NCBI RefSeq assembly: GCF_000143415.4
Contig: NW_003314284.1
Span: 496,001-560,000 of the forward strand
From: Selaginella moellendorffii
Taxonomy: Eukaryota > Plantae > Lycopodiophyta
DNA length: 64,000 bases
Direction: 5' to 3'
The notes beneath the pieces were generated by a model. The model searched no databases, was not told the DNA's origin, and was given only the letters and a program-made list of their open reading frames with translations. This document shows positions 1 through 64,000 of this stretch, piece by piece (the first letter of the stretch is position 1; each line of letters begins with the position of its first letter). Made by a program: the position numbers and the translations under genes.

Positions 1-1985
1 TAAGTTGTAAGGTGGGATGTGATGTGTTGTCTCGCGAGGAAGAAGAGGGCAAACAAGAACCCTATACATGACGCCTTGTTGGCTGGTGCTTGCTTTGCTT
101 TGCCTAACGATCGCCGGACCAATCATTGCCCGCAAAAAATATAAACCTTGCAGTTCTAGATGATCACACTGTTGTTGTGTGGTATCATCAAAGGAGATAT
201 GGCTCCACCCCATCCACCCATGATCTCTACGTTGGGGGGGGAGCACGGAGCCCCATGCACCGTATGGCATGGCCAGCCGCCATCACATGATGCATCATGG
301 TGGGCATGATGCGACGCTCATGGAGCGCTCATGCGCGCATGCCCTCGCGCGCATTATTCCATGGAACCCCATAGATGGCAAGTATATATGCATTTAACCC
401 TTCCATTTACTGCAACAGCATGTTCGTTTGCATGCAAAATCCCAATGCGGAAGCATACGGTATATACGCTTGGCTCGCCAGACGGCCGCCTGTCAGAAAC
501 CCGGGAAGGAAAAGCGACGGGCGCCACCCACCCATCCCCGTCACGGCGACGAGGTGGGGCCAAAAAGACGGACGAGGGTGACGTGCCGCATGCTTGCCCG
601 TGCCGCGTGCTGCTGCCCGGCTGACGGGCGCCCGTCCGTCGTCCGTCATCCAGAACTGGGGGAACGGGAGTTCTTACCGCGGGGTACAAACTAGACCCTT
701 GGATATGTTTCGTGTGCGCTCGTGGCGCGGTTAATTGAAGGGAGTGGATTTTGCCTGACAGCGTGATTTTCGGAAAATGATTTTAAATGATTCGGGGCGG
801 GGCAATAATGCGCAGGAAAAATTTGGCGGAATGGTTAAAAATCCTCGGCTCATGCAGATCGAATGACCCGACCTCGTGGCTTCTATCTTATAGGGTTTGA
901 GATGGGGGGAAGCACCAAAATGGTGTGTACCTAGTATGTGTGTCCAATATGCTGAAGTGTGTGATGTGAGATTCTTGCATTGGGACAACAGGGAAGTTCT
1001 TGGAATTGGGTTTAGGTCTCTCACGGTAATGCGTTGAGAAGATGCAATCATCTCTGGTTCGTGTCTGCCGTAATTCTGTGCGTGTTAGCTACTTTGCCTA
1101 GAAAGATTTCCGAGGGCTGCGCTGGCTGCGTAGCTGCGAGAATGCCACCATCACCGCCACCGCCACCACCGCCATCACCCGCGCCACCTTTCCTTTCCAT
1201 TTCGAGCAAATGCAAAGAAAAAGAAGTACGTACATTACGTATGGCCGACTACGTACAGATGCGTGTATGGTGTGTACTTGTGTGGGAGGAGCACTACCTA
1301 TAGTCCTCGTTGCAATCACGATGTCGCAGATCCTCCAGGGTTCTCTTTCGCTGAAAGAGAGAAAGAGAGCTCTCATCATACCCAGCAGCACTGATGAGAG
1401 CGAGGGGTGGAGAAAAATAGCAACACCCAAAGAACTGGTTGGGGGCACACGATTCCTGCAAAGAGAAAGGGGCAAAAATCGATCCGTCCAATGCGATGAG
1501 CTCTGTACCTTAAAGTGTCCTCATTTTGTCCTCCCCGCTGCGAGATCTAGCTAGGTTCAGAGGATTGGCACTCGATTTCTGGATAAACACTACGCATAAT
1601 TAAGTTTGATTCTCTCGCCAAACAAGGAGAGTGGGCCTCGTGAGGTCACGGGCTCGATGCTCTACCCCGCGACGATGCCCTTTGTTTTCTGGGGTGGAAA
1701 CAAGGTGTAGTGTGTTTGGATGACAAAACGATGCAAAGCATACGGTGGACGGACCATCGCGAAAAGAATCTCTCGAGGAAAGCCGACTTAAAGCTAAGAT
1801 GGAATCTTTTGGTGGTGTTACCCGCGGTACGAAGGAATCCCCGAGCAAAAGATGCGAGGTTTGATTCCCATGAAGATTATGCTTGAATGGATTTGCTGCT
1901 TTTTCGTCAATGGTTTGGAGAATCTCGCTTTGGATTGCGTGTCCTCTGCGCCATCGCAAAAGAATTTCCACAGCCAAGTTGGGAG

Positions 1986-2035
1986 GAGAAATTTCCGCGA
2001 GGAAGCAAAGGGCCTGGAAAATTCTAGTATGTTCC
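1986..2035 (+). promoter_or_regulatory. Heat-shock-element-like nGAAnnTTCn arrays upstream of polyubiquitin
   Basis: aGAAatTTCc near 1987 and gGAAaaTTCtaGTAtgTTCc at 2016-2035. Also present downstream: CCACGTCA (~2054), CCAAT (~2118) and TTTATAAA (~2150). Confidence 0.5.
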
Positions 2036-2205
2036 AAGTGGAGGCGAAGGCGGCCACGTCATTGACTTGGTTTGGCCGGCAGTTTTGTCGGTCGCATCGG
2101 AGCCCTTGGATGCCGTCCCAATCGACGGCGCCTGTTCCATCCTCGCGTATTTATAAACGGTGCGTCCATGCCCCAACCTCACCAGTTCCTTGATTCATTT
2201 TTTAG

Positions 2206-3609
<1,404 letters not shown>

Positions 3610-3712
3610 AAAGTTTGCTTGTATTCACAATTCCTTGACTGATTTGAGCAAGGAAGTAGAATAAACTAGATTTCTTCTACACGAATTCTTGAATGGAAGG
3701 ACAAGCTTGATT

Positions 3713-4340
3713 TTACACGTCTATCACGACTTGTTCCTTGGTTTTCTTCTTGAATGTCCTGTGTCGCTTGTTGATCTTCGTCGTCTCTGGTGGTGGCGGT
3801 GGCGGTGGCGATGGCGGTGATTGAGCTGCGGTTTTAGCGGCCTCTTGCTTGGCCAGTTCTTGCTCCTCTTCGGCCTTGGCAAACACATCCTTGAAAACCA
3901 CTTGGGGAACGTAATAGTTTGTAAACCAAAAGAAGAAGATCAACACGGCACTGCCACCAAAGTAAATATCGCAACGATAAGGCTGATATTTTTTATGGTG
4001 CTTCGTCGTTCGTTTACCTGATGGCCACAAACTGGAAAATATCGCCCGGATCAGTCCAGTCGAGCCTGTCGATCTTGTCCACGGGCGCTCCGATTTGAGC
4101 TCCATCCTGCGTCTGCTCGGGCGAGGGAATGGGCCTCTTCTCCCCAGGTTTCCTGTGAAATGGCGATGTCTCGGGCGGCAATTCCTCCACTTCAAATTTG
4201 AACGTGAGCCCGACCGGAGTCACGAGATCTGGGGCGAAACCGTGCATCACGGTTGCTGCCCGGGCCCTGCGATCTCGAGAAACCCGAAATTTGCGAGACA
4301 TGCGCGGCGCCCAAGCCGCATTGCAAGCTGCCAACGCCAT
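3713..4340 (-). CDS. Uncharacterised small single-pass membrane protein, probably plastid-targeted (2 exons)
   Basis: Splicing a GT-AG intron (3951-4017) joins two ORFs into MALAACNAAW...FQFVAISAVLIFFFWFTNYYVPQVVFKD...VVIDV*. Ala/Arg-rich N-terminus, one hydrophobic helix, telo-box-like AACCCTAA upstream. Confidence 0.7.
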
Positions 4341-4921
4341 AGCTCGCAAGAACCCTAATTCCCGAAAATAGATAGCTTAAAAAATCACACTCCTTTTTTG
4401 TAAAAGTATCAACCTTTTATCCAGCAACATGCGACGGTGACAGCTGTAGGAGGAAATCTGGGCCGTTGAAATAGGATAAAGCGTGAATATACTCGGCTGT
4501 TTGGGGTTCGAATCCCCGCCAAAATTGGGGAAATATCTTCAAGTAGGGCTGTGACACGGGGTGGCGGCAGACGGATCCCGGCCGTCGCTCCGCCGGATCA
4601 AACGGACGTTGCGGTGCCGCTGGGACTGGCTGTTGGATGCGCGCCACGTGCCCGCCCTGGGCCAATCGCCGCGGTCCACTGGAATTTCCCTCTATCCTTG
4701 TGCTGTTTTGTGTTCCATCTCTCTCTCTCCCTGTCTCTCCCGGAGCTTGGGAAGGCCAGGGGCGCGGAGGCTTTAGGGTTTAGTTAGGGCCTTATGCCGC
4801 TGGCTCGCACGGCGCTGGAGGAGGAGACGGCGTAGAGGCGCGCGGCCCTCCCCGGCGCGGAAGCTTTCCAAGGTTCTTGTTTTTCTCTCAAGGCGAGGCT
4901 AGGGTTCTTCCGCCAGGAAAT

Positions 4922-6584
4922 ATGCAGGCGCTGGCGCCTCACGCTCCACCGGAAGCTCAATCTCCGCAGCAGCAGCAGCAGCAGCAGCACCAGGGTCCGC
5001 CGCCGCCGCCGCCGCCAGCGCAGCCGCCGACGCAGCAGGCATGGATGCCGCCACAGCTGGGGATTTCACAGGCCGGGATTCTACCGCCACAGCAAGAAAT
5101 GCTGCCGCCGGTGAGCGTCATGCTGCCTCCTCTCAAGCAGGGCCAGGCTCACAGCCCCGGGCACGCCAACGGGGAGCTTAAGACGCTCTGGGTGGGCGAT
5201 CTCCAGTACTGGATGGACGAGGGCTACCTCTATAGCTGCTTCGCTCACACCTCCGAGGTAAGAGAGGCTCTTTTTCTTGCAATGTGCATTGACAGTGCTT
5301 GCATTGTTCTCTTTCGTTTTTTCACGATCACTGCCTTGCTTGGCTTGTGTTTTTAAATCCTTTTCTCTCTTTGGTTGGCATTTAGGTACAAGTTGCCAAA
5401 GTCATACGCAATAAGCAGACTGGATATTCAGAGGGTTACGGTTTTGTTGAGTTTACCAACCATAGCACTGCAGAGAAAGTCCTTCAGTCTTTTAATGGTA
5501 CTCAAATGCCTTCGACAGATATAGCCTTCCGCCTCAACTGGGCCTGTTTTGGGATCGGGGAGAGAAGGCCAGACCAGGGTCCGGACTTCTCCATCTTCGT
5601 GGGGGACCTCGCGCCGGATGTCACAGATTACATGCTGCAGGAAACGTTTCAAAGCCGCTACTCGTCTGTCAAGGGTGCAAAGGTGGTGATGGATACTACA
5701 ACCGCTCGCTCCAAGGGCTATGGCTTTGTGAGGTTTGGGGACGAAGCCGAGAAGATGAGGGCCATGACAGAAATGGCGGGTGTGTACTGCTCGACTCGTC
5801 CCATGAGGATTAGTACTGCAACACCTAAGAAATCTTTAGCAACGATTCCACCGAAAGGTTTGTTTTTTTTTATGTTTCTTATCAACTTTTTCTTTCATGT
5901 CATTGTATTCGCTTCTTTTCTTTCTGACGGAAATTCCTTAACAGTTTTCTACCCGAGTCAAAATTTTGGAGTTCCACCTCTAACTGACAATGACCCATCT
6001 AACACTACGGTAACACTCTTTCAATTAGCTTCTTGCGATGACTTTAAACTTTACTCCTCCTGAAGGTTTTCGTCGGTGGACTGGACCACAGTGTCAAAGA
6101 TGAAGATTTGAAGCAGGTTTTCTCTCAATTTGGGGATATACAGTACGTCAAGATCCCTGCTGGTAAAAACTGTGGTTTTGTCCAGTTTTACACTAGGTAA
6201 TTGTCTTCTGTTTTTTTTTTTGTCGTTCACAAGTTTAACATGTGTGGTGTAGGGCGAGTGCTGAAGAAGCCTTACAAAAACTTCATGGCTCGACTATAGG
6301 ACAGCAAACGATTCGTTTATCATGGGGCAGAAGTCCTGCAAACAAACAGGTAAGCCGCGGAGGCTCTTAATTATCTGGTTCTGATACTTCTTTGTCACCA
6401 GCGACCACTCCAGCCATGGGGACAGCAGGTCCAGCCAGAGTTTAACCAATGGAACGGTCCTTACTACGGCTATGGGCAAGGATACGAATGCTACGGCTTT
6501 GCCCCTCCGCCACAAGATCCTGGAGCCTATGCCTACGGCAATTTTCCACAGGCGTATGGAACGTATCCCCAGCAGGTTAGCTGA
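4922..6584 (+). CDS. RBP47: Polyadenylate-binding protein RBP45/RBP47 family, three RRMs, multi-exon
   Basis: Q/P-rich N-terminus; RRM1 TLWVGDL...GYGFVEF, RRM2 SIFVGDL...KGYGFVRF, RRM3 VFVGGL...CGFVQF; ends YPQQVS*. Confidence 0.92.
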
Positions 6585-9500
6585 TTCACGCAGCTAAATT
6601 CTTGCATACTCCGCCAACTGGATCAAAGGCACATACACAGACGCATCAAGAAACTGGAGCTCGAGGGCATCAATGGGATGGGTACAGTGCTCTCTCTTTT
6701 TTTTTCCTTATCATTCGGGGCGGAGGTGATGAGTAGATTTAGCTTAGCAGTGGAGTGTGTGCTTGTAGGAGGTAGCTTTTGTTGCTTGGTTTGATTCAGA
6801 CTAGTTGTAGTCCATGTGTTTGCATCTCTTTGTAAATGGCAGCAGTCATTCTAATAGACTTAACCTTTGCATTAAGGAGCTGGTGTCTTTGTGTTTGTGA
6901 CGTGTGTTGAGGCAGCAGCAGAGCAGGAGAACGAGGTACGGTACCTTGTTTTTGTGTATCTATCGGGATACTAACGCACGCTTTTCTCGTGCAGTGTACT
7001 CGTGGATACAAGGTTAAACGAGCGCTGGTTGGTTATCGTTTAATTTATTTTCAAGTTGTGTTGTCGATGTGTTTTTTATCTTGTTCACGCGAAACAACTG
7101 CTGATAAGTTTGTGTTTGTTTTGGCGTGAGGTACTTCCGCTGGCGACGTTTGCTCAAATCATGGCGAGTCTAGTTTCCTGGTGTGCTCTGGAGCGTTTGA
7201 TTGCTTTATTCATTTCTTGTGGTTGTGTTTGTAGAGACGTGGGGAGCTACTAGTAATTTTCGTCACTCAGGCAGCAGCGGTGCAGCAGTGAAAGAGGTAG
7301 TGACTTTGTGTATCTATTGAGATCGCAACACTATCCTTTTTTCTTGCGTGCAGGCTTCTGCATACTCGACAGCAACATATTTGTGGTTTGGATCACCTAG
7401 ATCAATGTAAGAGCAAGTGCGCGCGTGATGATTGCTCTAACTGTGTCATTACTAGACATTTTAAAGTTTCTGCTTCATCGCAGGATAGGTACCTCTCTCA
7501 CAACCGGTCTTTTCCGTTCTTTTAGTTTCTGTTTGTTTTACTTGCACCTCACCGCTTCTGCATACTGAGTTGAATGTGACAGAAAAAGTTGCCAGAAAGA
7601 GAGGGAGAGAGAGCGGGAGAGAAAGGAAACTAATGAATGATTAAAACTAACACCGCCTTCGTCCGTTTCTGGCCTTGCAGCGGTCGCTCAGTTGTCTTTG
7701 CCTGACGTATTTGGGAACGTCAGGCCTTTGCATTTTCCGTTACAGGCGAAACTCCTGGACGAGCTACAGAAAAGGTGGGTTTAATCTTTTTCCCGGTGTA
7801 TGTATATGTATGTTTCATGTACGTGTGACGTCGCTAACTTGGTCTGCGAAACAGGTACTGGCTTTGCAGTGCGCAGACACACCCAGCCTTTCATCATGGG
7901 AAGTTGGTCTCTTTCGAAGGCCTCGCTCTTCCTAGACTGTAAGATTTGTTTTTTGCTTGCTTTAGTTTCCTTTCAGAGAGAGAGAGAGTGAGAGGGATTT
8001 GGGATGGACAACTAGTGCTTCTGCCTGTGAAGTCTTCTTCAGCTTGCTTGCAGTGCAGTAGAGACAGTGTGGAAAGAATGGCCAAGTTGCATCATCTGCA
8101 GCTATTTCTAAGTTTCTTTTCCCGCTTCTCTCTCCATCAGTCAGTCAGTGCATTGTATTTTCCTGTACTAACGACGTTCGTTGCTGGTTGTTGGATTCCA
8201 GATATACGTTGTGGAGACATGGAAACATGTATAGGCATACCTCACAGCTTTAACCACCGTTGCTGTAAAGTCCGGAGTCCAGGGTAAGGAACACAAAGTA
8301 GCAGGCTTTTCTTCGTGCATTGCTCGGGTCTAGCGCTACCAGGTTAGATAAAGCAGCCTTTTCCTCCTGGTTGCTATTGATCATCGCCACCTCGGGAAGT
8401 AAACCAACTAGGGGACGTTTGATCGTTTGTCTGGAAGAGAAAGCGTAGCACAGTAGTCGAAGGACAGTGGCACGGCACGGCACGGGAGGATTTGGCTTGG
8501 GATTTGATACTTGCTCCAAGTTTGACTTGCATCTGTAAGTATCTAGAGGTACTTATTAAGTCTGTGTCTTCCATCTTGCAGGTGTGTCTCAAACGAATTC
8601 GAGTATGATTAAGAATGATGGAGGCCCTGAGAGAGATTGAGCATCGAGGGGGAACAAATAAAGACAAGATGTTTGCACACGGGTATGAGAGTTTTATGTG
8701 TTAGATTCTCACTTCTTTCACGCTTTGTCCTTTGGTATTATAACAGAAAGTTCCAGCCACCTAACAGCGGTGGCAAAGAAACACCGATGATCAAAGAGAC
8801 GAGCTGTTGTTCCGTCCGTCCTTCTCGTCCCTCTGCGAGAAAAGAATAAGAGAACGAGCTGAGACACGCACACACACACAGAGGTAAGCAGACTACACAC
8901 CACCACCTACTTAGCTGATCTCGATTGATGACAATATCTTTCTTTCTCCATGGGACTGCAGAGGGCATCGATCAGCATTGGCTATTTATATTACATACGA
9001 CGGACGAACATACCAATCAATCAATCAATCAGGCAACAGTGGCGCGCAGCAGCAACAGCAACAGCACAGGTCTTTCAGAATTGAAAAGACTTTCTCTCTC
9101 TCATATTTTTCTTTGTTCTTCTCAGGGTCAAGAACGAAAAAATCAAGCCAAAGAAAAGGAGGACAACTTACAACTTCAACTCGCAGAGGTGCAAGTCAAT
9201 GAAACGCTGGGGGATCACGATATCTCTAGGATCCAATCTATCTTCTCTTAAATGTGGAGAGGTGCTACTATAGTCAAAGGATATTCCGACCGCGACAGAG
9301 CTCATGAATAACAAAGATTCGCTTGTTCGCTTCTCAGGGGTCGCCGTCTCCGGCAGCGGCCAGAGTGGTCCCCGCAACAGCGACCGCGACAGCGACAGCG
9401 ACGAACAACAATACAAACGCCACCAACAAAAGGGGGAGGGGTCGCGGGATCGATCCGGGACCAGGCCGGGAGAGAGACAAGGAAGCTACCATAGACAAAA

Positions 9501-10460
9501 GGAGATAAACACACAAAGAGAGGGATTTCTACTTTACTTTTGGCAGGGAGAAGCCAGCCAAGAAACATATCACTGTCACGAGCGAAAGAGTTGCGTGTCC
9601 CAAGTTTGGTTCTTTGGAGTGGTAATGTTGCTGGTGTTGTGACATCTCAACAATCACAGGTCACACTTGGCAGCCAAACAACAAGGCACTCAAGGCAAAG
9701 CAAACGTTTCTATTACTATTAAGCAAGCCAAGCTTTCACCTTGTTTTAAGAGATTAAACTTTTATACTCGTTTTAAAGCATCAAACTTTTCTCCTAAAGA
9801 AGATCATTACCGAGATCCCGTGTTGTTCTGACCCGTTCTTGGCCGGGAGTATAAATTGCCTGGGTGTGGGGCTTCTCTCCTTTCTTATCTTTCTTCCTTG
9901 TCTCGTTGTTTTTGTTTTTTTTTTTTCATTTTTTGCCGCTGCGGGGTCAATTGGTTGGTTAGAAAACGGCGACAATCGCACCACCGCGGATGTGGAATGA
10001 GGACTAACTCTTCTCTCCTTTCTTCCCTCATTTCCTAGCAGCAACAATCGAAAGGAAAAAAAAAAAATTCAGAACTAAAGAAATATATACAGGAAGAAAG
10101 AAGAAAAACCAAAAGGAATAGAGCACAAGTACCTGCCTGTTGTTCTTGCTTCGATGCTTCGATGCTCCAGAAATTCCCTTCGCTTTTCTCTCACCGGCGC
10201 ATTATAATCAGTAGGTAGTCGGATGGAGATTTGCGATCAAAGTACTCTTCTTGCTCGCCCCTGGCTTGTCGACGCTGATCGAGCCGGAAAGATGAATAAC
10301 TGCTTTTGCTGTTGAGTGATCCGTGTCAGTCTTTCCTTCTCTTCTGGCGGTGAAGCGTCGCCGCCACGAGCGACAGTCACTGTTGAATCTCACGAGCAGC
10401 AGCATCTGGAGAGGTTCTTAAAGTTCTTCCATCCTGTCCTCCATCCAATTCAGAGCTTTG

Positions 10461-12166
10461 ATGGCAGAGAGCTCCTTCTTTCCCGGCCGCCAGGAATCGT
10501 CGTCCACTAAGTCGTATAGAGGCTTGGGCCTTCTCACAGCGGCAGCGGCAGCTGATCACAGCCAAAGTAGTCACCAAAGCAGCAGCTCCAACGAGGATGA
10601 CAGAGGAGATGATCGGAGGAGCTCAAAGCAGAAGAAAGGATATCTCAACCAGGATGACGAGGATCAAGACGACGACGATGGGGACGAAGACGACGAAGAA
10701 GAAGAAGCTGGCGGTGTCGAGGACGCTGAGTCGCTGGAAGAGCCGGAGGATAAGTTGAGGCTGGTTTCGGGAGGAGCTGGGGCCGATCATGAGAGCGAGG
10801 GAAATTTTTCCAGAGTTGTCTATCCCCGGGGTCATTGGCGGCCTGCCGAGGATGATAAGCTCAAGCAGCTGGTTGCTCTCCATGGCCCCCAGAATTGGAA
10901 CGTAATCGCGGAGAATTTGCACGGGCGATCAGGTACGATACACAATCTTTCTGCATCCCCCGGGGATATCATCAATCTTCTCCCGTTTCTCCGTTTCACG
11001 ATATCCCAGTTTGCATCACTGCATCGCTCCCGCTGCTCCAAAAGATCATCTCTTTGCACTGACCGCTGGAGAATTCGGACTCCCCGAAAGTCATCGTTGC
11101 TAGAGACATTCGGACCCGACTGGCTGACCGTCATCTGATATCTGTCTTATCTGTCTGTGCAGGAAAGAGCTGCAGGCTTCGATGGTTTAACCAGCTAGAC
11201 CCGAGGATCAACCGGCGCCCCTTCAGCGAAGAAGAAGAGGACCGGCTCATGGCTGCCCATCAAATCCACGGCAACAAGTGGGCTCTCATTGCCAGGCTCT
11301 TCCCAGGTAGAACTGACAACGCCGTCAAGAACCACTGGCACGTTATAATGGCGAGGAAGCTCCGGGAGAAGTCGAGGAGCTCGTCGAGCAGCAGCAGCAT
11401 CACTAGAGCTAGAAAGTCCCAATTCCCGACGTCCCTGGCGCGCAGAACGTCTTCCAAAAAGGCCTTTCCCTCCGGCGGACAGACTGTGGCTCAGTCCCTC
11501 ACTGCCTGGATCCACAAGTACTCCATCATTGCCTCGTCTTCTTCAGCAGCAGATAGCGGGTGCTACAACTTTGGTGGCAATGCTTCTCACGATCACGGTG
11601 TCGACAACAGTTTCTATCACCACCAGGCCGCGGCAAACAGGGAATTCTCCAAGCTCAAAGGACTCCTCTCTCTGTGCCCTCCTCAAGTGGATCCTTACAA
11701 GTATGCAAAAACCTTTCCTGGAGGTACAAACAGCTCGCTTAGTGCAACATTGACAAAAGGAGAAAACTTACCAAAGATACGTGCGTATGCTGCAGAAAGG
11801 AGAACATGCCCACCGGTTTTAGCTGGATTTGAATTCCCTGACGTTCGGGAAGAAATGGAGACTTCTAACAGCACTGTTTTCGTGAGCCAACAGCCGGAAG
11901 CAAGCCCTTACAAGCTCCAAGATCGAAGTTTTTTCTCACATAATGTATCTTCCACCGCCAACTTCGTCCACGATAGGAAAAGGATTGCAAACTCTGACAC
12001 CAGTGACCTGAGTACTGCGTTGCGGTTGGGAAGACATTCCCTCGACCACCAGCAGCAACAGCACCAGCTTCAACACCAGCACCAACAGCAGCACCAGCAA
12101 CACCAGCAGCAGCAAGTTTCAGGTGAAACGGCTTTCTATGACTTCCTTGGAGTAGGAGTTTCCTAA
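10461..12166 (+). CDS. R2R3-MYB transcription factor, subgroup 21 (MYB52/54/105/117-like); intron 10933-11162
   Basis: [12 protein letters not shown]...GRS|[21 protein letters not shown]...[23 protein letters not shown]; C-terminal FYDFLGVG motif; acidic N-terminal tract; poly-Q/H tract near the end. Confidence 0.95.
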
Positions 12167-12759
12167 AAACCTTTCCTGCATCCGCACTTCTGCAACGTGT
12201 CAAAGTTGGCATACGAAACGCTAACAAAATATCTAACATGTGACAGCAATCCACAAACAACTCTGGAATGCAAGAAGCACAATCCAGCATACTGTGTTGA
12301 CATATACAATCATAGGGAAGAAGATGAAGAAGAAGAAAAGGTAGCAGCCAGCACTCACTGCGAGGAAAAAGCTTTTGCGTTGGTCGTTGTCCAGAGGATC
12401 AAAATCGTCGCGAAAAAAAAACTGTGAAGCCGGCCGAATTTGCAACTAGTATCTGTAAAGTTGTCGGGGAACTCACTGATTCTCTTCCGCGAGAATTATC
12501 GAAATAGAGTACTTTAATCAATCACCTGTTTGTATATATATCGTTGTCGCAATGAATACCCTTCTCTCCACGCCAGAAGAAAAAATAAAGCATTGCCGTG
12601 GACGCAATGGTTTCTCTCCAGGCTATCTGGTGATTATAGAACTCAGCCACGAGCAAAGAAAATTCAAAAGTACCTTTACCCGCGAAGAATAACGGAATAT
12701 GCAGCGATGTCAACGGAATGTGCGAAAACTCCCGCTAGAAAATTTTTAAAACTCCCGCC

Positions 12760-15312
12760 CTAGAGATACCTCCGGTTTTCGGCAAGATTCATGGCGTGGA
12801 GCTTGATCCCCTTGATCCTCATCATCCGGCGGATCCTCTCGACGTCCTTGGTCCTCCCCACGGCCGCGTAGATGTGTGTCATTAGAAGATGCGTGGCCGG
12901 GCGCATTGGATCCAGCTCGAGCGCTCGATCGGCCGCCCTCTCGCCCCTCTCCACATCCACATGAACCCTACACGCGCCCAGGAGAGTGATCCACGCCACG
13001 GCGTCTGGACAGAAGGGCATGGTGTCGACCAGCTCCTCGCAGTCCCGGATCCTTCCGGCGCGGCCCAGGCAATCCACCAGGCAGCGGTAGTGCTCGATCT
13101 GTGGCGCCAGCTCGAAATCCTGGCTGATCCACCGGAAATATTCCCTGGCGTCCTCGACGCGGCCGGCGTGGCTGCACGCCCCCAGTACCTCGAGGAAGAT
13201 CACGTCGTCGGGCGGGGTTCCATCGAGCGCCATGGTGTGGAAGAGATCCAGGGCGGCGCGGCGCTGGCCGCTGTGCGCGTAGGCGCCGATGAGGCTGCTC
13301 CAGCTGATGCCATTGCGATCTGGCATGGAATCGAAGAAGCCCTGCGCGGCGGCGAAATTTCCCCTCCGGACGTGCGCGGCTATGAGGATGTTCGAGGAAA
13401 CCGAGTTGCGCTCAGGCATCTGCGAGAAGATCTCCATCACGGCCTCGAGCTCGCCGATCTCGGCGTAGGCGGCGATCATCGTGTTCCAGGACACCACCGA
13501 TCGCTCCGGCATGCGATCAAACATGGAGCGCGCCTCATCGATGAAACCCTCGTTTGCAAACGATGAGAACATTGCCGTCCAAGCGATGACGTTCCGTACC
13601 ACCAGCCCGTCAAAAACGACCTTGGCCTCCTCCAGATGCCCGTTTTGGGCAAATGCAACGATCATGGCGGTGCCACAGATGACGTCCTTGACGGGCACGG
13701 TGTCGTACAGCGCCCGCGCCATGTCCACCTCGCCCGCCTCGCCGTACGCCTGGATCATGGAAGTGGCCAGCGCCACGTCGTCGTACGGCAGGCGCTCGTA
13801 GTAGCGCCTCGCCTCCTCCAGATGCCCTGAGGCGGCATATCCCTTGGCCATCACCGCCACGGCCCACGACGAGATCTCCGTGAGGCTCTCGAATATTCTT
13901 CTTGCCTCCTCCATTCTCCCATTGTGCGCGTACACAGAGAGCATCACGTTGATGCACACCTTGTCCTTCTCGGGAATATCCCGGAACATTCGCTCCGCCG
14001 TGTCTAGGTGGCCGTTTAAACCGTACGCCTGGACCATCATCGAGTAAGAGGTTTGGTTGTGTACGGGCATGAGGTCGAAGAGATACTTGGCGTCTTCCAG
14101 CCTCCGGCTCTCACCATACCCGCCGACCATGGTATTCCACGCGACTATGGTCTTCTCGGGCATCCTCGAGAACAACCCGGCGGATTCGTCCACGTCACCG
14201 GCCTGGAAGTAGGCGGCAATTACCGCCGTCCAGCTCACGACGTCGCGCTCCGGCATCTCCTCGAATAATTCCCTCGACTCCTCCAGATGCCCCCGCTGGG
14301 CATGTGCCTGCACCATAGTCGTCCACGTCACGACGTCCTGGATGGGCATGGTATCGAACAGTCGCCGGGCCTCTAGCAGGTTGCCTTGCTGGCAGTAGCA
14401 CAGTATGAGGCTATTCCACGTCACGATATTTCTCTCGGGCATCCTGTCAAAGAGATCTCTCGCGCGGGTGATTTGCCCAGCGTTGGCATATGCGCCGAGC
14501 ATCGCGGTCCAGGATATAACGTCTTTGTCCCAGCCCTGGTGGAATATTCTCTCGGCCTCTTCCACATCGCCAGACTCCGCGAAGGCCTGGAGCATGGTGT
14601 TCCAGGTGATTCGATCACACTGGGGCATCTTTTGGAAGAGGATCTTCGCGTCGTCCAGGCGCCCGTTTTGGACGTAGGCCTGGACCATCCCCGTCCAGGT
14701 GATCACATTGCGCTGCGGCGCACGGTCGAAGAGATCCTTCGCTTGATCGAGCTCGCCGCTCTGGGCGTAGGCCGTGATCATCGCGTTCCAGGTGACGACG
14801 TTCTTGACGGGCGATCGATCGAAGAGGCGCTGGGCGTCGGCAAGGCGGCCGTGATTGGCGTAGGCCTTGATGATGATGTTCCAGGAGAAGGAATTCGGGT
14901 CGCGGATGCGATCGAAGACGAGCTGGGCATCGTCGAGGCTGCCGCATTTACCGTAGGCCTGGATGAGGAGATTGGCGAGGTAGACATTGTCGCGCCCGTC
15001 GCGCCCCTTGATCTCGAGGATCTCGCGGTGGACCTTCTGGGCGCCCGCGTAATCCCTGTTGTTGCCGCAGTCTCGGAGGATCTGCGCCTGGGCCTCGAGG
15101 AGATCGTTCTTGACGGCGATGTCGACCCTGGTGAGCGGCGATCTCGGGGCCAACTTGGTCTGGAGCGCTTTCCTCGCTAGATGCCCCACCTCGGCGTGAT
15201 CCGAGAGGGATTCCAGGTAGTGGCGCGGCAGCACAAGCATCAGCTTGCCCTTGTGCTTGCCAAATGACATGCGCGCCTCCGCGAGGCATTCCGGGGCCAC
15301 CGCCCCAAGCAT
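12760..15312 (-). CDS. PLS-class PPR protein with E domain (no DYW), carrying an N-terminal FGKHKG micro-domain
   Basis: Intronless 850 aa; many tandem 31-aa repeats (e.g. NVVTWNAMITAYAQSGELDQAKDLFDRAPQR); then ACSHAG, HYRCLVDCLGRAG, WITLLGACRVH E motifs. Confidence 0.95.
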   Translation of the reverse strand: MLGAVAPECLAEARMSFGKHKGKLMLVLPRHYLESLSDHAEVGHLARKALQTKLAPRSPLTRVDIAVKNDLLEAQAQILRDCGNNRDYAGAQKVHREILEIKGRDGRDNVYLANLLIQAYGKCGSLDDAQLVFDRIRDPNSFSWNIIIKAYANHGRLADAQRLFDRSPVKNVVTWNAMITAYAQSGELDQAKDLFDRAPQRNVITWTGMVQAYVQNGRLDDAKILFQKMPQCDRITWNTMLQAFAESGDVEEAERIFHQGWDKDVISWTAMLGAYANAGQITRARDLFDRMPERNIVTWNSLILCYCQQGNLLEARRLFDTMPIQDVVTWTTMVQAHAQRGHLEESRELFEEMPERDVVSWTAVIAAYFQAGDVDESAGLFSRMPEKTIVAWNTMVGGYGESRRLEDAKYLFDLMPVHNQTSYSMMVQAYGLNGHLDTAERMFRDIPEKDKVCINVMLSVYAHNGRMEEARRIFESLTEISSWAVAVMAKGYAASGHLEEARRYYERLPYDDVALATSMIQAYGEAGEVDMARALYDTVPVKDVICGTAMIVAFAQNGHLEEAKVVFDGLVVRNVIAWTAMFSSFANEGFIDEARSMFDRMPERSVVSWNTMIAAYAEIGELEAVMEIFSQMPERNSVSSNILIAAHVRRGNFAAAQGFFDSMPDRNGISWSSLIGAYAHSGQRRAALDLFHTMALDGTPPDDVIFLEVLGACSHAGRVEDAREYFRWISQDFELAPQIEHYRCLVDCLGRAGRIRDCEELVDTMPFCPDAVAWITLLGACRVHVDVERGERAADRALELDPMRPATHLLMTHIYAAVGRTKDVERIRRMMRIKGIKLHAMNLAENRRYL

Positions 15313-15378
15313 CGAAGAACCCTAAAACTCCATCCCGCCAAACTTTGTGTTTAAAAATTTAAAATACTTTTCGCGCAA

Positions 15379-17370
15379 ATGGAGTCTACCGTTGTAAATT
15401 CTCTTGCTTTGTCGCTGCGTGAGTGTAGAAGTGCGAGCGAGGGGAAACGCATCCACAGCCAGATCCAGTCCCTAGGGCACGGCCACGACCGGTATCTTGC
15501 GAATCTTCTCATCCAGATGTACGGAAGGTTCGCGAGGTCCCAAGAAGCGTACGAAGTCTTTGCTGGGATCAAGCAGCCCAATGTTTACTCGTGGAATATA
15601 ATGGTCAGTGCCTATGTCCAGTGTGGATTGATCTCGGAAGCTAAATCTATGTTTGATAGGATGCCGGAGCGTGACACTGTCTCGTGGAATGCGATTCTCG
15701 CGGCATATGCGCAACAAGGGCTTCTTGACGAGGCCGAGGAGATCTTTCAAGCTATTCCAAACCCTAACGGAGTGTCCTGGAACACACTTGTCAATGCCTA
15801 TTGTCAATTTGGAAACATCGAGAGGGCTGCCGAGATCTGGAGCGCAATGCCAAACAAGAACACTGTCTCCACATCCGCAATGGTTCTAGCATATGCCCAA
15901 CTTGGGCAGCTCAATTTTGCGGAGAGACTCTTTAAATCACTGCCGCAGAAGGATGTTTCGTGCTGGACAGCTCTACTGCTTGGTTACGCTCGTCATGGCC
16001 AGATTTCTCTTTGCAAGAAGTTCTTTGATCGAATGGAAGAGCGTGATATAGTTTCCTGGACTGTGATGCTTCAGGCATATGCCCAATCTGGGCATATCGA
16101 CGCTGCGAAGGATATCTTTTCCAGAATGCCCGACTGGAATCTAATCTCCTGGAATGCAATGCTTGCGGTATATGCCGAGAACGAGAGCCTGGAATCCACG
16201 CTTGCGTTCTTTGAAACACTAAAAGAGCGAGACATTGTGTCATGGAGCACGGTGCTGGGAGCATATGCGCAAAATCGGCCCGGCAAGCTCTATGACCTCC
16301 TAGAGACCGTACCAGAGCTCAACGTGGTGGCCACGACCACGGTGGTCCAGGGTTTTGGGCAGTACGGAGACGTGGTAAGCGCACGGCTGTGGTTCAAACG
16401 GATGCCGGAGCTCAACCTGGTTGCGTGGAGTACCATGGTACAGGTATATTCCCAGAATGGCTATGCTGACGAAGCGCGGGAGCTGTTTGCTAGGATGCCA
16501 GAGTGGGACGTGATTGCGTGGACGACGATGCTGGCGACAAGTGCCGCGTTTGACACCCTCGATGCCACCAAGGCAATTTTCTTTCACAAGATGCCAGCGT
16601 GGAATATGGTGGTGTGGAACACGATGCTCGTGGCGCTCGCCCAGAAGCGCCACGTGGAGGAGGCCCAAAGCCTGCTGGACAGGATGCCGGACAGGGACGT
16701 GGTGTCGTACACCACCATGGTGACGGCATATTCGCAGGAGATGGACGTCCTGGGCGCAAAGCATGCCTTCGATTCCATGCCCGAGAGGAATCTGGTATCT
16801 TGGAACGCCATGGTGGCCGCATATGCCCTGAATGGCAATGTGATTGGCTGCCGGCGTTTGTTCGACGCGATGCCGTCCAGGGACGTGGTGTCGTGGACGG
16901 CTGTGATCACCGCGTTTGCTCATTGTGGCGAGGGCGAGAAAGCCCTCGATCTGTTCTTGGCCATGGCGCTCGAGGGATGCGATCCAAATGAGGTGACATT
17001 CCGGAGCGTCTTGAGCGCCTGCGCCTACATCGGCTCCGTGGATCGCAGCAGGGATTTCTTTCTTCTCGTGACAGGGGACTTTGGGATCGCGCCGGGCAGG
17101 GATCACTTCGTCTACATGATCGATATCTTCGGCCGTGGCGGGCAGCTGGAGAATGCCGAGGAATTGCTGCGCGCGATGCCGTTTGCGCCGGATGCTCTGG
17201 TTTGTAGGGTCTTGCTGGCGTCTTGCCGATCGCATTACGATTTGTGTCGGACAGGGCGGATTGCGGATCGAGCGCTGAGGCTAGATCCTCGCACCGGATC
17301 GACGTATGTGCTGCTGGCAAATCTGTCCAAGAGCGTTTTTAAAATGGGAATTGGCGGCATAGTAACTTAG
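15379..17370 (+). CDS. PLS-class PPR protein with truncated E domain (no DYW)
   Basis: Intronless 663 aa; tandem 31-aa repeats (DTVSWNAILAAYAQQG...); LSACAYIG, HFVYMIDIFGRGG, LLASCRSH, YVLLANL. Confidence 0.95.
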   Translation: MESTVVNSLALSLRECRSASEGKRIHSQIQSLGHGHDRYLANLLIQMYGRFARSQEAYEVFAGIKQPNVYSWNIMVSAYVQCGLISEAKSMFDRMPERDTVSWNAILAAYAQQGLLDEAEEIFQAIPNPNGVSWNTLVNAYCQFGNIERAAEIWSAMPNKNTVSTSAMVLAYAQLGQLNFAERLFKSLPQKDVSCWTALLLGYARHGQISLCKKFFDRMEERDIVSWTVMLQAYAQSGHIDAAKDIFSRMPDWNLISWNAMLAVYAENESLESTLAFFETLKERDIVSWSTVLGAYAQNRPGKLYDLLETVPELNVVATTTVVQGFGQYGDVVSARLWFKRMPELNLVAWSTMVQVYSQNGYADEARELFARMPEWDVIAWTTMLATSAAFDTLDATKAIFFHKMPAWNMVVWNTMLVALAQKRHVEEAQSLLDRMPDRDVVSYTTMVTAYSQEMDVLGAKHAFDSMPERNLVSWNAMVAAYALNGNVIGCRRLFDAMPSRDVVSWTAVITAFAHCGEGEKALDLFLAMALEGCDPNEVTFRSVLSACAYIGSVDRSRDFFLLVTGDFGIAPGRDHFVYMIDIFGRGGQLENAEELLRAMPFAPDALVCRVLLASCRSHYDLCRTGRIADRALRLDPRTGSTYVLLANLSKSVFKMGIGGIVT

Positions 17371-17520
17371 CAGTTCCAAGGTTTGGTTTTGACTCATTAT
17401 TTGCAAGGTTTGCTTTTGTTTTTTATTGAAAATCAGCTGTGCTTACGAAAGCTTCCACTATCGATAGGTAAGGTTTGATGACAGGCAAGGCTTACAACCT
17501 CGCAACGTTTGGAGAGACTT

Positions 17521-18186
17521 TCAAGTCAAGGCGATGAGGTCTCTCAGCTTCTGGATGAGAGCACGGTCGTCAATCTGGAACGCTTTCGCGATCACGTCGT
17601 CGTTGATTGGAGGATTGGAAGCAAACACCGCCTTGGCCACCTGAGACGCCCCGGGGTTCTGGCTGTTGAAGCCAGCGAGCCCAACCGCAGGCTCCTCTCC
17701 CACATTGAGCTGGAAGTGGATGAGCCCCCGAGGGAAGACGAAAAGATCCCCTGGATTGAGCTTTTGGGCGAAGAGCTTGTTGTCCGGCAAGGTGGTGACG
17801 AACCCGACGTAGAGGGTCCCGTGCAGGACGAAGAGCAGCTCGGTTCCTCGGGGGTGGACGTGGGGGGGATTGGTGCCGCCGGGAGCGTAGTCGATGCGGG
17901 CAAAAGCGACGCCAAAGGTGTTGAGACCGGGGAAATTGTTGACGCTCGCCAGCGTGACGTTGGAGCCGAGCTTGTTGACGGTGTTCCCGGCAGTCGCCAG
18001 GAGGCTCGACTTGAAGTCCTCGGCTTTGACATCGTCGGCCGCCTTGCAGACGAAGCCGTTCACCTTGATCTTGGAGGAATTGTCCGCAACGCAAAAGTCC
18101 TGCAGCAGATCTTCATCCGCGGCATGCACCAACAAGATGGAGCTGATTGCTAGGAGGAAGGATAGAACAAAACGAAGATGAGCCAT
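17521..18186 (-). CDS. Germin-like protein (cupin), copy 1
   Basis: Signal peptide, DEDLLQDFCVAD, germin box NPPHVHPRGTE and FPRGLIHFQ; intronless. Confidence 0.97.
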   Translation of the reverse strand: MAHLRFVLSFLLAISSILLVHAADEDLLQDFCVADNSSKIKVNGFVCKAADDVKAEDFKSSLLATAGNTVNKLGSNVTLASVNNFPGLNTFGVAFARIDYAPGGTNPPHVHPRGTELLFVLHGTLYVGFVTTLPDNKLFAQKLNPGDLFVFPRGLIHFQLNVGEEPAVGLAGFNSQNPGASQVAKAVFASNPPINDDVIAKAFQIDDRALIQKLRDLIALT

Positions 18187-18402
18187 CTTGCGAGCTTGGG
18201 AAAGAAGTGATGGAGCTATGGGGGGGAGGGGCAGCCATTTAATAGCCGGAGGAGGGGAGCTTTGGATGACTTCGTCGAGAGTCGTGCACGAGTTTTTTCA
18301 GTCAGGTACACTTCTCTTCCCTTCTATTTCATTTTTTACTCTTGCTGTCTGCGTACCACAATCTGATTTTCTTCCTGCCTAGTCAGTCGTCTCGGACGTT
18401 TT

Positions 18403-20964
18403 CTTGCCTGCGTCAGACATGACGCCGTCAGAGTCGTATTTTTTATGTGTAGAAAATGACGACCTTGGTTTTGATGGTAGGTACTTGTCCCTCTTATATG
18501 ACCCGGTGAAACTTGGAATTTGAGGTGATAGTGCACCAATTTGCTTTTTACCTTCTTTCCAGAGACTTTTTGCCAGGGACGTATGGATTTTCTTTTTGAT
18601 GCCAATAACTTGAATAAGAATTTCATCCGAGGAAAGGTGTACCATTTGATACTCCCAAGGCTCAAACTACCGACAAGACTCACATGTTTGGAAATTTAAT
18701 ATGAATTACCCTGATAGAAATGACGTACTTTGATCGATAGACCCATAAAGTTTCGTTCATTTTGCATCAACAATGGACCGTACACAATCGTTCATGCTGA
18801 CACTATAATAGTAATACATGTCTTTCGGCCCGTATGGAGGCATAAGGCCACTGGGACCAAGGGGGAGAACTACCTGTTTCCTTTGGCAGATTTGCTACCA
18901 ACTTTGCAACCCCAGGCGGATTCCTCGGGGATGGACGGACTTGCAGCCCTCGGGTTTGACGTCCCGTTCTCCTTGATCTTGGCAGCATTGTCCAAAAGCC
19001 CTGTAGCATGTCTTCGTCCCCGACTGGCGAAGTGAGCATGACGCTTCTCCAACCACGAAGACGAACAATCTTCGGAGGGCTTCTAGAACTATTGTGGCTG
19101 AACCTGGTCATCTTTAAGTCTAGGTTCTAGGGATTCGTATATCTCACCAACTTTTAGCACGATGCAAACAAGTCATATACTCTAGGAGCAAATGAAGAAA
19201 AGTTTTTTTGGAAAGAGTACAACCATGTGCAAACTAAAGGAAGATATTATCTATATATATAATAATATCCATTAGTAGCTTTATGATAAGTTTTTTTTCA
19301 ATAATAAAAGGAGACTTGAACCATGTTATATGGCAGATCACTGATGCAAATTGTATTCTTGAGTTTGTGATAGAGTAGCATATCAAGTATGTTTGACTAA
19401 AGGACAATTTAGGATCCCCTTTCTTAATGCCCTTTCGGTCTAAATGCAGATGTGATGATCAGTTTCTCAACTAGTTTAAGTAAAAATTTAATAAAGGGTC
19501 AAAAAATATTAACTTCTTATTATCATAGTAGTAAGGAAAAAATATCCAAAAAGACTAACTGACAGAAAAAAACTAGACAAAGATAAACCAATTGTTTAAA
19601 ACTCAACAAGAGTCCGAGTTGTGTTCATCAATTGTTAAACTTATTATATTTTCTTTATGACATAAACAGGCATTTTATTTATAAATTATTTGAAATTTTA
19701 TTGATTTTTATTCTAGAGGATTTTAAATATGATCATATATAATATATTCATTAAATGGATGATTTTTTTATGATGAGTTACATTAAATTGTTTTGTGTTA
19801 ATGCTTGGTTTGTTTACTTATCTTTTCTAAATATTCAAAAAGTTAGAAATAATATTTTCCTATTCTCGTTTTTACAAGATAATATATTAATTCCATTTTT
19901 TTCCAGATTAAATCACCCTAGATAGCTTAAAAGTGTGATTTAACCTTTTTTGTCATTCACTTCTTTGATTTGCTGTGGTGTTGTGTTTGCATACATTACA
20001 GAGACTAAGTGAAACTTCAAATTCTATGGGGAAAAAGAGGAATGGTGAGGAAAAGACCTGGAATCTCAAGCTTTTTAATAGTATATATAGTTGTGATTAT
20101 TTACTGCAATGAAGGAAAATTTATAATTTATAAATACAAGATTAGTCTGAGAACATATTAACTTTTATATAGTAGAATAAGCTAAAATAAACTCGGAATT
20201 CTATAAACGATAAGAAGGGTCAAAATTATAAATACAAGATTAATGAATAAAACTGTTTGATGGTAGAATATCCCAGAAAACGCAAGTATATTCTAGTTAT
20301 ATCCACTACCACAAGTAAACCAAAAACTATTTACATGCAACAACCAAAAGTTTATATTGTGTATGATCAGAAACATTTAGTATACAAGCTACAACATTCA
20401 TTTTATGGTTTTAAATTACTTCTCTAAAATTGAGTCGAATTTACATGGCAATATGGTGCTAATTGTAATATTTTTAAGAAACACCATTTTCTTTTGTTGA
20501 ATTATTATAATAAAAAATTATTCAAATTAGAAAAAGAAATCTCAAATTCGTTGAAATCAATCTTTCTAAATGTTCTGATGTTTTGTGCTAATGATTGTTT
20601 TGTAAACCACAATCAATTTCAAAATATACGTTTTGGAATATCAATATACGTTAGCAAGGGTATTCGGCCTTACTGCTTATTAGAAGCAACTAAAAATACC
20701 TTAAAGGGCATTATTAATTATGCCATTATGGCATTATCAAATATCACCATATAAGTCTTGTTCAGCTATTGATTTCAAAACATAATGTCATGTAGTTTAA
20801 TTGGATATCAACATCAGTTCTCTCTTAATTTCAACAGTGAAAACTTTCTCCTTGGAGCAACCAGATGACACAATTGCCTGCAACATTTATATAAATTAAC
20901 TTAACCAAATTCCCATGGGTGATACAAATGGACGACTTTGACGGCTTCATCAGACGCAGGTAAG
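18403..20964. mobile_element. Putative non-autonomous TIR element or inversion-bounded segment, AT-rich interior
   Basis: ~40-bp imperfect inverted repeats: cttgcctgcgtcagacatgacgccgtcagagtcgt (18403-) and acgactttgacggcttcatcagacgcaggtaag (-20964). No target-site duplication identified. Confidence 0.45.
18935..19040 (-). pseudogene. Germin-like pseudogene fragment (5' part)
   Basis: Minus strand reads gacgaagacatgctacagggcttttg/gacaatgctgccaagatcaaggagaacgg/gacgtcaaacccgagggctgcaagtc, i.e. DEDMLQGF..DNAAKIKENG..DVKPEGCKS. This matches copy 2 (DEDMLQDFCVADNASKIKVNG...DVKAEDFKS) with deletions and frameshifts. Confidence 0.8.
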
Positions 20965-21363
20965 CCAGTGGATCAAGAAGGATCAAAGTTTTGTCCCTTG
21001 AATCTCTGTCACGAGCAGCGTTAACAAGTAAAATCCATTACTTCTATGTAATTGCTTATGTGGAATAGTTTATTTTTTGGCAAATTTGCTACCAACTTCA
21101 GTGCAGTTTTGGTTAATGCTCTTTAAAACCGTCTGGTGCTCTCAGAAAATGGTGCACTATAAATTTGGCCATATTGTAGGCATTGGACTTCTAGAAGTTT
21201 TGCTTTGCATGGGAGATTGTTGCGATCAAAAGCTGAAGTAATCTACCAAGGCCAATGCAAGTGACTCAAATTCTCAATGTTTATATTGCACATTTAAAAT
21301 GAAACGATCTTATGGCTTCAGGTTTATTAATAAAAATCTCTAATAATAGAATCAACGAAACAT

Positions 21364-22035
21364 TCAAGTCATGCTGATGAGCTCTCTCAGCTTCTGGATG
21401 AGACCACGGTCATCAATCTGGAACGCCTTGGCGATCACGTCGTCGTTGATGGGAGGATTAGAATCAAACACCGCCCTGGCCACTTGAGACGTCCCGGGGT
21501 TCTGGCTGTTGAAGCCAGTGAGCGCGACCGCAGGCTCCTCTCCCACATTGAGCTGGAAGTGGATGAGTCCCCGAGGGAAGACGAAAAGATCCCCTGGATT
21601 GAGCTTTTGGGCGAAGAGTTTGTTGTCCGGCAAGGTGGTGACGAATCCGACGTAGAGGGTCCCATGCAGGAGGAAGAGCAGCTCGGTTCCTCGGGGATGG
21701 ACGTGGGGGGGATTGGTGCCGCCGGGAGCGTAGTCGATGCGGGCAAGAGCGACGCCAAAGGTGTTGAGACCGGGGAAATTGGAGACGCTCGCCAGCGTGA
21801 CGTTGGAGCCGAGCTTGTTGTCGGTGTTCCCGGGAGTCGCCAGGAGGCTCGACTTGAAGTCCTCGGCTTTCACATCCTCAGCCGCCTTGCAGATGACGCC
21901 GTTCACCTTGATCTTGGAGGCATTGTCCGCAACACAAAAGTCCTGCAGCATATCTTCATCCGCTGCCTGCACAAGAAGCGAGGATGAAATGGTGGCAACT
22001 AGAGCGAAAGCAAGGGCGGTGCTAAGACGAGCCAT
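21364..22035 (-). CDS. Germin-like protein (cupin), copy 2, tandem paralogue
   Basis: Mature region nearly identical to copy 1; different signal peptide; ATG at 22035. Confidence 0.97.
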   Translation of the reverse strand: MARLSTALAFALVATISSSLLVQAADEDMLQDFCVADNASKIKVNGVICKAAEDVKAEDFKSSLLATPGNTDNKLGSNVTLASVSNFPGLNTFGVALARIDYAPGGTNPPHVHPRGTELLFLLHGTLYVGFVTTLPDNKLFAQKLNPGDLFVFPRGLIHFQLNVGEEPAVALTGFNSQNPGTSQVARAVFDSNPPINDDVIAKAFQIDDRGLIQKLRELISMT

Positions 22036-22411
22036 TCTAAAAGACAATCTTCGCAAAGGGATTCATCCAGCTTCGGGGCTTTTTATAAGGGATTTGTGAG
22101 TGGAGGTGGCTGCGATCTTCTAGAATTGGGTATTGTGTCTGGACCCGGTCGTAATGGTGGCATGGTCTTCAGGTCTAATTCTAGCAGTGGTGGATTCATT
22201 CCGCTTTGATTATGTCATGAGACTCTCCCACCAACTTTCGCATGATCTGGCAGAGGAAATTTGAACACGGTGCGGGAGGGAAAACGGTTCAAAAAGGCTC
22301 AGATCCCGTGACCGTAAAAGTTGCAAAAGATAAAAAAGCAAACGAGTCATAGCTACGTTGTACGTCCAGATTTTATGTATATTCTCTTCCAGATGTGAGT
22401 GTCTTTCTAGC

Positions 22412-24081
22412 ATGGCAGCAACACCGGGAACAGAGCAAGGAGCAAACAAAGAAAAGCTTTCAGATGTCCTGCAGAGAGATTGCTTGCAGGATGAGCACGA
22501 CGAGGCAGCCCAGCAGCAGGCCAAGAGTTGGAGACACTTCACTGACAAGATTGTGCAACTCCGTTTTTGCATGAGATCACTGGCGAAGAAGATTGCAACC
22601 AAGTTTCAGAGAGTTCACAGCCAGGTCTGCGCGGAATGTAGGTGTGAGAACCAGCAGGTGCCGCAGCCGAGATTCATATTCCGTGTTGTGGAATCCACGA
22701 AGTCCGCGAGCATGCGGGTGTTCTCGAGAAACAGTAGCAGTGGCGCCGGGGATTCCTCGAGAACTGTCAGGCTTGCAACGATGAACGTCGCAATGTTCTC
22801 GTTAGCTTCTGCTGTTCCAGGTAACAAGTCTCAAACCTTATACTTTCATGCAGAAGATCTAGATCTCTCATCAGGCAACGTTTCGTGCACTCTTTTGAAT
22901 CATGCAACGTTGGAAGGATACTCCAGCATGGATTGCTACAATCCCACATTTGGATCTTGCCCAACGCCGCCGCTTGGTGCGCTCTTGCTGGAACCGATCA
23001 GTCCGCCAGCAGACCAAGTCGAAGCCGAGGCGATTGCAACCGTTTTCGCGCACCACCACCGCTCGAAGGTGAATCCGGCCTTCAGCCCAAACCCGTTCTA
23101 CAGCTTCCACTCGAGCCCCTGCATCGAGCTGGGCACCCCGCTCTTCGCGAAGAGCTTCCACAAGGCCTCGGTGTTTGAAGTGCTGAGAGACTCCAAGGCG
23201 GACTTGATAGCGCTCCAGGAAGTCCGGGCCGAGGAGGAGAAAGGCATGTCGCCGCTGACGGACCTGGCCGAAGCACTGGGCATGCACTACGCTTACGCGG
23301 AGAGCTGGGCGCCGGAGTTTGGAAACGCGATACTTTCCCGGTGGCCCATCAAGAGTACGAGCGTCAAGAGGATATACAACTCTTCGGACTACAGGCAAGC
23401 ACCACTCTGGAGATCTTGAGTGAATAGCTCTGAAACTCTCGATTGCTTTCTCACAGGAACTTGCTCAAAGTGGTGGTGGACGTGCCATCGTTTGGAGAGG
23501 TTTGCTACTGCTGCACTCACCTCGACCATCTGGACGAGGACTGGAGGATCAAACAGGTCTCGGCCATACTGGAGGACACGAAAAAGGTGCCGCATTTTCT
23601 AGCCGGCGACCTTAACTCTCTCAACCGGCCAGACTACTCCCAGGAGCGCTGGGCCGAGATAGCCAAGGCAAGCTCTTTCTTCCAAGCTTGCCAGGTTACG
23701 TGAAGACTCCATGATCCTTGCTTTCTCGCTGTGTTTCCAGCTGCGAGCGGAGAACAGGAAAATGGCTCCCAGGTCTGATGTTATGGAGAGATTGCTGGTC
23801 GAGAAAGGTTACATGGATTCTTGCGCGGTGGCCTCTCCGGAAATTCCAGCACTGGTTCGCGGCCAAGGTGGGAACCCTTCGCACTCTTCTTACTTTGTAA
23901 CGCTGCTCGTGAGTTTTAACACACAGAGATTCAAGGGACTTGCAAGCACAACACGCGGATCGACTATATACTCGCGTCACCACATCTTCAGTACAGATTT
24001 ATCCCGGGCTCATACAAAGTGGTGTCCTCTAGAGGTACCTCAGATCACCACCTTGTCACTGTTGACATTGGGTGGTCGTAA
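22412..24081 (+). CDS. Endonuclease/exonuclease/phosphatase (DNase I-like) family protein
   Basis: ATMNVAMFS, DLIALQEV, ESWAPEFGNAILSRWP, CTHLDH, LAGDLN, TRIDYIL, SDHHLV motifs. Introns 23395-23456 and 23668-23740 (GC donors) plus one GT intron near 23868-23928. Confidence 0.92.
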
Positions 24082-24140
24082 GGATCAAAGAATGCTTCCA
24101 ACAAAACCTTTTTCTTTTCCTCTCGTTCTAAGCCTCAGGG

Positions 24141-25446
24141 CTATGATCTTCTTCGAGCTCTTCTCCGGCACTCGAAGCACTGATCCCAGTGGTCGCTGCT
24201 TGCCAATCTCGGGGCAGTGGACTGTGGCCGTGGTGGTGCAGGTGTCACTTCTTTCCCTTCTCGCAATGCTTTCAACTCCTCGTTCAAGTCCTCGATCTGT
24301 CTTTGCTGTCGCAAAAGCTGCGCAAGTATATTTGGTTAGAAGAAACGTAAAGGATAGAAGAAAGCTCCTTACAGTTTGAAGGATCTCTTTCTCCAGTCTC
24401 AACCTCTCGACCTGCGGGACGAGTGGCTTTAGATTCAAGAGCGTGAGCAAATATTATAACAAAGTTCCAACCTCGCTGGTTTGTGTTTGCGACGAAGTCG
24501 AGCCTGGCATTTGGAATGGAGCATGGGGAGGGGTTGACGCTGCCGGTATGTAGCTCGCTAAAACGTTCGCTCGAGCTGCGGGTGGAGAACTGGGAGACGA
24601 AGGTCCTGCGGGATTTGGACTTATCAAGTTGGATCCAGGAAGTAACATCTTGCTATCCACGACAGCCAGTGGTCCCAAGTGTGGACCGAAGCGACTAGCG
24701 AGTGCCGCCGCGCTATCCTACACCGAAGCTTTCAGTTTTGATGTTTCGTAAACTGAGCAACAAACCTGAGCAAATTGCAGCAATTGTTCCGTCACTCCTT
24801 GTTTCAAGCCCACACCTAGAAGGAAAAAGAACGCACGAAAATTTGGATACATTGTGTGTGTGGGACAAACATACCGACCAACATGAAACCATGCCCGATT
24901 CCAACCCCACAGCCGATACCAGCGTCGAGAGTCTTGATTCCCAGCTTCGCTTTCTGTTGAAAAAGAGAGAGTTTTTAGCAAGAGAAGCCTAGGAAGAACA
25001 GAGTCATACGAACTGATTGAAGTAACGTCCAGATTTACCGAGAAGCCGGTTCAAGTCCTGGACTGGTATCCCAAATCTGGAGAGCGCCCCTGATGTGGCA
25101 GTAGCAATTCACAAGTGTGTCAGCCCAACGCGGCCCCTCAACTGCAAATATGACACTAAACAGTCAACACGATTCACTCCGACGCATAAATGAGAATGCA
25201 GCACTCAAGAAGAACTCTTGGAACATCTAGAACATGAGACTCCATTCCAAGTTTGTCAAAAGTGTTACCTAGTTGAATCGGCCTGCCAACGCCAATCCCG
25301 ACGCCACATCCCACGCCAGCGCCTGTAGTGATCTGGGCGATTTTGAAAACGAAGGGGTTGCGAAGCTGGAGCTTGGGAAATGGTACTCGAGCCGGGGCTG
25401 GAGCTGGGCTGGGCGCTGTCGTCTCCGCCTGGACGACGCCTTCCAT
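24141..25446 (-). CDS. Conserved uncharacterised plant protein with Gly-rich GxGxG segments and C-terminal coiled coil/CFECRRR
   Basis: NPFVFKIAQITTGAGVGCGVGIGVGRP in exon 1; further IGCGVGIGHG Gly-rich exon; the spliced last exon ends DQCFECRRRARRRS* (stop at 24141). Confidence 0.8.
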
Positions 25447-25555
25447 GGAGCTAAAGCCCTCGCAAAACCAGGGATCGCTGGTTCGAATCCTGATATTAAC
25501 AAACACTATTGATGTGCCTAGCAATGGGCAACCTTGGAAATACCTGGTCGAGCTT

Positions 25556-28500
25556 TCAGGATAGTAGTATCCACGCAATGCACTCCTTCAGCAAGTCGAA
25601 TCCATAGTAAGTCGCAATATTCAAGAATACGTGGCTTTTGGACATGAACTCGGCCGGCTTTTCTACGCACTCGAAGCTGCCACCGCAGGAGCATTGCTCG
25701 GTGATATGTGCGGCTTTTATCTGTGCATAAAGATGTGATTTTGATTAGAGACGAGGCCAGTATTGGTCATAGAGAATTCTACCTGGCGGCACTTCACGCA
25801 CTTGAGGTCCTGCAGATGGTAAAGACGCTCTCTCTGCCGAACGATCTGGAGTAATGCATTCTCAATCCATTGGACGTTGTACATTTGTCCACATTGAGGA
25901 ACTGTACAGTGCCAGTCCTTTTGAAGCAAGGCAGCATCCCGACACAAGTCGAGGTCTCGGCAGTCATTGCAGTAGCTGAATACAAAAGTTTTAATCAGAA
26001 AGCTCACCAAGGAAAAGTACCTGCAAATGACGTTCGGAAGGGTAAACGATAGACAAGGGTCGTGGAATTGAGCCTCGGGTGCAAACTCCCTCACATGAAC
26101 CAGCCTAAGCAGGTTCTTTCTCATAACCTTCGAAGGAAAAAAGAACGTGAGCTCTATAAAGAAAAAGCACTAAAGAACATACAAACCTGAACAGAATGCT
26201 GCACGCGGTGATCAAGGGACATTGCAGCATAAATATACTTGATGAACTCGAGAGCTGCGTCACCCAGAGCTAAATGAGAGCCAGCTAGATTCGGGAACTT
26301 GAAGTCGTCCGCGTCTCTGGAAGCCGTGAAGTGCCGTTGAATATCTCTTACGATTCTCAACAGCTTGTCTGTAAAATATGACTCAATCTGCACAAATTTC
26401 AGATAGTGAAGGTCGTATCGAAATGCCAGACGAACCTGTTCTTTCAAAAATGATGTTTCCAGGGCGTCAGCGTCAGCAGCGGCGGCAACAGTCACAGATT
26501 GGGTTGATGAGAAGGAAAATGATCTCGCTGCAATAGTTTCTTGCGCGTGTTTCCATGGGAGATAGATAAACTCCGACACCACGACGATGAAAAACTCCTG
26601 AATAGCCTTCGGCAAATACTCGGCTATATTCCAGGATGAAACAATTTCAAATTCCTCAGAATTGTCTTCAGATGAAACTTTGGCTTGGATAGCGCCATAG
26701 TTGTACTGCACAGCAGATGTTACATGCAACAACAAGCAAGAAACCAATCATGATTTACCTGGTCCATGAATAAAATGGAATGCCAATAACGTTGAGGCTC
26801 AAGCTCAATCCACTCGAACATTTCTCTGCGAACAGAAGATTGTAGAAACGGAATCGCCGCGACTGGACACTAACCTGGTTTGCAGTGTTTTTAAAAGGTG
26901 ATCACAGTAGTTTTTGGCAGCCTCAACGTTGTGTTTTCCTGTCCCGATTATGATTCGCGAAAAACTTCCATACACAATGGTAGCTCCAAGCTTTCGAAGT
27001 TCAGCCAGCAAAAGTGCATACACCTTCTGCATGACCTGCATTGATTATAGTTAGAATCTAAAATTTGCAGTTCCGAAGGAAAAAATTCACCTTATGTAAA
27101 AGCCGGTGCAATGATGGATCATGAAGCTTCGACAGTGGACTGCAGCATAAAGTTAGAATAAGCATAAGAACTGTCAACGGCCGAAGCACCTGCAAAGCCA
27201 TCTGTACAAGTTCTGCAAAAGAACATCGGCGAAAACGTTTGCAGAGGACATGGCATCGACTAACCACCCAGATACCATCTGTTTTAGAAGACCGAAAGCA
27301 GGCGCACAAGAATTGGTTTCATCCCAGGAACCTCCCACTTGACGAAGATTGGAACCAGTTGCATCAAGCTCAAAGCCTAGCAACGCTCCTCCTTCCAGCT
27401 CATTTACTTGAGTGCTCTTTAAAAGAGCATTGACTGCCAGATGATTTATCTACATCAAGGAAGAGAACATGTTGTCCGAGATGAAATTGGAAGACGGAGT
27501 GTACCTTGAGCTCAATAGTAACACTTCTGTAAGCACCAGGATAGCACAAAGACGGTTGCTGAACCTGTTAAACAATCGCGTCAACACCAACAAGCCAATG
27601 GACTATTCTCGCACCACATCTGTAAAGCTTGGTTCGTCTTGTGGAACACCTCCAAGATCCGGTAAGCCATCATCAGATATCCACAAAACCTGCAGAAACA
27701 TTAACTCAGGAACAAAAACGGATATGATAAGAGAAATACATGCTGATTGTCCTTCAGCACTCGTGCGTAAAATGCATCCGCAGTGAAAAGAATCCAGTCT
27801 GAGTCCAAATTGCCCAGCGGAACCTGAAATCATGTTTGTACACGATACACGAAATATAAAGACGTAAACTCACATGAGCGTATCGACAAAGTGCAATTCT
27901 TTCCGAAAGCCAGGATGGTGAGGCAGCACAACGCTGCATCGCTAATTTTGCAGCTACTGGTTGCCATCCAAGAAGCTGTCCACAAGCGACTCACGTATAT
28001 TTAGAAATGCTTCAGAAAAAACATAATGCCCACCTTATAGTCACTGTGACGTGAATTCCAAGGAACTTGAACTCGAGGAACCTCCAAAATAGCCGGAACA
28101 AGAGCCATAATGTTTTCCATGGACGGACATTCTACAATCGCCACGGCAGGCCTCCGAAACTGGTCCCTGCAGATGTTTTTTTTTAAGGATGAATAACGGT
28201 ATCCCAACGTACAAATAATCATGCAAAGTCCTTTGCAAACGCCTTCCAGCTTCAGCATATGTAGCCAAATATTCTATCTGCAGATTGAAAGCTTGTCAAA
28301 ACAGTGCTGATCCTCAAAAACATACCTCGAAGTTAACGTCTGATGTATCTATGTTGAATTGTTCCATGACCGATGACTCTTGTGTCCGAAGTGCGTCGCG
28401 AAACTGCCTTTCTAACCAGTTTGTTGACACCTCCTTGTTGACTGACGGATTGACAATGATAACGAGAACTTTTGCGGCCAAAGGAGCATACAAGGCATAA

Positions 28501-31500
28501 CAGCCACGGGGCTCAAATGCGCTGAAAAAAAACGATATGTCAGTTTAACAAGTTCATCAATAGCAATGTGTGCACCTGTGATATAAGTAGATAAAGGAGA
28601 CGTCATCTGCCAGATAAGAGCACTCAGTAGTGGTCTTCATGTGCAATTCTTCTAGCGACCACCCTTCGTTTAAGCTCCGCTTTTGCGCTTTAACGTCAAC
28701 AGAGCAAACACAGCCGAGTTGAAGAATGGCTTGAAGTATGAGAGGCAATCTAGTCTCGTAAACTCCCTGTTCACATCTCAAAACCTCACGAACTGCTTAG
28801 CAAACATTGAGCTTGTACCTCAACTTCTGGATCCGACAGATGAGCTACAACATCCTTTTTGGCCTGCTTGTACTGCTCTTCGTCCAAAATGACCTGTGCT
28901 CAAAAAAGGATTCAGATGATTAGCCACATAAAAGGGAAAAAAAAATTATCGTGCTATAACAGACCTCAATAAGATTAAAACAGGCTTTTCCGTGAGGTAG
29001 CACTCGGCTGACACGCTTTCCAGGATAATCTTCGGAAACTAAAGCACGCGTATTCAGGTAAAAAACTCGTGACACCTTTACGGGGACCTTGTACATGGAA
29101 CTACCAGCCACTACCCAAGCAATGAAATCTCCAGGCTTTTCAGTGGCCTCAAACTGCAAAACCTGAAATGCGCATCCAAAATGCGTGGTTCAGAGAGTTA
29201 AATTTCAAATTTAGTACCTCCCAATGTGACCGTGTTAATGAAGCCTCTCGATTCTGAAAAAATGTATTCACACTATTTCCCTTTTTTGACCTGTTCAATC
29301 TGTTGTCTGTGTGTCGAGGTTCAGGACCTTGTCTAATGTAGCAGCATATATATTATTTCTCATCGATTAAGAACCATGTAAAGTAAAAAGAAAAAAATAC
29401 CTGAGACGCTTTCGTTTCTCACGAACATCTTTCCACTTTCTTTTTCGTTTATCGAGCCATGCTCCATAATCATCTCCATCAGAGGTGCAGAGAGGTTCTG
29501 TATTCGCTGTTGCAGCAGTTTCAACTTCAGCATTGAGCCCTTTCGAAGAGCAAGTTTCCTTGCCACCACATATATCCTCCAAGTCACCAACCAAAGCCTC
29601 ATTGTCAACATCTGCGTTTGTTATGGGCTTAAAAGCATCAAATATGCTTTTTTGCCGATATTTGTCATCCTTTTCACGAACTCTCTTCCACAACCAGTCT
29701 GGATGACTAACTCTAGGAACAGGATTGGCTACCTGCATTTACATTTTTAGACTAAGTTGCTGTGAGAAGTGATTATTTACCTTCTGCATCGCAGCAGGAA
29801 TTGTGATAATCTTTTGTATAGTGGACGCTAACCGTTGTCTGTAGTATGACCAATCGACTATAGAGCGAAAATCTGCATCAGCGGACACCTTGCACCATTT
29901 TCTCAAGTATGCTCTCATAACCTCTGTAAAAGCGTTGTGTTAATAATCAAATAAACTTAGACACAGTTATACCAGCTTCAGTCTCAAATATAGCAACGGG
30001 TACTGCACGTTCGCTAACAGGTGAGCCCTGAAATTTTCAAATTTAAGTCGCCGAGGAGCAGAATCGAACTTCTTTACCTGAGGATCCCGGGCAACAATAT
30101 AACGACAGCTCAGCCCCTTGTCCTTCACCATAGCTTCACCAAGAAAATCAGCTAGCCGCTTAGCCGTGGTGGTAGCACAGGATTTTTTATCGCCATAATC
30201 GGCGAGAGACTTGCTCATTGTACTTGACTCCGATATGTAGTCAAGAAGCTCACTATCAGCCACATCTGCTCCTTGATTCTATCATTATTTAGAGAAAAGA
30301 GTTAAGTTACTTAGATCAGTTCAAGTATAAAAATGAAACCACCTCTAACATATCCAGCCACCTGTCAGCAACGGCCGCTACAGCGTCATAACATTCTTCG
30401 AGCGTACTACCTTGAAGAAATTTCTCGAAAACTTCTGCCTGTAAAAAGCACAACTGAAATATACGCATGAACATGAGCTACAGCGTACCTGAAAAACCTT
30501 TATAAGTTTAAGTTCACCTCGCCGCTTTACTTCAAAGCCTTTTAGCTCGGCAAGTGTTCCGTCATCATTGAAGACCGCATAGCGCTTTTTAATAAGCACT
30601 CCCTCTTCTTTAGAGGCCGGGAGTATCATTGCCTAAAGAAGAAGTAAAGTTCAGCTTGCATAACTTAAACATGATTTACCTTATACGGTCCATCAACCTC
30701 AAATTCAATTGAGCATTCGCTACTTGTTCGGTAAGTACGTTCCGTAGCGTCTGCCAGTGTCTACATTTCAAAGTTAAGGAAGTCGTGAGAACACATGCGG
30801 ATACCTGGTATTGATGGTTGGTGTTGTTTAACGCGACATCCACGTTAAGCATCACACATGGGTACGAAATCGGAAGTTTTTTATCTCTGATAGGAGGACT
30901 GTTAAGCGGCATAGAGATTTAGATACTCACTTTGTACGAAAAACAAAGTTTTCAGGAAAAGATGCTGGTAAAGCACACCAGATCCCGTCTGTATCCAGCT
31001 CCAACGGTTTTCCGATCTGTTCGACAAGTATCCGTGCATTTTGGATGATTTTTGCTCCTGTATATGTCACAATTCCTGCCATTTCCATAGAATACCACCT
31101 TGCTCCTCTGGACACACAAACAAGCAGAATCAACCACGTTAATAGATGAATGCATAAAGCTTACTTTCTCATGACGTAGCCGTAAAATGAGTTAAGAATA
31201 CACTTGTGTGCAAGTTGCAGTGAATCATATAAAACCACCATATCCTGAAGTTCAAAAGATTAGTACGTGTAGAAGACAACAAGTTAACGCAACTTGAGCT
31301 TCTTGAATTTTGATAGAATTCCCGCTTGACTTCGCCTCCGTCAATTTTCCCTTCCACACCTTATTAAGGGTTTTGTACTCGTATCTTCGGTCTCGAAAAC
31401 TTACCAAAAGAAAAAAAAAACAAACAAACAAACAAAAAAATTAAATTGAGAAAAATCCAAAAGACAATATCTTCTACCTCCGAACTGTATCCACATAAAA

Positions 31501-34500
31501 GGAATTTTCGCGCATGCACACTCCCGCTACCCGCTGTTCTGTTGTCGGTTTATCAAGTACTCGCTTATAAACCTGGGCAAAGCACATGTGACCCAAGGCA
31601 TATAGAGGTGAATGCATACCTTTTGACAGTACTTCTTCAATCTGTCCCGCAGCTTAGATTGCTGCTCGTCTTTTGACAGATCACGAAAATACTGTGAAGG
31701 CTTCCCTTCTCCTGCTGTAAACATTTCGGACTCAATTTGGTTTTTCAGATGATAGTATTCACTTGAGAAGAAGTGTTAGACGTTAATCAAAATTGAAGAG
31801 ACAAACTACCTTCTCTTGGTCATAAAGGATTCGCCTCTCCAAACCCATTGCATAGGACGCAAACACGTTTTTTCGGCTCGATTAAAATCGCAGGCCGCGC
31901 ATGTTTCATCAGTCACAATTGAAGGCGGCTGTGGATAAACAACACGGGACACTGAGAACACTGAGAACAGAGACGAAATTTAATACTGACCTGAAGGCGA
32001 TTAGTCAGTATAATATTAGGATACATGGCCGCCACGTCCAAGTGATATATTACAGGCTGCTCTTCCCTGTTGGGTACATCCCGTAGATTTTCAAGCTGCA
32101 AAAATGCAGACAATATAAACTGCCAAAGAAAGGAATACGCACCATTGACTTTATTTCTTTCTTAACTTCGTCGTAGTTGGTCACTTCCTGAGCATTCATC
32201 TTCCCTTCTTTCTCTATGGCATACAAAAGGTCGCGATCCAGGTTGTCTACCAGCTTCTGTACCACAAAGATTAGCAACATGTTCACGACAAAGAAAGTAA
32301 AACTACTGACTTGGTATGCCTCGGGCACGAGTCGAAATCTAGTAGGAAGATCCGAACGAAAAACACCACTCTCAAGGCATTCAACATGGCCTCCAATGTA
32401 TGTCTCGCTATCCAGAAGTCTACCACTGTAAAACCGTTCCGGTTCTGACTTGTGTTTGTTCGGGCAGATAATGTTTCCTTTAAATGCCTGAGGAAAAAAG
32501 TTTAAACTAAATATTTGACGCTGTACTCAATGCTCATACCTGAACCATAAGAAGCATTTCACACAAAGTTCCACTACCCTTTCGTAACACTTCGTCCGGA
32601 GACATAGGTATGATAGTGGCAAGAGAGAAGATAAACGGATTAACGTATGTCATGTAAAGATAATACGTGGCGACGGCGTCTGAGACGGAATAAGCTGCCA
32701 TTTTCTGCAACAGAGATCAGATCGTTTCTTTTGCACAAGTACAATGTACGCACCTGAGGTTGTTCGCTAGCGAAACGAACCATGTCTTCTGGATTGACTT
32801 CCAGAGGATCATATCCAAGCTTCGCCTTCGTCACAGCCTGAAAGCAGAGAACATAAGAAAGTGATAGTTATAAAGAAATTTAGAAGACCTTAAGACCTTG
32901 GCTGCCCTGTGGAAGGTAGCTGTCACGTTTAACCCAAGCGAAGCAATCTAAGTGACAAGCGAATTTACTTAAACACTCTCCCTGCGCTGAATCACAGGAA
33001 AAGCCGAGTTTCTGCAAGAAAACATGTCAGGAAATTTAAAAGTTTTTTGCAAACATACGTCGCGCATGCTTAATCCATGATGTTTGGCCCGCTCTTCAAT
33101 AAAAGGCCAGTCAAAGAAGTCTCCGTTGTAGGTAACAAAGATGTTCGGTTTAATTTCACGCATATGGTCGAACCACCACTCTAGAAGTTCTTTCTGCAAC
33201 AGAAAGAAGTTGTGAGTCAAGTGCACGTCTAATAATCAAAATACATACCTCCGAGGCTGCATTTCGAACCTTAAAATGTCCTTCAAACTCTGGCTTAGGA
33301 GTATATTCAATGTCGTCTATGTCTTCACTTACACACTGCCAAAAAATGTTCAGAAGACGGCATCATGAGCAACATAGCAAGTTACCTCTCTGTTGATAAT
33401 CAGATAACCCTGGCTATCGACCATATACGATATCATCATCACACTATCATAAGATGCATCTGGAAACTTCAACGGAAGTTTGGTTGCTTCAATATCAAAA
33501 GCACATACGCGAGCCTCTGCTCGCTGAAGGAGATCGGGCCGTTTTTCCAACTTTGTCCTTGCTGCGTCTACGGTTACGACGTACCATTCTCCACATCTGA
33601 CATCTGGGCAGGTTTCAATAAAGAAACGAGATAATAAACTTTACCATTGTCTATTGCGAAGCGGACATGATACGGAACATCAAACTCGCGTATATCTACA
33701 ATGCATTCATTGTAGTCATAAACTTTCGATTTGTTTTGCTTCTCTGTGCTGCAAAGCATCCCACGTTAAATAGCAAAGAATTCTCCCGCAGCAATTCAAA
33801 AAATATCAGGCAGCATACCTTAGCCCGTAAAGTACAGATTCATAAGCTTCGACCGCCTCCAGCTTCGCTTGATTGCGAGCCACGATTGGCATCAGGTCGC
33901 TTTTCACTTGCATGAGATCTTGGACTGTGTTGAAGCTGATTTTAATAAATCGCTTGCGCAGTCCAGAAAGGTGATTTTTCTGTAGCGAACGTGCAACATA
34001 CGTGAAATATTTCCTTAGCAAGTTGAAACTTTTACCAGGTCAAGATCTTCCTTTTCGACTATTTTCGTGTTTGAGATGAGTCCCTCAAAGCGCCTCCGAA
34101 TATACGACTCTAGTTCAAGTTCCATACCAATCTGGCAAAACAAAACGAGCTGTAAGCGAAGTATTAAAGGACATATATGAGCTTACCTTCGCTCCTATGT
34201 AGAAATATGGAGCAAACTTCACACGGGTTTTAAAACCCGACCCATCCTGCATACGAATAAATTGCAGCGAAAACTAATCCAAGGCGAGAAAGAAAAAGAA
34301 ACGAACAGGGAAGAATCCTGACCTGGCACAGAAAGCACAGATTTACACAGCTGAAAGTCTGATTGCCACATTCCTCGTCCTGGAATGACGACTGAAGAAG
34401 AAAAACCCAAAATTCAGCCGAGCCAACTAAGCAAAACGCTGCATTACCGGCGACATATTGAGAAGCCATCCAAGCTTTGGATCTCCTTCCGTGAACAATC

Positions 34501-34675
34501 CAAACCCAAACTTCTCCTCCAGATCATCGTCATTTCCTCGAAAAACCCTAGATCTGCGACCGCCCCGACCGCCTCTGCCCTTACCTCTGCTGCCCCTTTC
34601 GCCATCGCGAGAGCTCTCAGGGCCCCGTCCCCGCGCCCCATGCCACATTCCGGGCCTGCGCCCTCGAGACGCCAT
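25556..34675 (-). CDS. POL2A: DNA polymerase epsilon catalytic subunit, many short exons
   Basis: N-terminal [18 protein letters not shown]; Exo[15 protein letters not shown]; Exo[12 protein letters not shown]; Exo[13 protein letters not shown]; polymerase [30 protein letters not shown]; C-terminal Cys zinc fingers; ends ECIAWILLS*. Confidence 0.97.
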
Positions 34676-34765
34676 AGCTCGGCGCAAAGAAGAATGCGCG
34701 GGAAAAATATAAAGGGTTTAGGGCTCTAGCTAAATCTTTAACACGTGGCACTAATTAACAGTTAA

Positions 34766-34847
34766 GCTGCTTTGGCCGAGTGGTTAAGGCGTGTGCCTGC
34801 TAAGTACATGGGATTTTCCCGCGAGAGTTCGAATCTCTCAGGCAACG
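34766..34847 (+). tRNA. trnS-GCU: tRNA-Ser (anticodon GCU)
   Basis: 82 nt; A-box TGGCCGAGTGG, anticodon loop CTGCTAA, long variable arm, GTTCGAATC T-loop, T6 terminator just downstream. Acceptor stem has a C:A mismatch at pair 2. Confidence 0.95.
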
Positions 34848-34935
34848 TCCTTTTTTCATACTTACTATTTATTTGTAAAGGTTTTCCAGATGACTATTTT
34901 TCAAGTATTTTCCTAGGGCAACTCATCGTTTCCAG

Positions 34936-37716
34936 ATGGTGTTGCAAGCACAATGGGTTCTTCCTCGAGATTGCGACGCTGCCATGGTAAGGAGGAGCTC
35001 AGGTAGCTAGATTCAAGCTTAATTTCGGTGGATCTCCAGGAAACGCTAGCACAGACTCTACTAGATCACGGCCAGGAGCATCTTTTCGAGGGTTGGCCAG
35101 AGCCGGGAATCGGCGACGATGACAAAGCGAGATTTTTCAATCAGGTACCACATTGGATGATTGAATCGACGTGGTTTGATTTATCTTTCTACTGAATTGT
35201 AGGTGAAGAAGCTAGACGCGAACTATCCAGGCGGATTAGTGGCATACATTGACAATGCTCGAAAGCTACTGGCGGATTCTAAAGCCGGTAGAAATCCTTT
35301 CGATGGCTATGTCCCATCGGTAAGAAAGTTTTCCTTTAATTTCCTTTCTCTCGTCTCGGTGTTGATGGAGAATTCTTATGTTGTCATAAGGTTCCTTCTG
35401 GCGAGCGTCTTTACTATGGAGACGAACGCTTTGTTCGTTTCGAAGAGGCCGGTGTTAAGGCAGCGTCTAACGCAGCGTTCGTGTTAGTTGCCGGTGGACT
35501 TGGTGAGCGTCTAGGCTATACTGGAATCAAGGTACAGTGGAAAAATAAAAAATACAAAGGAAAAATGCAAGAAAATAAAAAAGAAGTTGGATTTCTGATT
35601 GTATTTTCCCTGCAGGTAGCATTACCTTCCGAAACAACTACAGGAACCTGCTTTTTGGAACTCTACATCAAGAACATTTTGGCGCTACAGGAATTTTCCT
35701 CCGCTACACGTACGTGATTTCCTAACTTTCGGGACCATTTGAGCTGTTGCTTTTCCTTCAGGTCCAATTCCCTTTGTAATTATGACATCCGACGACACTC
35801 ACGCAATGACTGAAAAGCTTCTCAAGGAAAACAATTTCTTTGGAATGGATCCAAGCCAAGTAACTCTTCTGAAACAGGTAGAAGCACGTCTAGAGACGTA
35901 GCATCTTCAAACTCATGCTTCCTTTCGCAGGAGAAAGTCGCGTGCTTGGCTGATAATTTTGCTAGATTAGCTCGGAATCCTTCTGACAAGTATTCTATCC
36001 AAGTACGCCACGACTCTAGCTCCTTTTCTTCGAAAACGCGCTAAAGCTTTGTTTTTTTTCTGTAGACGAAGCCGCACGGCCACGGAGACGTACATGCTGT
36101 TCTTTACTCAAGCGGCATTCTTTCCAGATGGTAAGTAAAGGTCTGTCTCATAGTGCGTGACTTGAAAAAATCTTCTTGGAAGGAAACTGTCCGGAGTCAA
36201 GTGGCTTATATTTTTCCAGGACACAAACGGACTGCTGTTCAAGGTAACTCTCTTTGTTTTTATTCGACAAAGCGGCTCAATCTTCAGATGACATAGGCAA
36301 TACCTGCGTCATTAGGCGTCAGTGTTACAAATGACCTGGACGTAAATTCTTTGGCTGTTCCACGTAAGGCAAAAGAGCCGATCGGAGGAATAGCTCGGCT
36401 GACACACACAAACGGTTTGAAAATTGCTGGTTTACAATCTGTTCGTGCTGACCGTGGAACAGGATCTGAAATGGTCATCAATGTCGAGTACAATCAACTT
36501 GATCCTTTGCTACGTAATACCGGATACGAAGACGGAGACGTAAATGACGAGACTGGATACTCTCCATATCCAGGAAACATCAACCAGGTAACTTTTACGT
36601 CGTCGAGGAATTTCCAGCCGATCTAATCACGCACATAACAGCTCGTGTTAAAGCTCGACTCTTATTTGGAGGAGCTCACCAAGACAAACGGCGCCATCGT
36701 TGAGTTTGTCAATCCAAAGTACGTTCATGCATTTAGTGCAGGATTTTGTTTCGTGCTCAAACAGATCTCCGAAACAACAGATACAAAGATGCGGGCAGGG
36801 AAGAATTTAAATCCTCTACGAGGCTCGAGTGCATGATGCAAGACTATCCAAGAACATTGTCGCCTTCGGCAAAAGTTGGCTTCACGGTAACTTTTGTCAC
36901 CTCTTTTGTATTTCGTCTACACTACTTTCTCGTCTACAGGTTATGGATACATGGCTGGCATATGCACCCGTGAAGAACAACCCGGAGGATGCTGCAAAGG
37001 TATCCATTTTTTTCAATTTGTTTACAGGGATTTAGATTTGTAAGACTCGCAGGTTCCGGAAGGAAATCCTAGACACAGTGCAACGACTGGCGAAATGGCA
37101 ATCTACAAAGCCAACAGCCTCATCTTGAAGAAGGTCTTTGATTCTTTCTTTCCTCTAGTTTTTCTATATCTCCAATGTTTACTCCTCAGGCTGGCGTGAA
37201 GATTGGGAGCCCCACAATCGAGACTTTCAACGGGCAAGAGGTGGAGGTGTGGCCGCGAGTGGTGTGGAGTCCGAGCTGGGGGCTTACGTCCTCGGACGTG
37301 AAAAGAAAGATCTCTGGTTCTTGCGAGATCACGCAAAGATCCACTCTAGTCATTCGAGGCGCGAATGTGTCGTTCAAGGACCTCTACCTGGACGGTGCTC
37401 TTGTCATTGACGCGAGCAAGCACTCTGAGGTATGTTAACTCTCGTGAAAACTTGATTTATTACTCGTTTTTTCTTTGGCTTCTTGTGCCAGGTCGAGATC
37501 CACTCGATCAGAGTTGTCAACGATGGCTGGGAGTTTCAAAAGGTGGGCTCCAAAGACGTGTCAGTGCCTGAGCAATATAGAATCCGGGGATTTATTACTA
37601 AGCAACTGGACCACAAGGAGCTGGAATTCGATCTTCCAGGGAGCTATTTAATCGCATGCGATGACACGGATGAGCTAAGCGGGCGAAGAGGCGAAGAGGC
37701 GAACGCCTTCGCTTAG
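34936..37716 (+). CDS. USP: UDP-sugar pyrophosphorylase, multi-exon
   Basis: [80 protein letters not shown]. Start codon is uncertain (34936 or 34984). Confidence 0.95.
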
Positions 37717-37790
37717 AAAACGAGAAATAAAAGCTTAATTATCTGCGCGCTTTGTACATAGCAAGTCGACGGTGCGTATTCGTGGTTCGA

Positions 37791-38583
37791 TCATTCCTGC
37801 CAGAAAAATAATCCCAATTATGGCAACAAAAGAAAACAATTTAAGCTTACAGCAAGTAGACAGGATTTTTCCATGATCTCGTTGGTTCCCGGGTTGACAA
37901 CGATATCGCAACTAAGTTTCGCCTACAAGGAAGAACATCATTTAGGAAAAAAAAGCAAGATTTTTTACCTCTAAGTGAGGGTGGACGAGCAAAAACTCCA
38001 AATTCCCGGAAAAGTTCATGTCCGTCTCTAGAGGCAATCTCCCCCTGGCGATATCCAAGAGTAAACTCCCAGCATTCACAAACACTCGCATGCCTTTGAG
38101 ATCCATCACCCCGTCCACGGTGACAACTTTCAGCGCTGGGATCTCGCCGCCTTCCAAGACCACCCGGCCGAGCTTATCGCCCCGGTACCCGAGCTCCACC
38201 ACAATCCTGTCGTAGCGCACACCAAAGTAATTGGGATTCCTCACAAGCAATTGGACTTGAAACTTCAAATCCAAATCCAGCCCCAAATCGTTGGACCGCT
38301 GCTGCTGCTCAACGATCGCCCTCTTGAGGCTGTCCCAAGACATGCTCACAAGCTCCGTCTTCTGCACCTCGATCTTCACATCGCTCGGCCACAGCATAAA
38401 CGCCGTGAAGCCCAACACGAGAATTATCGGATACAAGACTGTGAAGCACTGGAAAGCGCAGCTCTTCGTCTTACTGGACTCGAGAACCGGAGGGCGACCA
38501 TCCAGCGGCGCGTAGTAGTGATGGTGCACGACCGGGTAGCCGATCGCCTCGCCTCTGCCCTCCTCCTTCGTCATAGCGCCCAT
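37791..38583 (-). CDS. LEA_2 / NHL-like single-TM protein (3 exons, last exon encodes only Glu-stop)
   Basis: TM helix ending LWPSD, VRNPNYFGVRYD motif, GYRG, LSCDIVVNP...KSC. Confidence 0.88.
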
Positions 38584-39044
38584 AAACCCTAGAATTCCCT
38601 GAAGAGCCCTAATTTCCCAGCAAGCCCTAAAGCTGTTTAATAGCTCCCTTTTCAAAAATTTAAAACTTTTACCCGCGCTTTCCGCCTGGATAACTTCGGA
38701 GTGGATAGATTTACCATCACTCGACTTATAACACTCATGTGGGGATTCGGGAATGATGGAAGAAAAAGCCCGGCCAAGGCGAACGAGAAAGCGATGGCGA
38801 CTGGAATGGATTGGATTGGATTGGATTGGCGAAAACGAGAAGGAAAAAGAAAGACATTTTTATCGTGGGAGGATTGATGGATGGAAAAGGCTGGCCTCGC
38901 CTGGCGCCTGGAATTCGGCTGGACCGCGGCTGGCTGGCACATTTAACTTACAATGTTGGCGTCGTCTCGTCGTGTAATCTAGGAACCCAAGATTGTCACG
39001 AAAAGACCCACCATGTTATAAACAGAATGAGGAAAATGCGCGCC

Positions 39045-39360
39045 AAGGGAATCGAACCGGGCACGCCATCCCCGCAACCATGTACGGGGCATTTTCAAAC
39101 CGCATGGCAATCGCGTGCCGCCACGTGGTGAGGTGAAACCTTCTTCACCACGGATGTATTTACGGCGGAGCGGTAAACCCTAGGCTCCCCAGCCGTGCCG
39201 TTCGATGCCGGGATCGTGGGGCTCGTACGCCGGCACGTGGACAGCAGGTGGTATTTATCCTGCCGTTTGTGGAAATGGTATTCGCGTTTAAATATGATGG
39301 AATTTCCACAATTAGGCGGCACAGTAAAGCTCTCGGTACTTCGCCAAAACCCCCCTTTTT
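39045..39360 (+). ncRNA. Candidate structured Pol III ncRNA (telomerase-RNA-like), unverified
   Basis: TTATAAA at ~39016 and a weak USE-like AACCCAAGATTG at ~38984 upstream; internal TAAACCCTA (39174-39182); several hairpins; ends CCCCCC-TTTTT-aagc-T9. Confidence 0.35.
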
Positions 39361-39620
39361 AAGCTTTTTTTTTCTCTCTTTTTATTCCTCTCTCCTCCTT
39401 CGCATCTTCCTCTTCGCTTCCCTCTCGAAGCGTGAAGGAAGATCACTGGTGTGCTGTCCGTAGGCGCCCTAGAAAATCTTGTGGCGCTAGTGGGAGGGAG
39501 GATCAAAGCCGCGGCCCTAGGCGCTCAAGATCGAGCGCGCCCTTAACGGATCGCTCGATCGTCGCGGCGTAGCTATAGATCTCTTTCTTGCGAATCGGGG
39601 GAATCAATCGAGGAAATATC

Positions 39621-41041
39621 ATGGCCGCGGGAGATTGCTGCGTTCCTCCGGCGTCGCATTTCTTCGACAACAGCGCGGAGAGCCTGGGCGTGCGAGCCTA
39701 CACCAACGGCGCGCAAGGCGCTACCGAGGCGGTGATCTTGGTGTCGGATATATTCGGTACGCAAATTTCTTGCTTTCCTCCCCTCCAATTCTCTCCCGCA
39801 GCTCCACCAATTCTACCGCCAGCAAGAATGCTGGTGATCCATTGCATTGCCATTCACTGTTCGCGTGTAGCATCGCTCTCGCCACTTGAAATTTTCCTTC
39901 GCACAATCGCTTTGATCGAGTCCCTGTTCTTCTTTTAGCTTTCTTTTCATTTCTTGTGCTTCGAGAGGCTAATATTTGCTCTCTTGCTAGGATGGAGCAG
40001 TCCACTGTTGAGGTGGGTTTTGCACTGCTCTCACGCGCCAATCTTTCATGCTCTCGAGCTTTGGAAAATTCACTGAGCTTTTTTGTTTCTGGGATACAGG
40101 AAACTAGCGGACAAGGTTGCTGCTGCTGGCTACCTGGTTGTAGTTCCAGACCTTTTAAACAATGATCCATTCAAGCCTGCCGAGAGTGGAAGTCCCTATG
40201 CAACATTCCCCGCGTGGATCAAGAACCATGAACCGGTAACTTTTAAGTTTTCGTATGAAACTCTCATCTGTTTCTTATCGGAGCTTTCCCTCTGCCTTCT
40301 GCAGCCAAAGTCCATACAACAGTGCAAGAAGATTGTGGCACTGCTAAAGTCGAAAGGTATCACTTCGATTGGAATCGCTGGCTTCTGCTGGGGCGGTAAG
40401 TTAAATCGAAATGTTTCCCATCAATTTATTTTGGCAGTGGAGTAGCAGTACCGAGCACTAATATCTCTTCTATGAGTTTGCAGCTAAAGTAGCAGCCTTG
40501 ATGGGAAGGGAGGACAGTGTGCGGGCAGTCGTGCTGCTGCATCCCTCCTTTGTGACGGTAGACGATATGCGAGGTGCGACAAAGCTTTTGATTTTCGTCT
40601 CGCTGTTCGGGCGTGTAGATTCACCCAAGCTTTTCGTGCAGAGATTCGTGCGCCCGTGGCGATCCTCGCTGCGGAAGTAGATCAGCGAACACCCGCCGCG
40701 GTGATCGAGGAATCGCGTGCAATCCTTGCGAGCCGTGCTGAGGTTCGCTTTGACAATTCGCCTTTTTGCGTTCTTCGCTTGCTTGCGTTTGTCGTGTTTT
40801 CAAGGTTGTGTGCGTCATTGCCGCTGCTCTGTGGTGCTTGGAGCCAACGTAACCGGAGTGGAAGCTTTTGGTTTTGCTAACACCTTTTGCCTTCTCTCAG
40901 GTGGAGAGCTTTATCAAATTCTTTCCGGGAGCTTCTCACGGCTGGACTGTGAGGTACGATGTGACCAACTCGAGGGCCGTGGCCCAGGCCGAGGAAGCCC
41001 ACCAGGACATGCTAAGCTGGTTCTGGAGATTCCTCAAATGA
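39621..41041 (+). CDS. Dienelactone hydrolase family (endo-1,3;1,4-beta-D-glucanase-like) alpha/beta hydrolase
   Basis: CCVPP start, LVSDIFG, 22-nt micro-exon 39991-40012 (GWSSPLLR), KLADKVAAAGY, nucleophile motif GFCWG, LLHPS, SHGWTVRY. Confidence 0.92.
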
Positions 41042-41261
41042 GAGGAAAAGTGGGAGAGCTTCTATAAAAGAGAGCGAGGAAAGGGACAAAGGAAATTCGT
41101 TTTGGTTCGTTCGTTTTCACAGGACAGGGAAGACAGCGAAAGCAGTTTTGTTCGCCCAGCAAAAGTTTTACTTGTTAGTGGTAGTGTTCTTTCTTAAAAA
41201 GAGTGGAATATTCCCCGCGCGGGGTTTTAGGGTTCTTGAGTTTTTTGGTGGCGCCATCGCC

Positions 41262-42686
41262 ATGGCAGGGTTGCTCATGCGCATTCACTGCGCGGCAGCT
41301 CCCCCGGCGATCGCCACGGGGTATCTCAAGTGCGGCGGCAGCAGCTCCCGGCGCGTCAGGCGGATGGCCCGGCTCGCATCTACCAGCGCGGCAGCCCAGG
41401 GCATGGCGGAGATTTCAAGTAAGTCGTTTTCCAGGGAGCGCAGATTTCGTAGATTATATGCTTAGATCGCGTGCGTGCTCGCCATAGCCGTGCCGCTTCC
41501 GCATTGGCAGCAATTCTTGACCCTGATTAGAGATCAGAGGCAGCATGCGAAGAGATCTCCTCTTTTTTTTTTTTTTGGATTCTTTGCATCGTTCTCCTCT
41601 CTTTCTTTTTCTTTCCGAGAAGGAATCAAATGCTTGTAAAATGTGTGTTTGTTTGTGTAGAGAAGGAAAAGGAGGCCGTTGTGACAGAGCGAGCTCCAGC
41701 TGCTCTTGGACCTTACTCACAAGCAATCAAGGCCAACAATCTCGTGTTCGTGTCAGGTGTACTGGGGCTCATTCCCGAGGTATGCTCAGCTTTTCCAAAG
41801 CTTTTTCCTTTGTTTTTTTCCACTCCTCTACTGATGAAGCATGAATGTCATCGATTGAAGAAAGGAAGAGTGGCTTGTCAGTTGAAAGGTGAATGATTGA
41901 TTGAGCAAGCAATGCAGTGCTTTGTTTCATGGGATTCCATTGTTTTGTTTCATGGGATCGCATTGCATTGCATGTAAATTGCCCTCTTTTCGTTTTCCTG
42001 TGCTTCTGCTTTCCATGCTCGCTCTCTAAGTACGTTCGTGTCACGTCATGAGTCGGGAACTTTCACTTCATTAACCAGCGATCTCGCCTCCCTTTACAGA
42101 CTGGAAAATTTGTTTCTGACAGTGTCGAAGGACAGACCGAACAGGTAGGGTGTGTTATTGTGTTGTAGTTTTCGGGCAGGGCGTTTTGATTCCTCTATCG
42201 TTTCTCCTTTCTTTTCTGTGCAGGTACTCAAGAACATGGGTGAGATTCTGAAAGCTGCCGGTGTTAGCTACAAGTCTGTGGTGAAGACAACTATCATGTA
42301 AGGGTGTCCTCTCTCTTCCGATCGATGCTTGGCTTCACATTTCCCTGTCGCTATGCCATTTATCCATCGCTGTTTCTGCTTTGGTTGTGTGTCATTCATC
42401 AGCTGGCTAGCTAGACGCTTTCTGATGTCAACTTTCGAATTCCTAGGCTGGCTGATCTTGCGGACTTCAAGGCAGTGAATGAGATTTATGCCAGATGTAA
42501 GTGAGCTCCTTTTCCCTCTTGCTTTACTTTGCTCTCTTGGCTTCCTCCAGGGGGGAATTAATTCCAGTGAGATACCGTGCGGCTTGTGCAGATTTTCCAG
42601 CTCCAGCTCCTGCACGATCCACGTATCAAGTAGCTGCCTTGCCTTTAAATGCCCGTATTGAAATCGAGTGCATCGCTGCGCTGTGA
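41262..42686 (+). CDS. RIDA: Reactive intermediate deaminase A (YjgF/Rid family), plastid
   Basis: Transit peptide; APAALGPYSQAIKANNLVFVSG; VVKTTI; FPAPAPARSTYQVAALPLNARIEIECIA. Confidence 0.95.
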
Positions 42687-43082
42687 TGTCGCTGGCAACC
42701 GGACCGAGTTTAAGACAAAGGTTAGTCGACGATTTCATTTGGAAAACGAGATTATAATGTTTGATCAACAGAATTGCGTAGGGAAGAACCGGAACAACAA
42801 ACGTTCGATGCCAAAGTAGAAAATGTAGAGAAGAAAAGCTCTTCAACGCTTACAAATCGAGGAGAGAGACATAAAAGACGATCCAATAATGATTGAGAGA
42901 CCAAGGTGAGCATATTCTATTGATTCGTTGGAATGCCTCTCGTTGGCATTTGCAGTGCTAAGTATTGGCACTTTACACAAGCACTCCAAATTCAAACATT
43001 ATGTTTGAAGGCAAATGTAGCCCTAGGCCTAGAAATTTTATTTGTCACGTGGCATCTCGTGTTCGTTGTGGAAAATCACGCT

Positions 43083-44926
43083 ATGGCGGCGGAGGCGCTG
43101 TGCCCTCGCCTGGCGTTTCTTCAAATCCAGCGCCGGGCGCTCTCCGATCAAAGGTATGCTCGATCTAGTTCATAGCGTTTCAGAATTTCTCAACTGGTAG
43201 GCGCTTGGATCGATCCAGAATCAGGTTAACACGAAGGGGTGGAAGAATGTGGACTCTCTGTAAGCGCGCTTCGATTTCTGCCCAGCGATTCGTGGTGTCC
43301 GCCTCTCATGTAAGCTATGTTTCTAGAGATTAGAGAGGAAATGCATTGGTGGTTTTAATTCACATTTGGTTCCAAGCTAAGCAGTCTTCCGAGGAAGAAG
43401 GAAAGGAGGAAACCTCGAAGAAAGCTGATGATTATAGTGCAGTGTTCCAGAAGATAACACAGTCTGGTATGAAGCCTTGTTTTTTTCTCTGGTGCTTTTT
43501 TCTGATCGAAGAACGAACTTTTGTTATTCTTTCAGACTTGACTTATAGGCATGAGCTGGGGATGAATTACAATCGTGTTCTCCCGAATCTCATCGTTGGT
43601 TCCTGCTTACAGGTTCTCTTTTTCTTTCTTTTTTCTTCTCGAGTTGCCAATAGCAACAATTTTCCAGAATCCTGCAGATGTCGATCGCCTAAAGAAAGAC
43701 GAGAATGTTACCACGGTGTGCAACCTCCAGCAAGATCCTGATATGGCGTAGGCTCTGTTTTCTTTGTCTCTGCTAAGTCTTCTAGCGTCCTCACGGATGT
43801 ATTATGCAGGTACTTCAACGTCGACATCTCTGAAATCCGTGATCATGCGAAGGAAGTTGGCGATTTTAATCATCTTCGACTGCCAATTCGGTAAAGCTGA
43901 CTTGAGAAATTTTGTAAGCAGTTTTCTCATGGTTTTATTCTTGCAGGGACATGGATGGCTTTGCTCTTAGAATGCGGCTCCCGAGTGTCATTGCTAGCTT
44001 GTATCAGGAGCTCAAAGACCGCGAAGGAACACTCTATGTCCATTGCACAGCTGGATTGGGAAGAGCTCCTGCTGTTGCTGTAAGCTCATTTTTTAGCGTT
44101 TAAACGTTTTCATTTGTTTGCTGTGCGCAGCTTGGCTACATGTTTTGGGTACTCGGCTACGATTTGCATGAAGCGTACCTTCTACTCCAGGTAGGCAATA
44201 GTGTTTCTACCAGCTTACCCTTTCTTTGCAGTCGAAGCGGAAGTGTGTGCCAAGCATGGAGAACATACGTGCAGCGACTTGTGATCTGGTACTGTAAGCT
44301 CTTTCGGCTTTGTTTCTTAAAACTTAATCGCCTGGCAGGAAATCTGTCGATCAGCTCACAGGAATGACCAGAAGTCCCATTGGATTGCTCTACAGGAGAG
44401 GTACCTGCGAGCATGTTGAAGTTGCTGGTCTAGACATTGGCTGGCATTCTGTAAGTACTCAAGTTGAACCTGCGTCTGAGGCCTTCTGTTTTTTTTCTTT
44501 CTTTTTTTCAGCGCCTGCCATTCAATTTCATATCGAGAGATGGTCACTGGACGTTAGAACACGAACTTCCTGTAGGCTTCTGCGCTATACGTACTTTTCT
44601 TGGCTCACTGAGCGAACTTCCGATTCAAACAGGTTGGAAGATACGAGTACAAGTATGTGATTGATAAAGAGCGATGGACTTACAATCCTCACGCTCCTAT
44701 AACGAACCCAGACAGAAAAGGCAACTACAACAACTACATTGAGGTATGCTATGATCAATCCCTTCGCCCGATCACAAACTAAATCGTGTATCTGTTCCAG
44801 GTTGTAGACTCCGATCCCGAGAACTGGGAACTCCGGCAATATTGGAGGAAAGAAGACGCGAAGCTGACCGACGAGCAGCGGAGCGTGATCCTGGAGAAGC
44901 TCGAAGCCATGGGAAGCGAGCTCTGA
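43083..44926 (+). CDS. SEX4: Phosphoglucan phosphatase (DSP plus CBM48)
   Basis: LTYRHELGMNY, LIVGSCLQ, catalytic YVHCTAGLGRAP, CBM VEVAGLDIGW...YEYKYVID..W. Confidence 0.92.
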
Positions 44927-44994
44927 TACCACTAAACTCCGGCTATTTGTATGAAGGTATTCTTATCAATTGCAAACAGATGTGGGACTGATGT

Positions 44995-45657
44995 TTATGA
45001 AGAGACTCCAAGGCTGGACGCACATCTGGGTGGATTGGTGTTGTTGGCCTCTTTGCTCCACTTGCTTCCATAGTTCCCAAGGCTGGATTTGCTTCTCGAG
45101 GTAGAGCCGCCGCTCTTTCTAGCTCTTGGAGCAACTGAAGAGACAGAACAGGATCAACCCAACCCAACGAAGAAGAAGATCAAGATCTCTACAAGATCAC
45201 GAAGGAGAGAACCTGCAACATCGTCAATCCTGGGATCCGTGACGGAAGTCTTGGCGTGTCCGAACCAAGGCGGTGGATCCGACTTCATGGCGTGAGACGG
45301 CGGATGGATCTTCAAGGGGGCCGTGATATCGGTGTGGGGGACCGCGTAGAAAGGATTCACGTCCTCCTTGGGCACCGAAGGCACCGGCTTGGCGAAAACT
45401 ATCCTGGTGAGCGAGCACATCCTCCGGTGGTGGCACGGTGGTGGCACGTCCTTGAGCTGTGGGCTCTGGGAGTGACTGGGGACCGCTCGATCCAGGCACT
45501 TGGTGATGTTGGTAACCAGGCCATGGTAGCTCTGCTGGTACCGCCGGTTGAGGGCGTCTTGCTTCCTCGAGGTTCTTCGTCTCGCGGGTGCTGGATCGAA
45601 GGGGATTGGCGGGCGACCAGCCTTGCGATTGAGAGGCGGTAGCTTTGGAGCCGGCAT
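44995..45657 (-). CDS. Hypothetical basic Pro-rich protein (probably 2 exons)
   Basis: GC-rich ORF from ATG 45657; plausible GT-AG intron ~45135-45212 extends the frame to a stop at 44995; no family recognised. Confidence 0.45.
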
Positions 45658-46841
45658 TGGCCCCTGCCGTTAAGCCGCGCTCTTGTAACTGTAAGGTTTT
45701 CACGTGACAGGGAATATGCTACTAGGATCTTTTGCATGGCAATTAGAAATGATCACGTAGTAGGCTGGCTGGTCGACTCTTAGTTTCTCCTCTTCAATGT
45801 CTAATATATCAAAGATGCATCCCTTGCCTTCCAGAATCGCTTGTTTCCAACATTGAGCTTTTACTATAGAGGGCTCAAAACATTCTAGAATATTTACGGC
45901 CAGGACCTAGGAGAGCGGCAGCAGAATTCAGACCCTGTAGTGGAGGTTAAAACGCCAGTTGGTTGGTCACGAAGGATTGTGGTCAATAATTTATATAGTC
46001 AATCTTTGATCAGCCAATGCAATCTTATACTCAGTTTCTTATCATGATGTGTGTTAGTTTCTTATGACCTGTTTGATATATCAAGGTGATATGTTTTTTT
46101 GGAGTGGTTTGCCTGATAATTACCATACTTTAAAAGAGCTGGCGGGCCAACTACCTGGGCAATGGTGGCCAGGGTTGGGTGTGCCAATGATCCTTTGTGT
46201 GATAGGGTTGGGATTCCAATTACAAACTTCACTACGTTTTTTCCATTGCCTGAAAACTTATTGGCAAATCTCACCATCAATCTTTTCTGTGTTCAGTATA
46301 AACTTTTAAATATGTGGTAATCTTTTGTTATAATTTAAGATTGTTAGTACAGGTTATTTGGGCGGAATGAATATCGGCCAGCTCAAAGAGCTCTTGGTCT
46401 CGGGTCCAAAGGCTTTAGCAAGTCGAGGTTTAATGGCAAGTGGTTTACATGTGAAAAGAGACGCTCATGATGCTATGCACAATAAGCCAAATGATGTGGT
46501 CAGCATTATGTATAGAAATATATATGGTTTTTTTAACTCTAGCACCCCAATACATTCTTTCATGTAGTTTTCTCACATAATATATTATAATTCATACACT
46601 TCTCTTTTTGGTTTGCTTAGCAAACCTCTAGAGGTAGTGAATATACTTAAATATGCTTAAATATTTTAAAATATTCTATCACCTAATGGTTATTATACAT
46701 TTTAATTAATTTCATGTTTATAATTTATAAGCATATTTATCATTTAAACTTTCCTAACACTTCATAATATATTCTCGTTTAGTCTACCATCTAACTATTG
46801 CCCTTTATGATATCCTAGGTTACACTTAGGTTACACGTCAA

Positions 46842-47138
46842 ATGGAGAACATAGGGGTTGGGGTAATGGATGGTCTCTATTGGCATGGTATGGGGATTGG
46901 ACTCGGGTTTGGAATATGTGGCTTCTGTATTGGCATTGGTCTTGCTTGCATTGGCTATGCCATTGAAAAATTTGCTGACAACATGGGTAAAGTTGGTGAC
47001 TCTATGAGAAAGACGAAGTGGAGTTTGCTGGAAATCATTGTAATTCTCATTAAATTTACATCTATAAAACTGCTCCAAAGGAACAAATTTAGAGGTCATC
47101 TTTTAGGGCTTATAAAGCCAGGTAGAATGCGGGTATGA
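46842..47138 (+). CDS. Possible small Gly-zipper membrane protein in an AT-rich island
   Basis: 98-aa ORF containing GMGIGLGFGICGFCIGIGLACIGYAI; its 3' end overlaps the RLP stop. Confidence 0.3.
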   Translation: MENIGVGVMDGLYWHGMGIGLGFGICGFCIGIGLACIGYAIEKFADNMGKVGDSMRKTKWSLLEIIVILIKFTSIKLLQRNKFRGHLLGLIKPGRMRV

Positions 47139-49392
47139 AGCTGGCAACAGTAGCAATGGCGAATACGAGGCGCGAGAATTTCTCATCTTCTCGAGGCGCC
47201 GGCATTGCGCCACCGCCATCCTCCTGCCGGCAACGATTGATCAAGGGGTATCCACAAAGGTTGTTGTTTGATCCGAAACTCGAAGGGTCAAATCTGGTGT
47301 TAAATCCATTCCCGCCTGGAATGCGTCCTTGCAGATGGTTCCCGCTGGCATTGAAGCCCCCCAGGAATCCTAGCTGGGTGAGCGACCAGGGAATCTCTCC
47401 TTGCAGGCGGTTGCTCGAGAGGTCCAGAGATTCCAGGTTTTGGAGCTGACCAAGCTCGCCAGGGATGCTACCGCTGAATCTATTGAAGGATAGGTTCAAG
47501 TTCCTGAGGCCGGCGAGCTTTCCAAGCTCCGAGGGAATGGTGCCAGTGAGATTGTTGGAGGAGACATCTATGGAGGTGGTGGAGGAGTAGATGTCACCAA
47601 CAATCCTGAACTTTCCTTTCCAATTGAGGAGAATGGAATAGCCCTCCATCTGTTGGAAAAACTCTCGGCTGCTCTCGAAGGCCTGCCTCCAGTCAAAATA
47701 CACACTGTTGCCAAAGTGTTGGATCCACTGGGTGAAGATTTCCTTCCAGTCCAGGATTCTGGGAAAGAAGAGCACAGTGTTCCTGTTTCCCGAGACGTCT
47801 TGTAGGCCGCGCAGTCCCTCCAGCCTTTCGGGAAGCGGTCCTTGCAAGTTGTTGTGCGAGAGGTCGAGGATTTGCAGCGAGGACAAATTTCCGAAGCACC
47901 GTGGAATGGAGCCTTGGAGATGGTTCCAGGCGAGGCTGAGTACGTGCATGTTGAGAAAGCCGCACAGTGGAGCCGGCAAAGTCCCCGTGAGATGGTTCCG
48001 GCTCAGATCCAGGAACACGAGATGGCTTCTGCTGGTGGTGATCATGCCGAGATCGACATTGCCACTTAAGTTGTTCCTGGAGAGATCAAGCATAACCACT
48101 GTGGTGAAGTAGCTTGGTGGAATGGAGCCCGAGAAGTTGTTACTACCAGCCGAGATGGTCAACAAGCTTGGCAAGCTTCCAACTCCGGCAGGGAGCTCGC
48201 CACTGAGCCAGTTGCCAGAGAGAGTCAGAAAGACGAGGGAGGTGGCGCTGTTGATGCTCGCTGGAATGCTGCCTTGGAACCGGTTACCAGAGATGTCGAA
48301 ATCGCGGAGGCTTGACGTAAACAAGGAGCTTGGAAGTTGCCCCTCGAGCTGGTTACTAGAGGCGTAGAAGATCTCCAGTCGCGTACAGTTGGAGAAGGAG
48401 GGAGGAATGCTGCCGGATATCTGGTTTACATTGACGCTGAAGAACTTGAGAGTGTCTCTACGGCAGACGTTTGGCGGCAGCGGTCCGGTGAGGCGATTGA
48501 GCGCTACGTCGAACTCCTCGAGCTCAGAGTGGAGGCCAAACTCTTGGGGGATCTCGCCAACAAAGCTGTTTTGGAAGAGCCACACACGTTTCAAGCTTGG
48601 AAGCCTGGCGAGCTCCACAGGGATTTCGCCGCTCAGATTGTTGGCTTGGACGTAGATTCCTTCCAGATGAACGAGCCGAGAAACGTTGCGAGGAATGGGT
48701 CCAGTGAGGGAGTTTTTCCAGAGGAGGAGCTCACGCAGCATGGCAAAGCTCCAAATCTCACCAGGTATTTCTCCGCGCAGCTTGTTGTTCGCCAGTGACA
48801 ATCTTCTCAGGTTTTTCGACGTGATGTTCACGGGAATTGTGCCGGTCAGGTTGTTGCCGGAGAGGTCCAGTTCCTGTAAACTCGGCAGGGTCATCACATC
48901 CTGCGGGATTCCCCCTTGGAGCTCATTGTTTGAGAGATCAAGCTGCGACAACCGACTAAGATTTCCAAAGCCAGCGGCTGGGAGCTGCCCCGAGAAAAGA
49001 TTGGAGCTCAAGTTGAGGTACCTGAGCTTGTTGCACGATCCCAGAAACTCTCTTGGAAAGCCTCCACTGAAGCTGTTGTTCGACAGGTCGATGCTCTCCA
49101 AGTTTGGAAGCATGCAAAGCTTGGGATAAAGCTGTCCGCGCAAGCTCATACCGGAGAGATTCAGTCCTTGAACCGAGGAACTGGAGCTGTCGCACGCCAC
49201 TCCAATCCAGACGCATGGATTTGGATCTCGGCTGGTGCTCCAGTCGCTTAAGATCCAGGTCGTGTTGCTCTCCAGATTGGATCGAAACTGCAAAAGAACC
49301 GCAACCTCGTCCTGTAAGAGCGCAGAGCCTGGAGATGGAAGCAGTGGCGCCAAGGAAAAGAGGAGCAGTGAAAACCATATTGCCGCGTTCAT
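47110..49392 (-). CDS. LRR receptor-like protein with island domain
   Basis: Signal peptide (MNAAIWFSLLL; alternative ATG at 49443), PCVWIGVAC cap, about 20 plant LRRs, island, final LRRs, GSNNNLCGYPL cap, TM helix, no kinase domain. Confidence 0.93.
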   Translation of the reverse strand: MNAAIWFSLLLFSLAPLLPSPGSALLQDEVAVLLQFRSNLESNTTWILSDWSTSRDPNPCVWIGVACDSSSSSVQGLNLSGMSLRGQLYPKLCMLPNLESIDLSNNSFSGGFPREFLGSCNKLRYLNLSSNLFSGQLPAAGFGNLSRLSQLDLSNNELQGGIPQDVMTLPSLQELDLSGNNLTGTIPVNITSKNLRRLSLANNKLRGEIPGEIWSFAMLRELLLWKNSLTGPIPRNVSRLVHLEGIYVQANNLSGEIPVELARLPSLKRVWLFQNSFVGEIPQEFGLHSELEEFDVALNRLTGPLPPNVCRRDTLKFFSVNVNQISGSIPPSFSNCTRLEIFYASSNQLEGQLPSSLFTSSLRDFDISGNRFQGSIPASINSATSLVFLTLSGNWLSGELPAGVGSLPSLLTISAGSNNFSGSIPPSYFTTVVMLDLSRNNLSGNVDLGMITTSRSHLVFLDLSRNHLTGTLPAPLCGFLNMHVLSLAWNHLQGSIPRCFGNLSSLQILDLSHNNLQGPLPERLEGLRGLQDVSGNRNTVLFFPRILDWKEIFTQWIQHFGNSVYFDWRQAFESSREFFQQMEGYSILLNWKGKFRIVGDIYSSTTSIDVSSNNLTGTIPSELGKLAGLRNLNLSFNRFSGSIPGELGQLQNLESLDLSSNRLQGEIPWSLTQLGFLGGFNASGNHLQGRIPGGNGFNTRFDPSSFGSNNNLCGYPLINRCRQEDGGGAMPAPREDEKFSRLVFAIATVASFIPAFYLAL

Positions 49393-49884
49393 CTTTGAGA
49401 CGCCTCTGGCTCGCAAGAAGTTATCTAAGGCAACGATGAACAAAATAGAATTTTTCTTCTATCAGCGATTCGTTGAAACGACTTGGAGGAGATCCTTGGA
49501 AAGCTTCGTTCCGCTACATCTTTAAAGAAAAGAGTGGACCTTGGTGAAGAAGAAGAAGTGAAACACGCAAGTAAATATGAAGAGTGTTCCTTTGGCCCCG
49601 TCAAAGGAACTGTTATTGCCATTGACATTCATCGTCAACCACTTCATGCAAGGATTTGTTTTCCAGTAAGGTGGCAGGTCAAGCGCCGCTTGGCAATACG
49701 ACCATCTTCGTGAGTCTTGTTAATCAGATCCTCTAGCGGCGAGAAATTGGCCTGGACAGAAACCATTGTCTCCAGATGTTTCGAAAGCCAGGGAGCCGCA
49801 CTAGAGCACCAATCACTGTTTTCTCTGCATTATTGGATTCCAGCCGACGCAAATCACCATCTTAAACACTCCCTTGTCCGAAAG

Positions 49885-49990
49885 GCCTAGATAAATCCAT
49901 GCGCCCCTCAAAGCGATGGGATGAGCTAGCCTTCCATTTTATCTGCTTGATCGAAATGTATGCAACATGTGGCAGCATGGACTCTCAGGT
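49885..49990 (+). pseudogene. PPR gene fragment
   Basis: Encodes LIEMYATCGSMD, the typical first-repeat motif (compare LIQAYGKCGSLDDA in the PPR at 12760-15312); no intact ORF. Confidence 0.5.
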
Positions 49991-50327
49991 ACCGATCTAT
50001 TGCACCTACCTCGGATTCTTCACCAACGAGTTTCTCGATCTACTTACAGGGAGCTGCACAATAGGATCGAACTTTAGCTTGCTATGAAAGTAAAAATAAT
50101 TTGCTACTCCAACTCTTGTCATTTTGATCAATTGGAAGTTTATAACTATAATCATGTTTATAATTTATCAACACAAGGCTCAAGAAAGGTTTTGGATATG
50201 GCATAGGATTAATATGTTATTATACAGCTCTTTATGAACACATTATAGATTGTTTTCCACACAGCCCAGCGTGTAAGTATGCATGGTTAACAGCTTTTTG
50301 CTTCTAGGCAGTATATTTGTATAACAC

Positions 50328-51093
50328 CAGATGGCTGTTGCTGGTGATCAACATCGCCGCTTAAGTTGTTCCTGGGCATGACCACTATGGTAAAAGTAGC
50401 TAGGCCGAATGGAGCCCGAGAGTTGGCAAGCTTCCAACTCCTGCACTGAGCCAGTTGCTAGAGAGAGTCAGAAAGGCGATCGCTGGAACGCTGCTTTGGA
50501 ACCGGTTACCAGAGATTCGAAATCACGCAGGCTTGACGTAAACAAGGAGCTTGGATCGCCCTCAGGTTACTAGAGGCGTAGAAACAGTTGGAGGAGGGAG
50601 GAATGCTTCCCGATATCTGGTTTACGTAGAACGCTGAAGAACCTGAGAGTGTCTCTATGGTAGACGTTTGGCGGCAGCAGTATCGTCGAGGCGATTGAGC
50701 GCTGCGTCGGACTCCTCGAGCTCGGAGTGGAGGCCGAACTCTTTTCGGGATCTCGCCGTCGAAGCTGTTTTGGAAGAGCCACACACGTTTTGAACAAGCT
50801 TGGAAGCGTGGCAAGCTCCACACCGCTCAGATTGTTGTCTTGGACGTAGGTGAACAAGCCAAGAAACGTTGCGAGGGAATGGCCAAGCTCCCAATCTTAC
50901 CAGATGTTTCTCCGCTTAGCTTGTTGTCCGTGACAAATCTTCTCAGGTTTCTCAACGTGACCTTCGCAAGAAAATAGCAGTAGTGTTCCTCTGGTATTTC
51001 CATTTGAAAATCATTTGATTCACCGTGAACCGCAAGGTGGCACGTCAAGGGCAACCTTGTTAATCAGATCCTCTGGCCTGGACAGAAAACCAT
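50328..51093 (-). pseudogene. Degraded tandem duplicate of the LRR-RLP, including part of its upstream region
   Basis: Blocks near-identical to ~48020-48830 (e.g. aagctgttttggaagagccacacacgttt, gcttgacgtaaacaaggagcttgga) with many deletions. 51034-51093 matches upstream 49667-49768. Confidence 0.92.
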
Positions 51094-51160
51094 GCGCTAA
51101 CTTTTGTTTTAGAAATTCAAACAAGAAAATACTATAGATCTAGTACTAGCGTAGCTGTAC

Positions 51161-52647
51161 TCAAACACTTGGATCGTTTACGTGTCCGACGAAGAGCACC
51201 ACCCCAGTGGCATCCTCTCTCACCAAAAACATAAACGGATGATCCGCCACGAAGTCTTCGGGCTCCATCTGCACATTCAAAGCCCGGAGTGTCACCACCG
51301 CGGCGCTGGCGGCGGCGGCCTCGGTCCCCTCCTCGTTCACCTCCACAAACGCCTTGTGAAAAACGTCCGAGATGAAGAGATCGTCCCCCGGAGAGCCTTC
51401 CACCATGCCCGAGAAGTCGGCGTGCGGCGGCGAGAATGCGAGGTCCAAGCCCATCCGCTTGAGCAGCTCCGGCGCTTGGACCCCCAGCGAGATCTTGAAC
51501 TTCGGGAGCTGGAAGTCGCCCACTTCCACCTCGTGGATGCCCGCGAGCGCGTTTCCCATGGATTCGGCGTCGTGGAGGCTGCTGACGAGCGCCGGCAGGC
51601 CCTGGAGCTCGGCCGGGAGGAGAACGTACATGGAAAAGCTGCGTGGGTCGTCGCCGCGCTGGTAGGGGAGGCGGAGGACCTTGAAGGAGCCGTGGTTCTT
51701 GATAAAGTGCTTCTTGCTGCTGCGCATCATAAGGACTTCCTTGGTCTTGCCGCTGGGGAGGTGGAAGATCCCGTCGCGGGTTTGCGATGGATCCAGCTGC
51801 TTCTGCCAGGCGCCCTTGAAGTAGATCGCGCTGGCGAGGATGAGGCGGGTTTGGGGATCCACCGAGCCCTCGGGGAGGAGCTCCTCGATCTTCTTCTTGG
51901 TTGCCTCCGCCACCCACGAGTTGACGAGACCGCGGGATTCTTGTGCCTGGCATCTCAGTTCGCTATGTGAGAACTATCCAAGAACTCAAAGAAACAAAGC
52001 AATTCATGATCGCCCAAGCTCGAAGGAAAGACGATTCATGAATCACATCGATCACATCGATCAAAGAAACAAAATCACGATCGCCCAAAGAAAAATACAA
52101 TCTATCGACCATCAAGCAGTGAAGAGAGAAAAGCATGAGCACTTAAGAAAAAGCAAACAGTCGCTCCAATCAAAGAAGAGAGAAAGTGAAGAGCAAACTT
52201 TACCTTGTTCTTGAAATCCACGGGCCTGGCAGAAGCTCCATAGTTCTTCTCGATGATCTCCTTGTACTCGCCGCGGAGCTTCAAGCTCTGCTCCACCCAG
52301 ACTCCATTGGCGAGGCTGAGCTCCGGCGCGCGGGGATCCGATCGCGCCACGCCCAGCAGCACCGAATTGAGCTGCTGCGCGAAATCGTGCATGAGAGACC
52401 CGTTTGGCAGCCTGACCACGGAGGTGAGCTGCTCCAGCGTCTGGCCCTTTGCTCCCGCGGCCGCCATCGCCATGGCCATGGCAATGCTAAGCGGAGACAG
52501 CACCACATTCTTCTCGTTGTGCTGCTCCTCTCGATCGGTGCTGCTGCTGCCCTGTGGCTTGGATTCCTGCTGCTGCTGCTGCCATACCTGCTTGTAGAGA
52601 TCGAGCGTGAAGCTCGTCTGATCGTGGATCATCCGGACCAGCTCCAT
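51161..52647 (-). CDS. Serpin, LR-type (P2-P1 Leu-Arg); intron 51947-52203
   Basis: NVVLSPLSI, LANGVW, IYFKGAW, LPKFKI, hinge EVNEEGTEAAAAS, RCL VVTLR-AL, FVADHPFMF. Confidence 0.96.
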
Positions 52648-53822
52648 GTCGGTGGTGGTGGTATGCTAGTGAAGATGACCTAATGAGATTAGTGTGTTGT
52701 TGCCTGGCACGCGCTCTTTTTAAATTAAAGGTCATGGACACGTCATAGATTGATCACAGTGAAATACCTTGACGAATCCACCACAGCCGAAGAGGAGTGC
52801 CACCATTGCCTCAAAGTTGAGCGTCTTATAAGTATTTATTTTTTTAGATAAATTTTAAAAATGTAAATATATGTACATATTACCTTGCCTAGGTATATAA
52901 TAATATAACATATGAATTGTTTATTCGGGATTGAATCTACTCCATCCATTTTGTATATAAATAAGGGTATAAATCCCAATCAATATAATTATTTCTATAT
53001 CTTGAGCACATATTTATATTTATCTTATGGTGGTGAAGTGTTTTATTAAAAAAGCTCATCTATTTTTTTCTTCTTCCATAATATTTCTTCCTCAATTTTT
53101 CTTACTTTCTCCTTTTTGTATTAATGCTTTAAACACTTTTTTGTTCAAAGAAGGGGGGATAAAGGATGGACATGAGTCTAACTTTAATAATAGAGTGAGA
53201 ATGAGTGGATATGGTAGTGGAATGAGTATGAGCCCAAATCCTAATCCACATATTTATAACTTTCATAAAGAGTTATATTGAATAGTTGTAATAATGGAGT
53301 GAGGTCGAATATACATGGTAAAATAAAAATTACCACAACAAATCAAATGTTTCAAAATTTACATTTTCTTTGAAAAAGGCATAAAAAGAATGTAAAAGAT
53401 AAATGGAGTAAGTCTAACTCCTTATATGCGGTGTTAGATGAAGGTGAAAGTGATAAATCTGAGTTAATACAAGTCTTAAATATTAATCCAAGGAAAGTAA
53501 ATGATTATAAATTTAAGTTAATAGAGTTGGTGGGCAGACTTAAAGGTAGGATGTGTTATTTGCTATAATAACATTTTGTAAATTGAAATGACTCTTAAAG
53601 TCCTTTCCTTTAATTTAGTATTAGGCTTCAAGGTTAGTAGCTGCACTCTAAACCCTATAATTACTAATAAATAAATTTGAAATTAATATAGTTTAAAACA
53701 TCTAATCATTAATTTTTGTTTTAGCTACTAATTTTAAAATGTGACAAATTAGTTTTATGAGTACTTAAGATATGGGAATAAATACATTAATTGGGGTTAA
53801 AACCCCTACTTATATACATGAA

Positions 53823-54033
53823 TAGATGGACCAGATTTGAAAATTTTGGACCATAGTCTATAATCATGTAACAAAACTTTCAAATGTTTCATTTAAGTTA
53901 TTTCATTTTTTCATTTTCTAGAAGGGAGGATAGTGTAATGTTTGTAAATATATATATATATATATAACACTTTACCTAAGTAATTTTAATTATAGTACTA
54001 TAATGTATAGAATTTCTAAATCTGGTCCATCTA
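53823..54033. mobile_element. MITE-like element
   Basis: Perfect 16-bp inverted termini TAGATGGACCAGATTT / AAATCTGGTCCATCTA, extending imperfectly to ~23 bp, around an AT-rich ~180-bp core. Confidence 0.6.
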
Positions 54034-54882
54034 AATTATAATTAAATACCTAATAATAAGTTAATATAATAATTACTTTGTGATTGTCTATGATAAGAGG
54101 AAGTTTATATAGAAAAAAGGAGGTTAAATGTCAAATTATTTATTTCAAAGTTGAAATGTCATTTTCACACATTTCAAAATAAAATATTAACAGAAAAGCC
54201 TAAAGTATAAGTTTGTTTAACATATTAAATGAATTTAATTTAAATTATCATAACATAGCTAATAAAAACGTTATTTTATTTAAATTTTATATAACATAAT
54301 TTGTAGTGCATAACATGAATAGCATAATTTATAACATAAATATTATACTTTTAAAACTTTATTGAGTTTAAAAATTAATCTCCTCTACTATTACAAAATC
54401 CTTCTAATGAGTACAATTTAAAATTTAATTTAAATATACTTAGTGTATTTAATATATTATATTTATTATTTTTCTAAAAAAATATTTATAAAATTAAATT
54501 TCAAAGTGTGTATAACATTTTTTGGGTTTTGGGTTGTAGATTGGATAGTGTGAATAAATACAAACATGGAAAATGAAAATTTTATTTATATTATTACTAT
54601 GTTTTTATATATAATTTACATATATTATTGAACATATGTAAAGTAGTAAAATGATGTGCCAAGTATCTTCTGTCTCATTATAAATATTTTTGTAAAAAAA
54701 AGTATAAATATCATATTATATAGAATATGTTTATGTTTTTCTTCCATTTATTTTTATTTATATAAGTTGTTATATGTTTTAGTTTTTTAATTAAATATAA
54801 TTTTAATTTTAATTTTTAGAAAATTAGTTATTTTATATACAACCAAATTTTTATCCTTTAGTCTTTTATAATATTAATTCAT

Positions 54883-54885
<3 letters not shown>

Positions 54886-54928
<43 letters not shown>
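54886..54928. repeat. (TA)n microsatellite
   Basis: About 21 uninterrupted TA units. Confidence 0.95.
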
Positions 54929-54932
<4 letters not shown>

Positions 54933-55527
54933 TTATTAGGCAAAGTAACTATCTTTAAAATGATGTAACTATTTATGTTTTTAAGTTATTATAAATAAAT
55001 TATATTATTATATTGTTATAAATACTTTTATTTTCCTAATATAAATTTATTTGGAAAAAATAGTTTGAAAATAATTAAAGCATAATATCAAATTTATTAT
55101 TAACACAATAGTAAGTCCACGTTTATATTTAATTACATCTGTAAAATAATATAAGTACATGACTTAAGTAATTAAGGACACTAGTAAAATTATATTCCGG
55201 GATTGGGCTTTTTGGGCGGGTGTGCGCTGTGTGAGAGAATCTCGCGCCAGGGTACGCAAGATCGGCGCTATTCCTTGGCCGCACATCGCAATCCGAGCTC
55301 CGGCGGGCTGCCGCGAGCTGATTCATCTCCGCGATCGCTGCCCGCCCCTTCAAATGTGGCTTCTTGCGTGCTGCTCAAGCAACGCAATTTAGATGCGCCG
55401 GGAGGCAGTGGCGTCTGCGGCGGCGCCGAGACGACGCCCGGGGGCAGCGGCGGCGGTGAGGCGTTGAGGCGGCGATGGGCGCTGGAGTTCTAGGTCTTGG
55501 TGCGCAATTGCTGGTGGGCTAGGTCAT

Positions 55528-56375
55528 ATGGCACAGACTGCTGCGGGAGGCAATGGATCGGGGGAAAGATCCGTGAAATGCTCGTACAGGAGGGTCACCA
55601 TGCTGATTTGCACCGTGAATTTGATCGCGGTGCTCTATGTTCTTCACAGCTTGCTAGGTCCCCGCTACTTGAGCTCCTCGTTAGCTAGCGTTGCTCGTGG
55701 TGGTCACGGTAAGCTTGCCTCTTTCTTTCCTTCTTTTTCGTCTTCTTTTCCTCTCTCGTTCGTTCTTCCTTCTTTCCTTCTTTCGTTCTTCCTTTTTTTC
55801 TTTCTTTCGTATGAGAAAAATTCAGCTCTAGGAAAATGTGCCTGGCCAAAGGAAGAACTTGTCAAGCGGGGATGTTTACTTGTCTCTCCTTCTTTCCCGC
55901 TTTGACAAAAAACTATTTTTTTCTTTGAACCTTACTCGATTTCATTCCAGCGACTAAGTACTCCGAGGAGGAGCTCCAGAAAATACGAGAGTCGCTGGAG
56001 GCCCGGAAAGCAGTGGAGCCTCACGAACTTATGAGACGGGTTTGTTCGTTCTTTTCTCTCTTTAGATCGCAAGAACAAAGTGAGCTAAAACAACAAATGG
56101 TGTTGCGAATCCAGGTGAAGGAGATTCAAGACGAGGCCGATTCCGATGTGTCCAGGACCAAAGAAATCGGCAATGCCCGGCAGAGAGCCGCAGACGTGCT
56201 CGCGCAGCGTCTCAAGGAGCTCAAGGAAGTGAACAACCAGATAAATCAGCAAGGTAACCTCTGATTCCTTTCGTGACTGTCAAAAAAAATCTCAAGGCTT
56301 CCCTTCCAAGCAGCGCTCGAGGAGTGGCGGAAGAAGAGGCTTGAAGGCGTCAAGAAACGCAAAGAAAAGATGTAA
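55528..56375 (+). CDS. Uncharacterised plant type-II membrane/coiled-coil protein (4 exons)
   Basis: CSYRRVTMLICTVNLIAVLYVL TM; spliced exons KYSEEELQKIRESLEARKAVEPHELMRR, VKEIQ..., ALEEWRKKRLE...KM*. Confidence 0.8.
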
Positions 56376-56505
56376 AAATCACACACAGTCACACGAGAGA
56401 AAGCATCCTTTATTATTCGTATATAAAAGGTTTTCAAATTCGATTTCCCGGGAAGGGAGGAGCCCTAGAAAAAGAGCAAAGGTTTTTTAGGGTTTGTGGA
56501 GCGCG

Positions 56506-56955
56506 ATGGATCCAATTAGCTTGAAGCGAAGGAGGCGACGGGGAAAGAGAGGGGGTAAGCGCAGCCGAAGCATCAATTACAACCATGGGAAGTCGTTCGC
56601 ACCATCGAATTCGCCCCCTGAGGGCGACGCTCATCCCTTTGCTCGATTCGGCCCACAGGTAAGAACAGCTGATTGCTCAGTCCCCTATGGCGGCAATTGG
56701 AGTGGAGTGAGTGGAATCGGAGGCAGCGCGGGCGCGATGGACGAGCCCTACGTCCCTGAATTTGTCGTGGCCCCGCCTGTCGGTGCGATCGATGCTCCGC
56801 GGTTCATCTCTCCAATTCCGACTAGTTTATTGAGATTTGGCGAAGCCGGTGGTGGCGGCGGAGGGGGGAAAGGATTGCTTGCGTCGCAAAAGCAACCCCC
56901 CTTTTTCAGCCTGGATGATCTGCCCGAGTTTGTCTTCCCTACATACGCTTTCTAA
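56506..56955 (+). CDS. Hypothetical protein with basic NLS-like N-terminus
   Basis: MDPISLKRRRRRGKRGGKR; telo-box TTAGGGTTT just upstream; a possible internal intron (CAG|GTAAGA at ~56659). Confidence 0.45.
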   Translation: MDPISLKRRRRRGKRGGKRSRSINYNHGKSFAPSNSPPEGDAHPFARFGPQVRTADCSVPYGGNWSGVSGIGGSAGAMDEPYVPEFVVAPPVGAIDAPRFISPIPTSLLRFGEAGGGGGGGKGLLASQKQPPFFSLDDLPEFVFPTYAF

Positions 56956-57565
56956 TCACCATAAAAAATCTAAGCCTCAAATTAAACATGGCACAAACCT
57001 GACAAACCCGATGTCATTAGCTCTCGTTTGCCACGAAAGGCCAGAAATTCTGACAAAAGTATGTTTACATTTGAATGTCATTATCTCTCCTAAGTCTTTG
57101 TTTGTCATAAAAGGCCAGAATTAATAATATGTTATCATAGACCATACACAGAGGACCAGCTTCTTGAACAAAACTGGATCCAGCCTCAATTGTCGAACTG
57201 CTTGGGATTGTCACTAAAAAGGATTTTGCTGTCACCACCCGAGTTTGCAGCTCTTCACTACACAGGTCTTCTCCTTTCATCCCAAGTAACAAGCCAGTGC
57301 TAGAGTTTAAAGCATGATCTATATTCCATCACATGGGAACTCTCATATGATTGGAAAAACAGGATTATAGAACATACATTGTGGTGTCTTAATTTGGACG
57401 ATGACAGCTTATATAATCCTATGACAGCGTATAACTGATGAATGTTATAGCTGTGATAATGCTTGCACACGACCTCCTATGCTTACCTTTTGTTTAGGTT
57501 TCTAAACACCGAATTATCTTATGGGATCTAGAACAACATTTACAAATATACTTTATCAGACTCTT

Positions 57566-60390
57566 TCATGTTGGGGGCTCTGATGTAAGTAGCAGCGCCT
57601 GGATCTCGTCCAGCGTCTTCCCCCGCGTCTCAAATATCATCTGGCTCACGAAAACGGCCGCCACAACGCAAACCATGGCGAAGAACGCGTAGAGGGCCGC
57701 TGCGCCGTATTTGTGAAGCAGCTGTAGGAAGGTGAGGCCAACCACAAAGTTGACAATCTGTGGCATCAAAGAGAAACAAAGCTTCTTCTCAGTGTCTCGG
57801 CCGAGAAAATCCCATAGCGCTTACCCAGTGGATACACATTGCTATTGACATGGCTTTGGCTCTGATACCATCCGCAAAGAGCTCGGGTAACAAGAGGCCT
57901 GGAACCGGCCCGGCTCCCAGCGCGAACATCATCACATACCTGCATTTTTTTCCCTCACAAGACAAGGTAGTGAGAAATAAAGACACGTTTGCTTACGTTA
58001 GAGTCGAAAAGACGGCGAGACTGCCCTGAATTGGTGCTAGCAGCGGGAATGCAGCTGCTGACGCTTGAATCGCCATGGCTACACCCTGCAACATCAAGAA
58101 AAAGGAGGAGATATACAGTTGTAGGGTTTTAAACTTGTATACCATGCCAGAGAAGCTAAGGATCAAAAGCGGTCTCCTGCCTTGCCTGTCCATGAGATAC
58201 GTTGCCAGTAAAGATGCTACATAAACGGCATAAGCAGGCTCAGATCTGTCGACCACCTCGAATGTGGAGAGACGTACCGAAAAGATTTGCTATTCCAACA
58301 CATATGCTCGCGTAGACGTCAGAAGTGATTCCCGCCTGCCTGAAAACCGTGGACGAAAAGTAGAACACGGCGTTGATTCCTGCGAGCTGTTGGAACGCAA
58401 AAAGTGCAGCTCCAATCAGGACAACTGCAGAGTGAAGTTTTGGAAACAAGTGTTGCATAAAAAAAGAGCTGTATGCGTACCTCTAGAATACTGCCGATCC
58501 AATAAATCACACCATGAACGTCTTCGCCCGGCTTCAAGCTGCTCTTTTACCAGAAGATCGGACATCGCTTCTTTGACGTGCAGGGGGCCCCAAAGTCGTT
58601 CCAGCGACATCTCGGCTTTCCCATATTGCTTCCTCTGTAGCACAGCATCAGTCGGAAAAGTGGGAAAGGAAAAATTAAAAACAAAAGAGCTACCTTGAAA
58701 AGCCAGCGAGGGCTCTCAGCACAAAACTGCATTGCTACCGCAAGTAAGACAGCAGGTCCTGTTGATATCCAAAAGCAAACCCTCCACCTGCAATTTCTTA
58801 ACTTGACAATCGAAACACCTTTAAGTGATTGAAGTTCACCAGCCGATGATGGAAGAGGAGGGAAATCCAGCTACAAGTGCTCCAAGGATCCCACAACATC
58901 CAGCAACTTGGAGCAAGCTTCCATACGCACCCCTCACAGCCGTCGGAGAAATCTGAAAGAAAGAAAAGGATGGCACTAACTATGACAAAACTCTTGGGTA
59001 TGGCTATCTTACCTCAGAAACATAGAGAGAAGCGAGTGGTCCACTGAGTCCCAATCCCACGCCCACGAGAAATCGGCCATAGAGCATCATCTTGAGAGAC
59101 ATAGAAGACGCACTACATTGATCGCAAGGCATGAGAAAACAAAGAGGGAAGAAATAAAATCAAGAGAAACATACCACAAAATGGCTCCGGCGATCATAGG
59201 AACGCTGCTCAGCTGAAACGCGCGGCGCCGCCCGACGCCATCCGCGATGAGGCCACTCGCTGCGCATCCTACAAACGCGCCTCCAAGGAGCAGACTCACC
59301 AGCAGCCCTGCGCCCCGGTCTCATCACCAAGAACTCTAAATTTTTTAGAGCACAGCACCTTGGGCTATGGCGCTTCCGCCAAATCCGAGGTCCTGAGCGA
59401 TGTACTGGAGTGGCACATTCACAACTCTGGAACGAAGAAAAGATATTCGCAAGGGAAGAAAATTCAAAGAAAAGTACCCGATGTGGTAGCCAAACAGGAC
59501 GGATGCGATCGTGGCCACAGCGACGTGAGGAAGCGAGAGATCCCAAGGCGGATCGGAGCGATGTGATGGAAATGTCACTGGAGGATCGCCTGCCTCTGCC
59601 ACAGAAAGAAAACATCCATGAATTCGGCCAAGAACAAGCAGAGAAGATCAAGAACACGGGAGCTATGCATTACAAAGAAACCTGGAGCTGATCGCTGCTG
59701 GTCCTCCCGTGCCGATGGCGTCGCCAGTAGGCGGATGTATCGAGAAGTCTCCCCGATCTTGAGCTTCACGACGGGATTAGAGATGTTCCTCTCCTCCTCC
59801 TTGGCGAGCACGAGCAGTCCACTGGTGTTCTTGAGAGAATCGACCAAACCCTGGCTGCCGCTGCTGCTCCTCGGACGATCTCCCCCTGATTCTTGGATGG
59901 TCGTGCTGCTCCCAGGGAAATTTTCGTTGCTGCCGCTTCGACAGATCAGCTCCACCGATCGCGGCGCTGCTCTGGACGATGCCGATCTTGCTGTTGTCAC
60001 AATCGTCGAGGAGCCGCGCGCTGGCGATCTAGATCTGGAGGCTCTTCCTCCTCCATATTCCCCTAGATGACCTATATTTCCTGTTCTTGGAGCCTGGAAG
60101 CGAACGGGGAGAGCCACGAAATCCAACCGCCTACCCGGGCGCCTGGCTCGCACCAAGGATTTACACTTGCAGCTTGACGATTTCGTGCGAGTCCAGAAGA
60201 ATCCCTGCTGTGACCTGTGGCAGATCGTCGCCCCGGGCGCCTCGAGCGCCTGCGAAAGCCCTAGAGCGCCGCTCCTGGCGTGTGGAAGAATCGGGCGCCT
60301 GCAAATGAGACCAGCGGATGGATGCCCTGGGAGAGAATTGGAAGAATGTGTCGCCTTGGATCGGTCACCAGGAGATGGATCCGTAGTCAT
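57566..60390 (-). CDS. Plastidic glucose transporter-like MFS sugar porter, multi-exon
   Basis: LPHVAVATIASVLFGYHIG, ADGVGRRRAF, AESPRWL, FQQLAGINAVFYFS, GAGPVPGLLLPE, ETRGKTLDEI. Start codon is uncertain. Confidence 0.92.
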
Positions 60391-62344
60391 AATCGATGCT
60401 TGAAAGCCAGCATTGCGATCGATGCTGTGAATATGAGGAGACGCTGTTCTTCCTTTTATAGGGATAGCAAGAACTAGACAGAGAAGAAGAAGCGGGAAGC
60501 TCAAAAGTCGCGGTACGAAAACAACCAATCTTCGCCATCGGAGATTATGACATATAAAATTCCGATCCAGAATTACAGAACGAAATCGGAGCTAGTCTGA
60601 TATGATGCCATTTCTGCTATAGAATTTTGTTCAGATATTTTAAAGTGTAGTGGATCAATAAACACTTATATAATTTTGCATATTTAACATTTATATGAGA
60701 AATATATTTAGAAAAATATGTTAACTACATTAGGGTACTGTTACATGTACATTTGGCTACTGTTATATGTATTAGATGTATTACTATAACAAATTTTATT
60801 GACATGTTTCACATGGTGAATAGTTTGTTTACAGAAGAACAAGTTTACTACAATAGCTTTTTCAAGTATAAACTACAAATAATTCAAATTTTTTTACTAA
60901 GAATTGTATTAAATACTAATAATAGCAACAACCTTAGAGCATCTCTGCACATTGTGAGACACTTTTTTGTATGATAATTGAAAGAATTGCATGCATACTA
61001 ACTCTTTTCTTTTTGTTTTTTAGTGCTATAGCACCAACCACTAGTCTATTGCATGTAGAACTTTCATCTAGTGGAGGTAAGAGTTGTATCTTTGTTTTCT
61101 ATTTCTAGAAAACTGATTCATTATTTTCTAAAAGAGACACAGCGATCAACAAATGCCTCCTTCTCCCGTATAAAAACTTGGAACTTTTCAAACTCCTGAG
61201 TAGATCAAACCATGAAGGATATACAGCATGGGGGAAAAATCATGTATAAGGATTTAACTTTGGTCATTTGACACCAAGAGGACTTTATCCTAGGTATTTT
61301 AATAAGAAAAGGATTTTCATATTAATTAGTTAAATATAAGTACATTTAATTTAGTGTTAAACATGCTAGTAGAATATACTATATGCCACATGTCAGGTCA
61401 TTTTCAAGAGTGAAAGCCGACTCGGTAAGACACTGTGTGCTACTTAAGTTAACGTAGCAGAATGTTGAAATTACCTCCAGGTAAAAAGAAGCATCCTTTA
61501 GTTACTGATTTTGCTTTTGGGAGGTAATCAACTCTAAGTTTTTGGAAGGTTGCCACATAAATAGAGATTGAGGATGATATTAAAGAATTGAATGATTATG
61601 CAACATTAAACATTGAAAGTAAAGTTACTGTTAGTTAGAGTTTGATGCAATTGAAGGCACAATGTTTTGCAAGATTTGCAAGGTAAATCCACGGACTAAG
61701 AATATTTTTGGTAAATAGGGTACTAGTAATTTATGAAAGAGTGCCTTATGTAGTCATGCTAACTCTGAAGATCACAAGGAGTTTGTATTTACTAAGGAGG
61801 TGCACAATAGGAACAACAATCAATTTCAAAAGCTACAACTAAACATTTACACCATGCTGAACAAGGGGTGTTTGTGTTATTTCATTCTACTTAATATATT
61901 GTGAAAGGATTTGCTCTATTCACTCATTTTCTAAAGCTAATTGAACTTCATTGATTTAATATGATGAACATTCCAAAATAATATCACAATGAGAAAGGTT
62001 GTTCACGACTAATAACTTCTATTAATGAGGTATGTTTAAGAGACTATGTTAATTTGATTCTAACATGGTTCATATTTCACTTTAGGTTATGGTTAAAAAT
62101 ATCTTACAAAAAGTCAGGGAAAGTCTTTATTTTGGATTGATGGTGGATGAATTGACTGATATAAGGTATTCCTTAATTTGGATTTATTAGTTTACTTATG
62201 ATTCAATTTATTTTCAGCATTGTGAAGCATTTGATTTTTTACATGACTTATATTGAATGTGGTTGTGTTGGTTGTGGACTTGGGGATTGTCAACATTGGT
62301 GATAATAGTGTAGCAAGTATGTTTAACTGCATTAGCGATATGTT

Positions 62345-63807
62345 TGTCGCGAATGTGACTTCGGGTATCGAAAGTTACTTGTCGGCTAGTCCTTATGGAC
62401 ACTCTTTTCTTATTGCCACGATGGCAGGAGGTCAGTATTGCTAGACTTGTTATTAGTCTCTGCCTAAGCTAGTTAAGAAATTAGTCTTCGCGTGTATACT
62501 TGACCAAATGAGCATAAGGATGGAATTCTTAAGTGCTATTAGTTAAGCATACTTGACTTGGTTAGAGAAACTCATTCGTTGACTTGCACTTGTTGGTGTT
62601 GGGAACCCCGTGATATTGAGCTTGGTCTCTCAATATTCATTAAATAATAGCTTACTGTGTTTGCCAAACATGTTCGCTATCATGCCTTTTGTGTTAGTTT
62701 CATCTCAGTCCCAAATGCTATTTATGGAAAGTGTCCAAATTTGCTCATTTGGCATATCTATAGAATGTAGAGATTAACCTGAACATAATAGTGTTTGTCC
62801 TGTATTTAAATTCGCAATCTAGAAACATTGCATATTTAATAAGTTTTGAGCTTGTCCCAGAAATTAACTCTTGATACTAAGGGAGACTTGGGGTGAAAGC
62901 CCAAAGCTTGTCCCAGAAATTAACTCTTGATACTAAGGGAGACTCCCAGAAATTAACTCTTGATACTAAGGGAGACTTGGGGTGAAAGCCCAAAGCTTGT
63001 CCCAGAAATTAACTCTTGATACTAAGGGAGACTTGGGGTGAAAGCCCAAAGCATGTGTTCTTCTTTAAGGGCAGGGGGGGGGATATAGAGGGTTTCAAAT
63101 GTATAGTAGAGATAGTGGGCAGGTTGGGCATAGTGTAAACTCCTGAATTTGGACTTCCCGGGAGGTCACCCAACTCAGTACTATTCAAACCCAAGGACGC
63201 TTAACTCCAACTATCCCAAGACCCTTAACCGATTGGAAAAGGGGGTGCACTCTTATTCATGGGCCCTTTCCCTCTATATTTGAACCCCAACGGATCGTCT
63301 CTCGAGTCGTTCCCTTTGGTTACTTACACATAGTCCACTAACCTAAGGCATAGTGTAGCTCCTGTTTGTATGCCTGTCCTTGTTTTGCATCCGGCTTAAG
63401 TCTAAGCCCAAATTCCACACCATGCTAGTTGGTGGAGTACCCATGTCCTTGTGTTAGGCCACCGGTATGCTAAAATAGCACTAAATTTCATTTGGCTTCG
63501 TTTTGCATGTTGGTCCTAGCATTGGGACTGTTCTAAGTTGCTCTAAACTCCTGTCCCTTCACTTCTTGGGTTGTATACTCAAGAGTTGCTCTGTGGTTCA
63601 GTTCTGTCACTCCTTAGCTCCATGCTTGGGAGTTTAGTACCGTTCCTTCGTTTAGTGGCCCAAGGCCCTAAACCTTAGGTTCCACACCATTGTCCTATGG
63701 ACACATGGCATATGCCATGTGGCACATGGAGGGTTTAGGTTCCGCTTCGTGGTGTTATCCTATGGTAAATCACTATAAAATATAAAGTTAAAACCATGTG
63801 CGCTACA
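62345..63807. mobile_element. Solo LTR-like insertion
   Basis: Termini TGTCGCG...CGCTACA (TG..CA, imperfect IR); 5-bp TSD ATGTT/ATGCT; removing it restores the transposase frame CISD-MLKQW. Confidence 0.8.
62850..63052. repeat. ~56-bp tandem repeat, about 3.6 copies
   Basis: Unit gcttgtcccagaaattaactcttgatactaagggagacttggggtgaaagcccaaa; the second copy is truncated. Confidence 0.92.
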
Positions 63808-64000
63808 ATGCTTAAGCAATGGAACTTAAATATGCAACAGTTCATGGGTTTTAGTCTAGATGGATGTAATGTCATGGCTAGTAGCAAGATAGGGGTAGCA
63901 ACCAAGCTAAAGGAGATCAATCCCTTCTTAAGCAGTGTTCACTGTATGGCACATCAAGCCAATTTATGTGTGGAAGATGCTTACGGGGATGGAGAATGTG

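Follow-up and report, generated by a model that had tools for sequence, protein, structure and literature searches.

The window analysed in this study is a 64,000-nt stretch of the genome of the lycophyte Selaginella moellendorffii and corresponds, on the same strand, to GL377588.1:496001-560000. Within it, a gene of the dienelactone-hydrolase (DLH) family is separated by a gap of 1,037 bp from a LEA_2 gene, whose ORF shows 100% identity to an S. moellendorffii protein. This gap harbours a candidate RNA gene on the plus strand (39045-39360; in assembly coordinates, GL377588.1:535045-535360). The gene order around the candidate is identical in the second haplotype, GL377623.1, where an allelic copy is present (GL377623.1:466955-467270, minus strand). 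Between the window and GL377623.1 there are ~80 differences in 7 kb. An 11-bp indel distinguishes the haplotypes at 38631-38641, just upstream of the LEA_2 coding start, and a 146-bp stretch (36400-36545) is represented in GL377623.1 by an assembly gap filled with N. The presumed LEA_2 5' region contains a short (GGATT)n microsatellite (38805-38830). The candidate itself contains four SNPs in 318 nt, which equals the density of its surroundings; the comparison of the two haplotypes revealed neither a depletion of SNPs in the candidate nor an informative compensatory change. The interval 39210-39471 is free of haplotype SNPs, although this is not significant.

No protein-coding or repetitive nature could be attributed to the candidate. 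ORFs overlapping it gave no Pfam matches, and exact look-ups of the ORFs inside the candidate stretch matched no assembled contigs. The candidate was negative when examined as a tRNA and as a repeat within the window, with no further copies found there. A search with the LEA_2 protein, carried out for synteny in other lycophytes, returned S. moellendorffii proteins only.

The initial annotation had proposed that the gap contains a gene for a telomerase RNA (TR) or for another RNA transcribed by RNA polymerase III (Pol III). All of the elements that it had listed, including CACGTG at 39122 and 39234, were found where it had placed them. They are collected in Table 1 together with the features identified in our analysis.

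Table 1. Features of the candidate RNA gene and of its flanks, numbered from the first nucleotide of the window.
Feature	Position	Strand	Remark
LEA_2 coding start	38583	minus	
USE-like AACCCAAGATTG	38984-38995	+	read in the sequence
Weak USE-like element CCCAAGATTG	38986-38995	+	CCCAAGATCG in haplotype 2
TATA box TTATAAA	39016-39022	+	TATAAA at 39017-39022
Predicted start AAGGG	39045-39049	+	placed from the position of the TATA box
Predicted transcript, ~310-316 nt	39045-39360	+	from AAGGG to the first T5+ run
Internal T4	39092-39095	+	~48 nt into the predicted RNA; unchanged in haplotype 2
Possible core-closing helix, UCGCGUGCCG with CGGCACGUGG	39111-39120 / 39231-39240	+	10 bp, 2 of them G-U
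Two consecutive stems, P1.1a/P1.1b-like	39118-39168	+	end 5 nt before the template
Pairing of CGTGGTGA with TCACCACG	39124-39131 / 39145-39152	+	extended by two more pairs to a 10-bp hairpin
Putative template UAAACCCUA	39174-39182	+	one TTTAGGG repeat plus 2 nt
Pairing of CCCCA with TGGGG	39187-39191 / 39217-39221	+	read in the sequence
Block TGGGGCTCGTACGCCGGC, matching the AtTR pseudoknot core	39217-39234	+	15/18 identity
Pairing of CGGCA with TGCCG	39231-39235 / 39261-39265	+	read in the sequence
Long 3' hairpin, P4/P5/P6-like	39261-39322	+	A/U-rich tip; contains the 10-bp perfect stem of the next line
Pairing of TTGTGGAAAT with ATTTCCACAA	39267-39276 / 39302-39311	+	10-bp perfect stem
C6	39350-39355	+	read in the sequence
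T5 / T9 Pol III-type terminators	39356-39360 / 39365-39373	+	directly and shortly after C6
DLH-family gene coding start	39622	plus	

As a reference we used the TR of Arabidopsis thaliana (AtTR, identical to the lncRNA AtR8), located at Ga0041059_1003942:2951-3218 on the minus strand and 268 nt in length as published. The contig was retrieved by a metagenome scan with a consensus of template, gap and block, which returned two Arabidopsis contigs. The JGI metagenome contigs AR_comb_assmDRAFT_11765909 and Ga0041059_1003942 are A. thaliana nuclear DNA, and on the latter the AtTR/AtR8 gene is complete, from its USE and TATA-like box through the template and the primer sites to the T-run terminator.

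Plant TR genes have been reported to possess canonical USEs, and a USE-TATA spacing of 23-24 bp has been reported for Arabidopsis Pol III genes. The USE-like element upstream of the candidate had been described as weak, and the comparison bore this out. With the consensus TCCCACATCG, which is that of angiosperms and may not be that of Selaginella, the element agrees at 6/10 positions here and at 7/10 in haplotype 2, the difference being due to SNP 38994 T>C. A match to the canonical plant USE with at most 2 mismatches was not present at the expected place. The spacer between the USE-like element and TATAAA is 21 nt, compared with 25 nt in AtTR. The distance from TATAAA to AAGGG at 39045 is as in AtTR, whose nt 1 (AGGGG...) follows the first base of the TATA-like box by 33 nt, and the TATA box of the candidate stands within the range of ~25-33 nt before the start. 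We also examined the position of the TATA box relative to the two protein-coding genes. Seven upstream ATGs (uATGs) are present within 39047-39300 and none from 39300 to the DLH ATG. With seven uATGs downstream of it, the TATA box probably does not belong to the DLH mRNA, and the uATG-free sequence from 39300 suggests that this mRNA probably starts in the pyrimidine tract after ~39300. On the LEA_2 side of the TATA box there are 4 uATGs, including a 96-codon ORF.

Within the predicted RNA, the internal T4, about which the initial annotation had cautioned, is indeed present. It weighs against efficient full-length transcription by Pol III, since AtTR itself ends in T4. At the 3' end, the combination of a T5+ run with a C5+ run within 12 nt upstream is found at 2 of the 256 T5+ runs in the window, the one of the candidate included. 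The C and T runs open a longer tract (39350-39430) that is 86% pyrimidine. In plants, tracts of this kind are typically seen in core promoters or 5' UTRs.

The 9-mer TAAACCCTA, which covers the putative template at 39174-39182, occurs in 4 copies in the window against 0.38 expected, an over-representation of ~10x. As telo-boxes are this common in the window, the 9-mer template alone is uninformative. In the candidate, GG adjoins the template on each side, and copying of these bases would yield CC. The three further exact TAAACCCTA telo-boxes are situated at 4774-4782 (-), 38583-38591 (+) and 53649-53657 (+), the second of which overlaps the LEA_2 start codon. The context of TATA box, terminator and hairpin seen at the candidate is absent from all three. 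In addition, TAAACCCT occurs on the minus strand, ending at 34720, together with CACGTG at 34742, just upstream of a tRNA-Ser(GCU) gene at 34766-34847 (+); this is the same motif pair as in the candidate.

The frequency of this context was estimated with 19,838 random anchor positions in the window. TATA[AT]A 90-200 nt upstream of the anchor was found at a frequency of 0.073, a first T5+ run 100-260 nt downstream at 0.18, a first T5+ run preceded by C5+ at 0.001, and a hairpin of at least 9 bp within 60 nt upstream at 0.014. All four features were found jointly at 0 of the 19,838 anchors. As the thresholds were set after the candidate had been seen, these frequencies somewhat flatter it.

Two regions of the predicted RNA form stable local structures. 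In the first, immediately 5' of the template, stem one is formed by CCGCC (39118-39122) with GGCGG (39164-39168) and stem two is the 10-bp hairpin 39124-39133 with 39143-39152. These stems are the top-scoring helix of the region; the fold of 39115-39172 has an energy of -25.1 kcal/mol (z -3.17), and only 2 of 200 shuffles were as good. In lycophyte and gymnosperm TRs, the template boundary element has been described as consecutive P1.1a and P1.1b stems (PMC12133305). The second region is the long 3' hairpin, for which the fold of 39258-39325 gave a z of -2.87, with 1 of 200 shuffles as good. Sequence similarity between this hairpin and the P4-P6 region of AtTR was not found. The second-best helix of the region is the possible core-closing helix. 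The two stems, the template and the conserved block all lie inside this helix, which also forms in the minimum free energy (MFE) structure of 39108-39243 (z -1.47). As this helix overlaps both CACGTG palindromes, its strands are equally readable as two G-boxes.

The structure as a whole was less distinctive. All 318 nt together fold no better than shuffles (z -0.42), compared with a z of -2.86 for AtTR. When a TR-like fold with paired ends, closed core, free template and 3' hairpin was imposed as a constraint, its energy differed from the MFE by 0.8 kcal/mol. The 5' and 3' ends could pair through AAGGG/CCCUU, CGAA/UUCG and CCGGG/CUCGG, but the duplex is weak, with an energy of -13.6 kcal/mol that does not exceed chance (P ~0.19-0.25), compared with -25.6 kcal/mol (P = 0.04) in AtTR.

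We then turned to the segment downstream of the template that the initial annotation had likened to the conserved region preceding the pseudoknot of plant TRs. P2/P3 and the region 3' of the template have been reported as conserved among these RNAs, and AtTR primers are listed in the supplement of Fajkus 2019 (PMC6765143). The core of one of these primers matches the candidate at 13/16 positions (39217-39232), which is the sole match in the window to the AtTR 16-mer with up to 3 mismatches (0.28 expected). Alignment with the AtTR locus extends the match to the 15/18 block, in agreement with the resemblance noted initially. When both sequences were anchored on TAAACCCT with a shift of at most 10 nt, the block starts 35 nt after the anchor in the candidate and 34 nt after it in AtTR, the one genuine TR compared. 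The chance of obtaining any collinear block of this quality was estimated as 0.0011 from random genomic anchors, as 0.0008 when the anchors were matched for GC, and as 0.0024 from block shuffles. In AtTR, the counterpart of the block comprises the 5' strands of P2 and P3, together with the J2/3u loop, of the sole pseudoknot found there, which has a G/C-rich P2 of 5-6 bp, a loop of 6-8 nt, a P3 of 8-10 bp and a downstream loop of 13 nt. These dimensions agree with those published for plant TRs (PMC8287931).

The similarity to AtTR is concentrated in this block. Whole-length Smith-Waterman alignment gave P = 0.08 with other regions aligned, nhmmer gave no match at the candidate, and similarity of the 3' end to AtTR was not significant (P 0.08-0.2). 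In keeping with the caution expressed in the initial annotation, a single-sequence search of the candidate did not find a P2/P3 pseudoknot of Arabidopsis geometry. The best relaxed pseudoknot model anchored on the conserved block had P = 0.88 against shuffles, compared with P = 0.027 for AtTR. An alternative pseudoknot of 5+7 bp, via the C-tract beside the template, was found in 13% of the controls and had P = 0.095 against spacer shuffles.

A search of Rfam had been suggested as a check of the candidate. With Rfam 15, no relevant match was obtained at the gathering threshold or at E values up to 10. However, the genuine AtTR (Ga0041059_1003942:2700-3500) was not matched either. Rfam 15 is evidently without a plant TR family, and as AtTR is also unmatched, the blank result says nothing on plant TR candidates and the check is void.

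Taking these results together, the leading interpretation from sequence analysis, at about even odds, is that 39045-39360 with its upstream TATA box is the TR gene of S. moellendorffii, or at least belongs to the TR family of land plants. The proposal of a TR gene is strengthened by the conserved block at its anchored position, the pair of stems preceding the template, the 3' hairpin, and the distances to the TATA box and to the C-run/T-run; against it stand the weak USE, the failure to find an Arabidopsis-type pseudoknot, the weak end pairing and the internal T4. The positive signals are jointly very unlikely to occur by chance, and each of the negative signals would be unlikely in a functional plant TR. 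Depending on how the signals are weighted, a rough estimate for a TR would range from quite unlikely to very likely. If the gene does encode a TR, RNA polymerase III would start ~25-30 nt after the TATA box and stop in T5/T9, producing an RNA of ~310 nt. TERT would copy UAAACCCUA (39174-39182) into TTTAGGG repeats, with the two stems ending 5 nt upstream acting as the template boundary. The block 35 nt downstream of the template would form part of the TERT-binding core, and the long 3' hairpin would correspond to the stem-terminus element.

The gap may instead be an ordinary bidirectional Pol II promoter shared by LEA_2 and DLH, as the initial annotation had also considered; we judge this possible, but on balance doubtful. 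The template would then be a telo-box, the CACGTG sites would be G-boxes/ABREs, and the C and T runs would belong to the core promoter or 5' UTR of DLH; there would be no discrete small RNA, and the match to AtTR would be due to chance. The motifs are present. Besides being in excess, TAAACCCTA overlaps the start codon of LEA_2. Of the seven CACGTG sites in the 64 kb of the window, two are found here, 112 bp apart and flanking the telo-box, and a G-box/ABRE is plausible for a LEA gene, one of the two neighbours. The pyrimidine-rich composition of 39350-39430 and the uATG-free zone from ~39300 likewise suggest that the DLH mRNA starts just downstream. The lack of SNP depletion, the weak USE, the internal T4, a pseudoknot and end pairing that do not exceed chance, and the z of the whole fold all agree with this explanation. 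What a promoter explains poorly are the anchored 15/18 block (P ~0.001-0.002), the two perfect 10-bp inverted repeats with z about -3, and the joint occurrence of TATA box, C-run/T-run and hairpin that was seen at none of the control anchors. The TATA box, moreover, suits neither mRNA, with 7 uATGs on the DLH side and 4 on the LEA_2 side.

We consider it improbable that the candidate is a gene for a structured small RNA of some other kind, transcribed by Pol III or by Pol II in the snRNA manner, that has no relation to telomerase and in which the telomere-like 9-mer is incidental. The TATA box, the T-run terminators and the two significantly stable hairpins would be accounted for by such a gene, as would the failure to find the TR-specific pseudoknot and closing stem. 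On the other hand, neither a match to any Rfam family, even at E values up to 10, nor a further copy in the window was found, and the block shared with AtTR lies at a TR-specific distance from the template. It is very unlikely that the locus is a decayed or diverged TR paralogue and that the working gene resides elsewhere. Such a paralogue would have retained its template along with some stems and a portion of the core, and its USE, closing stem and pseudoknot partners would have disappeared. This would account for the mixture of intact and missing TR features and has precedent in the TR paralogues and pseudogenes documented in plants (PMC12169523). However, the 9-nt template is undamaged, as are the two 10-bp stems, and the locus is kept in both haplotypes with divergence at background level.

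Returning to a functional TR gene, a further reading would be a working lycophyte TR with a rewired core, an idea that we put forward with very little confidence. Such an RNA would have no Arabidopsis-type P2/P3 pseudoknot, and its G-run block would pair with the C-tract adjacent to the template. Its degenerate USE would lie inside the bidirectional promoter of the LEA_2/DLH stress genes, and each strand of the core-closing helix would at the same time be a G-box/ABRE site, which could couple transcription of the TR to that of the stress genes.

As lycophyte TRs were reported in 2019, the candidate gene may already be published; if it encodes a TR, it would be a new or an already published member of a known family. 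The TR gene of a model lycophyte would then be pinned to a defined locus. This would aid the reconstitution of telomerase and research on how TRs evolved between bryophytes and seed plants, and would help to interpret the unusual, retroelement-rich chromosome ends of S. moellendorffii. The weak USE, the internal T4 and the absence of a clear pseudoknot would be of interest to specialists only if the RNA is a working TR.

The candidate can be compared with four known systems. Like Pol II promoters that combine a telo-box (AAACCCTA) with G-boxes/ABREs, it has a telo-box between two CACGTG sites, upstream of a pyrimidine tract, in the gap between divergent genes. Such promoters, however, require no pair of perfect 10-bp inverted repeats, no C6T5/T9 signal and no TR-core block at TR spacing. 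With plant type-3 Pol III genes (U6, 7SL, MRP, U3) it shares an upstream TATA box, an oligo-T terminator and a USE-like element whose spacing of 21 nt is roughly that of Pol III genes, but it differs from them in that this element agrees at only 6-7/10 positions with a consensus that was not derived from Selaginella. Relative to AtTR, the candidate is without a canonical USE, whereas in AtTR GTCCCACATCG precedes the TATA-like box by 25 nt. It is also without downstream partners for an AtTR-type P2/P3 pseudoknot, contains an internal T4, and has a closing stem of ~5+9 interrupted pairs in contrast to the strong P1a of AtTR. The distance from start to template is ~130 nt in the candidate and 42 nt in AtTR. 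As in AtTR, there is a 9-nt template for TTTAGGG, equal in length to the AtTR template CUAAACCCU and shifted by one base. A TATA-type box ~30 nt upstream of a start that reads A(A)GGG, a long 3' hairpin and a C-rich tract just before the oligo-T terminator are likewise common to both, and the candidate is of a size reported for plant TRs, which range from 234 to 390 nt. Finally, the lycophyte and gymnosperm TRs of Song 2019, as described in PMC12133305 and PMC8287931, have two stems directly 5' of the template, like those at 39118-39168, and such stems would explain why the 5' part of the candidate RNA is long.
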